From a virus, in IMG/VR virus record IMGVR_UViG_3300045988_052780: a stretch of 64,000 nucleotides of DNA; one strand, given 5' to 3'. The notes beneath the pieces were generated by a model. That model did no database searches. It worked only from the letters and a program-made list of their open reading frames with translations, and had not been told where the DNA came from. The translations under genes and the position numbers were made by a program. Of the stretch, positions 1 to 64,000 are shown piece after piece (position 1 is the stretch's first letter; every line of letters starts with the position of its first letter).

Positions 1-495
1 TCTGTAAGTAGGATTGTCATTAACTGGAATTCCTAAGAACTCAGCAGCTTCGATAACTCCATTAACACCTACAGTTAAATACTGTTTCTTCATATGAATG
101 AATCCAGCAGAATAGACAGTTAGTAAACCATCATTTAAATAGTCTTTGAGTAATTCATTATATGCAGTTTGATATTTATGAACTTTCTGAACGTTTTCAC
201 GTAAATACTCAATCATATCGTATCCGTTATTAACTGCATCTTGAACTAATCTATTAATATTTAAAGTCATTACAGATTTGCTACCAGTAGCAATACCACC
301 AGCTCCAAGAGAATAACTAAATTGATTATCAGTTACTTCATTGCGAAGTCTACAACAACTTGACAGACTATCTGCTGAATCAGACATATAAGTAAAGAAT
401 GAGTGTCCCTTACTATACATCTCTGCTGTAAAGTCTGCCCATTCTTTATCTACTACATCCTCTCCATCAGTAAGAAGTGCTACAGTTTCGACCAT
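1..495 (-). CDS. nrdD: anaerobic ribonucleoside-triphosphate reductase NrdD, C-terminal part (start ATG at 495; 5'-truncated by window edge)
   Basis: Minus-strand translation from 495 reads MVETVALLTDGEDVVDKEW...CCRLRNE...SYSLGAGG, typical of the class III RNR C-terminal region. Its ATG lies 4 nt after the stop of the HNH ORF. Confidence 0.55.
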   Translation of the reverse strand, partial: MVETVALLTDGEDVVDKEWADFTAEMYSKGHSFFTYMSDSADSLSSCCRLRNEVTDNQFSYSLGAGGIATGSKSVMTLNINRLVQDAVNNGYDMIEYLRENVQKVHKYQTAYNELLKDYLNDGLLTVYSAGFIHMKKQYLTVGVNGVIEAAEFLGIPVNDNPTYR

Positions 496-499
496 TCTG

Positions 500-1246
500 T
501 TACACCTCACCCTCGGTAGGTGAGTGATTTATTAAGTATTCGTATTTCTTGTTCTCACTACTAACTATCTTGCCATAGATTTCTATTTCGTGTAATAGTC
601 TATTCTTGATAGCCTCTTCTTCCGTGTCATACCATTCGATTAAGGATTCTCCATCCTTCTTTATATAGCATCTCCAGCATTTACCATCTCGTCTATTAGA
701 GTGATAACTAACACCTACTACTTTACCGTAGTGTCTGTTAACTACATTTATTGCTTGAGATACTACTCTAAGATTCTCCATTCTATTGTCTAGTCTAATT
801 CCATTAATATGGTCCACTACAGTCTTAGCATCGTAACCCTCTGTTTCAGTCAGAATCTTATGAATTAGCCGCGTCTTACCATCAGTTTTAGTTACTGCGT
901 AACCTTCACTATTAATATAAATCTTAAACTGTTGTAAGAACTCTTTCTTATCTAAATCGAATATTACTTCACCAGTGATTTCACCATGTACTCCTCTACA
1001 TACACAGACATTATCTCTCCACTCATTAGCATCCTTCTGGGTGAATTGAGATATCTCTCCATGTCTATACATTTGTAAATAGTGCTTTCTACAATAATAC
1101 TGTCCATCTCCCTTAAACTTACTTACTCTACCAGTGCCATTACCGACACTAGCTCCACATATACAGCAAATTCTTTCGTTAGTCTCCATATTTATAAAGT
1201 TGTTACTTGTTTCACTTAATGAGACAAAGATACAACTTATTCCCAA
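500..1246 (-). CDS. HNH homing endonuclease (HNH_3 motif DHINGIRLDNRMENLR plus AP2-like DNA-binding domain) inserted inside nrdD
   Basis: ORF track 248 aa with the DHINGxxxDNRxxNLR HNH motif and a C-terminal AP2-like YHSNRRDGKCWRCYIKKDGE...EEEAIKNR segment. It sits between the two nrdD halves. Confidence 0.8.
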   Translation of the reverse strand: MGISCIFVSLSETSNNFINMETNERICCICGASVGNGTGRVSKFKGDGQYYCRKHYLQMYRHGEISQFTQKDANEWRDNVCVCRGVHGEITGEVIFDLDKKEFLQQFKIYINSEGYAVTKTDGKTRLIHKILTETEGYDAKTVVDHINGIRLDNRMENLRVVSQAINVVNRHYGKVVGVSYHSNRRDGKCWRCYIKKDGESLIEWYDTEEEAIKNRLLHEIEIYGKIVSSENKKYEYLINHSPTEGEV

Positions 1247-1390
1247 TAGAAACTAACTTTAATGGACATACTTAATAAACGGGAGAATACTTCAATTCTC
1301 CTCTATATGTTACCATATAGTTCCGACTATCGCATACCTTAATACATTATATTCACACATAACGTATTAAAGTCCTCTATATTTAGTCTG

Positions 1391-2518
1391 TCAGGCTGCA
1401 CACTTAACGTTGCTTGCCCCCTGTTGTCCTAATATTAGGAGTTCCAAGTCAATTAATAGAGGTTTTAATTCCCCATCGAAATTCCAAGGGAATGTAAGAA
1501 TACACTTAGTGCGTTCATTATTAAACCAAGTCATAAACTTCTTCTGTAACCAGTTCAAAGAATCCCATATGGGCTTAGTTCCATCTGGGAATACAAACTC
1601 ACCAAATAAACCTTCAAAGTAATTCTTATCAAAATAACTGATATTCCAGAATACTGATTGGAAGTTACGAGCAGCTGCTGGTTGATTGATTGAATATACA
1701 ATCTGTTGGAACTTCTGTTCAATAGTCTTATCAATATTTCTATGTTTATCAACCATCTCTTCTGGACGTTTCCAATAATCATCACCCCATTCTTTACGAG
1801 CGAAGTAATCGAAATACATTAGGAACTCACCAGTAGCTACTGCTCCAGCGAATTGTGAGCTGATAGCAAATACCAGATTAACAAACATACCGCAGAAGGA
1901 GTCCAGATTCTTAGGCTTGGCAGACAAACCTCCAATTGGCTGTAGCCCTTCAAGTAGGAACGGATACATAGTGATAGCCACGCAGTAGGGCATAATTGAT
2001 GTTTCATCATGCTTGTAAAGTTCATGAGATTCCAGTTGTCTAATATACTCCTTAGCTAAATCTTCACCATATAACTGCCTAATTTTATCTGTAAGGATTG
2101 CTCTATTAACTTTAATTACATCACCCTTAAACAACTCTCCATTTAAAGTTACTATATTCTTCTCAGTAACATTGGCATTAGCATCATATTTACTACCTGT
2201 AGCAGCATTAGATGCTTTGGCATAATCTTTAATAAACTGCTTCTTCCCAGCTAATGCTCTGAGTTCAGCTTGTTTATGTCGATACAAAATGAATGCTTTA
2301 GCGACATCATAGTAATCACAAGCCATCAAAGCCTTTTCAATTTGATCTTGAAGCTCTTCTACTGATACTATGTTGTTAATATACAATTCATCTTTAATAT
2401 CATCCAAAATATCGGAATCAATTGGTTCGTTAACAGCATTGAACGCCTTAGTAATAGCCGCGTCAATCTTATTAATATCGAAAGGTTCTACTCTCTTATT
2501 TCTTTTAATTACTAACAT
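1391..2518 (-). CDS. nrdD: anaerobic ribonucleoside-triphosphate reductase NrdD, N-terminal part (ATP-cone plus start of catalytic domain)
   Basis: N-terminal ATP-cone (MLVIKRNKRVEPFDINKIDAAITKAF...) followed by class III RNR-like sequence. The ORF ends 144 nt before the HNH start. Confidence 0.7.
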   Translation of the reverse strand: MLVIKRNKRVEPFDINKIDAAITKAFNAVNEPIDSDILDDIKDELYINNIVSVEELQDQIEKALMACDYYDVAKAFILYRHKQAELRALAGKKQFIKDYAKASNAATGSKYDANANVTEKNIVTLNGELFKGDVIKVNRAILTDKIRQLYGEDLAKEYIRQLESHELYKHDETSIMPYCVAITMYPFLLEGLQPIGGLSAKPKNLDSFCGMFVNLVFAISSQFAGAVATGEFLMYFDYFARKEWGDDYWKRPEEMVDKHRNIDKTIEQKFQQIVYSINQPAAARNFQSVFWNISYFDKNYFEGLFGEFVFPDGTKPIWDSLNWLQKKFMTWFNNERTKCILTFPWNFDGELKPLLIDLELLILGQQGASNVKCAA

Positions 2519-2523
2519 TCAAT

Positions 2524-3303
2524 TTAGAAGTTTAATATGTTTCTTAGTAATAGAGTCTTCTCTGCTCTATTCATCAAATCTTTGCCCTTGTCATTACTAA
2601 TTAACTGAGTAAATGCATTATACACAGTAAACATATCCACCTCATTACCCTCTCCTATATAATAGCTAGAATCAGGGTCTTCAAACATAGAACCATAAGC
2701 CTTAACAACAAGGTCTGTTCCTATCTTTACGTCTCCATACCCACCATTATAGGTCATAGATATAGCGTTTCTAACCCATCTACCTAGATTAGAGTCTATA
2801 TTACTTGGAGTTCCTTCCCATGTAGTATTATGTAAGGTGTCCAACATCAATTTAATATCACTGGTTTGTGATAAAAGGTGTTCAACAGCTTTATAATTGA
2901 TGGGCTTCTCAGACTCTAAGTTCTGAACTTGCAAGAACTCTGGGTCAAAGACACATAAGTTTGTACATGCTCTATTAAGAGCGCCTCTATAAATCTTAGC
3001 TACTGGTTTACGGACATCTAATCCATATACCATACCAATAACTTCATCGTGATTATCTATTCTGCAATTCTCTGGCATTACAGCTTGAATAAGTACACGA
3101 TTATAAGTGATATCATCTGCATTAACCTCTCCATCTGCTGTTCTAGTAACTTGCTTAGGAAGTTCTGCTTCCACTATAAAGTTACTAGTAAACTTATACA
3201 TTCTTTCTAGAAAGGGTTCTACATAAGCAGCCGTAGGGAAGTAATTACGCTTCCCTATTCTGGTTGCTTTACCATTTAACAGTTGATCAATCGTCAGTTG
3301 CAT
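2524..3303 (-). CDS. hypothetical protein
   Basis: 259-aa ORF, tightly packed, with phage-like codon usage. Confidence 0.45.
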   Translation of the reverse strand: MQLTIDQLLNGKATRIGKRNYFPTAAYVEPFLERMYKFTSNFIVEAELPKQVTRTADGEVNADDITYNRVLIQAVMPENCRIDNHDEVIGMVYGLDVRKPVAKIYRGALNRACTNLCVFDPEFLQVQNLESEKPINYKAVEHLLSQTSDIKLMLDTLHNTTWEGTPSNIDSNLGRWVRNAISMTYNGGYGDVKIGTDLVVKAYGSMFEDPDSSYYIGEGNEVDMFTVYNAFTQLISNDKGKDLMNRAEKTLLLRNILNF

Positions 3304-3956
3304 TATACACAGTACAATATCGGCTTTGGTAATTCTAGTAATCTAGCAGCATAATATACAGCTCTTAATGGATTCGCATTGTTGCCATCAAAAGGCATAG
3401 TATTATAATTAAAATAACCAACGCCACATTTCTTAGCAATTGTATATAGTCTTACTAACAACTTAGTAGATTGCTTTTCTATTGGCTCGATATCCTTTAA
3501 CAAAAGCTGATTTATCAAATACTTTAGGGCTTCCGTGCAAGTAGCTCTGGTATCACCACCGCTAAATGTATGATTGTCTATCATAATTGCTCGCACAGTA
3601 ACTCCACAAAATGCATCCTCAGCATACTTTACTTCACCACTCATCATTTCAATAGGAGTTCCCACCAATCCCTGTACAGGATGGACAGGTTTCTCTACAT
3701 CTCTGTCATTAATGGTTATCTTACTAGAATCTAGTTGCTTTGAGGCTTTAGAAATCATACTATCTTTAACAATAGTAGGAAAATCATCTATGTTAGTTTG
3801 GCCAGTTACTCTAAATCCAACAGCTGGCAAATTACTCATAAGATTATCCTCGGCTCGTTGAAAGTCTAGTTTACTTTGTTCTAACGCCTTAAAAGCATTT
3901 ACATAGTCATCACAATTAGCTCTAAGAGCTATTACATCATCAATAGTTAAAGTCAT
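3303..3956 (-). CDS. hypothetical protein
   Basis: 217-aa ORF. Its start/stop overlaps the downstream gene by 1 nt. Confidence 0.45.
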   Translation of the reverse strand: MTLTIDDVIALRANCDDYVNAFKALEQSKLDFQRAEDNLMSNLPAVGFRVTGQTNIDDFPTIVKDSMISKASKQLDSSKITINDRDVEKPVHPVQGLVGTPIEMMSGEVKYAEDAFCGVTVRAIMIDNHTFSGGDTRATCTEALKYLINQLLLKDIEPIEKQSTKLLVRLYTIAKKCGVGYFNYNTMPFDGNNANPLRAVYYAARLLELPKPILYCV

Positions 3957-3964
3957 TGTTTACA

Positions 3965-5527
3965 TTATTGTAAGATAATTCGTCCATCTAACGTGTTCTT
4001 ACCATCTACAATACTATAATCACAGGATGCAAGAGTATTACCGAAGTTCTTGTGTATCCACTCAGAACTTCCAAATAATGAGCCTACAGACTTATAAGTA
4101 AATCTTCTACCATAGGTAGTAGCGGACTGATGCAAGTCTCCTTTTACAAAGACTACATTACCGGAGATTCCCCTATTATCTAGATACTCATTAATAAAAT
4201 TCTCAGTCTTTACATCTAAGGTTAGCGGTAAATTCTTGAACATATCCTTGTTATCTTTACCATGACACATTACATAAGTAACGTCACCAAGTTTGAACTC
4301 TCCGATAAATTTATCAAATACTTGACACTTAATATCGAACTGTTCAAGTATAGCAGCCAATGCTATATTAGCAGCATATCCAAAATCACCGTCATGGTTG
4401 GATTCCCCAACGCAGTAATAATATAAATTGGAATGCTTAATCTCTTCCTGTATAGACTTAATAAAACTAGTCATTAGTTTTATATAAGTATGCAGTTGTT
4501 CCTTATTGCTCATATTTTGAGCTAGGTCATGTCCACCTCTAGTAGTCTGGCCATTATATCCATCTAGAGAGTCTCCAAGATTACAGATAACAATATTCTC
4601 AAATCCTCCACCTATATGATAGGCTTCTGTATATACTCTTTTAAGAATCATATCAAATCTTCTCTTCATCTCTTCCTCATTATAAGGATTTTGATAAATA
4701 GATTGTGGAGATACAGCTGCTCCAGTATGAATATCAGATAGCCAAATGATTAAGTCTTTACCATTGGTTATCATAGGTGCTTTGCCCCAATCATACAAAT
4801 TATTAATGTCTAAACCTTCTAGAATATGTTTACCATCTTCAATCTTAGACTTTAATTCTGCATTCTCTAATGCATATTTCTTTAATAAGGATTCATTCTG
4901 TTTTATCCTTTGAGTTTCTATGCCTCTAAGAAAGTCATTCTCCTTCTCTCTTAGTTGCATAACTTGAAGCTGTTCAGGAGTATTCTCCTCTATGATATGA
5001 GGAGCAAATGGAGCTGAAGCCTTAGTAATATTAAACACTCTCAGAATCTTCTTGAAATCTTCCAATGAATATTCTGGGAAGCTACGGCTAACTTCTCTTT
5101 GCGTGATAGAAGAGCCATAATATGAATACAATCTATAAATCATATTCATTTCATCACGTGTAAGTCTTCCGGCTAAAGGAGCTTTATCACGCAAAGGCAC
5201 AGTAAATTCATAGGCAATAATCCTACCTTCTGTGTCTCTTATATACTGAATGGTTCCAGTACTAGTCTTTTCAGAGGTATTCTTGGCTTTGGATTTAGTA
5301 GTTCCAACATAACCTCGTTCTTTAATCTGTTTAAACAAATCCATGACAGTAGAATACTGTTCATTAGATACTTTGTTAGCCTCATAGTCAAACTCCAGTT
5401 GCTTACGCTTATTGCAGAAATAATTCTGAGGAAGACCTGTCTTCTCAGCATAAGCATTCATACTGACGTTATCTTTAATTACGTTATGTAAGTGACTGAT
5501 CAATTTGACTAGAGTTTCGTTTCTCAT
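3965..5527 (-). CDS. calcineurin-like metallophosphoesterase (Mre11/SbcD-like nuclease or phosphatase) with an N-terminal helical, possibly DNA-binding region
   Basis: Metallophosphatase motifs are present: LSDIHTG (motif I), NLGDSLDG (II), GESNHDG (III) and CHGKD (GNH-type). Confidence 0.6.
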   Translation of the reverse strand: MRNETLVKLISHLHNVIKDNVSMNAYAEKTGLPQNYFCNKRKQLEFDYEANKVSNEQYSTVMDLFKQIKERGYVGTTKSKAKNTSEKTSTGTIQYIRDTEGRIIAYEFTVPLRDKAPLAGRLTRDEMNMIYRLYSYYGSSITQREVSRSFPEYSLEDFKKILRVFNITKASAPFAPHIIEENTPEQLQVMQLREKENDFLRGIETQRIKQNESLLKKYALENAELKSKIEDGKHILEGLDINNLYDWGKAPMITNGKDLIIWLSDIHTGAAVSPQSIYQNPYNEEEMKRRFDMILKRVYTEAYHIGGGFENIVICNLGDSLDGYNGQTTRGGHDLAQNMSNKEQLHTYIKLMTSFIKSIQEEIKHSNLYYYCVGESNHDGDFGYAANIALAAILEQFDIKCQVFDKFIGEFKLGDVTYVMCHGKDNKDMFKNLPLTLDVKTENFINEYLDNRGISGNVVFVKGDLHQSATTYGRRFTYKSVGSLFGSSEWIHKNFGNTLASCDYSIVDGKNTLDGRIILQ

Positions 5528-5672
5528 ATTACTGATGTAAATTAGATAGCCTTTCGGCCTTAATATAAAATTTCTAATCTCTTTGTTACTAAGTATCTAT
5601 AAAGAATAAGGGGACTACCTTATTAAACATAAGATAATCCCCTTGATATTTAAGGTCAATAGAAGTTATAAC

Positions 5673-6230
5673 TTATCCTTCAACCCCAAAGCAGATATAT
5701 GTACCCATCTTAGCTGACTTAGACGGAGTGTACTTAACTTCAAAAGCACCATCCTCACCTTCAACTACTGCCTTAATATACTTGCAATATACGTCACCAG
5801 TGTAGTCTTTCTTAGTGTACAGCTCCTTAGCTACTTCTTTAGCCTTAGTCTTAGTCTCGAAATTGATAAACAGTACTTCACCAGTTGCAGGATTAATACC
5901 TTGATAACCAGTCTTATACTTTCTCTTACCCTTCTCATTCTTAATGTCAATCATAGTGTACGGACGCTCGCGAGTGTCAGCAGAACCTGCCTCAAACGTA
6001 ATGGAACATCCAACACCAGCAGCCATCTTAGTATGTTTAGTAAGATATTCAGCGCAGAATTCCTTCAATGCTTTGTCAGTGATGGGCTTACCGGCAGCTT
6101 TCCATGCCTGAGTAGCATCACGAATTACTTGGAATGGGGCTTGTGCAACTGCTTCTTGTTTAGTGTAACCTTTAACTTCTACTTTCTTAAAATTTACTTG
6201 ATTAGTCATAATTAATTGAGTTTTAAACAT
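5673..6230 (-). CDS. hypothetical protein
   Basis: 185-aa ORF. Confidence 0.4.
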   Translation of the reverse strand: MFKTQLIMTNQVNFKKVEVKGYTKQEAVAQAPFQVIRDATQAWKAAGKPITDKALKEFCAEYLTKHTKMAAGVGCSITFEAGSADTRERPYTMIDIKNEKGKRKYKTGYQGINPATGEVLFINFETKTKAKEVAKELYTKKDYTGDVYCKYIKAVVEGEDGAFEVKYTPSKSAKMGTYICFGVEG

Positions 6231-6656
6231 TATTCCATTGAGTGTAATCTCTTTGTTATTGTATTACAAAGGTACTGCTTTAATATTGGATTACCAAGCA
6301 ATACTGATGTAAAATAATCTTAATGTTGTATTCTCAATCTGACCTCTTCTTTCATGGAGGATGCTGCAAAGGTACTACTTTATCTCCAATTGGACAAGTA
6401 ATGACTAATAAATAATACGATAAATTATTTTAACTATTATCATTAGGTGGAAAGCAAAATGTATTATTGCACATTCCACGCCATGTAGCTTCACTCTCTT
6501 CATAGAATTTATCTATTATGCCATTCTCATCATTAGCGATTATCCCAGTAGCCCATAACAGTTGATTAAATCTCATGTCTGGATACTTGTCTATTAAATC
6601 GGATAGCTTACTAAGAATAGCCTTGTTGTTTACATATCTAGTGTTATTCATACACT

Positions 6657-7049
6657 TTAAAATGGTAAATCTGGAGTTGAATCTTCCCAGGGTAATTCTT
6701 TATCAAGAATCTCATTGATTTTATCAACCATTTCCTTAGAAGACTTCATATCGAATGTAAGGAACTCTGTGGTATTTCTCATGAAATCGTCGCAGATAAC
6801 TGCAAGACCTTTAAGAATCCTTTCAGAGTTATGAGACTCTTTGCCCTTACGAACTTTCTGAATTACTTGCCAGGTAGTAGCATTAGGAGTCTTATTTCTG
6901 GCTTGCTTAGTAAGGAAGCATATTAGTGAGATTAAGGCAAACTTAGTTCCTATATCACAAGCTAAACACCCCAAACTGAAGTAATCCTTATAATACTCCC
7001 TTAAGTCATTCAGAGTTGGTTCATAGTATTCCATCAGCATCGTATCCAT
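6657..7049 (-). CDS. hypothetical protein
   Basis: 130-aa ORF overlapping the start of the upstream gene by 29 nt. Confidence 0.35.
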   Translation of the reverse strand: MDTMLMEYYEPTLNDLREYYKDYFSLGCLACDIGTKFALISLICFLTKQARNKTPNATTWQVIQKVRKGKESHNSERILKGLAVICDDFMRNTTEFLTFDMKSSKEMVDKINEILDKELPWEDSTPDLPF

Positions 7050-8058
7050 ACAATTCGTAGTATGCTACCATACGTAACAACTTAGTAAACTCTAAGAATC
7101 CTTCTTTCATATGGCCATTAGTAACTGGGTATACTCCAGACCTGAAATCAGGAACTGTAGATACTACCAGCATATTAGCCTTTAAAGAAGGTTTGACCTT
7201 ATATGTGTTCTCAATATACAGTTTAAGCATCCACATATACATAGCCATTTGTCTAGCATAATGATACTTATCAAAACTCTCGCCAAACTTAGTAAGATAA
7301 TGCCCACTTGTCTTTAAGTCATTGAGTGTTAACTCATCGCTATCAGGACAGTATGTGAAATTATCAAGTTTAGCTTTAAGTTTTAATACTTTATTCTTGC
7401 CACCATGTTCTACTAACACAGACATTAATAAGGCTGCTTCATTAGCTATAACAGGTTCTGCAAATAAACCTTCTGGTTTTAGTAATGACTGTATTTGCTT
7501 ATTGCATTCAACTGATGTGAGACATTCTCGTAGCTTGTCTCTAGACTTGGGATCTAAATAAATAGGAACCTTATCGGCAACATATTTACTTCCCCATTCA
7601 TAGGCTGTACGCTGAGCATAGTAGTCTTCGCATTTAACACGTAGAGCTTCCATCTTATCAGCATCCATTTTACCCTTATAATAGCTAATTTTATTTGATG
7701 CTGCTATAATTTCGTCAGCAGTAACAACATGATTAGCTACAAATGTAAGATATAATTCATCCGCCATGAATCCAGCTTTAGCTGTAGGTCTATTAACTGT
7801 TTCTACAAGAATAAATGATTCTGGTTGCAGTATTAATTCATGCACTGCTGAACCAAAATACAGTGAGTCAGAATACCTAGAGTCCGCTTCTAAACCAGCT
7901 TTATACAAAGCAGGACTTCCACCCTGCTCTGGATTTATTAGCTTCAATCTAGAGTTACTGATGTAATCAGAATAAGCATCCCCGAAGTATTCTTCATCAC
8001 TTATGTCTAAATATTCTATGGTTTCAATTAGTGGTGTTATTTTAATTTCCTCAAGCAT
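7021..8058 (-). CDS. putative PD-(D/E)XK RecB-family nuclease / exonuclease
   Basis: C-terminal QxxxY-like motif (YARQMAMYMW) with upstream acidic residues, consistent with Cas4/RecB-type nucleases. The call is weak. Confidence 0.35.
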   Translation of the reverse strand: MLEEIKITPLIETIEYLDISDEEYFGDAYSDYISNSRLKLINPEQGGSPALYKAGLEADSRYSDSLYFGSAVHELILQPESFILVETVNRPTAKAGFMADELYLTFVANHVVTADEIIAASNKISYYKGKMDADKMEALRVKCEDYYAQRTAYEWGSKYVADKVPIYLDPKSRDKLRECLTSVECNKQIQSLLKPEGLFAEPVIANEAALLMSVLVEHGGKNKVLKLKAKLDNFTYCPDSDELTLNDLKTSGHYLTKFGESFDKYHYARQMAMYMWMLKLYIENTYKVKPSLKANMLVVSTVPDFRSGVYPVTNGHMKEGFLEFTKLLRMVAYYELYGYDADGIL

Positions 8059-8554
8059 ATTGCTTCATAAATAGATAAGCATCGATTATCTCAGTTCTAT
8101 TTAGTGAGAATACCTTGAACATAGGGAAGTCAACAGTTCTGTCTGTATGATACAGTAGTGCTGGCACCCCAGAACGTTGACATTTGATTACATTACTTAA
8201 AGAATCATCAATAAAGACATCCACTTTACCTTTAATCATATCAGCTTTGTTACCATGCTGGTATACCATTTGATAAATTGGTCTGTCAGGAAATCCATTC
8301 CTCCTGAGCCATTCTCTAGTCCATGCCTTATTATTGACTCTCTTAGTACAATACAGCTCTGGAATAAAGTCAGGTCTATTAATAACTGGGAGATTTAACC
8401 AGAAATCTCTCTCCTTACTAAGGATCTGTTGTACATTCCTAGTAATTATATGGTCTTTAAGCATGTGAGGATTATTAGCTGTATCAAAACGCTCACAATA
8501 AGCATCCCAAAACCCAGCCAAACAATCATCTATATCTAATCCTATTCTGAACAT
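8051..8554 (-). CDS. 5'(3')-deoxyribonucleotidase, HAD superfamily (NT5C-like)
   Basis: N-terminal GLDIDDCLAGF matches the NT5C DxDxV/T catalytic motif. The 167-aa size fits the family. Confidence 0.55.
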   Translation of the reverse strand: MFRIGLDIDDCLAGFWDAYCERFDTANNPHMLKDHIITRNVQQILSKERDFWLNLPVINRPDFIPELYCTKRVNNKAWTREWLRRNGFPDRPIYQMVYQHGNKADMIKGKVDVFIDDSLSNVIKCQRSGVPALLYHTDRTVDFPMFKVFSLNRTEIIDAYLFMKQYA

Positions 8555-8907
8555 TCAATAGCATCTTGTTATGATTCTAGAATTCTTCTATATCATAGAT
8601 GTCACCAATAATTATCTCTCTGTCTCTTGACATGATTACCCCTAGTTCTTCATAATCTCCAGGTAGATCAATATCATAATCTTCAACGAACAAGTTTATG
8701 AACTTGTCTTCAGCTTCTGTGAAGCTTCTAGCTCTCACTTTCTCTAACCACAAGTCTCCATTATTAAGACCATAACATGGTAGAATGTAAGTACTCATTT
8801 ATTTAGTTTAAAATTTTAAGGCAATATAGAACTTCATAAGACAAATCAAAGCCGTAGGTAAGTCTTACTTCAGTTAAAGTGTCTTCATAAATTTCAACCA
8901 TCTCTTA

Positions 8908-9297
8908 CTAAGACTTCTTAATAAGTTCGTAAAAGAAATCTTTACTCATCATAACGTATTCTCCATCAGAGCCCATATTCACACCTTTATCAACTTGTTT
9001 ATTCCAGACTATTACTAATGGTCTGTCTTTACGTCCACAAGTTTTGATGATTTCAGCAATAGATGGAGTATTCTTAGTACATTTGCATTGAACATAACAA
9101 GGTAATTTGTCCTCGGTTTCTGCAATATCAATCTTAGCATCATCCAAATTCTTAGATTCACTACGAGACGATTTCAATCCTTTATAACCGAGTTCAATTA
9201 ATTCCTTAATAATTTTAAGTTCATAATTATTACCCTTACGTTTAGCATAAGCACCGTTACGTTTCTTCTTTGGTTTTACTTCTTCAGTACCTTCCAT
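8908..9297 (-). CDS. Holliday junction resolvase-like PD-(D/E)XK endonuclease (Hjc-like)
   Basis: Hjc-like pattern G-x2-YE-x4-KxLxxxGY ... D ... CYVQCK (GNNYELKIIKELIELGY...DIAETEDKLPCYVQCKCT). Confidence 0.45.
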   Translation of the reverse strand: MEGTEEVKPKKKRNGAYAKRKGNNYELKIIKELIELGYKGLKSSRSESKNLDDAKIDIAETEDKLPCYVQCKCTKNTPSIAEIIKTCGRKDRPLVIVWNKQVDKGVNMGSDGEYVMMSKDFFYELIKKS

Positions 9298-10277
9298 GCT
9301 TCGTTAATTAAGTTAAGTGTTGCATCTCTACCATATTTAGCATGAAAGTCGGATATATCCTTAGCTCCATAAGATCTAGGAATCCATAGGCATTCTACTC
9401 CAAATTGCTTCCTTATCCGATTCATATTATGAATTCCAGCTAAGTCATTGTCATAGAACACTACTATCTTCTTAAATCTCTTGCTGAGTTTCTCAAACTG
9501 AGATTCAGTTATGAATAGATTCTCAGAATTAGGAGCTATTGCAGTAATCCCTAAAGAATATAAGCACATTACATCCTTCATACTTTTAGTAATTACTAAC
9601 AAATTACCTTCTGCTGGGAGTTGATGAGCTCCTTGCAACATGATAGCCTTCCAATTAGAAAGGAATCTTGTAGTTCCTTTGTCCCTAAATGGAAAGTATA
9701 TACGCCATAACTCAATGCCTTTATCGTTTTTACCTCGATAATAGCCGAATATGGGGTTCTGAGAACCAGTAGTAGCATAATAATTCCCATTCAGGAATAC
9801 AGTTTTACATGAGTACACTCTAAATTTCTTTAGAATATCCTTAGTAATTCCATATCTATGCCACCATTCCAGCTCTTTATCAGTGAATTCCTGTATTTCA
9901 GCCCGTATAACAGCAGGTCCCTTGTCTTTAAACTCAGTACTACTAATTACTGGCTTACTACCTTTAGGCAACGTCTTGTGTTTGATATAACCAAAATCAT
10001 TAGCAATGATTTGTAAAGCCTTATAATAAGAGCAGCTATACTTATACATTACTACACTGATAAAATTGCCATAAAATTGTCCACTGAAATCATTGAAGAT
10101 GATATCCCCAGACGCATTCCTATAAAAGGAACACGTAGGAGAGTTATCATTTCTCAACGGAGATTTAAACAGTCCCTTCTTTACTGGGATACCAAGATAA
10201 TACTCAAGATATGTCTCCTGAGATTGCCTTTCAAGTAAATACTTCTTAGTAATTTTAGGTTCATACTCTAATACCAT
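9276..10277 (-). CDS. DNA primase, DnaG-like (zinc-binding N-terminus plus Toprim domain)
   Basis: Toprim motifs are present: LLVITKSMKDV...E and VVFYDNDLAG (DxD). The N-terminal cysteine region resembles the primase zinc finger. Confidence 0.7.
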   Translation of the reverse strand: MVLEYEPKITKKYLLERQSQETYLEYYLGIPVKKGLFKSPLRNDNSPTCSFYRNASGDIIFNDFSGQFYGNFISVVMYKYSCSYYKALQIIANDFGYIKHKTLPKGSKPVISSTEFKDKGPAVIRAEIQEFTDKELEWWHRYGITKDILKKFRVYSCKTVFLNGNYYATTGSQNPIFGYYRGKNDKGIELWRIYFPFRDKGTTRFLSNWKAIMLQGAHQLPAEGNLLVITKSMKDVMCLYSLGITAIAPNSENLFITESQFEKLSKRFKKIVVFYDNDLAGIHNMNRIRKQFGVECLWIPRSYGAKDISDFHAKYGRDATLNLINEAWKVLKK

Positions 10278-10324
10278 ATTGATTCGATACTTAATGTTAG
10301 AACCTTAAAGTTACTAATTATTTC

Positions 10325-11008
10325 TTATACATCAAAGTCAAGGTCTGAATTAGCTGATGCAGCGTCTCCTGCTACCCCAAAATCATCAGAACTTGTTCCC
10401 GGCATATCTGTAGGACCGTTACTCTTCTGTTTATTCATCTGATTAGTTTCGTAATCAGAGAAGAAGACCTTATCACCCAACCAGTTATTAGAGATATAAG
10501 CATCACCTGCTTTACTAATATTAACGAAGTATGGCAAACAAGGTTCACCCTTCTTATTAGCAATCAGTTTCAGTTTAGTCTGCTTATTAACAGCGTCCTT
10601 GGTAATCTCAATAAAAGTCTTAGCTAGCTTCTCAAATTCATCGGGAAGCGCAAAGGTCATAGATTTAAACTTCTCATATTTCTTAGGAGATAGTTGTTCT
10701 CCAACATGAGCTAACATAAACTTAAACTTCTCCAAATTAGACGGATTCTCACGTTCTACCCCACCATTAGAGGTTACTGGTCTCACATCATCACCTTCTT
10801 TAGGACAGAATATAGTCTCTTCATATACTCCATTCTCATTCTCAAACGAAATCTTCATGGTCTTCCAAGTAGTACTTGGGTCTTTCTTACCAGCGAATTC
10901 GCTATAAGTTACACCCTTAAAGAGTACAGTATGGATTTCCCAAGGTTTCAGTCTAGGTTTGATTGATGATGTACCGTTAGTGTTGGATAAGTTGAAATTC
11001 ATTGACAT
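10325..11008 (-). CDS. putative ssDNA-binding protein (acidic C-terminal tail)
   Basis: Acidic C-terminus ...SDLDFDV and a position between primase and helicase. The call is weak. Confidence 0.3.
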   Translation of the reverse strand: MSMNFNLSNTNGTSSIKPRLKPWEIHTVLFKGVTYSEFAGKKDPSTTWKTMKISFENENGVYEETIFCPKEGDDVRPVTSNGGVERENPSNLEKFKFMLAHVGEQLSPKKYEKFKSMTFALPDEFEKLAKTFIEITKDAVNKQTKLKLIANKKGEPCLPYFVNISKAGDAYISNNWLGDKVFFSDYETNQMNKQKSNGPTDMPGTSSDDFGVAGDAASANSDLDFDV

Positions 11009-11023
11009 AGTTCTAATAGAATA

Positions 11024-11578
11024 TTAAAGTTCGAAAGTTAATGGGTCAATCTCTTTAGCTGACTCATCTTCAATCTCTGTGTCTAGTGGCAAATCTACAT
11101 TGTCAAAATCTTCCTTAACTTCTATGTTATCTACTTCAGGTTCTATAGGTCTGTCAGCATTACCAACTAATACAAACAAATCATCATAGCCCTTCATTTT
11201 AGTTACTGTAAATGTATCTCCATACTGTCTTAATAACTCATTGGATTTACCTCTACAGCTTACAGATAGACCTTTAGTAAGCTTATTACCACCTTTGGTA
11301 CCAAAAGCTTCATCAGTACCAATAATTGGGAATGTTACTCCTTCAATCTTCTGGTAATTAATACTAATTCTATCTCCCCAGGCAGCACCTATCATAGCAG
11401 CAGCTGCCTTATTAAGTATATACTTATTGGAATCTAATGTTACTTGAGGTTCCGCTGTATCTTCAACCTCTACCGCAACCTTCTTGGTAGGTTCCTCCTT
11501 GACTATCTCCTGCTTCAGAGATTTATATTCTCCAGTAGCAGGATCAAAGTCTAGGGTTAATAGCATTTTAACTATCAT
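11024..11578 (-). CDS. hypothetical acidic protein
   Basis: 184 aa with an acidic C-terminal half. Confidence 0.4.
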   Translation of the reverse strand: MIVKMLLTLDFDPATGEYKSLKQEIVKEEPTKKVAVEVEDTAEPQVTLDSNKYILNKAAAAMIGAAWGDRISINYQKIEGVTFPIIGTDEAFGTKGGNKLTKGLSVSCRGKSNELLRQYGDTFTVTKMKGYDDLFVLVGNADRPIEPEVDNIEVKEDFDNVDLPLDTEIEDESAKEIDPLTFEL

Positions 11579-12267
11579 TCTCCTAATTCAAACTTATTAA
11601 TTGTATCAATAACCATCTTCATATTAGGTTCGATATATAAGTCAGAGAAACATCCAGCAGTACTTCTACAAGTATCAGGACCTAAGGATTTAGTTCTGAA
11701 TTTATACGTAACTTCCTCATCATTAACTATCTTCTCCGCATAGAGCAAATAATTAAACAGTCCATCAATATTAACACTTCTGTCCAACATCTTACCGGTG
11801 GTGAAGAGTTTGTATTTAGGATCATAATCGTTACCATCATTCACAATATGTGATATGAAGATTACGATTAAATCGTCTCGAAGAGTCATTGCCTTAAGAA
11901 TTAAGTCATAATAATGCTTTGCAAAGTCAATATGCTTATCATATCCTTTCTCGGCACTTCTAGACATTACTTCTTGAGAGAGAAGATAATTACTATCATC
12001 AATAGCTAAGACTTTAATCTCCGGCAGTTTAACATTAACTACGTTCATAATATTCATTACCTTAGCAAATTCATTACTAAAATACCAGTTACCAACGTAA
12101 TTCTTGTCCTTATCCTGAGTTAACTTCTTATAATTCTTTCTAAATCCTGGAATAGATAATTGTTTTGGAGTACAACTAATAATAAACGTTTCTTTAGGAT
12201 TCAGATATTGCAGCGAACTAGACTTACCACTACCTGAAAATCCTCCAAGTCCTATAATTTGGCTCAT
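11575..12267 (-). CDS. P-loop NTPase (Walker A GSGKSS), phage replication or recombination ATPase
   Basis: Walker A GLGGFSGSGKSS near the N-terminus and a Walker B-like LAIDDSNY. Confidence 0.5.
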   Translation of the reverse strand: MSQIIGLGGFSGSGKSSSLQYLNPKETFIISCTPKQLSIPGFRKNYKKLTQDKDKNYVGNWYFSNEFAKVMNIMNVVNVKLPEIKVLAIDDSNYLLSQEVMSRSAEKGYDKHIDFAKHYYDLILKAMTLRDDLIVIFISHIVNDGNDYDPKYKLFTTGKMLDRSVNIDGLFNYLLYAEKIVNDEEVTYKFRTKSLGPDTCRSTAGCFSDLYIEPNMKMVIDTINKFELGE

Positions 12268-12271
12268 TAAG

Positions 12272-13354
12272 TTATAATGTTATGGTTACGCGTAAATCAT
12301 CTCGTTTAGCTTTAGCTTCATCTTCTGGAAAGTCGATGATAGTCCAATCTGGATGTTTATACCTCTCATAGTCATTGATTTCAGATGGAATAGGTAATTC
12401 TTTAAAGATACCACATCTACCATAAAATCCTGTACCAATAGCTATGTCAGACGAACCAAATCTATTCTTAAGAACCAGTAATGACCTGAATCCATCCTTT
12501 AGTTCCTTTATGTCATATCCTCTATAAGAAGACAATTTGTTCCTAAATGGATTATACAATACTAATACAACATTAGCATCCTCGCTAGGAGAACCACTTT
12601 CCTTCAAATCGGACAAATCTGGCTCCTGTAACCCTTGCTTTAGTCTTTCAGAATTATTAGAATTTCTATTAAACTGCATAATATTAATTGGAGATACTTT
12701 ACATTTATTTCTAAATGATACCCCATATGCAGAAATAGTATCAATCTCTTCTTTCTTACTACGACCTGGCAACGGTCTTACTAAGCCCAAATGGTCAGTA
12801 ATTATAGCTATGATCTGATTAGGATTATTAAGTACATAAGTGTCTTCATCAACAAAGGTTCCAAACTTCTTCAAGTCTGCTATAACCATTTCTTTATACT
12901 TCTCTGAATTTAAAGTTCCATCATGTATTATAAGTCTGTCTTCTATTGATTCCAGCCATGGAATACATTCCTGAACTAAATCATAATCCTCATCAGATAA
13001 TGTCACCCCCTTACCTCTAGAAAGCAATTCTTTAAAAGATATCTGTTTACCATAAGTCTCATAAATGTGAATAGAAAGCAGTTTAGCTAATAATTGCTCT
13101 GCACTCATTTCTAATGAGAATATAATAAACTGTAAATCTCTATCTTGACTTGTATCAAGAAGTGCTTTATAAATAAAAGAGTGAAGTACTAAACTGGTTT
13201 TACCATTACCAGTTCCTGCTGCTACTAAGTAATATGTTTCTTGAGTTAATCCATCAATAATCTGTTCTAATTTGGGCAGACCTAGTGATAATCCTTGATT
13301 GTCACCTCTTCTACCTCTTTCGATTAGATTTAACAAGCTACTAGTATGTGTCAT
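12272..13354 (-). CDS. replicative DNA helicase, DnaB family (RecA-like C-terminal domain)
   Basis: GLSLGLPKLEQIIDGLTQETYYLVAAGTGNGKTSLVLH ... IFSLEMSAEQL matches the DnaB H1/Walker A and H2 motifs. Confidence 0.75.
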   Translation of the reverse strand: MTHTSSLLNLIERGRRGDNQGLSLGLPKLEQIIDGLTQETYYLVAAGTGNGKTSLVLHSFIYKALLDTSQDRDLQFIIFSLEMSAEQLLAKLLSIHIYETYGKQISFKELLSRGKGVTLSDEDYDLVQECIPWLESIEDRLIIHDGTLNSEKYKEMVIADLKKFGTFVDEDTYVLNNPNQIIAIITDHLGLVRPLPGRSKKEEIDTISAYGVSFRNKCKVSPINIMQFNRNSNNSERLKQGLQEPDLSDLKESGSPSEDANVVLVLYNPFRNKLSSYRGYDIKELKDGFRSLLVLKNRFGSSDIAIGTGFYGRCGIFKELPIPSEINDYERYKHPDWTIIDFPEDEAKAKRDDLRVTITL

Positions 13355-13974
13355 AATTCTGTTATAGTATCAAATACCATTTCATCAAAGTGACCTTCCT
13401 TAAATGCTTTAATGGATTCCCAAGATTTGGATATAATGAAATCAGCTATATTCTTATTAAGCAGATTACATTTATTCTTTTTAGCCCAGTCGATTAACTC
13501 TAGTACTTCTTTATGCTTATCTTTACTCCATCCGATATTCTTACCATATCGAAAGAACATTTCATCTTCAGTAAAGAATCGTTTGGCGAAATTCCGCATA
13601 TCATATTCTTTACCGTTAATAATACCTATTGGAGGATAAGCATCCCATAATTCTTGACCCAGTTCTCCTGAGTACTTTCTGTAATTTCTCATGAAATTCT
13701 CATTAAAGATTACAGTTTCGGGGTCAAACTTCTGACCCGCTTCAGGGACTTTATACTTCTTAGTAATAATTCCCTTAGTTTGAAGACTCAGTAAGATAGT
13801 CCTCAATCCAGTTTTAGTAATAGGCAATCCAAGATATTTAGTAAGGAATTCTCCATGACCTTCTTCTGGTTGCGCTATAAATAATAACTCAATCATTAAC
13901 AACTCCTCAGCAGTAAGTCTATACTGCTCCATCATTAACAATTGATTGTCCAAAGACGTCTTTAATTTATCCAA
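13351..13974 (-). CDS. hypothetical protein (possible helicase loader by position)
   Basis: 207-aa ORF overlapping the dnaB-like start by 4 nt. Confidence 0.35.
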   Translation of the reverse strand: MDKLKTSLDNQLLMMEQYRLTAEELLMIELLFIAQPEEGHGEFLTKYLGLPITKTGLRTILLSLQTKGIITKKYKVPEAGQKFDPETVIFNENFMRNYRKYSGELGQELWDAYPPIGIINGKEYDMRNFAKRFFTEDEMFFRYGKNIGWSKDKHKEVLELIDWAKKNKCNLLNKNIADFIISKSWESIKAFKEGHFDEMVFDTITEL

Positions 13975-14506
13975 GCTAATGATTAATAAGTTAGTAACTT
14001 ACCAATCTATTATGCTGCAATAGTGTTATTCTGATTTCTCAGTGTCCTCAATTACATAAGCATCCTCAGCTACTTCAAATGGAGATAAGAAATCCTCAAT
14101 GAGTTCTTCCTGTCTTTTAGCCATAGCCTTAGAATCATATACTTTACCATTAAAGGTAAATTCTCCCTTCCTATTTATGCCATTAGTAGCAACAGCATCA
14201 AATACAGAAGTAAGAGTAAATAGTTCAACTATACGTTCAACTGTCATTTCAAATTCTCGATATGAGTTACAAAGATAATCAAATCTATTTATACTACCAA
14301 CTGAATCTACCTAAATTTGAGGCTTCTCATAAGGCTTGGTACATCTAACATCTTATTCCCTATAGAAGCAGAGACAATGCAAATGCTAGCCTTAGAATGT
14401 CTTTCTAATAGGTGTAACAGACCAAATATGTCTACATTCGCAGTAGTATCTGGCAAAGGTAACACAACTTCTTGGTCTATTACGTCATAATAGTTTACGG
14501 TATACA

Positions 14507-15781
14507 TCAGAATCTAAATATCATTTTAGTTTCTTTGTTCTTCTTAGGAGTAAATTCTCTTCCTTCTAAGACATCTAGCAGATTAGAGCTGTCTATGGTT
14601 ATGAAATCTTTACCACTAGTACTTTTACGAAACCATTCTTCTTCAACAGTTCCTTTAATTACAAAGGTAAATACTTCTGCCACTTTGTTCTCCGCCTTCC
14701 TAATAACTCTGCCAATTCTTTGTGTCTTAGTAGTAGGACTAGAATCAAATCCAAGAATAACAGCTACAGACAATCCCGGAATGTCAGCACCTTCGTCCAA
14801 CATTTTAGAGGTATTAAGTACTCCCACTTTAGCTTCCTTGAATTCCTCCAAGGTCATACGCCCTTTCTTCTTAGTTTCCTTACTAGATAACACTTTACCA
14901 TATCCAATCTTCTCCGCGACCTTAATTGTCTTACTAAACGTAATACATTTCTTGTCTTGACGGTGCTTCAATATTAAATCAGTAAGTTCTATCTTCTTAG
15001 GATGGTTATATATAAACTGCTTCCTTCCTTGCAGGGCTCTGTTAAACCCCATTGCATGTATTAGAATCTGTTTATTAATAGCCTTAAATTCGTCAGGCTT
15101 ATTAGCATAATCAGGACACATTCTCTTAGCTAATTCAATGCGTTTCTGCCATTTAGAAGCACATGCCATAGCTAAGGTAAAATCATGGTTAAAGAAAGAG
15201 AAATGATCGTAAAACTCTCTATTTAATTCTAGATACTTGCTTAGATCATCTACTTCTATTAAGACTTTGTACTCCCTATAAGGAGACAACCAGCCTCTGG
15301 CAGTAGCTTCACTAACATCTACTCTATCAACTACAGGACAATACTTCTTGATGTAACTGTCTTTACCATCAAGCCTTTCCATAGTTGCTGTTAAGCCTAG
15401 AATTATTTTATACTTAACTACTTCGAACACCTTTCCAAATAAATCGGAGGCATATTTATGACACTCATCAAGTATTAATAGATCACAATTCCATTCCTTT
15501 CTTACTACAGTATTAATGATAAGCACCTGATAAACTTTAGGTACTTTTTGCTCAGCTAAATCTGCTAACCATTGTCTTTGCAAAGCATCTGTAGGTACTA
15601 CTATTATAACACTCTTTCCAGGATTCTTAGCCAAGAATCTCTTCATACACATAATGGCAGTTCTAGTCTTACCGAAACCAGTACAATAGACTAGACTTCC
15701 ACATAATCTGTTATTAACCCATCGTTGAACACCTAAAGCTTGACGTTCACTTCTGGTAATATTTCCAAATAAGTCTGCCAT
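14507..15781 (-). CDS. SF2 DEAD/DEAH-box helicase (UvsW/RecG-like)
   Basis: Walker A CTGFGKT, DExH ILDECH, and C-terminal helicase motifs (TATMERLDG, QRIGRVIR). Confidence 0.7.
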   Translation of the reverse strand: MADLFGNITRSERQALGVQRWVNNRLCGSLVYCTGFGKTRTAIMCMKRFLAKNPGKSVIIVVPTDALQRQWLADLAEQKVPKVYQVLIINTVVRKEWNCDLLILDECHKYASDLFGKVFEVVKYKIILGLTATMERLDGKDSYIKKYCPVVDRVDVSEATARGWLSPYREYKVLIEVDDLSKYLELNREFYDHFSFFNHDFTLAMACASKWQKRIELAKRMCPDYANKPDEFKAINKQILIHAMGFNRALQGRKQFIYNHPKKIELTDLILKHRQDKKCITFSKTIKVAEKIGYGKVLSSKETKKKGRMTLEEFKEAKVGVLNTSKMLDEGADIPGLSVAVILGFDSSPTTKTQRIGRVIRKAENKVAEVFTFVIKGTVEEEWFRKSTSGKDFITIDSSNLLDVLEGREFTPKKNKETKMIFRF

Positions 15782-15932
15782 TTGTTATGTAAAGAGCTAT
15801 TACACCTTAAATTAAATCATCTATCCCTTAAGTCTTGTGATATGACTATAATGAAATTAAATTAAGTAATGCATAGCTATTACATAATAATCTGGATTAA
15901 TAACTGTCAACCAATTACAATTCAGATATAAT

Positions 15933-16760
15933 TTACAGAGTAAATCCTTTAGCATCACATACCATTTTAATTTGTTCCTTACGAGTTTCCCATTGAGAGA
16001 TGTGGAACTTAACTTCTTCAGCCAAAGAATAGAGTATTCTATTTCTGAGAACCTTAAGTTGGTCTGTAGTTAACTCTGTATATTTCTTACTCTTCAGATT
16101 AACCATAGCTCTTAATTGAGTATAATTCAATCCTTTGGGAGTAATATAGATGGGAGCGGTAGGTTTAAGACCTAATCTCTCTCTAGCCACTACAAGCTTG
16201 TCTCTCAGCTGACCATCAGAGTCTTTCTCTACCAAGTCCTTGCTCTCTTGAGCAGTAAACCAGAGACCTTGCTTGAGAATGAATGTGAGTGTAATATGTT
16301 GCTTGTTGAACTTTCCCAGTCTGTCCAAACAACCTTCACGAACAAGTTCAGTAGGAATATCTTTGAATTCCTCCGGACAATTATTCATGGTTCCGTCAAT
16401 CGGATAATCCTTAGGGTCTATAGCATCCTTATTAATGTCTAGGAAAGATACTAGGGCCTCTAAGAATTTAAATCTAGGCAGATGTTGCTCTTGCTCTAGC
16501 CATCTTAAGAATAGCTCAGCATTACAACGCTGCTTCTGGTCATTAATAATGTCCAATAAAACATAACGACCAGGATACTCCTTGCTAGTATTGTGAAGCA
16601 TAGATTCACAATGGGCGTAGAAACTACGAAGTTCTTCCTCAGTACAATCAACCAAACGCTTCTCCTCTTGTACTAATTCTCCATTAACTTCTTGTTTACG
16701 ACCCTTCCATACGAAGGAGTTAATATTATTCATAGCAGCTGCCAATTTCTCTTTAAACAT
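15933..16760 (-). CDS. hypothetical protein
   Basis: 275-aa ORF. Confidence 0.4.
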   Translation of the reverse strand: MFKEKLAAAMNNINSFVWKGRKQEVNGELVQEEKRLVDCTEEELRSFYAHCESMLHNTSKEYPGRYVLLDIINDQKQRCNAELFLRWLEQEQHLPRFKFLEALVSFLDINKDAIDPKDYPIDGTMNNCPEEFKDIPTELVREGCLDRLGKFNKQHITLTFILKQGLWFTAQESKDLVEKDSDGQLRDKLVVARERLGLKPTAPIYITPKGLNYTQLRAMVNLKSKKYTELTTDQLKVLRNRILYSLAEEVKFHISQWETRKEQIKMVCDAKGFTL

Positions 16761-17335
16761 ACAGATATATCATATTAATTTGATGTAATGGTCTAATCTC
16801 TTTAATTTAGATAATCTTTTACAGTATAATCTCACCTTCTGGTGGCTTCTCGTAAATAAAAGTCTCAAAATAAAAGTCAGTATTCTTATAAGGAACTTGA
16901 ATATTATTCTCAGAATCGTACCAAGTATCCTTACCAGCTACTACTTCCCTATATTTTAAGAATCCGATGTCCCCAACTACTAGGAATGGACTATCCCAAT
17001 TGGGACATCGCGTACACGCTTTATATGCACCAGTTTTTAAGTCTTCAAACACATATTGAATATAGCCACCTACGTTCTCTTGTGCAGCTACAAGCCGCAC
17101 ACGTAAGGTCTCTATTATCATAGATATCTTGAGCCTACACGCATATCTTCAGGAATGTTATCTTCTTCAAATGGAACTGCTTTCCATTCTAGATCGTCTG
17201 GATTCCATCCAAATGCTTCTGCATCTGCGTGGGCAATATCTCTACCTCTATCTAGAGCTTCTTGTTGTGTTTCGAATTCTTCTGTTTCTTGATAGGTAAT
17301 ATTACCCTTCAACCCTGCATAAATGTTGTACTCAG

Positions 17336-17530
17336 TCATTCTTCTGATTCGTTAGTGTTAATTTTACCATCTTTATAAGTTACACAACCGTATTTAGCGA
17401 AGTCACATACACTCTTCTCAATACCTCTGAAACAGGGATATTTAGCACATTCTTTACAGGTGCGCTCAGGATACTTGTATTTAACTCCATCTCTGTCTTT
17501 GTCACAGTCTTCGGATTGCTTCTTAGCCAT
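17336..17530 (-). CDS. small cysteine-rich protein
   Basis: 64 aa with 7 Cys (CDKDRDG...CKECAKYPC...CDFAKYGC). Confidence 0.35.
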   Translation of the reverse strand: MAKKQSEDCDKDRDGVKYKYPERTCKECAKYPCFRGIEKSVCDFAKYGCVTYKDGKINTNESEE

Positions 17531-17560
17531 GCGCCTCTGAGTTAGTTGTGTCTTAGTAAA

Positions 17561-17974
17561 TTACTTGAATAATAAGGCCATTATTACTCCTACAGTAACT
17601 ACTCCTAGACTTGTTGATAAAGTGGTTAATCTTTTATTCTTCTTAGTTATTTTACGTAACTGCTCTTGCTGTGTTTGAATAGCTGTATCTTGCAACTTAA
17701 TGTGCATGTTAGCTCTTTCCAGTTGAAGTTTACGTAGACTATCAGCTTTAGCCAAGTTTGCAGTTAGTAAGGCATAAGAATCTACTTGCTTTATAAGTTC
17801 TACCTTCTCAAGTTTTAACTTCTTATGCTCCAGGAATATAAGATTAGTCGACTTTAGCTGTTTAGGAGTTATAACTATTAATGAGTCATTTACCAACTTC
17901 GGATAGATATTCTGTGAAGAACACCACATCGTTGGCAATAGGCTGATTAGTAATATTAATAAACTCCTTCTCAT
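17561..17974 (-). CDS. secreted or membrane coiled-coil protein (signal peptide or lipobox-like N-terminus, C-terminal TM)
   Basis: MRRSLLILLISLLPTMWCSSQ at the N-terminus, central coiled coil, and a C-terminal hydrophobic segment. Confidence 0.4.
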   Translation of the reverse strand: MRRSLLILLISLLPTMWCSSQNIYPKLVNDSLIVITPKQLKSTNLIFLEHKKLKLEKVELIKQVDSYALLTANLAKADSLRKLQLERANMHIKLQDTAIQTQQEQLRKITKKNKRLTTLSTSLGVVTVGVIMALLFK

Positions 17975-18194
17975 ATGTATACTTTATAGTATCTATTTTA
18001 CCGTTACTAGTAGCGATAACACTAAGAATACTATCATTAGTATTTGCTAAATCTCTTATTTCCTTATTAAGCGAATCAATAGTCATTTCATATTTGTTGG
18101 TATCTGGCATTACTACAGGATCTTCCTTTAGTAATAAACCAACTACAACTATTATAATGGCTATAGTAGCTCCTATTATAAATGGTTTACTCAT
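17886..18194 (-). CDS. small membrane protein (N-terminal TM)
   Basis: MSKPFIIGATIAIIIVVVGLLL transmembrane segment. It overlaps the downstream gene by 89 nt. Confidence 0.4.
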   Translation of the reverse strand: MSKPFIIGATIAIIIVVVGLLLKEDPVVMPDTNKYEMTIDSLNKEIRDLANTNDSILSVIATSNGKIDTIKYTYEKEFINITNQPIANDVVFFTEYLSEVGK

Positions 18195-18712
18195 TGCAGA
18201 TAGTAATGATTATACAAATCTACAATATCATTCACTTTCTCTGGTGAGGCTGTGAGCAATGTGTCTAAACATTCTCTTTCCTTGTCATTCAGATTAAGTT
18301 CAACTTCTACCATTCGGGAATCTAATTCATATACCTCTTTTGCTGTATTATAACCAGCAATATACTTCCCTGGGCATTGTTTAAAGAATGCAACTTCTTG
18401 ATCTAAGAGTGCATTTACCACACCACGATTGATTAAACCTGGATCTGTACTGTAGAAAGCATGTTTGTTTCCTTTGCGAGCTTTACCTAAGGCAATTGTT
18501 TTACCTACTTCCTCGTTAAACTCATCTTCCGGGTTACATATCGCAACCCCTATTGATAGTTTCTTTACACCATCACAATGAACTGCATCAGAATCACTAT
18601 AATCAGTAATAACAGCATCTACTTCTTGTGATACTGCTGCCATAATGAATTTACGTTCAATGTTTGCGTAATCAGTAAAGGAATCAATTCTATATTCTAC
18701 TCTCTCTTTCAT
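18191..18712 (-). CDS. hypothetical protein
   Basis: 173-aa ORF. Confidence 0.4.
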   Translation of the reverse strand: MKERVEYRIDSFTDYANIERKFIMAAVSQEVDAVITDYSDSDAVHCDGVKKLSIGVAICNPEDEFNEEVGKTIALGKARKGNKHAFYSTDPGLINRGVVNALLDQEVAFFKQCPGKYIAGYNTAKEVYELDSRMVEVELNLNDKERECLDTLLTASPEKVNDIVDLYNHYYLQ

Positions 18713-18775
18713 AAGATTAACTTTATAAGATAATAAGTCTTATCTCTTTAGATGGTCTAATCTTCTATTTAGATA

Positions 18776-19417
18776 TTATTTCCTACCTAAACCATTATAG
18801 AAGTCAAGTATGGCGTTCTCTTTACGAAGCCATGTGGCTTGTTCTCTAGCCATATCAAGAATAGTTCTACTAATGGACTCTTCTTCTACCTGTTCTTTAA
18901 CTAGCATACCAGTATCTTCATCATCTCCGTTTAGCCACTGGAATGTAGCCCAATCTCCTTCTTTCTGAGCCTGGTCTACAATCTTGTTGATACTCATAGT
19001 AGTCTCAATTTCCCTGTCTACCGTAGCAGCAAAAGGCATGATTCTATCTACGATATCTACTTTAATAGGAGGAACTGGGGGATACTGGAACAAGGCATCA
19101 TTCTCGGTTAGATATTCAAATATCCACGAATGATGTAGGTACTCTTCTTTAGCTCTACCTCTCCAGTAGATGCCAAGTTTAGGAAGTCCTTCTACTTCAA
19201 AGTAATTAGCGAATGTCATATACAAAGCATGATTAGCTAGTTCAGCAGACATCTGCTTTACTAACATTTCAATCATTACCGACGATAAAGGACATTTACG
19301 TCTTGTAGTATCAATAACTCTCTCAGTATATTTCATAGTAGGTTCTGCACCCACTGTTTGAACTCCATCACTTGTTACTTCTTGTATTGGATTTCCGTCT
19401 TTGTCTAGCTTTCTCAC
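18776..19417 (-). CDS. ferritin-like diiron-carboxylate protein
   Basis: ExxH-type motifs (ELANHA, AKEEYLHH) arranged like the ferritin/Dps/rubrerythrin helices. Confidence 0.35.
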   Translation of the reverse strand: MRKLDKDGNPIQEVTSDGVQTVGAEPTMKYTERVIDTTRRKCPLSSVMIEMLVKQMSAELANHALYMTFANYFEVEGLPKLGIYWRGRAKEEYLHHSWIFEYLTENDALFQYPPVPPIKVDIVDRIMPFAATVDREIETTMSINKIVDQAQKEGDWATFQWLNGDDEDTGMLVKEQVEEESISRTILDMAREQATWLRKENAILDFYNGLGRK

Positions 19418-19641
19418 TGTTAAATACTTTAAAGTTATTATTTCGCAAATAATCTAATGGTGCTCCTATCCAAGTAATGTACTTAGCACAGGTAATCTCT
19501 TTATCCATCTTGATGAACTGCGACTCCTTAACTTTTAAAGGTTTATCAGAAGAGAAGAATTTGGTACCTACACATTCTGCCCCATCCTTTCTAATAAGAT
19601 ATAATTGCACTTCATATAGAAAGGTGGGATATTCTGTTAGT

Positions 19642-20106
19642 TTAACGTCCCCAGAATGGTAGATTGTCTGGGCTGTACGTTTTACCATTCCAGGAATACT
19701 TTAGTACTTCCGATTTGGGCGTCTTATACTTCCCTAAAATATAAGGAATGTCAGACTGGATACACTTATGACTAAACGTAGTCTTAGGTATAGGTTTCTT
19801 GGTCTTCGGGTTAAGCTTACCTGTAGTAAAATTACCACCCTTTACATAGACTACCAAAGTTCCAGGTATGTCTATGATTTTAACCGGCTCAGACCAATTG
19901 TAATTAGGAGCAGGAACTCTTCTAAATTTCTTCCACAGCTTACGCTCCTTTGGAGTTTTAGTCCAAACATTAGGGTCGCGAGGTTTAACACTAGGCTGTC
20001 TCAGATGCTCAGCTACTAGGAAAGCATCATCATTCCAGTCTCTAATTCTAAGTCTCTTAACTCTGTCCTCTGGACTTTCTTTCTCCTTAAAAGTCTTCTT
20101 CTCCAT
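19642..20106 (-). CDS. hypothetical basic protein
   Basis: 154 aa, Lys/Arg-rich. Confidence 0.35.
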   Translation of the reverse strand: MEKKTFKEKESPEDRVKRLRIRDWNDDAFLVAEHLRQPSVKPRDPNVWTKTPKERKLWKKFRRVPAPNYNWSEPVKIIDIPGTLVVYVKGGNFTTGKLNPKTKKPIPKTTFSHKCIQSDIPYILGKYKTPKSEVLKYSWNGKTYSPDNLPFWGR

Positions 20107-20810
20107 TTTACTGATAAGATTAAATGTTAATTACTTCGTATGAATAGTACCACAAGTATTACACTTATAGATACCTTTCTCATAATCATACAGCGTGTGA
20201 TTAGTAAGTCTACCACACCTAGTACAATTCATAACTTTTACAGATTCATATACTCTCCTTGACCTTTTCTTGGGAGTCACCCCTACAGTTGAAGTCATAG
20301 TTAAATACCTTTAGTCAGTTCTTCTAATCTCCGTATTGCTTCTCTATAATCTGCAATATAAGTTGCCAAAGACATGGATTCTGGATGTTTCATTTCAACA
20401 CGATAATTGGCAATAATCTTAAGACATGTAAGCAACGGCACCCCATACGCTGCTATCTTTAATTCTTGCCGTTCTCCTTCCTTGGATTTGACAGTTCTTA
20501 GCACTGACAAATCCCAGAAGTGTGAACTATCACCTACAGATTCCATTCTGAAATCAGCTTCTTCTATTACCATCAACTTTGTAATGTTAATTTATAAATT
20601 AGTTAATCTCCATTTCCTTGAGTATCTTGTGAATTAGCCAAATAAATACAAACGGTGATATGAATGGACACAGAGACATAGTATAAAACTCATCACTTAG
20701 AGATTCATAAAAGGTATCTGGGTCTTCACAGTGACTATTTATTAAATAATCAGCCAATGTAGACAATAGGAAAGATACTCCATACGTTACCAATGCTATA
20801 ATTACGACTG

Positions 20811-21278
20811 TCATTTCTCTCTGTTTAATATATTACAGAGTCTCTGTAAGTCTGCTATAATGGGGACTAACGTACCAGCGCCTTTAACAAGGGCTGCTCT
20901 CTGGTCGGCTATTCTACTAGCGTATTCTAATTTAACCGCATTAACAGAATCATCATAACCCTTCTTCATAGAAGCTCTATTAGCTAGAAAGGTCGGAATG
21001 GTAATATATAAATGTAATAATGCATCCAGAGTTTTAGTGAGTTCCTTATAAGTCATAGCTTTAGTAACTCTGTCATATACAAATATATATGTGTCAACTC
21101 CATCTGGTATTATATTTACATATTTATCAGTCTCCGTACCCTTTCTCCCTACATGGTCAGAGATTCTTATTACAGGCGGAAATCCTTCAATAGTAAAATA
21201 TTCTGAGGTTCCTACATAATCAGTAGAAGTAAATCCCTTCCTCCTCAGCCATGCTCTTAGCTTGCTCACCCCTCTCAT
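20811..21278 (-). CDS. hypothetical protein
   Basis: 155-aa ORF. Confidence 0.4.
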   Translation of the reverse strand: MRGVSKLRAWLRRKGFTSTDYVGTSEYFTIEGFPPVIRISDHVGRKGTETDKYVNIIPDGVDTYIFVYDRVTKAMTYKELTKTLDALLHLYITIPTFLANRASMKKGYDDSVNAVKLEYASRIADQRAALVKGAGTLVPIIADLQRLCNILNREK

Positions 21279-21528
21279 CTTGTTTATTATTCTTCAATGT
21301 CTTCAGAAATACCTGAGCACCAGTTAATGGACAGTAATTTGCCCTACATTCGTTATGCTCATCTCTAAAGTAGCAATACTTGCATGAGCCACTAGAATTA
21401 ACTGGTTCAGCTATTTCAAAGTAACTACCATCCACCTCGATGATGTCTCCTGTACTTAAAACAGGTGATATATAACCATCAACAAATTCAAATGTAATCA
21501 TAATTAGATTCAAAAAAATAAGGGTCAA
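21220..21528 (-). CDS. small Cys-rich protein
   Basis: 102 aa with CKYCYF...CRANYC. Confidence 0.35.
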   Translation of the reverse strand: MTLIFLNLIMITFEFVDGYISPVLSTGDIIEVDGSYFEIAEPVNSSGSCKYCYFRDEHNECRANYCPLTGAQVFLKTLKNNKQDERGEQAKSMAEEEGIYFY

Positions 21529-21786
21529 ACCCAGACAGCTATATAGGTTAGACCTTACCTCTGTTAAAGATAAAGCATAATCTAAATAAACTAATCTAAA
21601 TTTGACCCAATACGGCAGTACAAGTATGCACTACTCGATAAATGCCGCTAATCGGCTAGGTTTCATCGCACATAATTGCGATAATAGCAATATTTATTAC
21701 TAGGTGTACTACATATTAGTAGTGGGAAGGAGACTAAACCCCCCCCCCTCATAGCAATTGGCTGGTAAATACCATGACCTGCTATG

Positions 21787-22140
21787 TTATTCGAAATAAT
21801 CAGGAAATTTGTTTCGGAAGGAATCATCAATTTTAAGTCCATCCAAATCCTCACAAACCGCCAGTTCCTCCAGAAGTGCGTCCTCTGAATCGTCCACTGC
21901 ACCATTATCGGAGTTAATCAATTCAATAAGAAGGTTTGCTTTCTGGGAAGTTAAATCAGTACCAATCCAGCTGACTATAACTTCTACAAAGAAATCATCG
22001 AACTCAAGAGAAGTACCTACATCAGAGGCAGCAATCTCATTCTTCTTATCGAATAACTCTTTGATAACATCATCACTGATAGGTTCTTTAAATTTATCCC
22101 TAAGTACAGTGACCAATTGTGATTGTTCTTTAAAGTTCAT
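21787..22140 (-). CDS. hypothetical acidic protein
   Basis: 117 aa, Asp/Glu-rich. Confidence 0.4.
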   Translation of the reverse strand: MNFKEQSQLVTVLRDKFKEPISDDVIKELFDKKNEIAASDVGTSLEFDDFFVEVIVSWIGTDLTSQKANLLIELINSDNGAVDDSEDALLEELAVCEDLDGLKIDDSFRNKFPDYFE

Positions 22141-22311
22141 ATGTGTATATGATAATTACAAATGCTAGCAACAGCTAACACGCACTTCGTAAGAAGTTAT
22201 TACTAATACGTAATGATATAATTCAATAGTATTGAATTTCACGGCATTCGTAATGCCTAAAGTAGACATATCCTCTCATATACATCCACTAGCTATATTA
22301 GAATAAAGAAT

Positions 22312-22635
22312 TTACCTTTTCCAAGATATAAACAAGTAACTACCTACCAATCCGGGATAACCTTCCTTATTAATTACTTTTACGAAGAATTGCTTCTCCT
22401 CGTAATATTTAAGAATGTCATCAATAGATTTTAGTTCGTCATCGTTTAAATCCATTACTAGACTAAAGTAATTATTCTCACTTTTAGCCTTAATAAAGCT
22501 GTCAGTAGTACTAATGAACCTCTTAAGTATAATTTCTTGAGTTACTACTTCATTGTACGTTGCAACCGAATATGCTTCCTCCGCATTCATTGAACTTCCT
22601 TCTAACAGTTTGCTGAAATCAAATAACTTTCTCAT
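22312..22635 (-). CDS. hypothetical protein
   Basis: 107-aa ORF. Confidence 0.4.
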   Translation of the reverse strand: MRKLFDFSKLLEGSSMNAEEAYSVATYNEVVTQEIILKRFISTTDSFIKAKSENNYFSLVMDLNDDELKSIDDILKYYEEKQFFVKVINKEGYPGLVGSYLFISWKR

Positions 22636-22663
22636 AATCTAATTAATTTAAGCCTCCTTTTAG

Positions 22664-22737
22664 TGACTTGAGTGGGACTCTAACCCACAACCTGCTCCTT
22701 AGGACGGAGATGCTCTATACTATTGAGCTATCAAGCC
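22664..22737 (-). tRNA. tRNA-Arg(CCT)
   Basis: Manual cloverleaf: acceptor GGCTTGA/TCAAGTC, D-arm GCTC..GAGC, anticodon loop GTCCTAA, T-stem GTGGG/CCCAC. Confidence 0.65.
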
Positions 22738-22744
22738 TTGACGG

Positions 22745-23212
22745 TTACATACTAATAGATCCGGTATGTTTACCTCTTACTTTAACAGAGTTAGCAGTAA
22801 TATCTCCCTCTACATCACCACCTACTTCGATGCTGTTAGCTTCTATACTACCTCCTACATTACCTTTAACTTTGACACTATTACCATGTACAGTAAGAGC
22901 GTTTCCATCAATGTCACATGTATTACAGTTAAGCTCCTTTACATTACCAGTAAAACTGATATGTACACTATCATTATTGACTTCAGATATTAATTTACCA
23001 TTCACATAAATTCTATTCTTTATTTGTGACAGGGTAATATCATCTTCATCAATATCAAACGATTCATTGTCAATAAACAGTTTATTCATGATTCTTCTTA
23101 TCCAGTTCATAGTACTTAATAAGTTTATCAAATGCTTTAACTCTAGCATTATGTCCTTCCTCACTATCAGGGGTCCACCAATAAGCTTTACCATACCTGT
23201 CTTTAGGAGCAT
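22745..23212 (-). CDS. beta-helix repeat protein (bactofilin-like or hexapeptide-like repeats)
   Basis: The C-terminal half carries repeated G(N/D)V.G.I/V units (GNVKELNCNTCDIDGNALTVHGNSVKVKGNVGGSIEANSIEVGGDVEGDITANSVKVRG). Confidence 0.35.
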   Translation of the reverse strand: MLLKTGMVKLIGGPLIVRKDIMLELKHLINLLSTMNWIRRIMNKLFIDNESFDIDEDDITLSQIKNRIYVNGKLISEVNNDSVHISFTGNVKELNCNTCDIDGNALTVHGNSVKVKGNVGGSIEANSIEVGGDVEGDITANSVKVRGKHTGSISM

Positions 23213-23390
23213 CTAGAAACTTCCTGTTAAATTCTGGAATCATGGTAATTATATCACGTTGGCTATAAATAGTGATTCCACGTTCGGTTCCTGCCATAGC
23301 GTGTTCTATACAGAAACACATTCCCCAGTATTCAGGGTGGGTTACAAATAATTCTTTAGCTTTTTTAAGAACACTTACAACATCTGTCAT
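23082..23390 (-). CDS. hypothetical protein
   Basis: 102-aa ORF. Confidence 0.35.
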   Translation of the reverse strand: MTDVVSVLKKAKELFVTHPEYWGMCFCIEHAMAGTERGITIYSQRDIITMIPEFNRKFLDAPKDRYGKAYWWTPDSEEGHNARVKAFDKLIKYYELDKKNHE

Positions 23391-23564
23391 TTCACTTTAG
23401 ATTTAGTTAGTTGGCCAATCATTTGATTTCTAAAGCCCTCAACTTGATGGGGACATATATTAGTAATCCATTCTTTAAAATATCTATGATATTTAGTGTG
23501 ATTACTTTTATAGAACTCTCTTTCCAACCAGTTATACAATTCTCTTTCCATATTTATTAAATTA

Positions 23565-23637
23565 GTAGTCTTATTCAGAATCGAACTGAAACCTCCATAT
23601 CCGTAGTATGGTATTCTATCCGTTAAACTATAAGACT
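23565..23637 (-). tRNA. tRNA-Arg(ACG)
   Basis: Acceptor AGTCTTA/TAAGACT, anticodon stem CCATA/TATGG with loop CTACGGA, T-loop TTCGATT. The D-arm is irregular. Confidence 0.6.
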
Positions 23638-24133
23638 AAAGAATAGAGGGTGTGCTGTTACGCCAAATGCTCTGACTGAGTTTCACTCTTATCTCGTTTA
23701 CCTTCCTCCGTCTATATAGGCAGTTTCAACATGAGTATTCTAAACGACATTATTACATTCTTGATTCGAGGCTATCAGTAAGGATGCTGCCTAATTATAC
23801 TTCAATAGAAACCTACTCGCAACTCTTTAAATGATGGCCGCTTTTAAGCCTACATCCCCTCTATTATAATTATTCTATACCATAGTACATTAAGTACAAT
23901 ACTTGCTGCCTTAAACCGTATCTACGTGTAACAACATTGGCATTAAACCTTCCAGTTATGGCTACATTAATGCTTCTCTTCAATTTGTCGGCAGTAAATG
24001 ATTTACCAGTAGTACCAATTAATCCATTAGGTTCATCAGCGCAAATAAAATCTACAGCTTCAAATAACTGTTCTTTGGTCTCTGCACTATTTACCTTTTG
24101 CCACTTCTCTAATTCTCTCTCAGAATTCATAAC

Positions 24134-24508
24134 TTAAGACAATGCTTCAAGCTCTTTAGCCAATTCTTCATAAGATTTACTCTCAAGCTCTGCATCCTGT
24201 TTCTTAGCCATGAGATCAAGAATCTTTTGACGCTTAGCTTTCTTCTCAGCAGCTACAATGCGTTCTTCCTGTTCCTGTAACTTAACGTCAATAATGTGTT
24301 TTACAATATTGAATTTCAGTTCAAGTTCAGTGGCGTCTTTAGTACGAGTCTTAATGAAACTTTCGGTTTGTGATTCCTTTAGCCTCTTATTAAGATTAAT
24401 AGCAATAGGATCAAGTTGTTCCAGAGATAAATCCCACAAATCTTCAACAGATAATACTCCACGATTAGTGGAATAACGTAATTTTACCCTTGATGCTTTC
24501 TCAAACAT
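24134..24508 (-). CDS. hypothetical coiled-coil protein
   Basis: 124 aa, heptad-rich. Confidence 0.4.
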   Translation of the reverse strand: MFEKASRVKLRYSTNRGVLSVEDLWDLSLEQLDPIAINLNKRLKESQTESFIKTRTKDATELELKFNIVKHIIDVKLQEQEERIVAAEKKAKRQKILDLMAKKQDAELESKSYEELAKELEALS

Positions 24509-24519
24509 AACATTTTCAT

Positions 24520-26532
24520 TTAAAAGTTAACTTTAATGGTTCTTGTAAAGCTGCCAGTAACTTTACAGATAACACTATTGCGGATGGTAGATGAGAATCC
24601 TAAACCACTCAACTGATTATCAGAATAAGGAGCCTTCATCTTATTAGCTAACATCTCAAATGTCTTACGATCCTGAGATAGTTCACTCCTAAGATATTCG
24701 TTAAAGAATCCTCTTACTGGAGATGGATTCTTGCACCCATCTAAGATAAAGAAATAGTGTTTATTGCCTACTTCTGCACCGTTCCAATAATTTGGAGACA
24801 GAGTGAGTAACGATACCTTATGGAATTTGTTAGTAGACAAGTGCCACGTCTCTTTATCACTTGAATTACTCGGAAGGACATCATGTATGACAATTCCCTT
24901 GGCCTTAGAATACTCAAATCTGGCTACTGTCACTTTATCACGACCTCGAAGATCTGTTGTGTAGGTATACTCACGTACTTCTCCGTTACATTCAATTTCA
25001 ACAGTAAATCCAACATCGTGATAATCTCTTTTGCAGAAATTGTGTACATATACGGTATACATACCTTCCATACGTGGTTCATCCTCCCAGATAACGTTCT
25101 CTACTGGTTTACGAGAATGTATACCACCAGCATTCATGTCAACATCTAGCACCCCACCAGAAGCTCCAGTTCTATGTGAATAATAGATTTCATTATCACG
25201 TGGTTGTATGATATGGATGTCTAAATCATCACCATTATACCATGCAAGAGAACACCTTAGATATCCATTCACCTTACCTCCAGCAGCCTGCACCTTATCC
25301 TTAATAGAAGAATCTGCAAGGTCTCCATTGTATGTCCAAGCGAAATTGTTTGGCCATTTAAATAGATTCTTTGCATCTTTATTAGATGGAGCTGTTAGAG
25401 TCATAAGGTTGTTTATATGTCTACTTTCTAATAGAACTTCTATACTGGTAGCATTGGGAACAACATCCTTAATAAAGTCCTCAATTGATATTTCAGCAAC
25501 AGTACCTAATTTCTTAGGATTAACTGGAATATCTTCCGCTAAATCTTGGAATACACTATTCCCAAGCATTGACTTCTTAGCATTTCTATCAGCAAAGATT
25601 ACATCATTAACTGTAATGTCAGTAATTTCTGCATGTCGCCTTGGAAGTGCATCCATTAGCCCTAGTTCAATAACCCTAGCTTCAGCAGCTTGAATCATCT
25701 TCTTAGTAGCTATTGTCTTAGGTCTTTGATAATTAGCAGGAGCTACTATTCTCTCGTAAGCTCTTACACTTTCATCAAGTTCACGTCCATTGGAGATGTC
25801 TACAAGCAAAGTGCCTATAGCAGTATTCCTAATACGTCCTACATATCCAACTTTAGCAGATTCAACCCAGCAGAAATTATCACGTTCCTCGCGGGGTACT
25901 ACTTCATATTTCTTCTTAAGTGCAACAAATGCCTCTAGATCGGATTTGTACTGGTCTCCACGATACAAAGAACCTTGTGAAATCAAATCCAGAACAATGT
26001 CAAAAGCATCCATGGATAACTCATCCAAAGCCCGCTTCAATACTGTTTTATTGGTACGAAGTGCTCCTCTTACTGCTTCTTCAGAATCAGATACTGCACA
26101 AAGTAAATGATTAGGAAGCTTGTAAAATAAATGATTCCATGTATGTACGTGTCTCGTAGGAGTTTCTATCCACACATTGTTCTTATCTGTACCCAGTTTA
26201 ACCACCTTACTAACAAATACGTCACATACTGGTTTAGATTTAACAAGTTGGGCTAAGTTTCTGGCTACTGTAGCATAAGGTTCATCTAACACTAAGGAAT
26301 CCCAAATACTTACTAACTTGTTATTAACTATTGCAACTACATTGCCATAAGGTTTGATAAATTGACGACAGCAATTACATGTATGTGATTGTCTCTCGTC
26401 TTCTGGATAAGAATCTATGTAACAATCCCACAGCTCATCCTTATTAACATTAGTTAAATACAATCTATCAGCATTATTAGCTAAGGCATCAAATTGCTTA
26501 TAAACTGCTCGTTTAAAATCAATAAATTCCAC
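24520..26532 (-). CDS. large hypothetical protein (670 aa)
   Basis: Long uninterrupted ORF with no motif I can assign. Confidence 0.5.
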   Translation of the reverse strand: MEFIDFKRAVYKQFDALANNADRLYLTNVNKDELWDCYIDSYPEDERQSHTCNCCRQFIKPYGNVVAIVNNKLVSIWDSLVLDEPYATVARNLAQLVKSKPVCDVFVSKVVKLGTDKNNVWIETPTRHVHTWNHLFYKLPNHLLCAVSDSEEAVRGALRTNKTVLKRALDELSMDAFDIVLDLISQGSLYRGDQYKSDLEAFVALKKKYEVVPREERDNFCWVESAKVGYVGRIRNTAIGTLLVDISNGRELDESVRAYERIVAPANYQRPKTIATKKMIQAAEARVIELGLMDALPRRHAEITDITVNDVIFADRNAKKSMLGNSVFQDLAEDIPVNPKKLGTVAEISIEDFIKDVVPNATSIEVLLESRHINNLMTLTAPSNKDAKNLFKWPNNFAWTYNGDLADSSIKDKVQAAGGKVNGYLRCSLAWYNGDDLDIHIIQPRDNEIYYSHRTGASGGVLDVDMNAGGIHSRKPVENVIWEDEPRMEGMYTVYVHNFCKRDYHDVGFTVEIECNGEVREYTYTTDLRGRDKVTVARFEYSKAKGIVIHDVLPSNSSDKETWHLSTNKFHKVSLLTLSPNYWNGAEVGNKHYFFILDGCKNPSPVRGFFNEYLRSELSQDRKTFEMLANKMKAPYSDNQLSGLGFSSTIRNSVICKVTGSFTRTIKVNF

Positions 26533-26544
26533 GATAATTAAATT

Positions 26545-27366
26545 TTATAAAGGTTTTACATTATCAAAGATAGCATCACTGGCTTCTTCTCCCCATTTAG
26601 AATAGATAACAACACCTATTGGGGTCACTTGGAATACAAATGGATCAATACTTCGCGGCATTACTCTTATCTCAGTTTCAGTAAAAGATACCAGTTGTTG
26701 CATATCGTCTACTGGTGCAGCTATAAATAAGTCTGTAGATTTACAGGCAGTATGAGACATAGTTACTCCCTCAGTTCTTCCATTCCAATACTTGGCAAAT
26801 GGATACGCTAGAAGTTCTTTCTTGTGGTATTGTAAGAATATTAGACCTTCGGGAACAGGCTCTTCACGATAAAAGTTATAGTGAGAGTATGGATTTGAAG
26901 TACTACTCCTTCTGACATTGACTTTTACGTTAGTAATAAGAGCATTATCACGATTAGAGTATTTATTATCCGTTAACGAGTCTAGTGTAGTCTTAGTAGC
27001 CAAGATTTCATTTAGATTATCTTCTGGTATATCACCTTTATAATACGATAGTGGCCCGGATACCAATCCATACTTAACATTCAGATTAATAAAATCTTCC
27101 TCTTTGAGTATAATGCATCCAGGGAAGTTCTGCGAGAAGAAGTTATAGCATTTAAAAGTCTCTAAGTTATTCATATACTTCTCAGCATCTGTAATAACTG
27201 AAGAGTGATCAAATCCTAGTAACTTAGCTTTCTCAGCTTTCTCAATTGCAACATGATTCATCTCTAAGCTTCTGGTTTGTTGCAACCAGTTTAAGCTAGC
27301 TAATATATAAGCTTGATGAATCTCTAGAGCTCCTATTTGGGGTCTAGTACCAATTTGTGTGTCCAT
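26545..27366 (-). CDS. hypothetical protein, paralog of 31694..32497
   Basis: Shares blocks with the 31694..32497 protein (KYGLVSGPLSYYKGDIPEDNLNEI vs KYNLACGPISTYKGVIPEENIEAI, C-terminal W..EA.D.IFD). Confidence 0.5.
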   Translation of the reverse strand: MDTQIGTRPQIGALEIHQAYILASLNWLQQTRSLEMNHVAIEKAEKAKLLGFDHSSVITDAEKYMNNLETFKCYNFFSQNFPGCIILKEEDFINLNVKYGLVSGPLSYYKGDIPEDNLNEILATKTTLDSLTDNKYSNRDNALITNVKVNVRRSSTSNPYSHYNFYREEPVPEGLIFLQYHKKELLAYPFAKYWNGRTEGVTMSHTACKSTDLFIAAPVDDMQQLVSFTETEIRVMPRSIDPFVFQVTPIGVVIYSKWGEEASDAIFDNVKPL

Positions 27367-27456
27367 AATCTTTATGCTTTCTTTTTAATAGAACCTGGTC
27401 TTGTAGTAGCCCTTTTGAATGTATCAGACTGCTTATCCCACCATGCTTGACGGTCT

Positions 27457-27918
27457 CTAAGACGTTGTTGTTTCTTCTTGTATTTCATACATATTTAAGT
27501 TTAATTCATTGCTAGCATTATAAGCAAGCTTATCAGCTTTCTCATTATACTCAGAACCATTATGTCCTTTGACCCATCTCACGTCTATAAGCTTATGACG
27601 TTCAATAGCCCTATCAAGTCTAGCCCATAAGTCAGTATTAGCTTTCCTTTTCCAGTTCTTAGTAAGAGTACCTACTATATACATGGAATCAGTAACTATA
27701 ATGACTTCTGAGCTAGTTTTAATGGATTCTAATGCGACTATAACTGCCATTAGTTCCATTCTTTGATTAGTACTATTTACATACATTTTACTGTAGGAGA
27801 ATACTTCCTTTCCATCTTCCACGATAACGAATCCTATTCCACCTTGATTTCTAGCAGGAGAGTATGCTCCATCAGTAAATATTGTATACTTATGCATCAG
27901 CTGTAGGATCTTCAACAA
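27457..27918 (-). CDS. rnhA: ribonuclease HI
   Basis: Canonical RNase H motifs are present: TDGA, GGIGFVI, NQRMELMAVIVALE, TDSMYIV, KGHNG...NEKADKLA. Confidence 0.85.
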   Translation of the reverse strand: MLKILQLMHKYTIFTDGAYSPARNQGGIGFVIVEDGKEVFSYSKMYVNSTNQRMELMAVIVALESIKTSSEVIIVTDSMYIVGTLTKNWKRKANTDLWARLDRAIERHKLIDVRWVKGHNGSEYNEKADKLAYNASNELNLNMYEIQEETTTS

Positions 27919-28468
27919 AATCTTCGTCGGAATCTGTTTCAGCTTCTGTTGCTTTGTGAAGTAAATGTAATGTCCACATTCCTAATACGAATGCAACATA
28001 CAGTTCATCCTCAGGCTCTTCATATGTAAGCTGATCTAATACAGCATTACATACTTCCATCAATGAGAAATCATCCTTAGACATTTCTTCATCAGATATC
28101 TTAGTCATATCATTTACATAAGGTCTAACTTTCTGTATAGCCATATCAAATGACTTAGATAGTCGCAAACCCTTATCACCAGCATCTATAGCTGCATGAA
28201 GAGGTTCTTGTAACTCATCTCTAAGATATCCTAATGCAAAGGCTCTAGTTATGTCTCCTTTAGCTAAATCTAAGAAAGACTCAGCATTAAGAAACTCGTC
28301 TAATTCAAATTCGATGTCTTTAATGTCTATTAATTTACCCATTTGATTATTGAAGTAAACTTCCAATCTTATCGGCCATGGAAGTTGCTTTATTAGAGAC
28401 TTCGCTAAGATTAGCTGTCTCAGTTTGTAATAAAATAATCTCTTGTTCCTTAGCTGCTTTCTCATCAT
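27890..28468 (-). CDS. hypothetical protein
   Basis: 192-aa ORF. Confidence 0.4.
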   Translation of the reverse strand: MMRKQLRNKRLFYYKLRQLILAKSLIKQLPWPIRLEVYFNNQMGKLIDIKDIEFELDEFLNAESFLDLAKGDITRAFALGYLRDELQEPLHAAIDAGDKGLRLSKSFDMAIQKVRPYVNDMTKISDEEMSKDDFSLMEVCNAVLDQLTYEEPEDELYVAFVLGMWTLHLLHKATEAETDSDEDFVEDPTADA

Positions 28469-28621
28469 CTGCTCTTTTAGCTACATCACGTAACTTATTA
28501 ACAGTAGACTGAAATGCATCAATAATCTTGGAAGATTCTTCTGCCAGAGAAGAACTAGTAATCTTATTTACTTTCTTACCTATTATCATAAGAGTTATTT
28601 AGTTACAAGACTTAAGGGATG

Positions 28622-28692
28622 TCGCCATCAGAGGATTCGAACCCCTGCCACTACGCGTACTGTGGACCCGATCAAAACGATTGTTAATGGCG
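28622..28692 (-). ncRNA. tRNA-like element (perfect acceptor stem and T-arm, non-cloverleaf body); possible pseudo-tRNA or Y-RNA-like tRNA mimic
   Basis: Minus strand reads CGCCATT...AGGGG-TTCGAAT-CCTCT-GATGGCG-A. The 7-bp acceptor and canonical T-arm fold, but the 39 nt between them do not form D and anticodon arms; they contain an ACGCGT palindrome. Confidence 0.4.
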
Positions 28693-29165
28693 TTGGAGCA
28701 GTGATTAAGACTTATGTCCCTAAAGAGGTATGCTGCAACCACCCCACTCCTTGTACTTCGGAGCACATCTTATTCCATATGCTAGACTCTGCTTTAGTCT
28801 TCATCGCCAGAGTTAATTATAATCCAGTCTCTAGCCTGGTTTCATTTTCACTTGCTTAAACTTACCACACTTAGTGCATACCAAAAGGTATACATGGGAA
28901 TAAGGAATTTCTTCATCATTCATGTATACATTCATGTGCTTTAATTCCTTCCAATTATGCCGACACGTTAGTTTCAGTATCCAATTCTTTAATAGCTCTT
29001 TCATATTACAATATTTTAGTCACTTTGCCAAACACGGATTTAGTCCATCCATTAATCTTACCATGATTGTTGCCTATAAGGACTCCTCTATCTCCCTTAG
29101 CTTTGACTAAGTGAGTATAGTATCTACCTTTGACTTTACAAAAGACAATATCTCCCACTTCTACT

Positions 29166-29663
29166 TTATCTAGGGTTACTGGACTTAAGACATGCTTTTG
29201 TCCCGATTTGATTAGAGGAGTCATGGAATTTCCCTTCTCTGAAGTTACGAAGGAGTTTCCTTCTGCCAACATCTTTACCTTGTATAGCATTAGCCATTAA
29301 TTGCATTTCGTAAATAAAGTTTAATCTCTGTTCCATTCTAGAACCGTTAGTTATTCTCTCAAACATAGATAAATGTCCTCCATTGCCACATAAACAATAT
29401 TCCATTAAAGTGTCATATCGTTGTTTCTTAGCCTCTAGCTCGGCTTCTGGAATGGGATATCTCTTAAGTTCAAGACCTCTATATAAATCAACAAGTTCGC
29501 CCAATGTAGATGACAGTTTTAATAATGCCATTACATTGGGCGCACGATGCCTTTCACATTTATTGACGTATTCCTCTAAAGCTAAATCCCAGTCACCGAA
29601 TACATATTTGACTTGTGACAATTCAATTTCAGTAACCTTTCTTAGAAATTCATAAATCTTCAT
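29166..29663 (-). CDS. hypothetical protein
   Basis: 165-aa ORF. Confidence 0.4.
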   Translation of the reverse strand: MKIYEFLRKVTEIELSQVKYVFGDWDLALEEYVNKCERHRAPNVMALLKLSSTLGELVDLYRGLELKRYPIPEAELEAKKQRYDTLMEYCLCGNGGHLSMFERITNGSRMEQRLNFIYEMQLMANAIQGKDVGRRKLLRNFREGKFHDSSNQIGTKACLKSSNPR

Positions 29664-29826
29664 TATTAACTGCTTTAGACGTTACTACCTTATTTTCAGT
29701 CCTTTCTTTAGTCTTGATAGCAGACTTACAAGCCTTCTTTCTCATTACTAACGGACAATCACAATACCCTGCTGGATTATACCAACAACAATAATCACAC
29801 TGATGCATACAACATAATTTTAATTG

Positions 29827-29912
29827 TAGCCAGAACGGGAGTCGAACCCGCACGAGCACTTCTGCCCACCAGATTTTAAGTCTGACGCGTCTACCAGTTC
29901 CGCCATCTGGCC
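29827..29912 (-). tRNA. tRNA-Leu(TAA), type II
   Basis: GGCCAGA TG GCGG AACTGGTAGA CGCG..., anticodon stem TCAGA/TCTGG with loop CTTAAAA, long variable arm, T-loop TTCGACT. Confidence 0.8.
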
Positions 29913-30404
29913 ATCCTTGTTACACAATACATGCAAGAAGAAGTAACATTATTGTAGTTACCATTGATATGGAGAACATTACTTTAATGAATTTATCATT
30001 GGCATTCCATATCATTGCTAGAACTGCACTTCCTAGGGACATTGCAGCTAAAGTTACCAATACACATCTTAAAACCATCATATTTCACACTGCTCTTCAT
30101 TTAATCTATCAATCCAGTTGATTAATAGACGATACAACCATTTCATTTCCTTAATACTTTCTTTGCATATTCACCATAGGAACCATGTCTCTTCATAAAC
30201 GGAGTTAGAAACCTATAATCGAATTTATAATCACATACATCATAATCGTTCACAATCTCCCTACTAGAAGAAATCTCATAGTCTAGGATATCTTTAAGTG
30301 TTAGAATATCTCTAGTCTGTTGCCTTTGGTGTCTCTTAACCCTTCGGTTATACCAATTGCGTTTAACTTTAGGTCCTTTAACAATAGGAATTTTACGTCT
30401 ACTT

Positions 30405-30806
30405 CTAGTCATTTAATACATAATCACAATAAGTATCAACAAAATCTTTGGCTTCTTTCAAACCACATTTGGTAGACTCCTTTACATGCTTAACTGCTTG
30501 TAGTTTGGTACCCCTCTGCACAAGCTGCTTCATCTTAAAAAAGTCTTCACATGACAAATCAATTGTATTATTCCAACGCTTCTCGTATGCAAGCATTGCA
30601 TCATTATACTCTTGAGGATGTTCTGTCCAAGTGATTTGCTGGTCCAGGATAACTGTACAAGTTCCATCAAGTATATCATACTCTCTGGAATCTACAGTAA
30701 ATTTGCCAGCTTCTAGCACCACTGTGTCTGTAGGGAATGGAATCATCTCTGATGAGATTGATACTTCCTCTATTGTCTTATCGTCTTTTACAAACTTTAC
30801 GTACAT
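30405..30806 (-). CDS. hypothetical protein
   Basis: 133-aa ORF. Confidence 0.4.
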   Translation of the reverse strand: MYVKFVKDDKTIEEVSISSEMIPFPTDTVVLEAGKFTVDSREYDILDGTCTVILDQQITWTEHPQEYNDAMLAYEKRWNNTIDLSCEDFFKMKQLVQRGTKLQAVKHVKESTKCGLKEAKDFVDTYCDYVLND

Positions 30807-30831
30807 AATCTTTAAGTATTAATTAGTAATG

Positions 30832-31573
30832 TGGCGAGAAGGTGACTCGAACACCCAACCTTGCGATTATTTCTTTGGACGTGTGCTCTTAGCATTTAAT
30901 CGTCCGTAATTCTCAGTTAAGCTGTGACAATTTGGACACAGTAACTGTAGATTGTCTTCTGAGTTGTTGGTAGCATCACCATCTATGTGGTGAACATGAA
31001 GTGGAGGTTCTCCTGTAATCGGGTGAATCTTATCCCACCCACAAACTTGGCACTTACGTTCATGCTTATCCATGAGATAGTCCCTAATGTGTTTAGAAAT
31101 GGAACGAGTTCCACACATGCCAGTTTCTTCACCTTCCTTCCATCTTCTAATGTACTCTTTATGTTTGTACTCGGCTTGACATACGTTGTTACAGTACTTA
31201 GTAGTACTGTTATGATTGCTTAATTCTTTACCGCAATTTAAACAGACTCTAGTTACTAACTTCTTGCCCTTGTTAAAGGTTTCGTTAGCATTTATACTTC
31301 TTCGTTTAACTATGCTGATGTTAAGTCTCTTAGCAACCCTTCGTATGTTTGAGCCTGTACAGCCGTACATTCTACCAATCTCCTCATAAGACACTTTGTC
31401 TGTTAATATTAACCTTTCTAAGTTCTCTTTCTCTAAATTCCAGTCCATTTGTATAACTCTTAATTGAATTACAAATGTAATGATTTTAGATAAAGAAACC
31501 TAGGAATTCGATTCTTATTAAGAATTATTAACAGTATGAGTCGCACGCTCTAACCAGTTGAGCTATCTCGCCA
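30832..31573 (-). tRNA. tRNA-Met(CAT) split in the anticodon loop by a 667-nt intervening sequence carrying an HNH endonuclease gene (exon 1 31536..31573, exon 2 30832..30868)
   Basis: 5' half GGCGAGA TA GCTC AACTGGTTA GAGC G TGCGA CTCAT... and 3' half ...AA TCGCA AGGTT GGGTG TTCGAGT CACCT TCTCGCC A. Acceptor (7/7), anticodon stem (5/5) and T-stem pair perfectly once the halves are joined. Confidence 0.6.
30867..31448 (-). CDS. HNH homing endonuclease with N-terminal sigma-70 region-4-like HTH, inside the tRNA-Met intervening sequence
   Basis: HNH motifs CQVCGW...HVHHIDGD...NLQLLCPNCH. Paralog of 44439..45047. Its stop codon TAA abuts the exon-2 anticodon stem. Confidence 0.8.
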   Translation of the reverse strand: MDWNLEKENLERLILTDKVSYEEIGRMYGCTGSNIRRVAKRLNISIVKRRSINANETFNKGKKLVTRVCLNCGKELSNHNSTTKYCNNVCQAEYKHKEYIRRWKEGEETGMCGTRSISKHIRDYLMDKHERKCQVCGWDKIHPITGEPPLHVHHIDGDATNNSEDNLQLLCPNCHSLTENYGRLNAKSTRPKK

Positions 31574-31693
31574 TTAATAAGAACATAAAGCTCGTCGTGT
31601 TTACATCGTCACCAATGTAACCTTAATACCTCCCGTTTGCTTCACTGCCGGCTAGTCTGGCTTTGTCTCCTTATGTTCTTATGGATTTATAAG

Positions 31694-32497
31694 TTAACGA
31701 TATTTATCGAATATGCTATCTGTAGCTTCAGTATCCCACATAGTAGCAATAATTGCTCCTATTTCATTTGCCTTAAAGACAATTGGATCCTCAAGCTGAC
31801 GTTTTCTAGCCTCTTCTTTACCTGAATACATTCTGATAGTTATATTATCTGTCATAGTATCATAGGGAGCTGCTATACACCAGTCACTGTCATTTAAGGT
31901 AAGTGGACTGAAGCTTACACTGTCCTCAACTTCTGGGTGTCCTATAGCACGCATATATTGCCATCCAGAAGAGATATCGTCCACTACAAACGGGAATCTT
32001 GAGAAGTATTCAACGATTTCATTTACTATACTCTTTGGCATATCGGAATCTATATCTATTCTAGGAACCCATTGCATGTTATTAATATTCCTTATTTTAC
32101 GCAATTCCTCTCCGGCCTTTACAATAGCTTCAATGTTCTCTTCAGGGATAACTCCCTTATAAGTTGAAATGGGACCACAAGCTAAGTTGTACTTCTTCAA
32201 TACTTTAAAGAAATCATCATAAGGAACTATCATACAAGAGGGACTAACTTTCTTGATTCTGTCAATAAGAGAGGCAATTTCATCTCTAGATTTACTAGAA
32301 CCTTTAGCAGTTAATAGAGTACGAAGTACTTCAGCATTCTTAGTTCTACCTAATCCATTAGCTTCCAGCTTAGCAATCTGAGCTTTAATATCTTCTGTCT
32401 TATCGACATTCTGCCCTTCCAAGTATTTCTTACAATACTCCATAGAAGCAACTACTAGGGCATTACGTAGAGCTTCTGCATTCAAATTATTTACCAT
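31694..32497 (-). CDS. hypothetical protein, paralog of 26545..27366
   Basis: See 26545..27366. Confidence 0.5.
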   Translation of the reverse strand: MVNNLNAEALRNALVVASMEYCKKYLEGQNVDKTEDIKAQIAKLEANGLGRTKNAEVLRTLLTAKGSSKSRDEIASLIDRIKKVSPSCMIVPYDDFFKVLKKYNLACGPISTYKGVIPEENIEAIVKAGEELRKIRNINNMQWVPRIDIDSDMPKSIVNEIVEYFSRFPFVVDDISSGWQYMRAIGHPEVEDSVSFSPLTLNDSDWCIAAPYDTMTDNITIRMYSGKEEARKRQLEDPIVFKANEIGAIIATMWDTEATDSIFDKYR

Positions 32498-32960
32498 TGT
32501 TATGACTTATTATACTAGTTATATAACGCACACTATACACTATGAACGAACAGCCACTACTTCCAGTTACTAAGAGTAAGAGTACACATATAAGCTGATT
32601 GTGCCAAGGTCCGTACTCGGTTCTAGATATATTAAAATAGAATGTATTCTTAACACCATTAATAATAGCCCTATTCCAGGTTGGAGTGTCTACGGCTAGC
32701 TTAAATGTGTTATTAAACCCTTCAGCTTGTAATACAAGTTTATTTACCTTCTTAGTAGTAGAATTACCATCTTGTGTAATAGTTTCATCCTCTACTATTC
32801 TGTCTATGACTTTGCATTTAACTCTGTGGTCAACATTCATATCATGCCAGAACTGAGTAGTATATACTTTAATACATAAACATAGTATTAACAAAGCTAC
32901 TATTGCAATCCTTCCTGAAACCTTTTCAATTTCAGGTCTTAAGTCAATTATTGTTGGCAT
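32487..32960 (-). CDS. membrane protein
   Basis: N-terminal TM (IAIVALLILCLCI) and C-terminal hydrophobic stretch. Confidence 0.4.
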   Translation of the reverse strand: MPTIIDLRPEIEKVSGRIAIVALLILCLCIKVYTTQFWHDMNVDHRVKCKVIDRIVEDETITQDGNSTTKKVNKLVLQAEGFNNTFKLAVDTPTWNRAIINGVKNTFYFNISRTEYGPWHNQLICVLLLLVTGSSGCSFIVYSVRYITSIISHNNGK

Positions 32961-33142
32961 CTTTTACACTTAATAATTGCGTTGCTGTATTCAGTCCTAA
33001 TTCATATGCTTCAGCAATCAATACCACTGCATCGGCTAATGTAAGCTTGTTATTATTTGCTTCAGCAAACTCACCTGCTTCTTCAAAGATTTCTTTCAAA
33101 TTATCTGCCATAATTAAATAAGTTTTAAAGTTACTACTCTAG

Positions 33143-33223
33143 TAGGGTAGGAGAGACTCGAACTCTCACACCCGAAGGCATCAGTGCCTAAAACTGACGT
33201 GTCTACCATTCCACCACTACCCC
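33143..33223 (-). tRNA. tRNA-Leu(TAG), type II
   Basis: GGGGTAG TG GTGGAATGGTAGACAC, anticodon stem TCAGT/ACTGA with loop TTTAGGC, long variable arm, T-stem GAGAG/CTCTC. Confidence 0.75.
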
Positions 33224-33440
33224 ATTACCGTTTTAATAATTTAATGAACTCATCTTCATTCCCCTTGTAGTATTGCTGAAGATATGCTATATATACAGCT
33301 TCATTCTTAACTATTTGAGGGAATTTATTCTCAAACTCAATTACTCTCTCTTCTCCAACTACGCTAACATGAAAGCCTCTAGCATCATTACTAGGACTGC
33401 ATAGCAACATAAATAAAATAACTATTAGATACTTCATTAT

Positions 33441-33471
33441 AAATAAAAGAAAGAGGAGTGTTGCCACTCCC
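33441..33471 (-). terminator. rho-independent terminator (minus strand) downstream of the AAA+ ATPase gene
   Basis: Minus strand has GGGAGTG-GCAA-CACTCC followed by TCTTTCTTTTATTTAT. Confidence 0.5.
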
Positions 33472-33497
33472 TTTCTAGTTTTAACCCAAAGTCAGTG

Positions 33498-34937
33498 TTA
33501 ATCTTTAAAGTCGTTACGACTATATTCGAAATAAGTTTCACACATCTTTAAAGTCGTTTCAATCTTATCGGCTCCAAGCAATCCTATTAACCCAGCGGCT
33601 AATTTATCAGCAGGAGTTTCGATAACAGCTTTCTTAGAAGCAAGACCAACTTGACGTTGATAGGATTCAACACTGGTTTTAATATGGAACGACGTTACAT
33701 GGGTCTCTTCAGTAAAGATAAGCTTAGACTTAGTAGATTCTACAATTTCAGCCATAAATGCCGGAGCAATCTGTGCTTTAGCAATGTAGTTACATACATC
33801 TGACAAGTCGTCGTCTACGCTATAACCTTCAGCTTCGGAGAATGTTTCACGAATAAACCTTTCAGCTGTTTCAGCATCAAGACAATCCATAGTAATCACA
33901 GAACCAATTCTTTTACCTCTTAAGAAGGTAGGTTCAATCAGCTCAATATGATTAGTAGTAAATAAAGTGATTACGTTCATATCTTTGGTATCGCCACCAT
34001 CCAAAGTATTCAGAATATCCTGCATTGCAGAATCTCTGTTACCTCTAGTTACCTGGTCAATATCCTCTACAAAGACAATAACACCATGACCTGAACGGTC
34101 TACCACTTTACACATACGGAGAGTTTCAGCTAACAGAGAAGGGTCTTTTAGATATACGAATGACCATCCGTTGTTTACCGCATCTTTGGCCAGTTTAAAT
34201 GCCAGTAGGGTCTTACCAGTACCATATTTACCTTCCAGTAAGCAGCCATACTTCAAAGGAATACCCTTTGCAATACATTTCTCTGGGTACAAGATTCTTG
34301 AACGAAGCGGTTGCAGCTCAAATTCTGTCTTCTTTGACAGAACCATAAACTGCTTATCGATACCGGCTAGAGTCATAATCTTCGGTTCACTCAGATTGGT
34401 AATTTCAAGTGCCTGGTTCTTATAGATAGATTCAGTTGCGAGCAATTCTTTAGTTCTTTCAACAATATCATCAATAAGAGATTGGTACTTGAATTGGCAC
34501 TGACCTTTAACCAATAGTAAATGACGGTCGTTGTCATAGTTAATATTGATTTCAGAATCCTCACCAAGTTCTTCCAAAGAGATTTTACCAAAAGGTACTT
34601 TAGTACGAGAGCCATCAGCTAAGATAACATCTACGGTGTCAATATTACTGTTGCCGGAAGGACTCTTATCCTCCTTACTAACAGCAGAACCAAACACTTC
34701 ATTGATAGCTCTATTCAGCTGATACACGCCATCTGGTTTCCAACATAGGAGTGTGTACTTGAATGATGCCATCTTCTTAGACTGCTTGATTTCGCCTTCA
34801 ATGAAGCCCAGAACGTCTGCATACTTCATATTACTTTGGCACACTTCGATGATTCTCTGTTTCTGAGATTCCTCGTACTTGTTAACTCTAGCTGCTATAG
34901 CAGCGGTGGTTCCTTGCGGAATAATGTTCTTCGCCAT
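33498..34937 (-). CDS. AAA+ ATPase (classic clade)
   Basis: Walker A GKYGTGKTLLA, Walker B VIVFVEDID, sensor-1 TTNH, and an arginine-finger region EPTFLRGKRIGS. Confidence 0.7.
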   Translation of the reverse strand: MAKNIIPQGTTAAIAARVNKYEESQKQRIIEVCQSNMKYADVLGFIEGEIKQSKKMASFKYTLLCWKPDGVYQLNRAINEVFGSAVSKEDKSPSGNSNIDTVDVILADGSRTKVPFGKISLEELGEDSEININYDNDRHLLLVKGQCQFKYQSLIDDIVERTKELLATESIYKNQALEITNLSEPKIMTLAGIDKQFMVLSKKTEFELQPLRSRILYPEKCIAKGIPLKYGCLLEGKYGTGKTLLAFKLAKDAVNNGWSFVYLKDPSLLAETLRMCKVVDRSGHGVIVFVEDIDQVTRGNRDSAMQDILNTLDGGDTKDMNVITLFTTNHIELIEPTFLRGKRIGSVITMDCLDAETAERFIRETFSEAEGYSVDDDLSDVCNYIAKAQIAPAFMAEIVESTKSKLIFTEETHVTSFHIKTSVESYQRQVGLASKKAVIETPADKLAAGLIGLLGADKIETTLKMCETYFEYSRNDFKD

Positions 34938-35227
34938 TACTTGTTAGGTTTATTAATCTTATTTACTTCCTTAATAATTGCCTCGCAATTCTCTCTGGTT
35001 GTAGTTAAACAACCTAATTGAATAATTGAACCATCTTGAGTGATGGTAAGATTCTTATCATCAATTGTGGTTCTACATTCACTTCCCCTAATAATACTTT
35101 TAATCAATGGGTAGGGTAATGCAGTATTCTTACAGAATATTACATTCTTGCCTTCCACATAAATGACATCGTAGCCGTCAATGCTACCTACTACCTTCCT
35201 CATAAAAGATTCTTATCATCAATTGTG

Positions 35228-35301
35228 TGGGCCCAGCCAGACTTGAACTGACAACCTCAACATTACGAGTGTTTTGCTCTAACCAATTGAGCTATGAGCC
35301 C
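35228..35301 (-). tRNA. tRNA-Thr(CGT)
   Basis: GGGCTCA TA GCTC AATTGGTTA GAGC, anticodon loop CTCGTAA (one A:G mismatch at 27:43), T-loop TTCAAGT. Confidence 0.7.
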
Positions 35302-35383
35302 TTAATTCTTTAAGACTAACACAATTAATAGTAAGGTCTTATTAATAACAAACTCATTAACATATTAAAATCATAATTAGTAG

Positions 35384-35454
35384 TTGGACCACCAGGATTC
35401 GAACCTGGACAAACAGAACCAAAACCTGTTGTGCTGCCGTTACACCATAGTCCA
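35384..35454 (-). tRNA. tRNA-Gln(TTG)
   Basis: U1:A72 acceptor TGGACTA/TGGTCCA, anticodon stem ACAGG/TCTGT with loop TTTTGGT, T-arm CCAGG TTCGAAT CCTGG. Confidence 0.7.
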
Positions 35455-35469
35455 ATTACTAAGGGAATA

Positions 35470-36516
35470 CTATGACTCCCTTACATACTCTTCATAAATA
35501 TACAGTTCAAAGTTAGGTCTTATAAACATATCTTTGTCTGTAGCTTCGTCCCAATGAGTAACTATAACCTTCTTGCGAACGTTATGGCTAAACATAGAAT
35601 CAATATTGAGACTATGCCTAAACAAAACTGGATCAAACTCTATAGCCCGGAAAGATTTCTGAAAGTCGTTAAATTGGTTGTTGGGGTCTACAACAGGTCT
35701 AACTGGCTTATCAGAAGGAAACGGACCGTTACCATGACGCGTTATGTATGGTCTAGTAACGTAATTAACCGTAACGGTGTCATTACATCCAATTTGTTTT
35801 AGTATTCGATGAGCATTCTGTGATGTTGTATTAGATGGAGTGCAATGGGGCATTATTCCGAATCTTTGGTCTAATAATATACCTTGAGAACCTTCAAAGA
35901 TAAGATTGTCGTAATCTTCCCATATAGCTTCTAAGGTACTTACTTGGACAGTGTTGAAATATGCATTCACAGTTCTGCACCAATTATCCAAGTCAATTGA
36001 TGGATATACACTATTCATGTGATAATAGTTGTCTGCTATTGCATTAACTTTCTCCCTAAGAATATGTATATTCAAGCAATCTATAACCATAAGATTATAC
36101 CCCGACTTCACTCGGTCTAAACACGTTTTAAAACCAGTCCCTACAGTACCATGACGTAGATTTACTACGTCACTTACTTGGGAATAGACGTCGAATGGTA
36201 CTATGACTTGACATAATGGATTATAAATAATTTTAGGAGTAATACCTAATTTCTTTAAATCCATTGCTTCAAGTGTAGAGGTTACTGGGTCTACAGTACA
36301 GTATTCAGACCAATATGTAGGCACTCCTAGCAAGGTTCCACTTCCAAAGTTACTAAATGTGTGCATAAGGTCTCCGTATTTAACAGTATGGCCAACTTGA
36401 TGTCCACCACTAAACCTTATTACAAGTGAGTTCTCTGGATTCTTAGCACATATATTATGTACCGTCTGTCCCTTACCTTCATCGCCCATAAATGAGCCTA
36501 ACACTATACTAATCAT
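35470..36516 (-). CDS. purA: adenylosuccinate synthetase (PurA)-like, shortened. The ORF-track start at 36624 is probably too far upstream; the likely start is the internal Met before GSFMGDEGKG.
   Basis: GDEGKGQ P-loop and RFSGGHQVGHTV motif match PurA (GDEGKGK / GGHNAGHTV). Confidence 0.7.
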   Translation of the reverse strand: MISIVLGSFMGDEGKGQTVHNICAKNPENSLVIRFSGGHQVGHTVKYGDLMHTFSNFGSGTLLGVPTYWSEYCTVDPVTSTLEAMDLKKLGITPKIIYNPLCQVIVPFDVYSQVSDVVNLRHGTVGTGFKTCLDRVKSGYNLMVIDCLNIHILREKVNAIADNYYHMNSVYPSIDLDNWCRTVNAYFNTVQVSTLEAIWEDYDNLIFEGSQGILLDQRFGIMPHCTPSNTTSQNAHRILKQIGCNDTVTVNYVTRPYITRHGNGPFPSDKPVRPVVDPNNQFNDFQKSFRAIEFDPVLFRHSLNIDSMFSHNVRKKVIVTHWDEATDKDMFIRPNFELYIYEEYVRES

Positions 36517-36520
36517 GATT

Positions 36521-37441
36521 TTAATAGAAATTTTGTTTGTCTTCGGTAGTTGTACTACTAGAAGCATCACTAGGAGTTTCTGCATACACAGGCTCCTCGT
36601 AATTGTCTTTAATTGCTTTAGCAATTACTTTATCCACTTCATCAGATTTGCACATTAGTACATTCTGTCCAAGTAGATTCTTCCAAGATTCAGCCACCCT
36701 TGTGCCATAACTGGCATTAGTAATGTGAATGTGGAATACATGGTACTGCTCTTGTGCTTTCAGAATTGCTTCATTAGCACTAATAGAACCAGCACCTTTT
36801 TGATACCCTAGAATTTCAGTCAAACTGTTACCTGGGATTCCTTGTAGATTAGGTTCATCACCAATAGTAAACAAGAATCCTTTAGTGTGTCTTTTGAACC
36901 AAGAATCGGTTTCAGTGTGATATCCTGCAACTATGTGAGCTAATAAATAGCTCTCACCTGCATTACCACCACCTCCACCTTCTATTACTAAGGACTCTAA
37001 TGAATTTAGAATCTTCTCAGTATCAGATTCAAACTGTCCAACCTGAATAGGATATCTATCGAATTCGTGGTCTCCAACTGCCATAAACAACAATTGAGGA
37101 TCACGTACTCCCATTTGCATGACAGAATCCATAATCTTAGGTAAATGGTTCTTAATCATTTCATAAGGAGTATTCATCATTGAACCAGTAACATCTAGTG
37201 CAATGATTATCGGAGTAGAGTATGGATGTTCTTGAGAGTCACGACACTCACGAACTCCAACATTGACCATTTCAGCTTTAACTTGAGTATTAAAGCTACG
37301 TGCATTTACATTAAATGACGCTGCTGTATTACTAGCATTTACTGAAATGTTCTTAAAGAGCTGGTCACGCGATGCTTTAGCATATCCTCTATCATCGGAT
37401 AAAGTTCTATAAGCAATACTACTGTAAACACCACTTCCCAT
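36521..37441 (-). CDS. von Willebrand factor A (vWA) domain protein
   Basis: MIDAS motif IIIALDVTGSM (DxSxS) at the start of an alpha/beta domain. Confidence 0.65.
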   Translation of the reverse strand: MGSGVYSSIAYRTLSDDRGYAKASRDQLFKNISVNASNTAASFNVNARSFNTQVKAEMVNVGVRECRDSQEHPYSTPIIIALDVTGSMMNTPYEMIKNHLPKIMDSVMQMGVRDPQLLFMAVGDHEFDRYPIQVGQFESDTEKILNSLESLVIEGGGGGNAGESYLLAHIVAGYHTETDSWFKRHTKGFLFTIGDEPNLQGIPGNSLTEILGYQKGAGSISANEAILKAQEQYHVFHIHITNASYGTRVAESWKNLLGQNVLMCKSDEVDKVIAKAIKDNYEEPVYAETPSDASSSTTTEDKQNFY

Positions 37442-37443
37442 GA

Positions 37444-37824
37444 TTAATTATCTAATGGGTTAGTAATGTCTCCTTTTACATCATCCAAATTAATGGATTC
37501 TGTTGCATCAGCAGGAAATTCTTCTTCGTCTACCTGCATGGCTAGAGCAAGTTCAATCTTTGCAACACGCAGTTTACGTGCCAATTCATGTCTTGTTTTT
37601 ACCCATTCAGCCGGATTCAGATTCTCTCCCGGATTCAAAGAGTCTCTTGATTTAACGGCAAGATCATTATGCTTATTGATTTCTCCCTGAATACGGAGTA
37701 CTTTCAACTTGCAGTCCTGAACGAATCTGTCTTCTTCAATTTTAGTCAATTCATACAGATTCTGTGCTCTTGCATCAAGTACACTCTGACCACTCTTACT
37801 CAATTTCTCTTTAAAACTGCTCAT
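37444..37824 (-). CDS. hypothetical coiled-coil protein
   Basis: 126-aa ORF. Confidence 0.4.
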   Translation of the reverse strand: MSSFKEKLSKSGQSVLDARAQNLYELTKIEEDRFVQDCKLKVLRIQGEINKHNDLAVKSRDSLNPGENLNPAEWVKTRHELARKLRVAKIELALAMQVDEEEFPADATESINLDDVKGDITNPLDN

Positions 37825-37906
37825 TTACATTTCACTTTAACATGTTAACTTCATAAGCATCTCTGTGTGTTAAAAATAATCTAACAATAGCCTAAGACTA
37901 TCATCG

Positions 37907-37979
37907 AGCCTCCTACCGGAATCGAACCGATAACCTATCGCTTACAAGACGATTGCTCTGCCAGTTGAGCTAAGGAGGC
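37907..37979 (-). tRNA. tRNA-Thr(TGT)
   Basis: GCCTCCT TA GCTC AACTGGCA GAGC A ATCGT CTTGTAA GCGAT, T-arm ATCGG TTCGATT CCGGT. Confidence 0.8.
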
Positions 37980-38042
37980 AATTTCAGAAGACTTTGATAT
38001 AAAACTATACTGCTGTAGTCTTCTTATGCAAATCAAAGATTG

Positions 38043-38114
38043 CGGTGCATACGGGAATCGAACCCGTACCCCAAGATAGACAGTCTAGTATCCTAACCTT
38101 TAGACCAATGCACC
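38043..38114 (-). tRNA. tRNA-Asp(GTC)
   Basis: GGTGCAT TG GTCT AAAGGTTA GGAT, anticodon loop CTGTCTA (one T:T mismatch in the stem), T-arm ACGGG TTCGATT CCCGT. Confidence 0.65.
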
Positions 38115-38137
38115 ATAGAGCTAGCTTACCTACACTT

Positions 38138-38176
38138 AACTTCCGTTCCCGGACACAGGATTCAACTTCCGTTCCC
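38138..38176. repeat. tandem direct repeat aacttccgttccc (2 copies, 38138..38150 and 38164..38176) in a 320-nt ORF-free spacer between tRNA-Asp and tRNA-Glu
   Basis: Read directly from the sequence. Confidence 0.6.
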
Positions 38177-38441
38177 AAGTGTATTGTCTCTTCCCGCCAG
38201 CTGAGGTATTCCCAATGTTATTGATAGGTGTCCATCTCTTCAAATAACTTGGTATGCTAATGAGACTGGGCATATTTTAACTTAATTAAGTCTACAGAGG
38301 GTGGGTGTTAGCCGTTTCTATCCCACCATTGCGTACTACAGTGCTAACTACCGTCTAAGCTTCCATCCCTTACGTCGCCTTAGAGTGTACATGATTATTA
38401 TTGCCTAATCAGTTACTTGATTGGAAGGATTATGTACAAGG

Positions 38442-38514
38442 TATTCCCAACGGGGCTCGAACCCGTATTTCCACCGTGAAAGGGTGATTACCTAACCAGT
38501 TAGTAGATGGGAAT
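38442..38514 (-). tRNA. tRNA-Glu(TTC)
   Basis: ATTCCCA/TGGGAAT acceptor, anticodon stem TCACC/GGTGG with loop CTTTCAC, T-arm ACGGG TTCGAGC CCCGT. Confidence 0.75.
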
Positions 38515-38754
38515 ATAAGAGTCATGAATAGGAGGTATAAGCATAGTCTAAAACTAACTCAAAGGCTAAGACCAGCTGCATGAGCAAAGACAAAGATAAC
38601 GACCTTTAAGGGATTCGTTTTTATATGCAGCTGTCAGTACATTTTATAAGTTAATATGCCAAGATCTGTGGAACAGATCTTAAAATTGCTATAAACTTTT
38701 ATACCTTTCCTATTCATGTAAAGAGAGATTAGAATCTAAAGCAATTCAGGTTCT

Positions 38755-39642
38755 CTACACCTCAGTAGTGAGAGCTTTCAGCTTCTCATATGTCTTAGTA
38801 AGAGCTTCTGGAATAACAATCTTAAGAGCAGCAATCTTACTACGCTCTTCAATTTGCCAAGTTCTGAACTCAGTTCCTTTAGTTTGCATTGTCATACTAT
38901 AGACTTCACTTGCATCCCTATACTTACGTTCAAGTTCCAGATTGTGTTCCTCAACAAGCTTCTTGATTCTGTATTTGTACTTATTTAATGCTCCTTCAAC
39001 ATTTCTATGTTTCTGTTGTAGTTGCATATAACAATCCTCTACTAAATCAGAGCTAATTGATGGGACGAAATGATACATCATTGCATTGACACCTTCTCCT
39101 ACTAGCTTATTAGGCTGCACCATACGTTTCATCATATCAGTACGTGCCATAGAGAATGGTTTGTCTGGATGGATAAACTTACCTAGAGTGGCTGCTTCAG
39201 CTTCTAAGTTATAATATTCCATTCTTTCTGCAATAGAGAATGTAGCAATGGCATCCTTCTCATTCCACATAATACCTCTTTCAGGAACTTCGGGCATTTC
39301 GGAAAGATTCTCAAGGTAATCACATAGATCAGCATTATCAATGAGGCTTAGTTCCTCATCCTTAGCCTTAATAGCTTCACGCATCCAAGCGCAGAAAGTA
39401 TTCATTTCAGCGATTTCTTCAAGAAGTTCTGGTATAGAAGATAGATATTGTTCGTTTCTACCTTCAGTTAAAATGGAAGCTTGACCTCCACTTAACAATC
39501 TTACAGTACTCGTAATAAATCCCACACCCTCTAAGGCTCTGCGATTAGATTCCATACATTCTTTAGCCAAATTAGCTAAATGATTAGCGGAAGTAGAAGT
39601 AATTCCCTTCTCGCCAAAGAACACACGATTAATTTCCTTCAT
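38755..39642 (-). CDS. hypothetical protein
   Basis: 295-aa ORF. Confidence 0.45.
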   Translation of the reverse strand: MKEINRVFFGEKGITSTSANHLANLAKECMESNRRALEGVGFITSTVRLLSGGQASILTEGRNEQYLSSIPELLEEIAEMNTFCAWMREAIKAKDEELSLIDNADLCDYLENLSEMPEVPERGIMWNEKDAIATFSIAERMEYYNLEAEAATLGKFIHPDKPFSMARTDMMKRMVQPNKLVGEGVNAMMYHFVPSISSDLVEDCYMQLQQKHRNVEGALNKYKYRIKKLVEEHNLELERKYRDASEVYSMTMQTKGTEFRTWQIEERSKIAALKIVIPEALTKTYEKLKALTTEV

Positions 39643-39666
39643 ATAAATCCTTATTAATTAAGTTAG

Positions 39667-39739
39667 TACCGGGTACGGGATTTGAACCCGTGTTACATGT
39701 GTGAGAGACATGTGTCCTATCCAATTAGACGAACCCGAC
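39667..39739 (-). tRNA. tRNA-Glu(CTC) (tentative; acceptor has two G:U pairs)
   Basis: Perfect anticodon stem CATGT/ACATG with loop CTCTCAC, D-stem GTC/GAC, T-arm ACGGG TTCAAAT CCCGT. Confidence 0.55.
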
Positions 39740-39744
39740 ATCCG

Positions 39745-40032
39745 TTATGCCTTCCAGAAAGTGAATTCTGCATCACTTCCTCTTCCTACGTACTTTACTC
39801 CGAATCCATTGGCTCTATAAATAGGTTCTACGTCCAGCCAATGATTCTTAATAGCTTCTTCCTCTGTTATATTATCAGATGCTATATAGGCGATCACATC
39901 TGATTGTTTAAACGCGGAAACCAGACCATTCCAATTCTTAACTATTAAAGTATTAAAAGCTAAGATAACCGCATCGGGTATAGACTTAAAGTCTCTACTC
40001 ATCAATTCCCTTGAATTTAACACTTTCACCAT
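39745..40032 (-). CDS. hypothetical protein
   Basis: 95-aa ORF. Confidence 0.35.
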   Translation of the reverse strand: MVKVLNSRELMSRDFKSIPDAVILAFNTLIVKNWNGLVSAFKQSDVIAYIASDNITEEEAIKNHWLDVEPIYRANGFGVKYVGRGSDAEFTFWKA

Positions 40033-40082
40033 AATTTTAGTAATTAGGTTAATAATAATTTCACAACTCTTATTAATCAGCG

Positions 40083-40171
40083 CGGAGGCAGCTGGATTCG
40101 AACCAGCGGAACCCTTTTAGAGGTTCGGAGTCTTAGCAGGACTCTGGTATAGACCACTCACCCATACCTCC
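40083..40171 (-). tRNA. tRNA-Ser(GCT), type II
   Basis: GGAGGTA TG GGTGAGTGGTCTATACC, anticodon stem GAGTC/GACTC with loop CTGCTAA, 20-nt variable arm, T-arm GCTGG TTCGAAT CCAGC, discriminator G. Confidence 0.8.
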
Positions 40172-40235
40172 AATTACAGAAGACCTTGCTGTATCATTAC
40201 TAATGCTGTTCGTCTTCTTAAGCTGTAAAAGATTG

Positions 40236-42224
40236 TTACTTCACAGCTTCAAAATTGTCTTCGGTTGGATTATCCTTCTTATCCTCGACAAACATTTCTT
40301 TAAATGTCTTCTTAAAAGGAATACTCTTGAGAAGTTCAAATGCTGGATTAAGATTCTCAGCTGTTTTAGCCATGAAACTACCAGCAGTATTCTCATTACC
40401 ATAAACAGTAACTTGTCCAAGATGGATATGTTCATACATCTCTGCGGATGCTTCAGCAATGCCTTTAAGCTGATCCACCGTCTTATATTGAACAATCGTT
40501 TGTGGAGTCATACCACATTCAATCATCTTCTCTACTGCCTTTGCAGGAGCCATTTCAACAGCAGTAATCTTGTCTGCCTCTGCCATCAAGGATGCTCTCT
40601 TACCTTCAGCCTCTGCAAGCAACTTTCTCTTAGTACCTTCAGCTTCAGCTTCAAGTTGCATCTGAGTTGCATTTGCCTTAGCTTCTGCCTCCTTAAGAAT
40701 TTCAGCAGCTTTGGCTTCCGCCTTAAGAATAGCTTCTTGCTTTACAGCTTCAGCATCAATAATGGCTTTCTCCTTAGCCTTATTAGCGGGTACAATTACT
40801 GTTGCATTCAACTCAGCTTCTTTAGCTTTGGCTTCAGCTTCTTTAATTTCTGCAATCTTCTCTTGCTCGGTTCTAGCAATAGTAGTTTCTGCATCCACTT
40901 TAGAAATACCTGCAACCTTATCGGCATCAGCAGCAGCCTTTGCAGCTTCTCCTTTAGCCTTAGACACTTCAATTGTAGCCATATGCTCGGCTACTCCAGC
41001 CTGCTTATTAGCTTCAGCTGTCTTCTTACGAGCTTCAGACTCATATTCAGCAGTCCTAGCCTCCTTCTCTTGAACAGCTTTAATTGTCTCAGCCTCCTGA
41101 TTCTGTTGAGCAGCAGCAATACGAATTTGCTTAGCTGATTCAGCTTCTTGTTCTTTAGCAGCTGCTTCCGCTTTAGATTTAGCCATATTAGCTTTAGCTT
41201 GTGCATCCCATTCAGTCTGTTGAGAAATTGCAATAGACTCCTGCTCTGCTACCTTAGAAAGCCTCTCAGTGTTAGCTTTAGCTACTCCTACTTCCTGCTC
41301 TTTTTGTTGATCTGCAATAGCAATACGTTGTTCCTTCTGCTGCTCTGACAGTTTAACTTCCTGCTCCTTAGTAGTTTCGGCTAATCTAATTGCTTTATCC
41401 TTATTAGTTTCAGCAATAGTAGTCTCTTGATCCTTGAGAGTAATAGCAATGGCTACTTTCTGGTCTCTAGTAGTTTCAGCTACTTTAGTCTCCCTTTCCT
41501 TAGTAGTAAGGGCAATTTGAATTGCTCCTTTCTTCTCTTCTTCAGCAATAGCAGCTTCTGCCTGTGCTCTAGCCTTAGTAGTTTCTTTCTGACCCAAATT
41601 CTCAATATAATTAGCAGCATCTCTGATGTCACTAATATTGATATTAATCAGATACAAACCCAATTTGTTTAATTCAGTATTAATATTGTCTCTGGCTTGA
41701 GTTAAGAACTTATCTCTATTAGAATTAAGTTCCTCAATTTCCATAGAAGCCACAATAAGCCTCATTTGGCCATATACAATGTCTGAAATTAAACTCTCTT
41801 TATCTGTATCATCAACGCCAAGCAATCTATTAGCAGCATTCTGCATAATTAATGGATCTTGGCTGATTGCTACAGTGACTGTAGTAGGAACAGTAACACG
41901 AATATTCTGGGCTGATAATGCATCCTTGAGAGTTAAATTCAACTGAATAGGACGCATTGACATTACTTCATATCCCTGAATGATAGGCCATACAAATGCA
42001 GCTCCACCGTGATATACTCTAGCAGTTTTAATTTCTACTTCCCTGCTAACTTGGTTCCCTTTGGCATCAAGTTCATTTACCTTCTCTTTGTGAGAACCAG
42101 TTTTACCATAAACTACTAATAGTTCATCAGATTTACATTTACGATAACGAGATAAAATCCCAATGATAGTAATAATTGCTATTAATACAATTACTCCTAC
42201 GATAATTAATGTTGTCATTTCCAT
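40236..42224 (-). CDS. flotillin-like SPFH/Band-7 protein with long Ala/Glu/Lys-rich coiled-coil (FloT/YqiK-like)
   Basis: N-terminal TM, an SPFH domain (residues ~30-230), then ~350 aa of EA/KA repeats as in bacterial flotillins. Confidence 0.7.
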   Translation of the reverse strand: MEMTTLIIVGVIVLIAIITIIGILSRYRKCKSDELLVVYGKTGSHKEKVNELDAKGNQVSREVEIKTARVYHGGAAFVWPIIQGYEVMSMRPIQLNLTLKDALSAQNIRVTVPTTVTVAISQDPLIMQNAANRLLGVDDTDKESLISDIVYGQMRLIVASMEIEELNSNRDKFLTQARDNINTELNKLGLYLININISDIRDAANYIENLGQKETTKARAQAEAAIAEEEKKGAIQIALTTKERETKVAETTRDQKVAIAITLKDQETTIAETNKDKAIRLAETTKEQEVKLSEQQKEQRIAIADQQKEQEVGVAKANTERLSKVAEQESIAISQQTEWDAQAKANMAKSKAEAAAKEQEAESAKQIRIAAAQQNQEAETIKAVQEKEARTAEYESEARKKTAEANKQAGVAEHMATIEVSKAKGEAAKAAADADKVAGISKVDAETTIARTEQEKIAEIKEAEAKAKEAELNATVIVPANKAKEKAIIDAEAVKQEAILKAEAKAAEILKEAEAKANATQMQLEAEAEGTKRKLLAEAEGKRASLMAEADKITAVEMAPAKAVEKMIECGMTPQTIVQYKTVDQLKGIAEASAEMYEHIHLGQVTVYGNENTAGSFMAKTAENLNPAFELLKSIPFKKTFKEMFVEDKKDNPTEDNFEAVK

Positions 42225-42235
42225 CTTATGAGTCT

Positions 42236-42754
42236 TTAATCTATGTACAATGTGTTATCCATAACCTCACGAATTGTAACTACTTGATTAACCGCATATG
42301 AAGTACCTGAAATAGAAACGAGTTCTACTTCTCTAGATGCTCCACTTATATTTATAAAAGCTAAATAGCGTTTATCATCTAAGCGAACATATATTCTAGC
42401 TGGTCTTCCTGCTAAGTATACAAGAGGTTCGTCGGTTGGAAAGTTCTGTAATTTCATACAGAATTTATATAAATGATACAGCATAAACACAAATACAAGA
42501 CCTATAAAGAATCCTATTAACCAATCAATCCAGGTTATCTCATAACCTAGTAGTTGTTTAATAGAAGTCCATCCTCCAAATCCCATCAGGAAGTGAATAA
42601 GACCTTTAAATGAAACAACATCACCAATGTCGAAATCGGCATCTCCGTCGAAGTCCACATCAACATCAAGTTCACCTGCAACCCATGATATTATGAATTG
42701 CAAGATAAAGATACCATAGGCAACACCACCTATGATATAATACACATCACTCAT
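42236..42754 (-). CDS. NfeD-like membrane protein (YuaF-type partner of flotillin)
   Basis: Two or three TM helices followed by a C-terminal beta-barrel-like soluble domain. It sits immediately upstream of the flotillin gene, as in the yuaF-floT operon. Confidence 0.55.
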   Translation of the reverse strand: MSDVYYIIGGVAYGIFILQFIISWVAGELDVDVDFDGDADFDIGDVVSFKGLIHFLMGFGGWTSIKQLLGYEITWIDWLIGFFIGLVFVFMLYHLYKFCMKLQNFPTDEPLVYLAGRPARIYVRLDDKRYLAFINISGASREVELVSISGTSYAVNQVVTIREVMDNTLYID

Positions 42755-42785
42755 CTTGTTAATAATTTAATCTGTTAATAAATAG

Positions 42786-42860
42786 TGGGACAGGATGGAG
42801 TCGAACCATCATCTCTGGATTTTCAGTCCAGCGCGAACTGACCACCTGCGCTACTGCCCC
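42786..42860 (-). tRNA. tRNA-Phe(GAA)
   Basis: GGGGCAG/CTGTCCC acceptor, anticodon stem CTGGA/TCCAG with loop CTGAAAA, T-arm GATGG TTCGACT CCATC. The D-loop is long. Confidence 0.7.
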
Positions 42861-43136
42861 ATATTGCCTACACATACGTCTTCACTGGATTTTATGCTTT
42901 ATTACGCCAGTTGCTTTGGACAACCTAAATCCTTCAGTGCTGTACAATCCTAAAGGCGCCATACAGACTGCCATCGCACCTACTCCCATTACCGTGTCAC
43001 GCAACGTATCCACATCCACCTCTAGGACTTTCACCTAGACCACATCCTCGGCATCATAGTATCTTAGTGAATAATAAACAATGAAACAAACTGGAAATTA
43101 ATTTTAAAGTTAATATTATGTCTATAAGATACTAAG

Positions 43137-43211
43137 GGTGTTATGTCAGAATCGAACTGACGACCTCTTGAACCACAATCAAGTGCTCTAACCAACTGAG
43201 CTAATAACACC
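43137..43211 (-). tRNA. tRNA-His(GTG) with encoded G-1
   Basis: G-1 opposite C73, acceptor GTGTTAT/ATAACAC, D-arm GCTC AGTTGGTTA GAGC, anticodon loop TTGTGGT. Confidence 0.85.
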
Positions 43212-43219
43212 ATATATAG

Positions 43220-43726
43220 TTACTCATTCTCGTAACCTTCGCGCACTGCATTTGCAAATACTTGTTTACACATCTCGTATTCTAGAATGGCTAGTGCTAA
43301 GTCTTCTCCTACGTCTTCTACAAACTTGTCTCGGTTATCAGTCTCGTCAAGTTCGTTTAATACCGCTATCAAGTATTCTAGTAGTTCAAGACATCTATTG
43401 TAGCTTTCCCCAACTTTATTAATAATGGCTATCCTATCATTGCTTCTCTTATAGTACTTATGGATTGAATAATTACAGTATAACACTACTAATGCACATA
43501 TAAGTGTAGTAGTAGTGAATGCTTCATTTATATAACATAAGATACTGTGAGTTACAGTAGCAATTAATACAACTGTATTAGCATAAAACATCCAATTTAA
43601 AGACTTGAGAGCTTTACGGTGTGATAATAAATTATCAACCTCTTCTTTTACCTCGTTAAGCGATTCTAATTCTTTTTCATACTGTTCACATGATACTTCA
43701 AGTAGTTCTTCACTCATATTATTCAA
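43220..43726 (-). CDS. membrane protein
   Basis: 168 aa with an internal hydrophobic segment. Confidence 0.4.
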   Translation of the reverse strand: MNNMSEELLEVSCEQYEKELESLNEVKEEVDNLLSHRKALKSLNWMFYANTVVLIATVTHSILCYINEAFTTTTLICALVVLYCNYSIHKYYKRSNDRIAIINKVGESYNRCLELLEYLIAVLNELDETDNRDKFVEDVGEDLALAILEYEMCKQVFANAVREGYENE

Positions 43727-43739
43727 TTTAGTTTAATAG

Positions 43740-43812
43740 TGGACCGTGTGAGATTTGAACTCCTCCTTCATCTTGCAAGGATGATGTGCTCCCGGATTAC
43801 ACTACACAGCCC
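43740..43812 (-). tRNA. tRNA-Ala(TGC) (tentative; weak T-stem)
   Basis: Perfect anticodon stem TCATC/GATGA with loop CTTGCAA; acceptor GGGCTGT/ACGGTCC has 2 G:U pairs; T-loop TTCAAAT with only 3 clean stem pairs. Confidence 0.45.
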
Positions 43813-44144
43813 AGATTTAGTCTCACTATCGTAGGACTATAAGCTTCCAACGTCCGACTGGCTACGGAAGGTTATTTACCGGTCTAATAACCTATTATTC
43901 ATTTTATATGCTTTGTTACTTCTTAGTTAAGTACCTGTACACATCTTCGCTACTACTAGATACTACGATCATTACACCTATCCAGGAGCTAATTACAAAC
44001 AGTGTCAGAACTAGTAACATTCCATAGTCGAACTCGTAACGTTCTTTATTTCTTTGCCTTACTTTGTACTCAATAATTAATCCGATTATGGTACGTAATA
44101 AAGTAGCAATGCATCCAGCCGAATAAATCTATAAGAACAACATA

Positions 44145-44354
44145 CTACTTCTTTCTAAACATCACTATACCTGGAGATACAAATACTATAACTGCAACAA
44201 CACCAATCCATGAAGTTATTACAAGAGTTAATTCCATTAATAAGTCACACAAGTTGTAAGTGTAATTAGAATTTCTCTTATAGTCACGATATTCATAGAA
44301 ACACACAGCCATCAAAGCAACTACACATCCGATAATATAAATAATCAGTATCAT
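44145..44354 (-). CDS. small membrane protein
   Basis: 69 aa with two hydrophobic helices. Confidence 0.4.
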   Translation of the reverse strand: MILIIYIIGCVVALMAVCFYEYRDYKRNSNYTYNLCDLLMELTLVITSWIGVVAVIVFVSPGIVMFRKK

Positions 44355-44379
44355 ACATTTTTAATTATTAGTTAATAAG

Positions 44380-45197
44380 TACCCCGACTGCGATTCGAAC
44401 GCAGATATGTGGCTTAGTATAAGAACTAGGAGTCGAACCTAATTCTTATTGTTATTAATTTCATTTTTATGGTAACGGTAATAGGAACGTTCTCCACACT
44501 TGTTCTTAGACTTATAAGTATCAAGCTGTGAATCACAGTTAGGACATATGCATCGTAAATTATCTCTACGATTGTTAGATGCATGTCCGTCTATATGGTC
44601 AATGATAAAGACCAGCTCTTTACCATTCCAGATAGGCTTCATACCACATATAGCACATACTCCACCTTGCTCTTTTAGAATATCTTTCTTGAAGGCCTTA
44701 GGAGAGTAGTTAGCTCTCATTATACTTTCATCACCGTCCAAAAGCTTCTTGTAAGCAAGCATATGAGCATGTTCAAATTGACATTTAGGACCACAGTACT
44801 TGCCATAACTTCCGTTATAACTAATAAGTTCTGCACCACAGTTTAAACAGTATTTGTACTTCCTATTGAATGTTTCTTTAGGATTAATTTTACGTTTAAT
44901 TGGTAACTCTATGCCAAGTCTACGCGCTACATTCTTAATATTAGCACCTGAACAACCATATCTTCTTCCTATTTCCTCATAACTGAGCTTATCTATCAAA
45001 ATTAAATGCTCAAGTTGAGCTTTCTCGTTAATCCATTTACTTGTCATATTCGTCTAAATTAGAAATTCGTACCTCAAAGATACGAATCTTTTACGAATTA
45101 AACAAGTAAATGGATGTTTTGTTGAAATTAATAACAGTGAGTTACGGACTCACCAGCCGTATGAAGGCCACTGTTCTATCCCTTGAACTATCGAGGC
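44380..45197 (-). tRNA. tRNA split in the anticodon loop by a ~746-nt intervening sequence carrying an HNH endonuclease gene. The anticodon is TCT (Arg) or TCA (UGA-reading) depending on the exact junction (exon 1 45162..45197, exon 2 44380..44415).
   Basis: 5' half GCCTCGA TA GTTC AAGGGATA GAAC A GTGGC CTTCA... and 3' half ...AA GCCAC ATAT CTGCG TTCGAAT CGCAG TCGGGGT A. The anticodon stem GTGGC/GCCAC is perfect and the acceptor pairs 7/7 with two G:U. Confidence 0.55.
44439..45047 (-). CDS. HNH homing endonuclease with N-terminal HTH, paralog of 30867..31448, inside a tRNA intervening sequence
   Basis: CAICGM...IDHIDGH...NLRCICPNCD HNH motifs. The N-terminal 60 aa are about 60% identical to the other HNH. 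Confidence 0.8.
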   Translation of the reverse strand: MTSKWINEKAQLEHLILIDKLSYEEIGRRYGCSGANIKNVARRLGIELPIKRKINPKETFNRKYKYCLNCGAELISYNGSYGKYCGPKCQFEHAHMLAYKKLLDGDESIMRANYSPKAFKKDILKEQGGVCAICGMKPIWNGKELVFIIDHIDGHASNNRRDNLRCICPNCDSQLDTYKSKNKCGERSYYRYHKNEINNNKN

Positions 45198-45265
45198 ATT
45201 AACAGAAGACATTGTAATCATATGTAACATGACACCTGCTGTATGTCTTCTTAGGCAATACTATT

Positions 45266-45613
45266 TTATGAACATAAAGCTATCAGTTCTTTAGTAGTCC
45301 TTTTATATTGCAATCTGTTATATCTTTCTCCCTTACATATTGCACAACTACAGGGAGTACTCATGGTTTTAAACCTAAAGGTATTCTTAGCATTATAAAG
45401 TTCAGTCCAGCTTATTGCTTTACGCCACTTATTACTGCTACAGATATACCAATGCGGAAATGACCGTTTAATCCTAGTAATATACTTCTGGTCTTTCTTT
45501 AGGTTCCTCCACAATTTGTTTCTGTGAATTCTTGATTCTTTCATGTTTAGTTCTTCCATCGTCTCGTCCATTGATATTAACAATGTCCTGACCTGGATTG
45601 TAACCAGTACCAA
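45266..45613 (-). CDS. hypothetical basic Cys-containing protein
   Basis: 115-aa ORF. Confidence 0.35.
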   Translation of the reverse strand: MVLVTIQVRTLLISMDETMEELNMKESRIHRNKLWRNLKKDQKYITRIKRSFPHWYICSSNKWRKAISWTELYNAKNTFRFKTMSTPCSCAICKGERYNRLQYKRTTKELIALCS

Positions 45614-45670
45614 TGAATTTCTTCATATCTAGTCCCGATAAATTGATTGTCTTCATACGATAATTAAATT

Positions 45671-45958
45671 TTAATAGTTAAATACACTGTGATACTTTAG
45701 CCAATCTCTATAAGCTTTAGCATCCATGTTATAGGAATAATTCCAGTGAAACCTTCTCAGCTCCTTAATAAGTTCTGTTCGTATTTCATACGTGAGACGC
45801 ACACCAGGTGCTGTATTAGATATGTAGAATTGTTCTTTAACAAATGAGAAATACCCGTATAATATAGGTGTGCGCTTTCCCTTAAACTTATTAAGTAGAA
45901 TAGCATGCAAACGGCTGTTATCCTTGCTGTACTTCGTCGGATATAGTGTCACGTTCAT
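45671..45958 (-). CDS. hypothetical protein
   Basis: 95-aa ORF. Confidence 0.35.
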   Translation of the reverse strand: MNVTLYPTKYSKDNSRLHAILLNKFKGKRTPILYGYFSFVKEQFYISNTAPGVRLTYEIRTELIKELRRFHWNYSYNMDAKAYRDWLKYHSVFNY

Positions 45959-46244
45959 TGTCTAATATAGCAACAGCTAGACTATAACCATTATATAATG
46001 TCCCAATAAGACGTTTAAGTTTCTTCTTTATCTTCCTAGGAAGTTTTGGAAGATTAACATTCATAAGCTCTTCAGCTTCTTTATGTCTGGCTCTAACAGC
46101 AAGTTCTAAGTTCTCAGGGACATCTTCGGAATCAAAGAATGCGTTCAATACCGGCTCCTCTGGTAACAATCTTATGACTCTGTAAGCTACTCTTGCTTTC
46201 TTATTGTTACTGAGCTGATCAACGTGTTTAAATTTCAATTTCAT
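45918..46244 (-). CDS. hypothetical protein
   Basis: 108-aa ORF. Confidence 0.35.
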   Translation of the reverse strand: MKLKFKHVDQLSNNKKARVAYRVIRLLPEEPVLNAFFDSEDVPENLELAVRARHKEAEELMNVNLPKLPRKIKKKLKRLIGTLYNGYSLAVAILDNERDTISDEVQQG

Positions 46245-46269
46245 AATCTTTCATTAATAAATTAATAAG

Positions 46270-46359
46270 AGGAAGGACAGGGATTCGAACCCTGGGATCG
46301 CTGTTACACGACCAACAGTTTTCAAGACTGCCGCATTAAGCCAACTCTGCCACCCTTCC
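46270..46359 (-). tRNA. tRNA-Ser(TGA), type II
   Basis: GGAAGGG TG GCAGAGTTGGCTTAATGC, anticodon stem GCAGT/ACTGT with loop CTTGAAA, long variable arm, T-arm CAGGG TTCGAAT CCCTG. Confidence 0.75.
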
Positions 46360-46483
46360 ATTAATAAGAGAGCATCTATCTTTCGATTACATACTCAATG
46401 ACACTCTCCGAATTACTCCGGTCCTCGACAGTAGACCTTTACTGTTTAGCTAAAGCTGTCGACACTTTAGGTTATCAGTTTCG

Positions 46484-46558
46484 CACGCCCTGCACGACTC
46501 GAACATGCAACACACCCAGTTTTGGAGACAGGGGCTCTACCGATTGAGCTAAGGACGC
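46484..46558 (-). tRNA. tRNA-Trp(CCA)
   Basis: Closely parallels E. coli tRNA-Trp: GAGC C CCTGT CTCCAAA ACTGG GTGT..., T-loop TTCGAGT, discriminator G. Confidence 0.75.
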
Positions 46559-46820
46559 ATTTTAGTTACCAATCCTGAATGATTGTAAGGAACATTACTA
46601 TAAAACCCGCTGTACCTACAGCAACTCTGCCATCTTCATTTAGTGGAGAATACACTGCTATTAGAATTAATACAAATCCTAATAATAGTTGTAATATAAA
46701 CTTAACATTTCTCATAATCACGCATCTCCAGAATTAGCAATCCACATGATGTATATGATCATAATCACACCTACGACAAATTCTGTTAACATAATCAAAT
46801 ACGTTTAAAATTAAACATTG

Positions 46821-46892
46821 CGGCGAGTGCAGGATTCGAACCTGCGACCAATTGGTTAACGGCCAACTGCTCTACCACTGAGCTAACTCGCC
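46821..46892 (-). tRNA. tRNA-Asn(GTT) (C at position 33)
   Basis: Perfect acceptor GGCGAGT/ACTCGCC, D-arm GCTC AGTGGTA GAGC, anticodon stem GTTGG/CCAAT with loop CCGTTAA, T-arm GCAGG TTCGAAT CCTGC, discriminator G. Confidence 0.65.
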
Positions 46893-46901
46893 ATTTAAAT
46901 A

Positions 46902-47099
46902 CTAAACACCATCTAGCATTATTAAGAAACCTATAATGGCTATCATAGAACCAATTATGATTGGAACTCCTATAATATCTCCTAAGTTTACTAGTATTGG
47001 CAACAATAGAATCATGCATCCAATTAGAAACATGATAAGTCCTTTAATAAATCTGTGTGTCATAAAATCTATATATTTCCTACTGACAGGCGGCAGCAT
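46902..47099 (-). CDS. small membrane protein
   Basis: 65 aa, very hydrophobic. Confidence 0.35.
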   Translation of the reverse strand: MLPPVSRKYIDFMTHRFIKGLIMFLIGCMILLLPILVNLGDIIGVPIIIGSMIAIIGFLIMLDGV

Positions 47100-47357
47100 G
47101 ATTATCCATGCGGAATTATCATGCCCGTGGGAGTCATTACATAAGTCTTAGAGACTTGAATGAAATACCACTTAACTGCTTTCTTAATTAACTTAAATAG
47201 TTTCATAATAACTCAGTTTTAGTCAGTAAATTAATAATCTAAAGAAACCACTCTATCTTCACAGACCGAGTGGTCGAATACAATTATTTGTACTTCAAGT
47301 TGCTTAATTAAAACATTTCCAGTGACTCCAGAGGGACTTGAACCCTCGACCCACGGA

Positions 47358-47795
47358 TTAACAGAATATTTTAGATATTCTATCTTCAGAGATAACATAA
47401 TCTTTGGTGAAATTTATTCCTTTAACTTGTCCATTCTTGGATGTTTCAGTCCTAAGAGTAATTGTACGTCTATCAACCAACTCAGACATAGGGAATAAAT
47501 AAATTGTATCTAAATCACAACATATAACTACATCCACTTCATCAATGGTGTATTTATGAGTTTCTTTGTTACTCCAGTTATTTGTCACTAAACTAAAACA
47601 AAGAGAGTTATTCTCTGTCTTAGTATCAGTGGTTTTAACTTGACACTTAAAGAATTTGTTGTTGTGGAAGACAACGAAATCAAAAGGGAGATTGTCAGAC
47701 ATAGGTAATAATACATCAATACCATACTTAGCTAACTCTCCGATTGCTACACGCTCTCCCATTTCACCTAATTGTTTGTTATTTCTAACTTCCAT
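47358..47795 (-). CDS. YraN/I-Ssp6803I-like PD-(D/E)XK homing endonuclease
   Basis: GE.GERVAIGELAKYGIDVLLP...DFVVFHNNKFFKCQVKTT matches the UPF0102/I-Ssp6803I core. The start ATG is 1 nt after tRNA-Lys, and the last codons TGT TAA lie inside the CTGTTAA anticodon loop of the split tRNA. Confidence 0.6.
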   Translation of the reverse strand: MEVRNNKQLGEMGERVAIGELAKYGIDVLLPMSDNLPFDFVVFHNNKFFKCQVKTTDTKTENNSLCFSLVTNNWSNKETHKYTIDEVDVVICCDLDTIYLFPMSELVDRRTITLRTETSKNGQVKGINFTKDYVISEDRISKIFC

Positions 47796-47796
47796 G

Positions 47797-47868
47797 TCAC
47801 TCCGCAGGGACTTGAACCCTGTTCTATAGATTAAAAGTCTATAGCATATCCATACATGCTCCGGAGTG
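47797..47868 (-). tRNA. tRNA-Lys(TTT)
   Basis: Fully canonical: CACTCCG GA GCAT GTATGGAT ATGC T ATAGA CTTTTAA TCTAT AGAA CAGGG TTCAAGT CCCTG CGGAGTG A. Confidence 0.85.
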
Positions 47869-48007
47869 AGACATCCGTTAATCCGTTGCTCTAAGCCAGC
47901 TGAGCTATGGAGTCATCCTACAGAAGACAGAATTAAATCACACGAATAAATTGGCGGTTGCCAAGTCATGAAGTGCTGACGTCTTCTTATATTTCACTAA
48001 ATCGAAG

Positions 48008-48081
48008 AGTGGGCGCTCGGATTCGAACCGAGGAATACAGATTTTGCAGACCTGCCTATTAAGCCACTCTAGCACGCCCAC
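48008..48081 (-). tRNA. tRNA-Cys(GCA)
   Basis: Perfect acceptor GTGGGCG/CGCCCAC, anticodon stem CAGGT/ATCTG with loop CTGCAAA, T-arm CTCGG TTCGAAT CCGAG, discriminator U as in bacterial tRNA-Cys. Confidence 0.75.
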
Positions 48082-48179
48082 ATGTCAATGGACTAATGTG
48101 AGGCGAAAGTGAAACGGTTTAATCATTAAGGTTTTAATGATTGGATCTAGTGAAACTAAACAAACATACAAATAAATCG

Positions 48180-49040
48180 TCTGGGTAGTGTGGCTCGAAC
48201 ACACGACATCTAGGTCTAGGAACTAATGCTTTAGAGATTTATCCAATCATTAGAGTTAATAGATTTAATATCTGACGTTTTGGTTGGAAGGTTGTAGCTC
48301 TTACACCACTTTCTAACAGCGTTATCTGAGACTCCAAAGTCCTTTCCAATTTGAGTAAATGGTTTAAATCTAATTAATTCTTTTAGTTGCTCTCTTGTAG
48401 GTCTCTCGACCTTCTGTGCATTCTTAGTAGCACACTCTACACATATACCATTAGCCTTAGAGACTTTGTTAGTGTTACACTGAGAACAGATATAAACTTT
48501 AGGTAAAGGCTCAGATTCCTCTGAACTCCTAACAAAAGAATTAGATACTTTATGTCCTAGCATGTTCTCTAACAGGTAATCCTCTGCTTTGTTATAAGCA
48601 CCACTGTTGTTAGCAGGTGGTTTGAGTCTTAATGTCTTGTCAGTTGAACACTCACTTACTGGAACAAGGTAAACCTTGTTATCGTAACAGGTTGCAAAGT
48701 AATCTATCTGCTCATCATCGTATCTCCTACGAATTGTCTCTTTGGTGTTGGTAGTCTGTGTGACTGTACTAAAATGAAATGCATCTAAATCTCGTACACC
48801 ATTCCTAATAGGATTACTAGACGACTTGCACTGAACTTTAAGGAGTTCATCGCCAGTATCTACTATCATGTCATATCTGGCACAATCACCATAAGGAATT
48901 GAGCAATCAAATCCCATTGACATGAATCCCATAAGGCAGGTTAGTTCTGTAATGTTACCTTTAGATTTTGTATAATCCATATGTTATACTCTAAAGTTTA
49001 GTTCCCAAACCTAGCATTCTACCTACTGAATTATACCCAG
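48180..49040 (-). tRNA. tRNA-Pro(TGG) split at the 3' side of the anticodon loop by a ~790-nt intervening sequence carrying a YraN-like endonuclease gene (exon 1 ~49003..49040, exon 2 48180..48216)
   Basis: 5' half CTGGGTA TA ATTC AGTAGGTA GAAT G CTAGG TTTGGGA and 3' half (GA) CCTAG ATGTC GTGTG TTCGAGC CACAC TACCCAG A. All stems are perfect. The intervening sequence ends with CCTAGA, duplicating the start of exon 2. Confidence 0.6.
48231..48980 (-). CDS. YraN/I-Ssp6803I-like PD-(D/E)XK homing endonuclease with C-terminal zinc-ribbon and HTH DNA-binding extension
   Basis: The N-terminus ITELTCLMGFMSMGFDCSIP...DMIVDTGDELLKVQCKSS is paralogous to 47358..47795. C-terminal CSQCN...CVEC and a DFGVSDNAVRKW HTH. 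Confidence 0.6.
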   Translation of the reverse strand: MDYTKSKGNITELTCLMGFMSMGFDCSIPYGDCARYDMIVDTGDELLKVQCKSSSNPIRNGVRDLDAFHFSTVTQTTNTKETIRRRYDDEQIDYFATCYDNKVYLVPVSECSTDKTLRLKPPANNSGAYNKAEDYLLENMLGHKVSNSFVRSSEESEPLPKVYICSQCNTNKVSKANGICVECATKNAQKVERPTREQLKELIRFKPFTQIGKDFGVSDNAVRKWCKSYNLPTKTSDIKSINSNDWINL

Positions 49041-49110
49041 AGTGCGGAAGTCTAAATATGCTTGACATGGGTTATGCTGTAAGACTTCCTATCAATTCGA
49101 AATCAAGACG

Positions 49111-49184
49111 TGGGCAAGATAGGACTTGAACCTATGACCCCTACCTTATCAGAGTAGTGCTCTAACCAACTGAGCTACTTGCCC
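49111..49184 (-). tRNA. tRNA-Ile(GAT)
   Basis: GGGCAAG TA GCTC AGTTGGTTA GAGC A CTACT CTGATAA GGTAG, T-arm ATAGG TTCAAGT CCTAT. Confidence 0.85.
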
Positions 49185-49272
49185 ATCCACAGAAGACGCT
49201 ACCAATACTAATCATGTAAGAGGCGTGTGCTGTACGTCTTCTTAAATAAAATAATCATTTATGGATTATATG

Positions 49273-49289
49273 GTTGCGGAGATGGGAGT
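49273..49289. repeat. 17-bp direct repeat ttgcggagatgggagtt. It duplicates the 3' end of tRNA-Met (50000..50016) and flanks the GIY-YIG gene on its far side.
   Basis: 16/17 identity with 50000..50016. It is followed by the hairpin GATGGGA(N14)TCCCATC. Confidence 0.7.
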
Positions 49290-49936
49290 TATTGTGCATA
49301 TTCCCATCTATATCCGTATGCTGTCTTAGTCTTGTGCTTAGCTGCATTAGAGATATGGCTTCTAACACCTCCGTTATATGTCTTAGCATAACCGTTATCA
49401 ACACACCAATGTGCTGCATCAGCTACGCTATCAAACACTTGCACAAGCATATCTTCGTTGTACTGTTCTATCTTTACTGGAGGTTTACAGGAGCCACAAC
49501 GTGACTTGCTATTATTGTGAGACCTCTTAATGTCCTTCACTACTTTAGACACTGTGTCTGGATGACATCCTACTATTTTAGCAGTATCTTTCATCGAATG
49601 TCCAGCAGCGTAAAGCTCACGAATTTCATCATAGTTCCAAATAATAGAACCATCTCCACCGGTAGTGGCATTATAACCATTACCATAGGTTTTAAATTCA
49701 TTTATCCAGTAAGTTTCTCTTCCGCTAGATTCCTTTGACGAGCACTCTTCTAGCATTTCTATGCTAAATGAATCAATTCCATATTTATTCATGGCTCTAT
49801 ACAAAGGTCTATCTTTGCATCTCTCCTTCTTATAATCTCTACAGTGTTCTTTCCATCTCTTACTAACGGACGAAGTAGTTTTACCTATATACTTCTTTCC
49901 ATTTACATGGTTAGTTATGCAGTAAATATAAGACAT
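49289..49936 (-). CDS. GIY-YIG homing endonuclease (I-TevI/Seg-like) with C-terminal DNA-binding region
   Basis: N-terminal YIYCITNHVNGKKYIGKT...RWKEH is the GIY-YIG signature. The C-terminal half has NUMOD/HTH-like segments. Confidence 0.8.
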   Translation of the reverse strand: MSYIYCITNHVNGKKYIGKTTSSVSKRWKEHCRDYKKERCKDRPLYRAMNKYGIDSFSIEMLEECSSKESSGRETYWINEFKTYGNGYNATTGGDGSIIWNYDEIRELYAAGHSMKDTAKIVGCHPDTVSKVVKDIKRSHNNSKSRCGSCKPPVKIEQYNEDMLVQVFDSVADAAHWCVDNGYAKTYNGGVRSHISNAAKHKTKTAYGYRWEYAQ

Positions 49937-49999
49937 TAAGCTTTAGTCGAATTAGCGTTACCCGAATCTCACCACGTGGAGGTTTCGACTATGAGATTC

Positions 50000-50078
50000 T
50001 TGCGGAGATGGGAGTCGAACCCAATATAACTAGCTTATGAGACTAGTATGATTTATATATCCGTTTCATTCCTCCGCA
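50000..50078 (-). tRNA. tRNA-Met/Ile2(CAT) with enlarged D-loop
   Basis: Acceptor TGCGGAG/CTCCGCA, anticodon stem CTAGT/GCTAG with loop CTCATAA, T-arm TTGGG TTCGACT CCCAT. The D region is 6 nt longer than standard. Confidence 0.5.
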
Positions 50079-50081
50079 AAG

Positions 50082-50153
50082 TGCTCCATACAGGATTCAA
50101 ACCTGTGACACGTAGGTTTAGGGTCTACTGTTCTATCGCTGAACTAATGGAGC
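50082..50153 (-). tRNA. tRNA with CUA anticodon (candidate amber-suppressor / TAG-decoding tRNA); loop is atypical (C33)
   Basis: Perfect acceptor GCTCCAT/ATGGAGC, D-arm GTTC AGCGATA GAAC, anticodon stem GTAG(A)/(C)CTAC with loop CCCTAAA, T-arm ACAGG TTTGAAT CCTGT. Confidence 0.5.
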
Positions 50154-50274
50154 GTGTGGCAATGCTTTTAAGGTGCACCGCCAATTCATCCTACTACTTA
50201 CTTCTCCACCCCGTAAGATTAACTATTCGGTGGTAAGACCAGTCACAACATGCTAACTGCTGTGGAGCCTTGTT

Positions 50275-50580
50275 TCAGTAATTTCCTACTAACTTAAGTT
50301 TCTTGAACATACGACCGTCATCTTGTAATGCGATTGCTGTTAATTGGTTATTAAGGTCTGGTTCACGGAACATAGAGTAATCCTTATTAGTAAGGTCTAA
50401 TCTAACTCTCCATTTATCCAAGTCAGCATATAAGTAGATTAAGTAGTTATTGTTCCAATTCTGATTAGGATGTTCCAATAACCACTGTGCTACTGCATGA
50501 CCACCTTGTACACAACCATAAACTACATCAAGCTTCTGGTCTATCAGCACATACAGTCTCTTCATCAGAATATGCATCAA
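50275..50580 (-). CDS. peptidyl-tRNA hydrolase, PTH2 family-like
   Basis: YVLIDQKLDVVYGCVQGGHAVAQW aligns by eye to the PTH2 block VVRTDLKMGKGKIAAQCSHAA. Size (101 aa) and the C-terminal KLKLVG fit the family. Confidence 0.45.
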   Translation of the reverse strand: MMHILMKRLYVLIDQKLDVVYGCVQGGHAVAQWLLEHPNQNWNNNYLIYLYADLDKWRVRLDLTNKDYSMFREPDLNNQLTAIALQDDGRMFKKLKLVGNY

Positions 50581-50875
50581 TTAGTGAATCAACTCTACTC
50601 ACAAAGTATTTCCATGTTTCCTTTGAGTAATCTCCACCGGAGCAACCGTACCAGCCGTTGAATTTTAATTTCTTCCAAGAATCTAATACTTGCTTGTAGT
50701 AAGCTTCTTGTGCATCCCCAACCAGTTTATGTTTTAGAATGTAATAAGCTACATACATTGCATGTAATAAACCTCTGTTACGATATACTTCTGATTGATG
50801 ATTAATTCTTTTAGCGACCTTCTGTGCTTTTACTAATTCGCTAATTTCTCTTTTAAAATCGTTAATTGTTGCCAT
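50528..50875 (-). CDS. hypothetical protein
   Basis: 115-aa ORF. Confidence 0.4.
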   Translation of the reverse strand: MATINDFKREISELVKAQKVAKRINHQSEVYRNRGLLHAMYVAYYILKHKLVGDAQEAYYKQVLDSWKKLKFNGWYGCSGGDYSKETWKYFVSRVDSLIDAYSDEETVCADRPEA

Positions 50876-50964
50876 AATAATTAGTTGTTAATAAGTTAAT
50901 AAAATTGTAATTTCTAAATAACAGACTAACTGTTATGGTGGTTTGTAAGAAATCTACCGCATAA

Positions 50965-51249
50965 TCATTTCCTTTTAAATTGTTTGCACATGTTAATAAA
51001 CTCATCTTCCGATTCGCATATAATCGGATTTATTTCCTTAATAAAATCCTCCTGATAAGCTTCTTTGGACAAATCATTTATATCATCAGGATAAACACCA
51101 TGCACATCATAAGCCATATTGGATTCCCAACAACAGAGCCAATCAGCTTCTTTAAACGATGAACATATACATACACTTATTCCAGCTTGCTCTAACCTTT
51201 GTCTAAGCTCTGGAGTATTATTCTTAATAATACAGCATTTACTCATCAC
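50965..51249 (-). CDS. hypothetical protein
   Basis: 94-aa ORF. Confidence 0.35.
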   Translation of the reverse strand: MMSKCCIIKNNTPELRQRLEQAGISVCICSSFKEADWLCCWESNMAYDVHGVYPDDINDLSKEAYQEDFIKEINPIICESEDEFINMCKQFKRK

Positions 51250-51617
51250 TCACTTTCACTGACGAATGGAGTCCAACTAAGACTAAGTGACTCTACTGTG
51301 TTATCGTCACTAACGGCATTGGCAGTAAAACCTCCATGACTGACATTATATTCAAGTACATTAGAAGTGTCATCTACATGTTTGTAAAATTCCGGATTAA
51401 GTAATGTGTCAATGACACTCTCTGCTGTTTCTCTCAATAATTTAGCAGTCAAGAATTTACCATTCCATGATACCGAGGCTGCTATAGGCGAGGAGGCCAA
51501 CTTATGGAAATCACAAGGCTGATTGACATCTATGTATAGATTATATATTTCCAATATCCTCTCGAAATCCATACCGTCTAAACATTCATTTTTAATCTTT
51601 TCACTTACACTGTTCAT
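51246..51617 (-). CDS. hypothetical protein
   Basis: 123-aa ORF. Confidence 0.4.
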   Translation of the reverse strand: MNSVSEKIKNECLDGMDFERILEIYNLYIDVNQPCDFHKLASSPIAASVSWNGKFLTAKLLRETAESVIDTLLNPEFYKHVDDTSNVLEYNVSHGGFTANAVSDDNTVESLSLSWTPFVSESE

Positions 51618-51639
51618 AATACTTCAAATTTAAAACGAG

Positions 51640-51711
51640 AGCGGGATAACAGAATCGAACTGTCATCTTCAGCTTGGAAGGCTGTTATAATAACCATTAT
51701 ACGAATCCCGC
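51640..51711 (-). tRNA. tRNA-Gly(TCC)
   Basis: GCGGGAT/ATCCCGC acceptor, anticodon stem (A)CAGC/GCTG(A) with loop CTTCCAA, T-arm GACAG TTCGATT CTGTT, discriminator U. Confidence 0.75.
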
Positions 51712-51799
51712 AGTTTACTTCTACTATTCTCACGAACCATAGAAGGGTTTGCTGAGCGAATGCTCAACAGATGTTGTATTTAATTATCGCAGTGTGGGG

Positions 51800-51883
51800 T
51801 GGGCCCGGGAGGACTCGAACCTCCAGTCCAATTAAGGAGTAGATTTACAGTCTACGCGGCTACCAATTACCGGTTACGTGCCC
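51800..51883 (-). tRNA. tRNA-Tyr(GTA), type II
   Basis: Anticodon arm GTAGA CTGTAAA TCTAC, long variable arm, T-arm GGAGG TTCGAGT CCTCC. The acceptor has one A:G mismatch. Confidence 0.65.
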
Positions 51884-52130
51884 AAATCACACAATCCATA
51901 TTAACTGATGAATTGTGAGTGCAAAGATAAGTAATCCTTCTCACATATAAAAGTTAATATGTATTAAATACAACATGGGGAAATTTAATTGGATATAGAC
52001 TTACTATCTTCACAGACTGTAAGCCTTTATGACCATTTCCAATAGTTGCTGTTTTAAGTAGTAATGGCAATGACACAGATGCAACTATCGGAAATTCTTT
52101 ATGAGTAATTTAAAACTACAGTAATAATAG

Positions 52131-52200
52131 TCAGCTAGGTGGGATTCGAACCCACACCACTTACATAATTTGTAAGTCTTCTAACTTAAATTACTAGCCT
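52131..52200 (-). ncRNA. tRNA-like element (canonical T-arm GTGGG TTCGAAT CCCAC plus 6-bp acceptor) with a non-cloverleaf body; candidate Y-RNA-like tRNA mimic or degenerate tRNA
   Basis: Minus strand is AGGCTAG TAATTTAAGTTAGAAGACTTACAAATTATGTAAGTGGTGT GGG-TTCGAAT-CCCAC CTAGCTG A. The body forms a 7-bp hairpin ACTTACA/TGTAAGT with a 5-nt loop instead of D and anticodon arms. It lies about 105 nt downstream of the vWA/Ro-like gene on the same strand. Confidence 0.4.
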
Positions 52201-52308
52201 TACCGCTCACAGGCATCATTCAAATAAATCCCATCTAATAGATTAGATATGTAATTAGACTGTCTTTGATTTGTAATGCACTTCTAATTACATAAGGAAT
52301 TTAATCTT

Positions 52309-54027
52309 CTAGCCTTGTTGAGTGGACACAGTGCGCTTATTATAAATTGGCTTCTCAGCCTTTGCAGGCTTACTCTGCACGCTTGCATTCTTTCTCGGTG
52401 TGTCCTTCTCTAACACCATCATATTCAAGAGTTCTTGATTCATCATGTAATCGAACAACTCTTTAGGCGTACTAGGATTCTGGAATCTCTTCTCTCCGGT
52501 TATAAATCCAGCAGTGGACTGACTTAATCCGTTAACAAAGAAACAGTTAGAAACATTGCGAATCAATTCAACTTTAGGCTTAGTCTGTTTAGAGGCTAAA
52601 TGCCAAATAATTAATTTAAACTGTTTAACAAACTCTTTGCTAAATCCAGCTTTTAAGAGTTTAGATTTAAATTCAATGAATTGTTCACTGGTGTTTCTTA
52701 AATGTCCCAATGCTCCGCTAATTACCAAACAGCCATTTGGAAATTCACCTTCCCGAATTCCTCCAGATTTAATAGATATAAGCATATCTGCAATCATAGA
52801 CAGAGTTGGACTAGTTACTAAGGCTTCCTCAGTATCTGAAATCCACTTACTAGTAGGAGTTGTACCTTCCCACTTACGTAAATCACATCTATTGTTGGCA
52901 AATACACCATACATGCCAGAGAACGCTACAGGCATTAATTCGGAATGATACATAGCATAAGCCTTACCAACACTATAAGCAGAAGTTTCAGTAGCTTCTA
53001 TCTCAGAATAAGCAGAATTACTAATGTCTCTAATTACTAATAGTGGTGATACTTTCTTTAGCTTAGCATTCTTCACGAATGTATTAAAACTAACATCTAT
53101 AGAAGAACCCATGAATTCTGGTACGAACTCTGCAATTTTATCAAGTCCAAATGGCTTAAATAAATTATGCACAAATCCGTCATTACAGGGCTTTCTACGA
53201 GTCTTCAGCCATTTCTGATACTTCTCTGCAAGACCTTGTTGTTTGAGGAATTTAGAGCCTACTAGCAGTGCTAGAGCCTTTCCTGGAACTGTATCAAAGT
53301 CAATGTCGAGTAATTTCTTATGGCTTATTAATTGCTGCCATTTCATAACTGTACCGCTGTTCTTCATCTTTCTATACTTACGATAAGATGAATAGTCTCC
53401 TTCCTCTTTCGGTTTACCATAAAGGCCTTCAGCTAGATATTTAGCAACTATGTTACGGGCTTTCGCCTCGTCTGTCTTACATATAGTATTAGCTCGAACT
53501 CTAGGAAGATACTTCTTTACTAAGTCACATGTTTGCCCTTCTACTAAACCAGCATAAATAGTCTTTCTAAAGAAATCCCAATCTAGTCTATGCTTGTATC
53601 CATGTAATTGAGCATCCATTACTAACATATTAATAAAGTCCTTCCAGCATCCTGCTGCCGCAAAGTAAGGCATATTGGCATGGAATGTAGATTTATGATA
53701 TGTTGCCAACCACATCATTCTTAATAAACCTTCATTCTTTAGACCACCTCCTCGCTGTGTGTCTAAGTAAATAACTCCATTAGGAGTAACTACTCTACAT
53801 TTACGTGTAATAAGTCTTACACAGGCAGTAAATTTGACACACAGCTTTGGATTGGCCTTCCACAGTTCATACATATCTTGACTAACGTCTTCATAAGAAC
53901 GTGGTTCAAGATAGTGCGCAAGGTTTACGAATTGGTCCACAAATACTTTAGTAGGATTTGTATACCTTCGTCCCCCACCTTGAGAGGGCTTAGAGCAAGC
54001 CTTTTTAGGCCTTTCATTCATTTCCAT
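52309..54027 (-). CDS. large vWA-domain protein. Tentatively Ro60/TROVE-like (Rsr), but not verified and could be another vWA-containing RNA or DNA processing protein.
   Basis: 572 aa with a MIDAS DxSxS motif (VIRDISNSAYS) about two-thirds along, as in Ro60 domain order (TROVE then vWA). A tRNA-like RNA lies immediately downstream. Confidence 0.35.
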   Translation of the reverse strand: MEMNERPKKACSKPSQGGGRRYTNPTKVFVDQFVNLAHYLEPRSYEDVSQDMYELWKANPKLCVKFTACVRLITRKCRVVTPNGVIYLDTQRGGGLKNEGLLRMMWLATYHKSTFHANMPYFAAAGCWKDFINMLVMDAQLHGYKHRLDWDFFRKTIYAGLVEGQTCDLVKKYLPRVRANTICKTDEAKARNIVAKYLAEGLYGKPKEEGDYSSYRKYRKMKNSGTVMKWQQLISHKKLLDIDFDTVPGKALALLVGSKFLKQQGLAEKYQKWLKTRRKPCNDGFVHNLFKPFGLDKIAEFVPEFMGSSIDVSFNTFVKNAKLKKVSPLLVIRDISNSAYSEIEATETSAYSVGKAYAMYHSELMPVAFSGMYGVFANNRCDLRKWEGTTPTSKWISDTEEALVTSPTLSMIADMLISIKSGGIREGEFPNGCLVISGALGHLRNTSEQFIEFKSKLLKAGFSKEFVKQFKLIIWHLASKQTKPKVELIRNVSNCFFVNGLSQSTAGFITGEKRFQNPSTPKELFDYMMNQELLNMMVLEKDTPRKNASVQSKPAKAEKPIYNKRTVSTQQG

Positions 54028-54388
54028 CTTGTAAAATTAAATTGGCAGGTTAATCTGAGAGTTCTTTATTCTAATTGATAAAATGGGACACATAGACATC
54101 GAGCCAGCTTAATACAACTCGCTACTTACACACTACATGCCCCATATCAAATGAGGAAAGAGGTTCACTTGATGACCTATCTACGTGCTGATTATAACGT
54201 AGACCGTGCAGATTCTCTCTTACACAATACTATGATGGACTCAAACCATCTCCACCCCTAGGTGAACTTTCCGTTATTCGAATAGTACAGGTTTCAACTC
54301 TTTATAACGCCTTTAAGTCAAAGTATACTCCGGAATATACTCTTAGTTCATCAGACCAAGTTTGCGCTTAGAATTATCTAAGATTAAG

Positions 54389-55087
54389 TTACCCTATTAA
54401 ATATGCAATTTGTAAATCTACGGATGTCCCGTTGTCTTCTAGAGTAACCGTTGTGGATATTGTTTCCAGTTGACCATTATTAACGATAGCACTTCTAATC
54501 TCATGTGGAGACTCAATGTGCAAATAGCCTTTACCGTCCCAAGCAGGTATATAACCTCCTCTCAAGATATTCTTGGAGGGAATGCTCTTATAGTAGAAGT
54601 CAGCTGTTCTATAATGTGCGAATGATACAGTGATTGGAACATCAGAAAGGTTGCCTATAGTAAAACCTCCCAATACAGTTGCCAATTTAGTAACCTTCTC
54701 AACATAAGAAGTTCTGCCAACTACTTGCAAAGAAATCTTCAAGCCTGGAGCGTAAAACTGCTTAACTCTGGAATTAATATCCTTTAGTGTTTGAAGTGAT
54801 TGCAGTTCTGAGATGTCAATATAATCCTTCTCAGATTCTTCATCGCCAAATACACAAGCTACCGAGATTGGCAGGCTTTCATTTATAAAGTCTGTAATCC
54901 TAGCAATTGCTTTGGTTGTGATTGGCTCATTTCCCATTCTAATTCTATTCGTAGCATATAAGATATGCGCTACAATATCTTGTAAGGGAAGTGATTGATT
55001 CTCTTTAGCGAAATTGCTGTCCATATCATATAGATACTGACAGATGTGCACCCCAAATTGGGATTGACTACTAATTGTTAATTTCAT
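54389..55087 (-). CDS. hypothetical protein (translationally coupled to the ParB-like gene)
   Basis: 232 aa. Its start overlaps the upstream stop by 4 nt. Confidence 0.45.
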   Translation of the reverse strand: MKLTISSQSQFGVHICQYLYDMDSNFAKENQSLPLQDIVAHILYATNRIRMGNEPITTKAIARITDFINESLPISVACVFGDEESEKDYIDISELQSLQTLKDINSRVKQFYAPGLKISLQVVGRTSYVEKVTKLATVLGGFTIGNLSDVPITVSFAHYRTADFYYKSIPSKNILRGGYIPAWDGKGYLHIESPHEIRSAIVNNGQLETISTTVTLEDNGTSVDLQIAYLIG

Positions 55088-55884
55088 AAACTTGCTATCT
55101 TCATATACATATTAAACCATGCTTCAGTAGTGTCCTTGGGCTCTTCCCAAGTTGCAGCTCTTCTTCTAAGTCTTACTATGAACTTAGTAAAAGGAATACC
55201 AAGTCTTGTACGTGCTTTCATCCAACCAGTACTGTGGTCTCTAGCGTATACAGATTGAGTTCCTAATACTTCTGAGATTAATGACAATTCATCCATCATA
55301 GTCTCTCCTAATTCTAACTGAGTTTCGTTAATTAATAACTTACCGTTGGAGAATGCAGTATTTAAAGATGCTCTTGTCCTACCTCCAGAAAGAAGACTTA
55401 AGCCAGCTTGTACCATATACTCACCATTACGAATAAATATAGATGGATATTTATCCATAAACTGTTTTAGTATCATATACGGTTCTTTCTTCTCATATAC
55501 ATAAGACATAAGTTTGTCATGTGCCTTCCATCTATTCTGAGTATTATTAATGAGACGGGCAGTTTCTAATGCAGATTCGTCGGCATAGAAGTATACTCTT
55601 AACGTAAATGGAATATTCCTTTTAAGACATTCCAAAGCAGCTGCAAGTCTGTGATTACCTTCAGTTACAAATCTGAAAGGAGTTGATACTAGAATAGGAG
55701 GAATATAATCCTTGTTTTGATAAGCTTTTACTAAGTCCTCAACCTTCTTAGGTTTGATTTCTCTGTTTCCGGGTAAGAACCTCAAAGCCTCGATAACCTT
55801 TCGGTTATCATTAGTAAGAACATAAACGTTCTCTGTGGTAACTCCATTTAGAAGTTTACCAAAATCAATGTTACCTCTTTCCAT
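55084..55884 (-). CDS. ParB-like nuclease domain protein (ParB/Srx fold)
   Basis: PPILVSTPFRFVTEGNHRLAAALE matches the ParB N-terminal domain box (xxxI(V)xGxHRxxAA). Confidence 0.5.
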   Translation of the reverse strand: MERGNIDFGKLLNGVTTENVYVLTNDNRKVIEALRFLPGNREIKPKKVEDLVKAYQNKDYIPPILVSTPFRFVTEGNHRLAAALECLKRNIPFTLRVYFYADESALETARLINNTQNRWKAHDKLMSYVYEKKEPYMILKQFMDKYPSIFIRNGEYMVQAGLSLLSGGRTRASLNTAFSNGKLLINETQLELGETMMDELSLISEVLGTQSVYARDHSTGWMKARTRLGIPFTKFIVRLRRRAATWEEPKDTTEAWFNMYMKIASL

Positions 55885-55911
55885 GTCAAAGTGATTTAAT
55901 TAGTTAATAAG

Positions 55912-55950
55912 TGGACCATCGCGGACTCGAACCGCGGTCTTCACAACTCT
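55912..55950 (-). ncRNA. tRNA 3'-half-like element (T-arm CGCGG TTCGAGT CCGCG plus acceptor 3' strand ATGGTCC A) with no matching 5' half nearby
   Basis: Canonical T-loop and 7-nt acceptor strand. I found no complementary GGACCAT plus D-arm within 700 nt upstream. Confidence 0.35.
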
Positions 55951-56876
55951 AAATAATAAGATTACGTGTGTCTCTATTTTATTACATCAGCTGTTGAGTT
56001 CAGCATGTAGACAGTTTTATTAGTCTTATCCTGGAACCAGGTAATTAGGCTGTAATAGCCAAACCAGTACGCCAAAAGCTAATTTACAAACTACCAAACT
56101 TAAAGGTTCAGAAGCTGACGCTTCCAAACCTGGACTGACCGAAGTCGTCCCTCCACCACTCCATTTACGTTGGAGAACGTCTATTTGTAGCCCATAGATA
56201 GGCAGTGGAGATTTCAGCTCTACTAGCCTTTGGCTTTCAAGTTAATGCATCTAAGCTTCACTGTAACCTGTAGGTACTATGATTCTTCCCCGAAGGTCTC
56301 GTTATAACACTTAGATACAAACCTCTTCTGTTTCTAGGTCTCCCCATTAACCCGACTTAATCAATATGATATCGATAAGCCACAGCTTACGCTGCCATTC
56401 TTACTTCAGTGTTGTCACTTGAAATTTGTGTATCATTTTATAAGAGTTGGTACGAACTCTACACGTCTTACTACCCAGTTATCATGAATCAATTCCATGT
56501 ATGGCCCATAGTAGCATGATTATACTCTCATGCCAGGAGTGGGAAACAACCCAAAGCTTTCAGTATCCTCCTGTGCTACTGGCGTACCCATTTCAGACTT
56601 AAAAGCTTATCAATGAATGAAAAAATGAATAGCACGCAGAATGTTAACGGAAGAACTCTTTAAGCAACTCACATTGCTCATTCATGAACTTCCGTCTAAC
56701 ACTAGCACTATTAAAAGAAATAAAATGATAATCGAATCGAGATGTTATTGGAATTATATTGTTACCACATCTAGTGACGCAGTATTTATAAGTTCCATCC
56801 TCCCAGTCAGGTTTCCAACCTTCGTTGTACATATCAAGAGCAGTCATTACTGCATTGAATATTTCGGCATGTGACA

Positions 56877-57218
56877 TCAAAACGGGTATTGTACGTTAGA
56901 TTGTTTACGCATCCAGCTATATACTATAATCTCTGGTTGTATATCCTTAATAAGTTCAATGCAGGATTCATAAGACATCGAAGTGGTTATTACAGAAGGA
57001 TACTTAGAAGTATATACCCACTCCTCAATAACTTGTTTCATGTCTATATGCTCATCATAAGGCCATTTAAGCTCTGCTTCAATATTGTCTCTAATACGTT
57101 CTAGAGACACATAGAGCCTAATACCATACACATTAGTAATAAGGAACTTAAGCAGCTCCTTGTTAAATTTGTCTACATCACATATAAGGATGTGAGAACC
57201 TTCTATAACTTTATGCAT
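56877..57218 (-). CDS. hypothetical protein
   Basis: 113-aa ORF. Confidence 0.4.
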   Translation of the reverse strand: MHKVIEGSHILICDVDKFNKELLKFLITNVYGIRLYVSLERIRDNIEAELKWPYDEHIDMKQVIEEWVYTSKYPSVITTSMSYESCIELIKDIQPEIIVYSWMRKQSNVQYPF

Positions 57219-57294
57219 AGTTAATAAATAAGAGAGGCAGAGTGTTTCACAACATGTCTGCCTTAGATTTGTAACATATTATTCAGTCATTAGA

Positions 57295-57900
57295 TTAGAG
57301 TCCATGTTTAGCCTTGAATAAAGTATCAAATACTTCCCTTAGTTCGGATACCGCTTCTGGAGCTTCAATACCGAGTTCTTTCATCTTATTCTTAATGACG
57401 TCCTCACGGAAGTTCTTGGTCTCATCCATTGCCTTCTCCAAAGCTTTGTCAAATGTATCCGGATCCAATTTCTTTAAGAGTTTAAGTATATCAATGCCTG
57501 ATTTCTCAGTAATATCATTCATTCCAAAGTGTTCCTTATAGGCATCTATACTTGCATCCAGTCTGTCAAATGCCTTTACTAACATGGCAGCGTCTTCTTC
57601 AGTAATATCAAAACCGCCATTCTTGTCAGTAAGTTCAGGGCTTTGGATACAAGGAGGCTCACTCATTTCCAGACAGAATACAGGCTCGTTATCCTCTCTA
57701 AGGATATATACCGTATGTTTGGTATCTTTTGTGATACCTTCTCCTACTCCCCATGAAATACCTTCCTTGAATGATTCTACTTCATCAAGAGCTCTAGCCA
57801 TATGAGATTTAATTTCTCCTATAACTTCCTCATAGTTGCGTTTAGGAGTTTCATCCACTTGAGGTCTTTCTGACGCTAAAATTTCTTCTAATGTTCTCAT
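57295..57900 (-). CDS. hypothetical acidic protein
   Basis: 201-aa ORF. Confidence 0.45.
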   Translation of the reverse strand: MRTLEEILASERPQVDETPKRNYEEVIGEIKSHMARALDEVESFKEGISWGVGEGITKDTKHTVYILREDNEPVFCLEMSEPPCIQSPELTDKNGGFDITEEDAAMLVKAFDRLDASIDAYKEHFGMNDITEKSGIDILKLLKKLDPDTFDKALEKAMDETKNFREDVIKNKMKELGIEAPEAVSELREVFDTLFKAKHGL

Positions 57901-58390
57901 TTCTTGTTAAATTTATTAATTGATTTACTATCTGGCATATACCAGATACCTACGGCTGTCACAATCATAATGGTTGCTGTGATTAATGTAAAATCATCAG
58001 AAGCCATACATAACATAAATATAACACCTAATGCTAGTATTATATCTATAATAATATTATCCACCTTCATAATTATTAGTATTGATTAAGAGTGACACTC
58101 CACCGCCTGCCCTCGGTGAAGTGTTTCGTCGCAATTTCCAGCGACTCATCAGACTCTCTTTAGATGGAAAGAATGCTGATCAGATAGTTGTAATTAGAGA
58201 TATCTTGTCACAGGCTATCTCTACAGCTATCATAGGTTTATGATGTACCTTGTGAGTAACATCAATTAAAGCATTCTCTACGTGTTTTAACTGGTCTCTA
58301 TTACTACCAAGACCTAATAGAACTGCATCATCCTTGAATGAAATGGATTGGTGATTTACATTAACCACCTGTCCATCATTAAATTGTATT

Positions 58391-58732
58391 CTAGATAACA
58401 TCGCCAATCAGTTTAAACAGTCCTTTCCAGAAATATCTAGGAAAGTCACCAGTAAATTTTACATACGTAGCCTTATCATCAGACTTATAGCAGATTCTGA
58501 CTCTATGGTGATCAATGAATGCGTAGTGAGCAGAACCGTCAGCTAATTCAAACATAGCTTTGCCGAATTGGGCCATATTGACAGGTCTCCACTCACTGCT
58601 GGTCTCCCTATTATAAGAATTGAGAACTGCGTCAGCTGTAGCATCAGTAGGAATACCAGTTCGCATATCAATGATAACACCGTTATGTTTAGCTACTATG
58701 TAATTACCTTTAAAGTTAAAGTATAATTTCAT
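58391..58732 (-). CDS. hypothetical protein
   Basis: 113-aa ORF. Confidence 0.4.
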   Translation of the reverse strand: MKLYFNFKGNYIVAKHNGVIIDMRTGIPTDATADAVLNSYNRETSSEWRPVNMAQFGKAMFELADGSAHYAFIDHHRVRICYKSDDKATYVKFTGDFPRYFWKGLFKLIGDVI

Positions 58733-58736
58733 ATTT

Positions 58737-59390
58737 TTATTTGGTTACATGAACATCACATGAAGGATATCCGTGAGATTCTAAGACTTCAATAATATCA
58801 CCAGATGTAAGTTCCTCATCATACAGATTTGGAACATATTCAAACAGTCTAGCATGTATATCATCCTCGTCTCTGATGTTGTCTATAATAGCCTCACGAA
58901 TGTTCTTAGTAAGTATTTCCTTAAATTCTTGCATCAGTTGCCCTTTAGTACCGTAACGAGTAGTACCTATAAAAGTGTTGCAAGTATAAGAGAATACATT
59001 AAAATTATCAATAAGTTCTCTGAGAGCGTGACGCATCTTATTTGTTGCCTTAGTCCTTAATGAGGCTACTAATTCAGATTCCTCTGGAGACAAGTCAACC
59101 TCGATACGTCTATTACCTACATAAGCTTTAGTGTAATCCAAACTGAACTCCACTATAAGCCTTCTGCCATTCCTTGCAACTCCTACTAAGCTGAGACAGT
59201 CGGTTATTCTATTACAGCCAATTTCAACCTTATCAAAATGAGCGTTCTCTGGCACCTTTGCATCTGTAAGGTTCATAACAGCTAACTCTACCATTTCCTC
59301 CAATATCTTTCTGGCTGCACCAAATTCAGAAGATTTCTCAGCTTGTTCATTCTGCTGCAATAAAGCTTTGTATTTATCTACATCTATCAT
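58737..59390 (-). CDS. hypothetical protein
   Basis: 217-aa ORF. Confidence 0.45.
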   Translation of the reverse strand: MIDVDKYKALLQQNEQAEKSSEFGAARKILEEMVELAVMNLTDAKVPENAHFDKVEIGCNRITDCLSLVGVARNGRRLIVEFSLDYTKAYVGNRRIEVDLSPEESELVASLRTKATNKMRHALRELIDNFNVFSYTCNTFIGTTRYGTKGQLMQEFKEILTKNIREAIIDNIRDEDDIHARLFEYVPNLYDEELTSGDIIEVLESHGYPSCDVHVTK

Positions 59391-59397
59391 AATTATT

Positions 59398-60246
59398 TTA
59401 CTTATATGTTATAGTATACGAAGTAACAGACATGTTACAAGTATTTAATTTGTCCACCTGAGTTCCAGTTCTTTTAATATAAACCTTATATGGACCAGTT
59501 AGTAATATTTGACCTAAACACTTGGCTTTGAATGTATCTAATGGCATTGACTTATTATCAAACCATACAGTAGCATCCTTCATAAGTGAACCAGTCTCTA
59601 GGGACATGAGTTTATTCATATAATAATCCTCTTTAGCCTTCTTTATTTCCCATAGGTCTTCATTGGGATCAGTAATAAAGGTATTTAGATTACCGATTTC
59701 AGAGATTGGTATTTCTTTGACTACTACAATTCTTCTAGGGCTGTTAGGATTAACTACTTCGAAGCGGATAGTACTGCCAAACGCCGTGGATAAGTCTACT
59801 AATGCCTTCTTAGTAAAGCCACTAAGTCCAGCTACTCTAAAGAGTTGATACCGTAAGTCGAGGACATCTGTCTTCCATATGCCAGGTTTGTAGTCCTTAC
59901 TAGCTGCTACTTCAATCATACCTAGCCACAGTAATCCTTTAGCTGCGAGGATTGCATTAGCTTGGGTTACATTAATAACAGCATAAAGCTTGTCATTAAT
60001 AAATAATGCTCTCTGATTAGGTTGTAAGGGCTTTGAAGATCTCACTTCTATGCCATAATTATACTTTAAGAACAACTTACTTGCTATCCAAGAATCCATT
60101 CTTGTTCTATCAGCTATTTCACAAAGAGCCTCTTTATATGCATCACAAAGGTCTTGCCATAAATCTTTGCGTTTTAATACAGTCTTAAGACATTCTAAGT
60201 TCTCATTGAAACTATTCATAAATAAATTGGCAGTTAACCTACTCAC
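59398..60246 (-). CDS. hypothetical protein
   Basis: 282-aa ORF. Confidence 0.45.
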   Translation of the reverse strand: MSRLTANLFMNSFNENLECLKTVLKRKDLWQDLCDAYKEALCEIADRTRMDSWIASKLFLKYNYGIEVRSSKPLQPNQRALFINDKLYAVINVTQANAILAAKGLLWLGMIEVAASKDYKPGIWKTDVLDLRYQLFRVAGLSGFTKKALVDLSTAFGSTIRFEVVNPNSPRRIVVVKEIPISEIGNLNTFITDPNEDLWEIKKAKEDYYMNKLMSLETGSLMKDATVWFDNKSMPLDTFKAKCLGQILLTGPYKVYIKRTGTQVDKLNTCNMSVTSYTITYK

Positions 60247-60263
60247 TGCCAGGTTTTAAATAT

Positions 60264-60752
60264 TTATTCTTCTTCGTCCAAATCAGACATGTCATACTCT
60301 TCCCAGTTCTGCTGTTCTAAGAACGGCATTGACATATCCATTCCAAATGATGTGTTAATTCCACCGAAAGAAGCAGGCATTCCACTAATACGCTCTTCAA
60401 AGAACCAGAACGTATCATCCACTTTAGCGGCATACATATATTTGCCAGTTTCATCATAATCATGAAATGACTTCTCTACGTGCTTTGGATAATAAACTTT
60501 GATAGTGGGCTTAGTGTGCATTGCTTGTGCAACTGAAGATGATGGATATTGCAGTATAACTGCAACCTTACCATTTACTCTAGTAAGGTCTACAATCATG
60601 CTTTTGAAGGGAGCAGTGTTAACTACAATACTATAGTTTGACTCTCCAACTTCATGCTTATCTGGGTCGAAATCCGTCTCAATGGAATAGAACCATTCCA
60701 TAACCTTCATTGCATAATTCTTGTGTTCGATGTTATATTTTTGCTTAGACAT
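60264..60752 (-). CDS. hypothetical protein
   Basis: 162-aa ORF preceded by the conserved promoter-like motif. Confidence 0.45.
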   Translation of the reverse strand: MSKQKYNIEHKNYAMKVMEWFYSIETDFDPDKHEVGESNYSIVVNTAPFKSMIVDLTRVNGKVAVILQYPSSSVAQAMHTKPTIKVYYPKHVEKSFHDYDETGKYMYAAKVDDTFWFFEERISGMPASFGGINTSFGMDMSMPFLEQQNWEEYDMSDLDEEE

Positions 60753-60767
60753 ACTTTATTTAATGAG

Positions 60768-60794
60768 TTTACCTATACACTCACGAGGTTTTAG
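60768..60794 (-). promoter_or_regulatory. conserved promoter-like motif, copy 1 (minus strand TAAAACCTCGTGAGTGTATAGGTAAA), 16 nt upstream of the start codon at 60752
   Basis: The same ~27-nt motif recurs at 62414..62439 and 62748..62774, each 14-16 nt upstream of a minus-strand ATG. Confidence 0.45.
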
Positions 60795-60817
60795 TGAAAT
60801 ATTTAATAATAGCTACC

Positions 60818-61225
60818 TCAGCCGTTAATTTTGATTAACATGTCATTGTCAGAAAGGATATCAAGTTGCACTTGTTCCTCAGCCGTCATGATAGATTCTG
60901 ATTCCTTTGAGCTCCATGGTTCCAGATGACAAATCCAAGTAACCTTACCACTGTTGGAGATTGGTTGCTTGTAAAGCGATATCAAAGAATCAGGATGTTT
61001 CTTTGCATACGTCCTGCCAAATTTAATAGCATTGTAAGACTGAAGAGTAATTTTAAGTGGTGTTAATTTACCATTTACTAATTCAGTTACTAAGAAGAAA
61101 TACTGTTTCATAATCTTGTACAACTTACCTATACGTTGTGAGGTTCTAATTGCTAATAATTGGTGACTAATTAGTTTCAGCTTGTTTAGCTTACTTATAG
61201 CATCGCCACGTAAAGGCTTAGTCAT
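60818..61225 (-). CDS. hypothetical protein
   Basis: 135-aa ORF. Confidence 0.4.
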   Translation of the reverse strand: MTKPLRGDAISKLNKLKLISHQLLAIRTSQRIGKLYKIMKQYFFLVTELVNGKLTPLKITLQSYNAIKFGRTYAKKHPDSLISLYKQPISNSGKVTWICHLEPWSSKESESIMTAEEQVQLDILSDNDMLIKING

Positions 61226-62236
61226 GATGCCGCTCCCATCACGGGAGAATGAATAATTTTAACTTACTGTATTTATTAATTTAAATTCAAACAATTTCAT
61301 CTTCCTGTGCCACTATACTTTGAGTTGTTCCCTACAGAACTTTATCCACTTCTTATCCTTTCTATAATTATATGCATGAGTGTCCTTCTCTCCAAGAGTA
61401 ACTATCTTAATCTCTAAAATAGTTACTTCCTCTTTATCAATATGAATTATCATTTTGTGGGATTGTAGATGAAACTTTCCTGTTCTTCAAATGTGATTTT
61501 AATGTGTTGCACACGCCAGTTTGCTGTTGAATGCATTACATCTTGTTGATATTTCACATGAGAGATTGCCTCTTCTCTAGTGTTATAACAACGCACAAAT
61601 CTTTCATCTGTAGATACCCACCAACCCGATTGAATATTTAATGGATTCATAATCTTTACACTTACCTAATCAGTGTGAGGTTGAAAGTTAGTAAAATGCC
61701 TGTCTTTCCAGGCTGTCACACAAACTCTACGCACAACTCATGTTTGTGAAACACAAGCTATGGAACGTTCCTTTAGCCGATTACCCACACACCCCTACGT
61801 ACAATGGTGGAACGCAGCTTTCGCTACGATTAACAACTCTAGCTTTCTTCCCCTTCTTGGTTCTCCGTCATTACGGTTTGTATTATTGAAAGCGTGGAGG
61901 AATGGTCCCCACATTACTACTTAAAGCAATGTGGTTTTACCATTATTTACTCGCAAATACATTTTCTTTGTGAGTCTATCATAGCTCTTGTACGCATTAC
62001 TCGGCAGAGGAGCCTTACCGAAACCTACAATGTAGGACGCTGTTTAAAACTTAAAAATTAATATAATTAAAACAATCATGTGGACTCCTGCTTTAACGCA
62101 TGAAGCAGGAACGTTTAACTTTTGGCACTACATACATTATGTCCGTTTTGTGATGTAGGGATTCTAAGTATTTGCAACTACTCAGAAGAGCTAAACCAGG
62201 TTGCCTATCCTTTACAGCGATAGGCGTTCTGTTTAT

Positions 62237-62398
62237 TTATAACTGCATCCAACAATTACCATGCCAAGCAAATTCTGCATCACCGATTCTCATTCTCCAC
62301 TCAGAACCATCATCAGTATAGAATTCATATTGTCTTCTGAAAGCTTCTTCACTTGAAATTGTTGTTGTATGTCCGTCTGACCAAATTATCTTATCCAT
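62237..62398 (-). CDS. small hypothetical protein (53 aa, MDKIIWSDGHTTTISSEEAFRRQYEFYTDDGSEWRMRIGDAEFAWHGNCWMQL), not in the ORF track
   Basis: Open frame on the minus strand directly downstream of promoter-like motif copy 2. Confidence 0.35.
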   Translation of the reverse strand: MDKIIWSDGHTTTISSEEAFRRQYEFYTDDGSEWRMRIGDAEFAWHGNCWMQL

Positions 62399-62413
62399 AA
62401 TTGTATATGTAAT

Positions 62414-62439
62414 TGACCTTTACATTACGAGGTTTTAAA
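62414..62439 (-). promoter_or_regulatory. conserved promoter-like motif, copy 2 (minus strand TTAAAACCTCGTAATGTAAAGGTCAA)
   Basis: See 60768..60794. Confidence 0.4.
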
Positions 62440-62519
62440 TTATTAATCAGACTCCTGCATATAGCAGAAGTTTCGTCCAGTCTCATCAGTGATTATTTTA
62501 TAGACTCCTGGTTGTCTTA

Positions 62520-62735
62520 TTAACGCTTCTTCTTTAATTCTTGGAAACGCTTGCGAGCTTGTTCACCTTTAGAGAATTTCTGACATGTTGTGATTGTCAT
62601 ATTACCTGTAGATTCTTCTACATAGATAGTCCAATCAAATGCATGTGTGCCCATTAATGTAATGGTTCTTCCCCACTTATCTGTGATTTGTGCTCTTACT
62701 GAAGATGTGCAATTCTGTTTGTTGAAACGTTTCAT
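62520..62735 (-). CDS. small hypothetical protein
   Basis: 71-aa ORF preceded by motif copy 3. Confidence 0.4.
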   Translation of the reverse strand: MKRFNKQNCTSSVRAQITDKWGRTITLMGTHAFDWTIYVEESTGNMTITTCQKFSKGEQARKRFQELKKKR

Positions 62736-62747
62736 AACTTTATACTA

Positions 62748-62774
62748 TTTACCTATACATAGCGAGGTTTTAAG
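62748..62774 (-). promoter_or_regulatory. conserved promoter-like motif, copy 3 (minus strand CTTAAAACCTCGCTATGTATAGGTAAA)
   Basis: See 60768..60794. Confidence 0.45.
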
Positions 62775-62785
62775 TTAATATCTTG

Positions 62786-62989
62786 TTATTTATTTGTCAT
62801 CTCAGTTGTAGGAACTAACATATACTTTATTAGCTTATAAATGCCATATCCTACTTTCTGAATGGTAAAGTATCCAGTAGCGTTGTCAATGATAACTGGA
62901 TTAAGATTATATCTTATTCCATTATGACTATATAGTTTATTGCTACGTACTATACCATACACAGTTTTTAATGTGAATTTATTGTTCAT
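62786..62989 (-). CDS. small hypothetical protein
   Basis: 67-aa ORF. Confidence 0.35.
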   Translation of the reverse strand: MNNKFTLKTVYGIVRSNKLYSHNGIRYNLNPVIIDNATGYFTIQKVGYGIYKLIKYMLVPTTEMTNK

Positions 62990-63095
62990 TTATGTAAATT
63001 TCTACATACTACTATTATGAAAGTAGAACATCAAAGCGTAATAAAAAGTAAGACACACAATACTGATATTGTATGTGTGCCTTACTTATAAAGCA

Positions 63096-63587
63096 TTATC
63101 TTTCGATAATTGCCGTTACGTTAACATTCATGGGTGCACCGTCACGAGTTACGGACTCAAACGTTTCGATACGCTTAACTTCCAACTCTTTTCCTTTGAG
63201 TTGTTGCAAACCATCGTCTACCGTTCCGCCCTCAAAGTGTTTAAACACGGCTTTTGCTTTGTCGGCTTCATCTAACAAATCAACGGGCGTTGTTCTTGCG
63301 CGTGTTTCTCTATCCACAAACACACGGTTTAAAGTAGATACAGCAAGGTTGCGGGCTTCACCGTTAACTGTAACAACAACTTGTAAGAATGGGTTACCGT
63401 TAACCATGTTTGCGGACAAAGAGCCATCTGCCAACGAAATGTTATCGGGCATTTTGATAATGTCACCGACTTTTAAAGCCTCTGGATTTACACCCATACG
63501 GTTAAGAAGTTGGTTTACTGTTTGGGCTTTGATACCCAAATTTGCAGCCGCTTTGCGATTGATTTCTTTAACTTTACTTTCGTTCAT
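63096..63587 (-). CDS. hypothetical protein in a locally GC-enriched segment
   Basis: 163-aa ORF. Local GC is about 45% against about 33% elsewhere. The overlapping plus-strand ORF 63073..63603 looks like an antisense artefact. Confidence 0.45.
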   Translation of the reverse strand: MNESKVKEINRKAAANLGIKAQTVNQLLNRMGVNPEALKVGDIIKMPDNISLADGSLSANMVNGNPFLQVVVTVNGEARNLAVSTLNRVFVDRETRARTTPVDLLDEADKAKAVFKHFEGGTVDDGLQQLKGKELEVKRIETFESVTRDGAPMNVNVTAIIER

Positions 63588-63947
63588 AGTTGTAATAATT
63601 TAGTGAAACAAATAATAAATGAAGCGAAACAACAAAGATATAATCTTTTGTTTTCCTCCAAAGATAGGTGAGGGGTGTTAGGGGTAACACGACTGTCGTA
63701 TTCGAGATATATACCAAACTGTCGTGTTAGCAATATATAATATGATAACCCACCCCGGGGAGTGGGAGGGGTATAAATATAGCACCCCGTACTACAGAGT
63801 GCGACATATACAAGATTTGCAATTTATGTACTAATAATTTACTATCTTTTATCTTGCACTTAGCTCAGTCCTAAGCGAATGCCGATTTCGGCAGCCGCGC
63901 CTATTATATGTACTTATGTGATGGTATTATAGTAATTATATATAGAT

Positions 63948-64000
63948 TGCCAAATTTCAAGTTGGAATATATAATTATATTAAATTGCCAAATTTCAAGT
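63948..64000. repeat. direct repeat attgccaaatttcaagt (63948..63964 and 63984..64000) at the window end
   Basis: Two exact 17-nt copies 19 nt apart in an AT-rich ORF-free region. Confidence 0.6.

Follow-up and report, generated by a model that had tools for sequence, protein, structure and literature searches.

In gut phages, minimal HDV-like ribozymes known as theta ribozymes are located beside tRNA genes (Kienbeck et al. 2024, PMC10879173). In the published view they serve tRNA maturation and are linked to recoding, and the main text of that paper contains none of the words endonuclease, homing and GIY-YIG (PMC10879173). Another closely related system is segB of T4 and T6, a free-standing GIY-YIG gene between tRNA genes, whose product recognises the T-arm motif GGTTCRANTCC in tRNA genes and cuts toward their 3' end, with co-conversion of neighbouring markers (PMC2330249; PMC13096335). 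In the 64,000-nt stretch of viral DNA analysed here (the window), elements resembling both systems were detected side by side in a tRNA array. The components of the locus, all on the minus strand, are:

50081..50153, minus strand: amber-suppressor tRNA (anticodon CTA), 2 nt upstream of the following tRNA; ARAGORN, Rfam tRNA 56.8 bits
50000..50078, minus strand: tRNA with CAT anticodon (Met or Ile2), the apparently invaded gene, with an expanded 14-nt D-loop; partial Rfam match of 20.8 bits and cloverleaf alignment
50000..50015, minus strand: copy 1 of the repeat, the functional tRNA 3' end (T-loop end, T-stem 3' strand, acceptor 3' strand, discriminator)
49944..49999, minus strand: predicted theta-type minimal HDV-like self-cleaving ribozyme, 56 nt; Rfam RF02682, 38 bits, E=2.9e-5
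49289..49936, minus strand: putative GIY-YIG homing endonuclease gene, 215 aa, stop codon TAA at 49291-49289; ORF, Pfam, PHROG
49274..49289, minus strand: copy 2 of the repeat, fused to the stop codon; it duplicates tRNA positions ~58-73 and is apparently non-functional
49185..49273, minus strand: backbone spacer type A, starting with ccatataatcc
49110..49184, minus strand: tRNA-Ile(GAT), the next gene of the array and right-hand limit of the locus

The segment 49999-49274 is probably a selfish homing cassette of ~0.73 kb, composed of the ribozyme and the GIY-YIG gene and inserted at the 3' end of tRNA-CAT in such a way that the tRNA is kept functional, copy 2 being its displaced end. Like SegB, the encoded protein is a free-standing GIY-YIG enzyme between tRNA genes and co-conversion of markers was observed (see below), but the segB locus of T4 possesses neither a ribozyme nor a duplicated tRNA end. 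A link between theta ribozymes and homing endonucleases was not found in the published literature; as far as could be found, the combination of ribozyme and endonuclease at phage tRNA genes appears to be undescribed.

The window contains the repeat sequence TTGCGGAGATGGGAGTY at two positions only, 49274-49290 and 50000-50016, while 0.02 matches were predicted for shuffled sequence and none of 100 shuffles gave two. The two copies are identical over exactly 16 nt (ACTCCCATCTCCGCAA; minus strand, 49289->49274 and 50015->50000) and differ at the 17th base. An earlier note on this DNA had described a 17-bp repeat at 49273..49289 and 50000..50016. The repeat is real, but according to the positions of TTGCGGAGATGGGAGTY the first of these copies begins one base later, and the exact identity extends over 16 nt. 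The assignment of the copy at 50000 to the 3' end of tRNA-Met/Ile2 was confirmed, as it comprises the T-loop end, the T-stem 3' strand, the acceptor 3' strand and the discriminator of a tRNA with CAT anticodon. The other copy, thought to lie just past the GIY-YIG stop, adjoins the stop codon but shares the last base of TAA (49289) with it.

That the repeat has nothing to do with mobility, having arisen by chance or from a tRNA pseudogene fragment stranded in a region rich in tRNAs, is hardly conceivable. T-arm sequences are indeed common across tRNA arrays and matches of 11 nt among different tRNAs are frequent in the window. Besides the shuffling result, however, the match spans the tRNA-specific acceptor strand instead of the T-loop that tRNAs have in common, it is found strictly together with the endonuclease gene, and elsewhere the copy matches the tRNA immediately upstream of its own cassette.

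The tRNA-CAT gene itself (50078->50000) was not called by ARAGORN, and a D-loop expanded by 9 nt lowers its Rfam score to just 20.8 bits. Its acceptor and anticodon stems fold and its last base, A50000, is the discriminator. The gene was found to be identical in >40 related contigs and is therefore regarded as conserved. On the other side of the locus, spacer type A contains a conserved hairpin (AAGAAGAC...GTCTTCT, 49243-49191) just upstream of tRNA-Ile.

The spacer between the tRNA and the ORF, in which the earlier note had recorded no ribozyme, is exactly filled by the RF02682 match. Its first nucleotide (G1, 49999) is one base past the discriminator A50000 and its end lies 7 nt before the start codon of the GIY-YIG gene. 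The score of 38 bits (E=2.9e-5 in 1 kb, 5e-4 in 17 kb) is below the gathering score of 44 of a model that was built from the P4-bearing F. prausnitzii ribozyme; P4 is absent from the ribozyme at 49944-49999. The remaining helices form a nested double pseudoknot in canonical order: P1 (49999-49993 with 49970-49964, 7/7 pairs), P2 (49991-49984 with 49951-49944, 8 bp), P3 (49983-49981 with 49973-49971, 3 bp) and P1.1, whose GG (49963-49962) faces CC in L3 (49980-49974). The putative catalytic C is 49955 at the start of J4/2, within GCTAAT, and occupies an invariant column in an alignment of 19 sequences. The cut is predicted between A50000 and G49999, that is, within the +/-1 nt of the tRNA 3' end given for theta ribozymes (PMC10879173). 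Fold class (P1/P1.1/P2/P3, minimal or absent P4, C in J4/2), position of the cleavage site directly after the tRNA 3' end and setting (gut Caudoviricetes, an amber-suppressor tRNA, no encoded CCA) are all those of the published theta ribozymes (PMC10879173). In homologues retrieved via the tRNA or the protein and not via the ribozyme, P1, P2 and P3 are kept by compensatory changes. Since a MAFFT alignment of 19 ribozymes placed the 5' strands out of register, pairs were counted by an anchor-based permutation test. In 89 unique pattern instances, P1 had on average 6.89 pairs (5.1 with permuted partners) and was perfect (7/7) in 93%, and P2 had 4.36 pairs (2.81 with permuted partners).

The claim that a GIY-YIG gene lies between the repeat copies was borne out by a 215-aa ORF (49936-49289) matching Pfam PF01541 (48.2 bits, E=1.4e-12), in whose translation the GIY-YIG motifs YIY...YIG, R, E and N are readable. 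The protein has an N-terminal GIY-YIG domain, a central HTH (HTH_38/HTH_28/HTH_23 matches at residues 102-135, slightly under the Pfam cut-offs) and a C-terminal GYxWxY motif, which members of the family share as K(R)KTAYGYxWxY. It also matched a PHROG of homing endonucleases (3e-30). Identity to the catalytic domain of T4 SegB is 35% over 96 aa (E=1e-9); the homology does not extend over the full length, the C-terminal (DNA-binding) halves being unrelated. Homologues are located after tRNA-Gln, Cys, Lys, Sup, Leu, Met and Pro. From these sequence features, we infer ribozyme and nuclease activities for the two elements.

Megablast of the locus against GenBank phages gave no match, so that relatives were taken from IMG/VR and metagenomes; at the protein level, the matches in GenBank phages were unannotated human-faecal contigs. 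The site was compared in 34 related contigs. It was empty in 15, the spacer following directly after the tRNA with neither ribozyme nor endonuclease gene, and filled in 11 besides the window, with ribozyme, GIY-YIG gene and a second copy of the tRNA end. Four contigs (L007, L014, L052, L067) carry the ribozyme but neither the endonuclease gene nor copy 2, and three have at the same site a different ribozyme variant and an HNH_3-like ORF without duplication; a ribozyme combined with an HNH gene was also found elsewhere (L081, Pfam HNH_3, E=6e-11). The 56-nt ribozyme is 100% identical across the 14 alleles compared. The comparison with relatives lacking the gene, which the earlier note had proposed, thus revealed empty tRNA-CAT sites in three backbones and a filled/empty pair (L016 versus L048/L066) with flanks 100% identical over 1212 and 700 nt. 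A similar pair at another tRNA-Met gene (L163 versus L170/L076) differs by a 734-nt insert, the flanks being 100% and 99.8% identical. The earlier note had named the repeat without insertion polymorphism as evidence against its reading. The opposite was observed: at the tRNA-CAT site, copy 2 strictly tracks the endonuclease gene, being present in 100% of the GIY-YIG-bearing contigs and in no others. The gene is polymorphic for presence and absence at a fixed site and also occurs in decayed form, six alleles having internal deletions of 11-321 nt.

These data bear on the question of whether the phages harbour the ribozyme as a resident element for tRNA maturation, in line with the published role (PMC10879173), downstream of which a free-standing endonuclease gene has landed without the two forming a unit. 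This seems improbable. It agrees with the four contigs in which the identical ribozyme stands alone and may be a resident element and not the relic of a cassette (reading the sequence after it by eye gave no obvious endonuclease remnant), with the ~70% of sampled theta ribozymes that are not followed by a recognisable endonuclease gene, and with some family members located after tRNAs without a ribozyme (L020, L022/23). Against it, the ribozyme is absent from all empty alleles, 15 at tRNA-CAT and 72 at two other tRNA genes, and present in every filled one (for these two genes, 0/(36 + 36) empty and 12/12 filled alleles), the isogenic pairs differ by ribozyme and gene jointly, a transfer into another backbone (L051) brought both, and the same site accommodates a different ribozyme variant with a different, HNH-type endonuclease gene. 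The inserted unit includes the ribozyme and not the endonuclease gene alone: phage backbones acquire, lose and exchange the two jointly. Hence, an insertion at the tRNA 3' end, suggested by the earlier note, is supported, but the footprint is that of ribozyme and endonuclease gene together. This also separates the locus from the published theta ribozymes, since here the ribozyme is part of an insertion and is present or absent with the endonuclease gene. Precise loss via the direct repeats would explain the isogenic filled/empty pairs equally well.

The mode of insertion can be read from the recombinant contig L051. Its block shares 99.0% identity with that of L013/L062. In the flanks, identity to these contigs drops to 82% and 80%, but reaches 97-98% with empty backbone-C contigs. 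The donor-type tract extends ~0.5 kb upstream, where the amber-suppressor tRNA was co-converted along with the cassette, and not at all downstream; it ends exactly within copy 2 with an AT->GCG scar. Such a one-sided conversion tract is what homing is expected to leave and speaks for the endonuclease-mediated insertion put forward earlier; we infer that the break was made by the GIY-YIG enzyme itself. Formally, the 15-16-bp direct repeat around the insert may also be seen as a target-site duplication or att-type repeat caused by a transposase, an integrase or a 15-nt staggered cut, and integrative elements at tRNA 3' ends leave repeats of this kind. This explanation is very improbable. The insert encodes only the ribozyme and the GIY-YIG protein, and an integrase or transposase origin was rejected because no such gene lies within it. 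Moreover, a one-sided tract of ~0.5 kb is a typical product of break repair rather than of a cut-and-paste mechanism, length and integrity of the repeat differ among contexts, and characterised GIY-YIG enzymes leave 2-nt 3' overhangs (SegB, PMC2330249). A group I intron was also rejected: neither the cassette nor the HNH insertions gave an Rfam group I signal, and the cassette, being located past the discriminator, does not interrupt the mature tRNA.

A GIY-YIG ORF belonging to the same family as that of the window begins 5-76 nt downstream of 22 of the 88 theta ribozymes sampled. A copy of the 3' end of the cognate tRNA (12-16 nt) directly adjoins the stop codon in four additional tRNA contexts:

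L131, L146, L096 and L074: further copy-2 contexts, namely two tRNA-Met genes, tRNA-Leu(TAA) and one tRNA without ARAGORN type

Scanning the L146 type for tRNA ends returned the filled locus only, so that no empty site is definable there. In the window and in three of these four contexts, copy 2 starts near T-loop position 58 (for L074, if a deletion of 1 nt is accepted); in L096, at tRNA-Leu(TAA), the exact match starts at about position 62 in the T-stem. In the window, the right edge of the cassette is the endonuclease stop codon, and its fusion to T-loop position ~58 recurs in independent contexts. The start at ~58 (~62 in L096) is an indirect hint of SegB-like T-arm recognition. The spacer following copy 2 is the same as that directly 3' of the tRNA in an empty allele (L009, 98% identical). 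Copy 2 is best explained as the 3' end that the insertion displaced from the tRNA gene. Other cassettes of the family (L076 type, L125, L149, L158, L185, L018, L021, L028) have no second copy, and the duplication is therefore not obligatory; it is likewise absent downstream of the more distant endonuclease homologues L018, L021, L022, L025 and L028.

Alternatively, copy 2 might be a selected element and not a scar, serving to form an mRNA 3' hairpin with the ORF end, to bind the endonuclease or act as its decoy, or to provide a downstream homology arm. In the window, a pairing of 8 bp (-14.2 kcal/mol) joins copy 2 to AGATGGGA, which belongs to the final codons of the ORF, two substitutions within copy 2 of the diverged L006 lineage preserve this pairing, and the backbone switch of L051 exactly in copy 2 fits the use of microhomology. 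A selected role nevertheless appears rather unlikely. The hairpin is missing at two other copy-2 contexts (L131, L146) and was rejected as a general function. In addition, copy 2 shows substitutions and indels in L006, L051, L074, L172 and L164 and is missing from many cassettes, and this variability argues against a strong constraint.

As a possible parallel, a 12-13-bp duplication of the tRNA-Glu(TTC) 3' end around an ORF-free spacer had been pointed out. This repeat, TTGGGAATACC(T), is real (38215->38204 and 38451->38440), but it is not linked to any insertion polymorphism. It was present in 6/6 relatives covering the site, under either of two spacer alleles, and neither an endonuclease gene nor a ribozyme was detected between the copies in any of the six; tblastn for endonuclease relics in the Glu-Asp spacer gave no match. 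The repeat was therefore rejected as a parallel insertion footprint and is at most an old scar. A second endonuclease gene bracketed by tRNA sequence lies elsewhere in the window:

47323..47868, minus strand: tRNA-Lys(TTT) at 47868-47797, followed by a PD-(D/E)XK (PDDEXK_5) ORF at 47795-47358 and, beyond it, a relic T-arm and acceptor 3' strand at 47347-47323

The differences between this relic and the intact tRNA-Lys in T-stem and acceptor are self-consistent.

For the homing cassette at tRNA-CAT, the following course of events is proposed. Transcription of the array would run through the tRNA into the cassette, and the ribozyme would cut exactly after the discriminator (A50000|G49999), freeing a tRNA for which end-healing and CCA addition would suffice; because of this cut, the insertion would not inactivate the tRNA. 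The same cut would generate the 5' end of the endonuclease mRNA. The endonuclease may then cut cassette-free alleles of the same tRNA gene in the region between T-arm and 3' end, like T4 SegB. Repair of the break from a cassette-bearing genome would involve long co-conversion on the upstream side and, downstream, joining at or near the broken end, whereby the T-loop-to-discriminator segment of the recipient would persist behind the stop codon as copy 2. Having no RNA function, copy 2 would decay, but while intact it may offer a short downstream homology arm inside a conserved tRNA. After fixation, the endonuclease gene would decay and the ribozyme would be retained because the tRNA now depends on it. 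A point against this model is that cassette-bearing genomes still contain the intact tRNA, so that self-immunity would require recognition to reach into the spacer.

It is quite possible, and is put forward tentatively, that theta-ribozyme/endonuclease cassettes constitute a distinct class of mobile elements resembling a non-splicing mobile group I intron. The element would reside in the T-loop of the tRNA with a replacement tRNA end of ~15 nt in front, the HDV-like ribozyme would cut it off, and the displaced end would be a portable homology arm. With both homology arms inside a conserved tRNA, we propose, the cassette might hop between diverged phages and tRNA genes. Many orphan tRNA-linked theta ribozymes of gut phages would then be relics of cassettes with a decayed endonuclease gene, and their primary role damage control, not regulation of recoding. 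A recently discovered ribozyme class with a debated role gains evolutionary and mechanistic context; endonuclease cassettes hold at least a quarter of the theta ribozymes in the present sample. Besides splicing and intergenic residence, re-supplying a short downstream part and cutting the transcript would represent a third route for a homing endonuclease gene to reside in a conserved gene. Partial tRNA copies in phage arrays may be explained as scars and may mark the positions at which the enzymes cut. From a practical point of view, a compact ribozyme and a putative tRNA-gene-targeting nuclease are combined in each of these cassettes of 0.7 kb. For annotation, it is relevant that default tools miss odd or interrupted tRNAs as well as the ribozyme.

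Group I introns with homing endonuclease genes, twin-ribozyme introns, in which a second ribozyme shapes the 5' end of the endonuclease mRNA, and IStrons likewise use a ribozyme to make a mobile insertion harmless (PMC3984707, PMC4227781). Group I introns splice, however, while the cassette would simply be cut off, a 15-nt tRNA "exon" being re-supplied upstream. R2 retrotransposons have an HDV-like ribozyme at their 5' end. They are also mobile elements within a structural RNA gene with which they are co-transcribed, and the ribozyme at the junction parts the host RNA from the element mRNA (R2 is mentioned in PMC11331408). By contrast, R2 is a eukaryotic retroelement using target-primed reverse transcription, whereas the phage cassette homes at the DNA level. 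For T4 homing, one-sided homologous repair with microhomology junctions is documented, and work of 1999 described the same combination, with homology confined to one side and microhomology at the opposite junction, as a route to new sites (summarised in PMC2988022). While that work used engineered substrates, the architecture described here is natural and recurrent. Integrative elements targeting tRNA 3' ends duplicate the tRNA end, leaving the gene intact on one side and a partial copy on the other. The cassette differs from them in that its insert of 0.7 kb has no integrase and the evidence points to break repair.

The earlier note had described a GIY-YIG endonuclease gene bracketed by a 17-bp duplication of the 3' end of a tRNA-Met gene. 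The two copies are real, since the window contains two occurrences of the 17-mer TTGCGGAGATGGGAGTY (49274-49290 and 50000-50016), compared to 0.02 matches expected from shuffles. However, the copy placed at 49273 begins one base later (49274), and the exact identity comprises 16 nt instead of 17 (ACTCCCATCTCCGCAA on the minus strand, 49289 to 49274 and 50015 to 50000). The minus strand carries every gene of the region:

50153-50081 (-), amber-suppressor tRNA(CTA)
50078-50000 (-), tRNA with the anticodon CAT (tRNA-CAT), whose 3' end is copy 1
63 nt (-), gap between tRNA-CAT and the ORF
49936-49289 (-), ORF of 215 aa
49289-49274 (-), copy 2, overlapping the final base of the ORF's TAA stop
89 nt (-), spacer after copy 2
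49184-49110 (-), tRNA-Ile(GAT)

In the 215-aa product, a helix-turn-helix lies behind a GIY-YIG domain (Pfam E=1.4e-12), and the protein has matches among phage homing-endonuclease families. ARAGORN did not call tRNA-CAT, and its Rfam score is only 20.8 bits because of a 9-nt expansion in the D-loop; the gene is identical in more than 40 related contigs. Copy 1 comprises the T-loop end, the T-stem 3' strand, the acceptor 3' strand and the discriminator. The right edge of the ribozyme-endonuclease cassette described below coincides exactly with the stop codon, which is fused to approximately position 58 of the tRNA. In the window, copy 2 forms a hairpin with the ORF end, but as this is not general among cassettes, no function was assigned to it.

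The gap between tRNA-CAT and the ORF is not plain spacer, as it contains a ribozyme-like element that the earlier note had overlooked. It matches the HDV-like model RF02682 (49999-49936) with 38 bits against an Rfam gathering score of 44 (E=5e-4 when 17 kb were searched and 2.9e-5 when 1 kb was searched). By direct reading, a minimal HDV-like fold was recognized in 56 nt:

Elements of the fold at 49999-49944 (-)
P1: GAATCTC / GAGATTC
P2: TAGTCGAA / TTCGACTA
P3: ACC / GGT
L3: TCCACGT
P1.1: GG
J4/2: GCTAAT, putative catalytic C at 49955
P4: absent

G1 of the ribozyme lies immediately 3' of the discriminator A50000. Theta ribozymes, described in 2024, were found adjoining tRNAs of gut phages (PMC10879173). 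The 56-nt element has the anatomy of this minimal HDV-like class, and self-cleavage is predicted from it. In homologues retrieved via the tRNA or the protein, not via the ribozyme, the helices are kept by compensatory changes. Among these related contigs (L numbers, from IMG/VR and metagenomes), L006 has P2 TGTTGAA/TTCAACA and P3 GCC/GGC, while L005 has P1 GGTCACA/TGTGACT and P2 GATAGAA/TTCTATC; more variants occur in L018, L021 and L028. Pairing was also analyzed in 89 unique instances; the pattern used to select them leaves the P1 5' strand and both P2 strands unconstrained. P1 was perfect (7/7) in 93% of them, with a mean of 6.89 pairs versus 5.1 with permuted partners, and P2 at fixed anchors gave 4.36 versus 2.81 pairs.

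To define the empty site, the earlier note had proposed an alignment with relatives lacking the GIY-YIG gene, and such relatives exist. Scanning IMG/VR and metagenome contigs with the tRNA 3' 23-mer yielded 44 loci, among them 34 distinct contigs with this tRNA and a classifiable downstream region. By the spacer after the tRNA, three backbones were distinguished: A (ccatataatcc), B (ctacaatattctg) and C (ctacaatcattg).

Alleles at the tRNA-CAT site
Empty (tRNA, spacer; no ribozyme, no endonuclease gene): 15 contigs (12 C, 2 B, 1 A)
Filled (ribozyme, GIY-YIG gene and copy 2 between the tRNA and the backbone's own spacer): 11 contigs and the window
Ribozyme only: 4 contigs
Other ribozyme variant and HNH_3-like ORF, without duplication: 3 contigs

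Copy 2 is present in all filled contigs and in no others. In the clearest pair, filled L016 and empty L048/L066 share 1212 nt of upstream and 700 nt of downstream flank at 100.0% identity, the sole difference being a 713-nt block that consists of the ribozyme, the endonuclease gene and copy 2. Ribozyme and gene form a single insertion unit at tRNA gene 3' ends. Pairs with identical flanks could also result from precise loss of the block via the direct repeats.

The insertion unit is polymorphic, crosses backbones with one-sided co-conversion and decays. Contig L051 belongs to backbone C: its flanks share 97-98% identity with empty C contigs, compared with just 82% and 80% for backbone A. Its block, in contrast, matches the block of the A-type contigs L013 and L062 at 99.0% identity. 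[quoted passage not shown] An extended conversion tract on one flank, with a close but slightly imprecise join on the opposite flank, is the outcome expected of double-strand-break repair when good homology is restricted to one side; in T4, such repair has been called one-sided and microhomology-mediated (PMC2988022). Six A-type alleles have endonuclease genes with internal deletions of 11-321 nt or frameshifts. Comparison of 14 alleles, the four with ribozyme only among them, showed 0 differences in the 56 nt of the ribozyme, while the remainder of the block differs by about 3%. Because the alleles are not independent, this comparison is suggestive and not a test. Gene decay beside a constant ribozyme fits the usual life cycle of a homing endonuclease gene, and also fits a ribozyme retained because the tRNA 3' end has come to depend on it. 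The ribozyme-only alleles may be relics or ancestors.

Homologues with 33-44% identity, retrieved by protein, likewise lie directly 3' of tRNAs, in three cases with a theta ribozyme in between (L018 and L028, tRNA-Gln; L021, tRNA-Cys). Among the listed matches to the ribozyme pattern ACCTCCACGTGG..GG..CTAA, at least 101 passed the P1/P2 check, and in 22 of the 88 with at least 700 nt downstream available, a GIY-YIG ORF belonging to the family of the window protein (phmmer E 1e-27 to 1e-76) follows within 5-76 nt. Among the same listed matches, three more precede an HNH_3 ORF, and the upstream tRNAs comprise Leu(TAG), Leu(TAA), several different Met(CAT), Gln and Pro. Four additional contexts have, immediately behind the stop codon, a duplicate of the 3' end of the very tRNA that precedes the cassette:

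L131/L163: tRNA-Met, copy AATCCTACCTCCGCAA, 16 nt, overlapping TAA
L146: tRNA-Met, copy ATTCCCACTACCGCAA, 16 nt
L096/L132/L169/L174: tRNA-Leu(TAA), copy CCACTTCGGGTA, 12 nt
L074: tRNA without ARAGORN call, copy CCGTTAGGTCCA, 12 nt (16 with one indel)

The second copy comes with the unit and is specific to the invaded tRNA. Intact copies start near T-loop position 58; only in the tRNA-Leu(TAA) context does the exact match start later, at about position 62. Some cassettes lack a second copy, and in L172 and L164 it has decayed by internal deletions. Allele scans, run in two of the four contexts, gave 36 empty and 4 filled alleles for tRNA-Met and 36 empty and 8 filled for tRNA-Leu(TAA). The ribozyme was present in all filled and in no empty alleles, and the spacer behind copy 2 is that behind the tRNA in empty alleles. 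L163 and L170/L076 have 100.0% and 99.8% identical flanks and differ by an insert of 734 nt.

The tRNA-Glu(TTC) repeat, which the earlier note had offered as a parallel, is not supported as such. Directly 3' of this tRNA, the window contains an additional non-coding element, roughly 150 nt long, that includes a GGTGGG...CCCACC hairpin (38216-38439, minus strand; no Rfam family at E<=1). The element is shared by L261 and L069 and absent from L007, L260 and L262. The 12-nt repeat lies downstream of the element site in all alleles, with or without the element.

We propose that the ribozyme would cut the read-through transcript of the tRNA array after the discriminator, yielding a tRNA in need of end-healing and CCA addition and an endonuclease mRNA headed by a compact 5'-OH ribozyme fold. 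As the cut would free the tRNA, the insertion would cost the phage no tRNA. The endonuclease, with SegB as precedent, would cleave cassette-free alleles in the region from T-arm to 3' end of the tRNA gene, and repair would copy the donor tRNA, ribozyme and gene. The downstream join would occur at or near the broken end, and thus the recipient's own T-loop-to-discriminator segment would persist as copy 2. Neither copy by itself would rebuild a site that extends from the T-arm across the 3' end into the spacer, which would account for self-immunity. Copy 2 may also act as a downstream homology arm, short and located within the conserved tRNA, as the L051 junction suggests; its decay in several lineages argues against strong selection.

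The tRNA-Lys(TTT) locus (47323-47868, minus strand) supports the proposed survival of the recipient's end at the downstream join. The tRNA is followed directly, with no ribozyme at this locus, by a PD-(D/E)XK ORF (PDDEXK_5, I-Ssp6803I-like; 145 aa, 47795-47358), 3' of which lies a relic T-arm and acceptor strand (47347-47323). Its T-stem (GAGGG/CCCTC versus CAGGG/CCCTG) and acceptor strand differ self-consistently from the intact upstream tRNA. The relic stems from a different tRNA-Lys allele, as expected if the resident allele was only partly replaced.

Other endonuclease-like ORFs were detected in the window and in relatives. The tRNA-Arg(TCT) gene (44379-45197, minus strand; ARAGORN, introns allowed) is split in the anticodon (35/36) by a 746-nt insert with an HNH-type ORF; the insert ends in a T-arm/acceptor-like minihelix (ATAAGAAT-TAGGTTCGACTCCTA-GTTCTTAT) and gave no group I signal in Rfam. 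In L007 the gene is uninterrupted with a different anticodon stem; the insert either is a tRNA intron of an undescribed type or disrupts the gene. In L013 (3351-4099), L009 and L062, a 749-bp insertion without group I match interrupts tRNA-CAT after the anticodon (between window positions 50036 and 50038). Its ORF extends right up to the insert's end, and the 229-aa HNH_2 product shares 63% N-terminal identity with the product of the ORF within the window's tRNA-Arg. With the cassette at its 3' end, tRNA-CAT is therefore targeted by two unrelated endonuclease elements. An HNH_2-like ORF at 30924-31493 (-) is 30% identical to the L013 protein (tblastn E=2e-18). A 249-aa PDDEXK_5 endonuclease-like ORF between tRNA-Ile and tRNA-Cys (48231-48980, minus strand), present in L008 and absent from L007, L009, L012, L013 and L014, is a further insertion polymorphism of the array.

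The suppressor tRNA(CTA) of the window (50081-50153, minus strand) abuts tRNA-CAT and has no ribozyme behind it. In L078, L095, L105 and L086, a conserved ORF of 93-103 aa (MIAAIYELNGKILKTTNL...; no Pfam match) lies behind a theta ribozyme 3' of tRNA-Sup(CTA). Because endonuclease ORFs in related phages (L018, L021, L022, L025, L028) contain 1-5 in-frame TAG codons, many of these phages probably read TAG as sense; such endonucleases would be made only after the suppressor is active. A conserved hairpin (AAGAAGAC-N-ACAGCA...GTCTTCT; 37986-38025, 40178-40219, 45204-45252 and 49191-49243, minus strand) occurs 6-7 nt upstream of tRNA-Thr(TGT), Ser(GCT), Arg(TCT) and Ile(GAT) (four copies versus 0.01 expected) and also in relatives; it could be an array processing or promoter element. 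Two structured RNAs exceed the Rfam gathering scores: a RAGATH-1 hammerhead ribozyme (62445-62518, minus strand, 82.6 bits) and a RAGATH-34 RNA (54284-54381, minus strand, 86.9 bits). The latter adjoins a 572-aa ORF (52309-54027) with a match to a phage 'RNA-binding protein' family. Rfam also detected a tRNA without ARAGORN call at 52131-52200 (-) (40.6 bits).

Both theta ribozymes and GIY-YIG endonucleases associated with tRNAs were already known; what is new, as judged from the open-access literature, is a variant combining these known kinds. Full-text searches of that literature found no paper linking the two, and the words endonuclease, homing and GIY-YIG are absent from the main text of the theta-ribozyme paper (PMC10879173). 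SegB of T4 recognizes a 27-bp site inside tRNA genes around GGTTCRANTCC and makes several cuts towards the 3' end (PMC2330249, PMC13096335). The window protein is 35% identical to SegB in the catalytic domain only, and the T4 segB locus has neither ribozyme nor duplication. The closest functional analogues are R2 retrotransposons, in which an HDV-like ribozyme releases the element from the rRNA co-transcript, and group I introns with endonuclease genes and IStrons, whose ribozymes neutralise the insertion of a DNA element. The cassette itself does not retrotranspose or splice.

Follow-up and report, generated by a model that had tools for sequence, protein, structure and literature searches.

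A conserved CUA tRNA with an unusual anticodon arm in a crAss-like gut phage whose genes read in the standard code

The tRNA gene and its cassette

The window, which here means the whole stretch of 64,000 nucleotides analysed from the IMG/VR virus record IMGVR_UViG_3300045988_052780, contains a 72-nt tRNA gene with the anticodon CUA. It is one of 24–25 tRNA genes, all co-oriented, that span 22.6–52.2 kb. ARAGORN places it at 50081..50153 and labels it 'tRNA-Pyl (cta)', this being merely the name that the program gives to any CUA anticodon. With the Rfam tRNA model RF00005 it reaches 56.8 bits, where the gathering score is 29 (E = 1.4e-9 for a search of the whole window). Its sequence, divided by structural element, is GCUCCAU UA GUUC AGCGAUA GAAC A GUAGA CCCUAAA CCUAC GUGUC ACAGG UUUGAAU CCUGU AUGGAGC A. 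The acceptor, D and T stems, of seven, four and five pairs, respectively, are Watson-Crick throughout, and the anticodon stem has A31·C39, marked by cmscan as non-standard, in addition to four Watson-Crick pairs. The loop reads C32 C33 C34 U35 A36 A37 A38, with the anticodon CUA preceded by a C at position 33. The discriminator is A73 and the CCA end is not encoded. An earlier note on this DNA, made from the sequence alone, had described just such a 72-nt tRNA, with perfect acceptor, D and T arms and a loop CCCTAAA presenting CTA, and both the ARAGORN call and the cmscan alignment agree with that description. The alternative given there, a 4-bp stem closing a 9-nt loop ACCCUAAAC, proves to be the minimum-energy fold of RNAfold (−20.6 kcal/mol, z = −2.9).

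Two less conventional identities for the tRNA were rejected. Although tRNA-Pyl has the same anticodon, its compact architecture is not shared by the tRNA in the window, whose 5-nt variable loop, normal 7-nt D loop and 4+1-bp anticodon stem are those of an ordinary cloverleaf. Neither pyl genes nor Pyl-related families were found among the 59 window ORFs scanned. Quadruplet decoding, or a shifted anticodon within the 9-nt loop, is contradicted by the lone U of that loop, which leaves too few nucleotides on its 3' side for another register, and by the canonical U33-CUA loop of the relatives described below. Comparison with 174 tRNAs of the phage family assigned no amino acid, similarity lying at background level only (44–52 of 72 positions) even for the best matches, to Arg-UCU, Asn, Val and Ile tRNAs (49–52 of 72). 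Outside the phage's own lineage, a search of IMG/VR with the 17-mer GTAGACCCTAAACCTAC returned only chance matches in non-tRNA sequence.

Table 1. Features in and near the tRNA cassette, with the evidence for each
Feature	Coordinates	Strand	Evidence
CUA tRNA gene, 72 nt	50082..50153	minus	ARAGORN, Rfam tRNA, fold
Spacer CUUU, 4 nt, between CUA tRNA and next tRNA-like gene	50078..50081	minus	Sequence; same junction in L222
Atypical tRNA-like gene, loop CUCAUAA, anticodon CAU	50001..50077	minus	Sub-threshold Rfam tRNA, hand parse
Candidate HDV-like (theta-type) self-cleaving ribozyme	49936..49999	minus	Rfam RF02682
GIY-YIG (SegE-like) homing endonuclease gene, free-standing	49289..49936	minus	Pfam GIY-YIG 1.4e-12, SegE_GIY-YIG
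Variable cassette: CUA tRNA, CAU tRNA-like gene, ribozyme, endonuclease	49377..50432		BLAST
Two halves of tRNA-Arg(UCU)	44375..45197	minus	Arms identical to intact relative tRNA
HNH endonuclease ORF inside tRNA-Arg intron	44439..45047		

The CUA tRNA lies at the head of a compact group of elements (Table 1). The spacer that separates it from the neighbouring tRNA-like gene is so short as to imply a tandem transcript. That neighbour, with the anticodon CAU, scores 20.8 bits with the Rfam tRNA model, which is below threshold; its acceptor, anticodon and T arms are good and its D arm is aberrant. In two contigs, L013 and L018, an insertion of ~750 nt splits this gene in the anticodon loop, after CTCATA. 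The candidate ribozyme matches RF02682 over its full length at 38 bits, the gathering score being 44; E is 1.5e-5 when 501 nt are searched and 0.0019 for the whole window. Between the discriminator of the CAU gene, at 50001, and the first base of the match, at 49999, there is a single nucleotide. The endonuclease gene that follows is missing in L014. Another tRNA-like gene with an abnormal anticodon loop is found in the array at 52131..52200, and a gene for a CCA-adding enzyme of the PolyA_pol family is present in L002, one of six contigs fetched just past the start of the window.

The cassette as a whole is polymorphic among strains. BLAST of the window from 49.0 to 51.9 kb against L016 and L017, contigs otherwise 96–98% identical, reveals that both are without the ~1-kb segment carrying the CUA tRNA, with an identical junction in the two samples, and tRNA scans of the two contigs returned no cta tRNA. 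Loss of the cassette is without visible consequence in these strains.

The earlier note had also cited a possible TCA tRNA at 44380..45197 in support of recoding. This was mistaken, the feature being no opal suppressor but a tRNA-Arg(UCU) into which an intron of ~750 nt with an HNH endonuclease ORF is inserted. An intact tRNA-Arg(UCU) in L014 (17109..17181) has identical acceptor, D and T arms. The two halves part after the loop start CUUC, and the spliced loop, CUUCUAA, presents the anticodon UCU.

Conservation of the tRNA and the peculiarities of its anticodon arm

Identical copies of the CUA tRNA are present in six contigs (L010, L013, L014, L015, L018 and L027). In L014 all 72 of 72 positions are the same despite an upstream flank that matches at only 615 of 747 positions (82%). 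More distant tRNA arrays were reached through homologues of a neighbouring 572-aa protein, for which a sequence search of the PDB gave no matches. Two of these arrays have an orthologous CUA tRNA in the same position, L222, where the neighbouring protein is 64% identical, and L224, where it is 45% identical; the CUA tRNA was not found in three other relatives whose neighbour protein is 40–47% identical. Across the window, L222 and L224 the segment C34-U35-A36-A37-A38-C39 is invariant and all 20 of the 20 stem pairs are paired in each sequence (60 of 60 stem cells). Seven of the pairs are compensatory, with both sides changed, a number reached in none of 500 shuffles, albeit with three sequences only.

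These comparisons indicate that the structure of the tRNA is under purifying selection and that the gene is evolutionarily maintained. The earlier description of the gene as a candidate amber suppressor thereby gains support, given the invariance of CUA, A37 and A38 and the retention of the 20 stem pairs in L222 and L224. Taken with the strain polymorphism, the sequences depict a gene that is at once constrained, cassette-mobile and dispensable. The perfect identity between copies with diverged flanks could, alternatively, be due to recent movement together with the neighbouring homing endonuclease rather than to selection.

The A36-A37-A38 context is typical of tRNAs that read codons starting with U. 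Elsewhere the anticodon arm is less orthodox. C33 is seen in the window tRNA and in all six identical copies; L222 and L224 have U33. The 31·39 mismatch, on the other hand, is kept throughout, as A31·C39 in the window and as C31·C39 in L222 and L224. The window lineage thus differs from these two relatives at three adjacent positions, having A31, C32 and C33 instead of C31, U32 and U33. In elongator tRNAs U33 is near-invariant and 31-39 is normally a Watson-Crick pair (PMC5041475, PMC11122139). The exceptions known at position 33 are some eukaryotic initiators, with C33, and Candida tRNA-Ser(CAG), with G33. Among the sequences compared here, all the orthologues depart from the norm at 31·39, and the window lineage does so at position 33 as well. 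The earlier note had advised caution over C33 and 31:39, and rightly. Both departures are present, and they constitute the most informative detail of the tRNA. The loss of U33 together with the 31·39 mismatch most likely makes for a weak, attenuated decoder. It may also be that C33 abolishes decoding altogether rather than attenuating it.

A related possibility is that the gene is a relic, in which the changes at 31–33, including that of U33 to C, have destroyed decoding, and that it is now being lost in the window lineage. The near-universality of U33 in elongator tRNAs is in keeping with this, as are the contrast between U32/U33 in the relatives and C32/C33 in the window lineage, the existence of the deletion variants L016 and L017, and a phage that has no sense TAG codons for which a CUA tRNA would be needed. 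Against it, no position outside 31–33 has decayed, and the anticodon, A37 and A38 are untouched. Furthermore, six independent contigs carry an identical copy; taking the 82% identity of the L014 flank, the chance of such preservation under drift is 0.82^72, or roughly 1e-6. We therefore regard a relic as unlikely, albeit as a serious possibility.

The peculiarities of the arm also allow that the tRNA is not a decoder at all, and serves instead as a tRNA-shaped decoy or nuclease-resistant substitute directed at anticodon nucleases of the host, or as a processing or regulatory element of a tRNA-ribozyme operon. Phage tRNAs whose altered anticodon loops evade host tRNA-cleaving defences are documented (PMC10264068), the array contains further tRNA-like genes with abnormal loops (the CAU gene and that at 52131..52200), and the 31·39 mismatch is conserved. 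Such roles would nevertheless give no reason for the long retention of exactly CUA-A37-A38, and the host would have no CUA-anticodon tRNA for it to mimic or stand in for. The acceptor and T arms, too, are those of a chargeable tRNA. A purely non-decoding role strikes us as quite improbable, though not negligible.

The phage and its use of TAG

The window has a G+C content of 36.3% and its genes, nearly all on the minus strand, are dense and in the standard code. They include DnaB, helicases, NrdD, a PurZ-like adenylosuccinate synthetase and nucleases. Mobile elements are plentiful: LAGLIDADG, GIY-YIG and HNH ORFs are all present, NrdD is split by HNH and GIY-YIG elements, and tRNAs are split by introns. 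Identical proteins occur on human-gut contigs of 182.5–186.5 kb and the genome can be put at ~183 kb. We reached the structural block by walking on IMG/VR contig 3300045988_023864, where an identical copy of the tRNA is found, and on contigs nearly identical to it. The walk covered about 90% of the ~183 kb and left out ~15 kb, probably including the large terminase. The late block past the muzzle gene was read from the near-identical contigs (99% muzzle identity) and not from the tRNA-bearing IMG/VR contig.

The structural block identifies the phage as crAss-like. It encodes a crAss major capsid protein (MCP) of 473 aa (Pfam Crass_capsid, 3e-14), a CrAss_Ring_1 protein and a muzzle protein of 1593 aa (crAss_MUZ, 1.1e-22, precomputed Pfam). 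The late block also contains tail fibres and ORFs of 1526, 1615, 1892+, 2258 and 2927 aa, a run of giant late ORFs of the sort that we take to characterize the crAss transcription and cargo block. Neither PHROG nor Pfam gave an annotation for these giant late ORFs, apart from the muzzle protein, which was recognized by its precomputed Pfam assignment. Among GenBank phages, megablast with the window from 40 to 60 kb and blastn with the tRNA recovered short fragments only, and no close relative. A tblastn search with a 670-aa phrog_1735 protein found 555 large myoviruses, all unrelated, and is uninformative on kinship.

Published groups provide a better match. Zeta crAss-like phages are 145–192 kb long and rich in introns and tRNAs, and some have suppressor tRNAs without reassignment (PMC7886860). 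A more recent study describes a 'clade 8' of 164–188 kb, with 35.4–36.9% GC, 20–29 tRNAs and Bacteroides hosts, in which 11 of 12 genomes have a tRNA-Sup-CTA and of which it states that 'there is no suppression' (PMC12386605). The phage studied here fits the Zeta group and, by G+C content, length and tRNA number, 'clade 8', the placement being by properties and not by a tree.

Since a CUA tRNA pairs with UAG, we asked how TAG is used across the genome. Within the window, ORFs of at least 100 codons stop at TAA in 45 cases, TGA in 17 and TAG in eight, and the ORF length gained on treating TAG as sense is no greater than that gained with TGA as sense. The window's only TAG-joined ORF pairs are found either on the non-coding strand or within a 662-aa gene in another of its frames, and the flanks contain none. 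At ~97 kb of the contig there is a convergence point beyond which the late genes lie on the opposite strand. Counted on the late-gene strand, as standard-code ORFs of at least 90 codons, coverage is 91–99.5% in six of seven late loci (98–99.5% in five); the seventh, L123, reaches only 0.61 because it spans the convergence point. The ORFs so counted, which by construction lack in-frame TAG, amount to ~21,000 late codons. The standard code reads without a break through the genes for the MCP, the Ring_1, muzzle and tail-fibre proteins and two head-region proteins of 737 and 364 aa, and through the giant ORFs. The picture is the same over 214 loci of the phage family, taken down to 34% protein identity, where TAG joins ORFs 13 times, fewer than the controls TGA (91) and TAA (136), and mean standard-code coverage is 0.90.

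TAG is therefore an ordinary stop, and is not reassigned in the early, middle and late genes seen. The suggestion of the earlier note that late genes may use recoded stops is not upheld, and by the standard of refutation set in that note it fails: across the ~90% of the genome that was walked, the structural and late genes are unbroken under the standard code. The enrichment of in-frame TAG for which it proposed looking in structural genes is absent from them, and the comparison of ORFs with TAG or TGA as sense, also proposed there, gives TAG no extra length beyond TGA. Of its overall interpretation, the part concerning a suppressor-type tRNA stands, through the conserved CUA, and the part concerning recoding falls, through the standard-code late genes.

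These results bear most directly on the idea that the CUA tRNA marks a phage of the code-15 type, in which late genes use TAG as a sense codon for Gln. That the tRNA exists, that amber recoding occurs in certain other branches of the Zeta crAss-like phages (PMC7886860, PMC12386605) and that about 9% of the genome falls outside the walk can all be cited for it. Yet the late genes, from the MCP, ring and muzzle to the tail-fibre, 737-aa, 364-aa and giant ORFs, run without interruption, and no length is gained by reading through TAG beyond that gained with TGA. Of the early and middle genes, 17% stop at TAG, some near-identical strains live without the CUA tRNA, and the matching clade is published as lacking suppression (PMC12386605). 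We give recoding almost no credence here.

The distribution of stops differs somewhat along the genome. Early and middle genes end in TAA 67 times, in TGA 20 times and in TAG 18 times (18/105); of 35 late genes with a length of 100 aa or more, 29 stop at TAA, six at TGA and none at TAG (Fisher p = 0.007 against early/middle). Highly expressed genes favour TAA anyway, and the late genes of relatives do end in TAG occasionally, including one in contig 044054, which itself bears the CUA tRNA. As a signature of an active suppressor the depletion of TAG in late genes is weak evidence, significant in this lineage and not absolute in relatives, and can represent avoidance only, as sense TAGs are absent. 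The median distance to the next in-frame stop is 6 codons after TAG, 9.5 after TAA and 5 after TGA. Backup stops are hence similarly placed after all three and provide no evidence either way.

A more restricted role in decoding would be read-through programmed at a single TAG-terminated gene or a small number of them, or a reassignment just beginning at few sites. Where suppressor tRNAs occur and no reassignment is seen, Yutin et al. (PMC7886860) proposed 'incipient code change', and the early/middle block offers 27 TAG-terminated genes as potential sites. None of these, however, has a long in-frame extension behind the TAG (maximum 26 codons, median 6), and the TAG-joined pairs of the window, being confined to the non-coding strand or to the alternative frame of the 662-aa gene, supply no candidates. 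Equally, long-diverged lineages keep the tRNA without accumulating TAG (PMC12386605). Site-specific use of this kind is, in our view, very improbable.

A suppressor-type tRNA without recoding

The reading that we favour, with modest confidence, is that the gene encodes a maintained amber-suppressor-type tRNA in a standard-code, Zeta-type crAss-like phage, and that it would bring about partial read-through of UAG rather than reassignment. The CUA tRNA would be transcribed with the array and then trimmed, the downstream ribozyme setting the 3' end of the tandem transcript, and CCA could be added by the phage's own PolyA_pol-family enzyme, as seen in L002. Charging would fall to some host synthetase. 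Gln is the usual outcome for CUA anticodons. Once charged, the tRNA would compete with release factor 1 at UAG, giving partial read-through but no reassignment, and the A31-C32-C33 arm would keep decoding weak and attenuated in the window lineage. The cost to the phage would presumably be low, the next stop lying a median of 6 codons past TAG and the late genes sampled ending in TAA or TGA. The benefit may lie in disturbance of host translation and defence, a weakening by suppressor tRNA that has already been proposed for this clade (PMC7886860, PMC12386605).

In kind, then, a CUA tRNA without suppression in Zeta crAss-like phages is already published (PMC7886860, PMC12386605). The present phage resembles that group, and 'clade 8' in particular, in its size of ~182–186 kb, its GC content of 36% and its 24–25 tRNAs in one array, and resembles the Zeta phages further in its crAss capsid, ring and muzzle genes and its many introns and homing endonucleases. 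As in 'clade 8', the CUA tRNA is found without amber suppression in the sequence examined, here about 90% of the genome. The anticodon arm is not described in the Zeta papers (PMC7886860, PMC12386605). The details absent from those two papers are the conserved 31·39 mismatch, the lineage-specific C32/C33, the tandem arrangement with a tRNA(CAU) and an HDV-like ribozyme, and the cassette polymorphism. They leave the known picture unchanged, but add to the question, raised by the crAss papers of 2021 and 2025, of why standard-code Zeta phages keep suppressor tRNAs, and offer natural variants for experiment.

Comparison with gut phages that do use code 15, namely phages of the crAss-like beta and zeta branches, Lak phages and other clades (PMC7886860, PMC9523058, bioRxiv 10.1101/2021.08.26.457843), is instructive. 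A CUA tRNA, an early/middle array and a standard-code host are common to them and to the phage studied here. Their late, structural and lysis genes, in contrast, carry in-frame TAG and fragment under the standard code. For annotation, this means that code 15 should not be assumed for a gut phage from a CUA tRNA alone, and the genes of the present genome should be called with the standard code.

The oddities of the anticodon arm might be adaptive instead of signs of decay. The 31·39 mismatch and C32/C33 would then tune a weak or conditional, or a nuclease-resistant, amber suppressor, by which a standard-code phage sabotages termination in its host, defence genes included, while its own late genes avoid TAG stops. 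We consider this speculative and rather unlikely. A possible analogy between the C33 tRNA and Candida tRNA-Ser(CAG) is that a base other than U at position 33 might tune an ambiguous decoder. The latter is likewise a natural elongator-type tRNA that has lost U33 and is linked to a non-standard codon reading (cited in PMC5041475); it differs in being eukaryotic, in having G33 and not C33, and in serving a completed sense-codon reassignment. Were the adaptive reading true, the U33 and C33 lineages, together with the natural deletion strains, would form an allelic series for the retention of suppressor tRNAs without recoding.

A final parallel concerns the tRNA-associated theta ribozymes of Kienbeck et al. 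2024 (PMC10879173). As in those systems, an HDV-like candidate here lies directly 3' of a tRNA in a gut-phage array, and a suppressor tRNA is part of a tandem tRNA-ribozyme unit. The candidate differs from them in adjoining the CAU tRNA-like gene and not the CUA tRNA, and in scoring below the Rfam threshold, with 38 bits where 44 are required. PMC10879173 ties theta ribozymes to a code switch, whereas the present phage, with its similar arrangement, is not recoded.

Interrupted tRNA genes and ribozyme candidates

The features discussed here are collected in the table. An HNH endonuclease ORF lies in an intron-like insertion, about 750 nt long, that breaks the anticodon loop of the tRNA-Arg(UCU) gene; the ARAGORN and Rfam scans both overlooked this tRNA. 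In contigs L013 and L018 the tRNA(CAU)-like gene has an insertion of about 750 nt, 3' of CTCATA. In the window this gene is followed, after a single nucleotide, by an HDV-like ribozyme candidate of the theta type; two further RNAs, RAGATH-34 and a RAGATH-1 hammerhead ribozyme, are strong Rfam matches.

The tmRNA model gives a full-length match scoring below threshold. Visual inspection picks out two pieces separated by more than 500 nt: the 5' strand of an acceptor, GGGCCAT, and a T arm running into the 3' acceptor strand, CGCGG-TTCGAGT-CCGCG-ATGGTCC-A. This could be a tmRNA-like gene or another intron-split tRNA.

Features of the window and of near-identical contigs (window coordinates unless a contig is named)
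Feature	Position	Strand	Details
NrdD (anaerobic ribonucleotide reductase), fragmented	500..2518	-	also in contigs L001-L006
Adenylosuccinate-synthetase homologue	35470..36624	-	best PHROG phrog_1211, 2.8e-43; Pfam Adenylsucc_synt, 3.3e-34
Split tRNA-Arg(UCU)	44375..45197	-	exons match intact Arg-tct tRNA of relatives (L014 17109..17181)
HNH endonuclease ORF	44439..45047		within the tRNA-Arg(UCU) insertion
HDV-like (theta-type) ribozyme candidate	49936..49999	-	RF02682, 38 bits (threshold 44)
Atypical tRNA(CAU)-like gene	50001..50077	-	D arm aberrant
tRNA with odd loop	52131..52200	-	Rfam 40.6 bits; no ARAGORN call
572-aa protein, DUF2828/DUF7788	52309..54027	-	PHROG 'RNA-binding protein'; adjoins odd-loop tRNA
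RAGATH-34 RNA	54284..54381	-	Rfam, 86.9 bits
tmRNA-model match	55919..56490	-	24.6 bits (threshold 47), E = 5e-6
RAGATH-1 hammerhead ribozyme	62445..62518	-	Rfam, 82.6 bits
Second CUA-anticodon tRNA	L007 9283..9357; L013 2328..2402		also in L010, L014, L015

tRNAs with unusual anticodon loops

The odd-loop tRNA has the anticodon loop AAAUUAU, without U33, and at the equivalent site of the array relatives carry tRNA-like genes whose loops are also abnormal, read by ARAGORN as 'ct' (L222), 'taaa' (L224) and 'ttag' (L225). A homologue of the adjoining 572-aa protein shows a faint match to Ro60-vWA (E = 0.11). Protein and tRNA-like RNA may form a protein-RNA pair of the Ro60/Y-RNA kind.

Several near-identical contigs carry a second CUA tRNA at a position equivalent to about 61.4 kb of the window. 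Its loop is GUCUAGA, with G37, and it is unrelated to the CUA tRNA at 50082..50153; searches allowing up to three mismatches found no match to it in the window.

Protein genes

The family that best matches the adenylosuccinate-synthetase homologue in PHROG, phrog_1211, is the PurZ-type enzyme for making 2-aminoadenine (Z-base) DNA, and this likeness may be a sign that the genome is modified. In L225 the same gene comes after the tRNA array. The NrdD gene lies in three to four pieces, split by HNH and GIY-YIG endonuclease ORFs, and the number of insertions varies from contig to contig. A Pfam census of 59 window ORFs found neither a release factor nor an aminoacyl-tRNA synthetase; it includes a bactofilin, a ferritin-like protein, RNase H, PDDEXK_5 nucleases and, in one minus-strand ORF, the C-terminal domain of ribosomal protein L7/L12 (3.9e-6).

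Stop codons of late genes and double-length assemblies

Late-block genes of at least 100 aa (from L123, L130, L158, L184, L219, L227 and L232) end in TAA in 29 of 35 cases and in TGA in the other six. None of the 35 ends in TAG, as against 17% of early and middle genes (Fisher p = 0.007), and TAG stops turn up occasionally in late genes of relatives. Structural genes of the window phage are also found on two assemblies of about twice the genome length, L227 (362,505 bp) and L228 (381,860 bp), which are probably concatemeric or duplicated rather than larger genomes.
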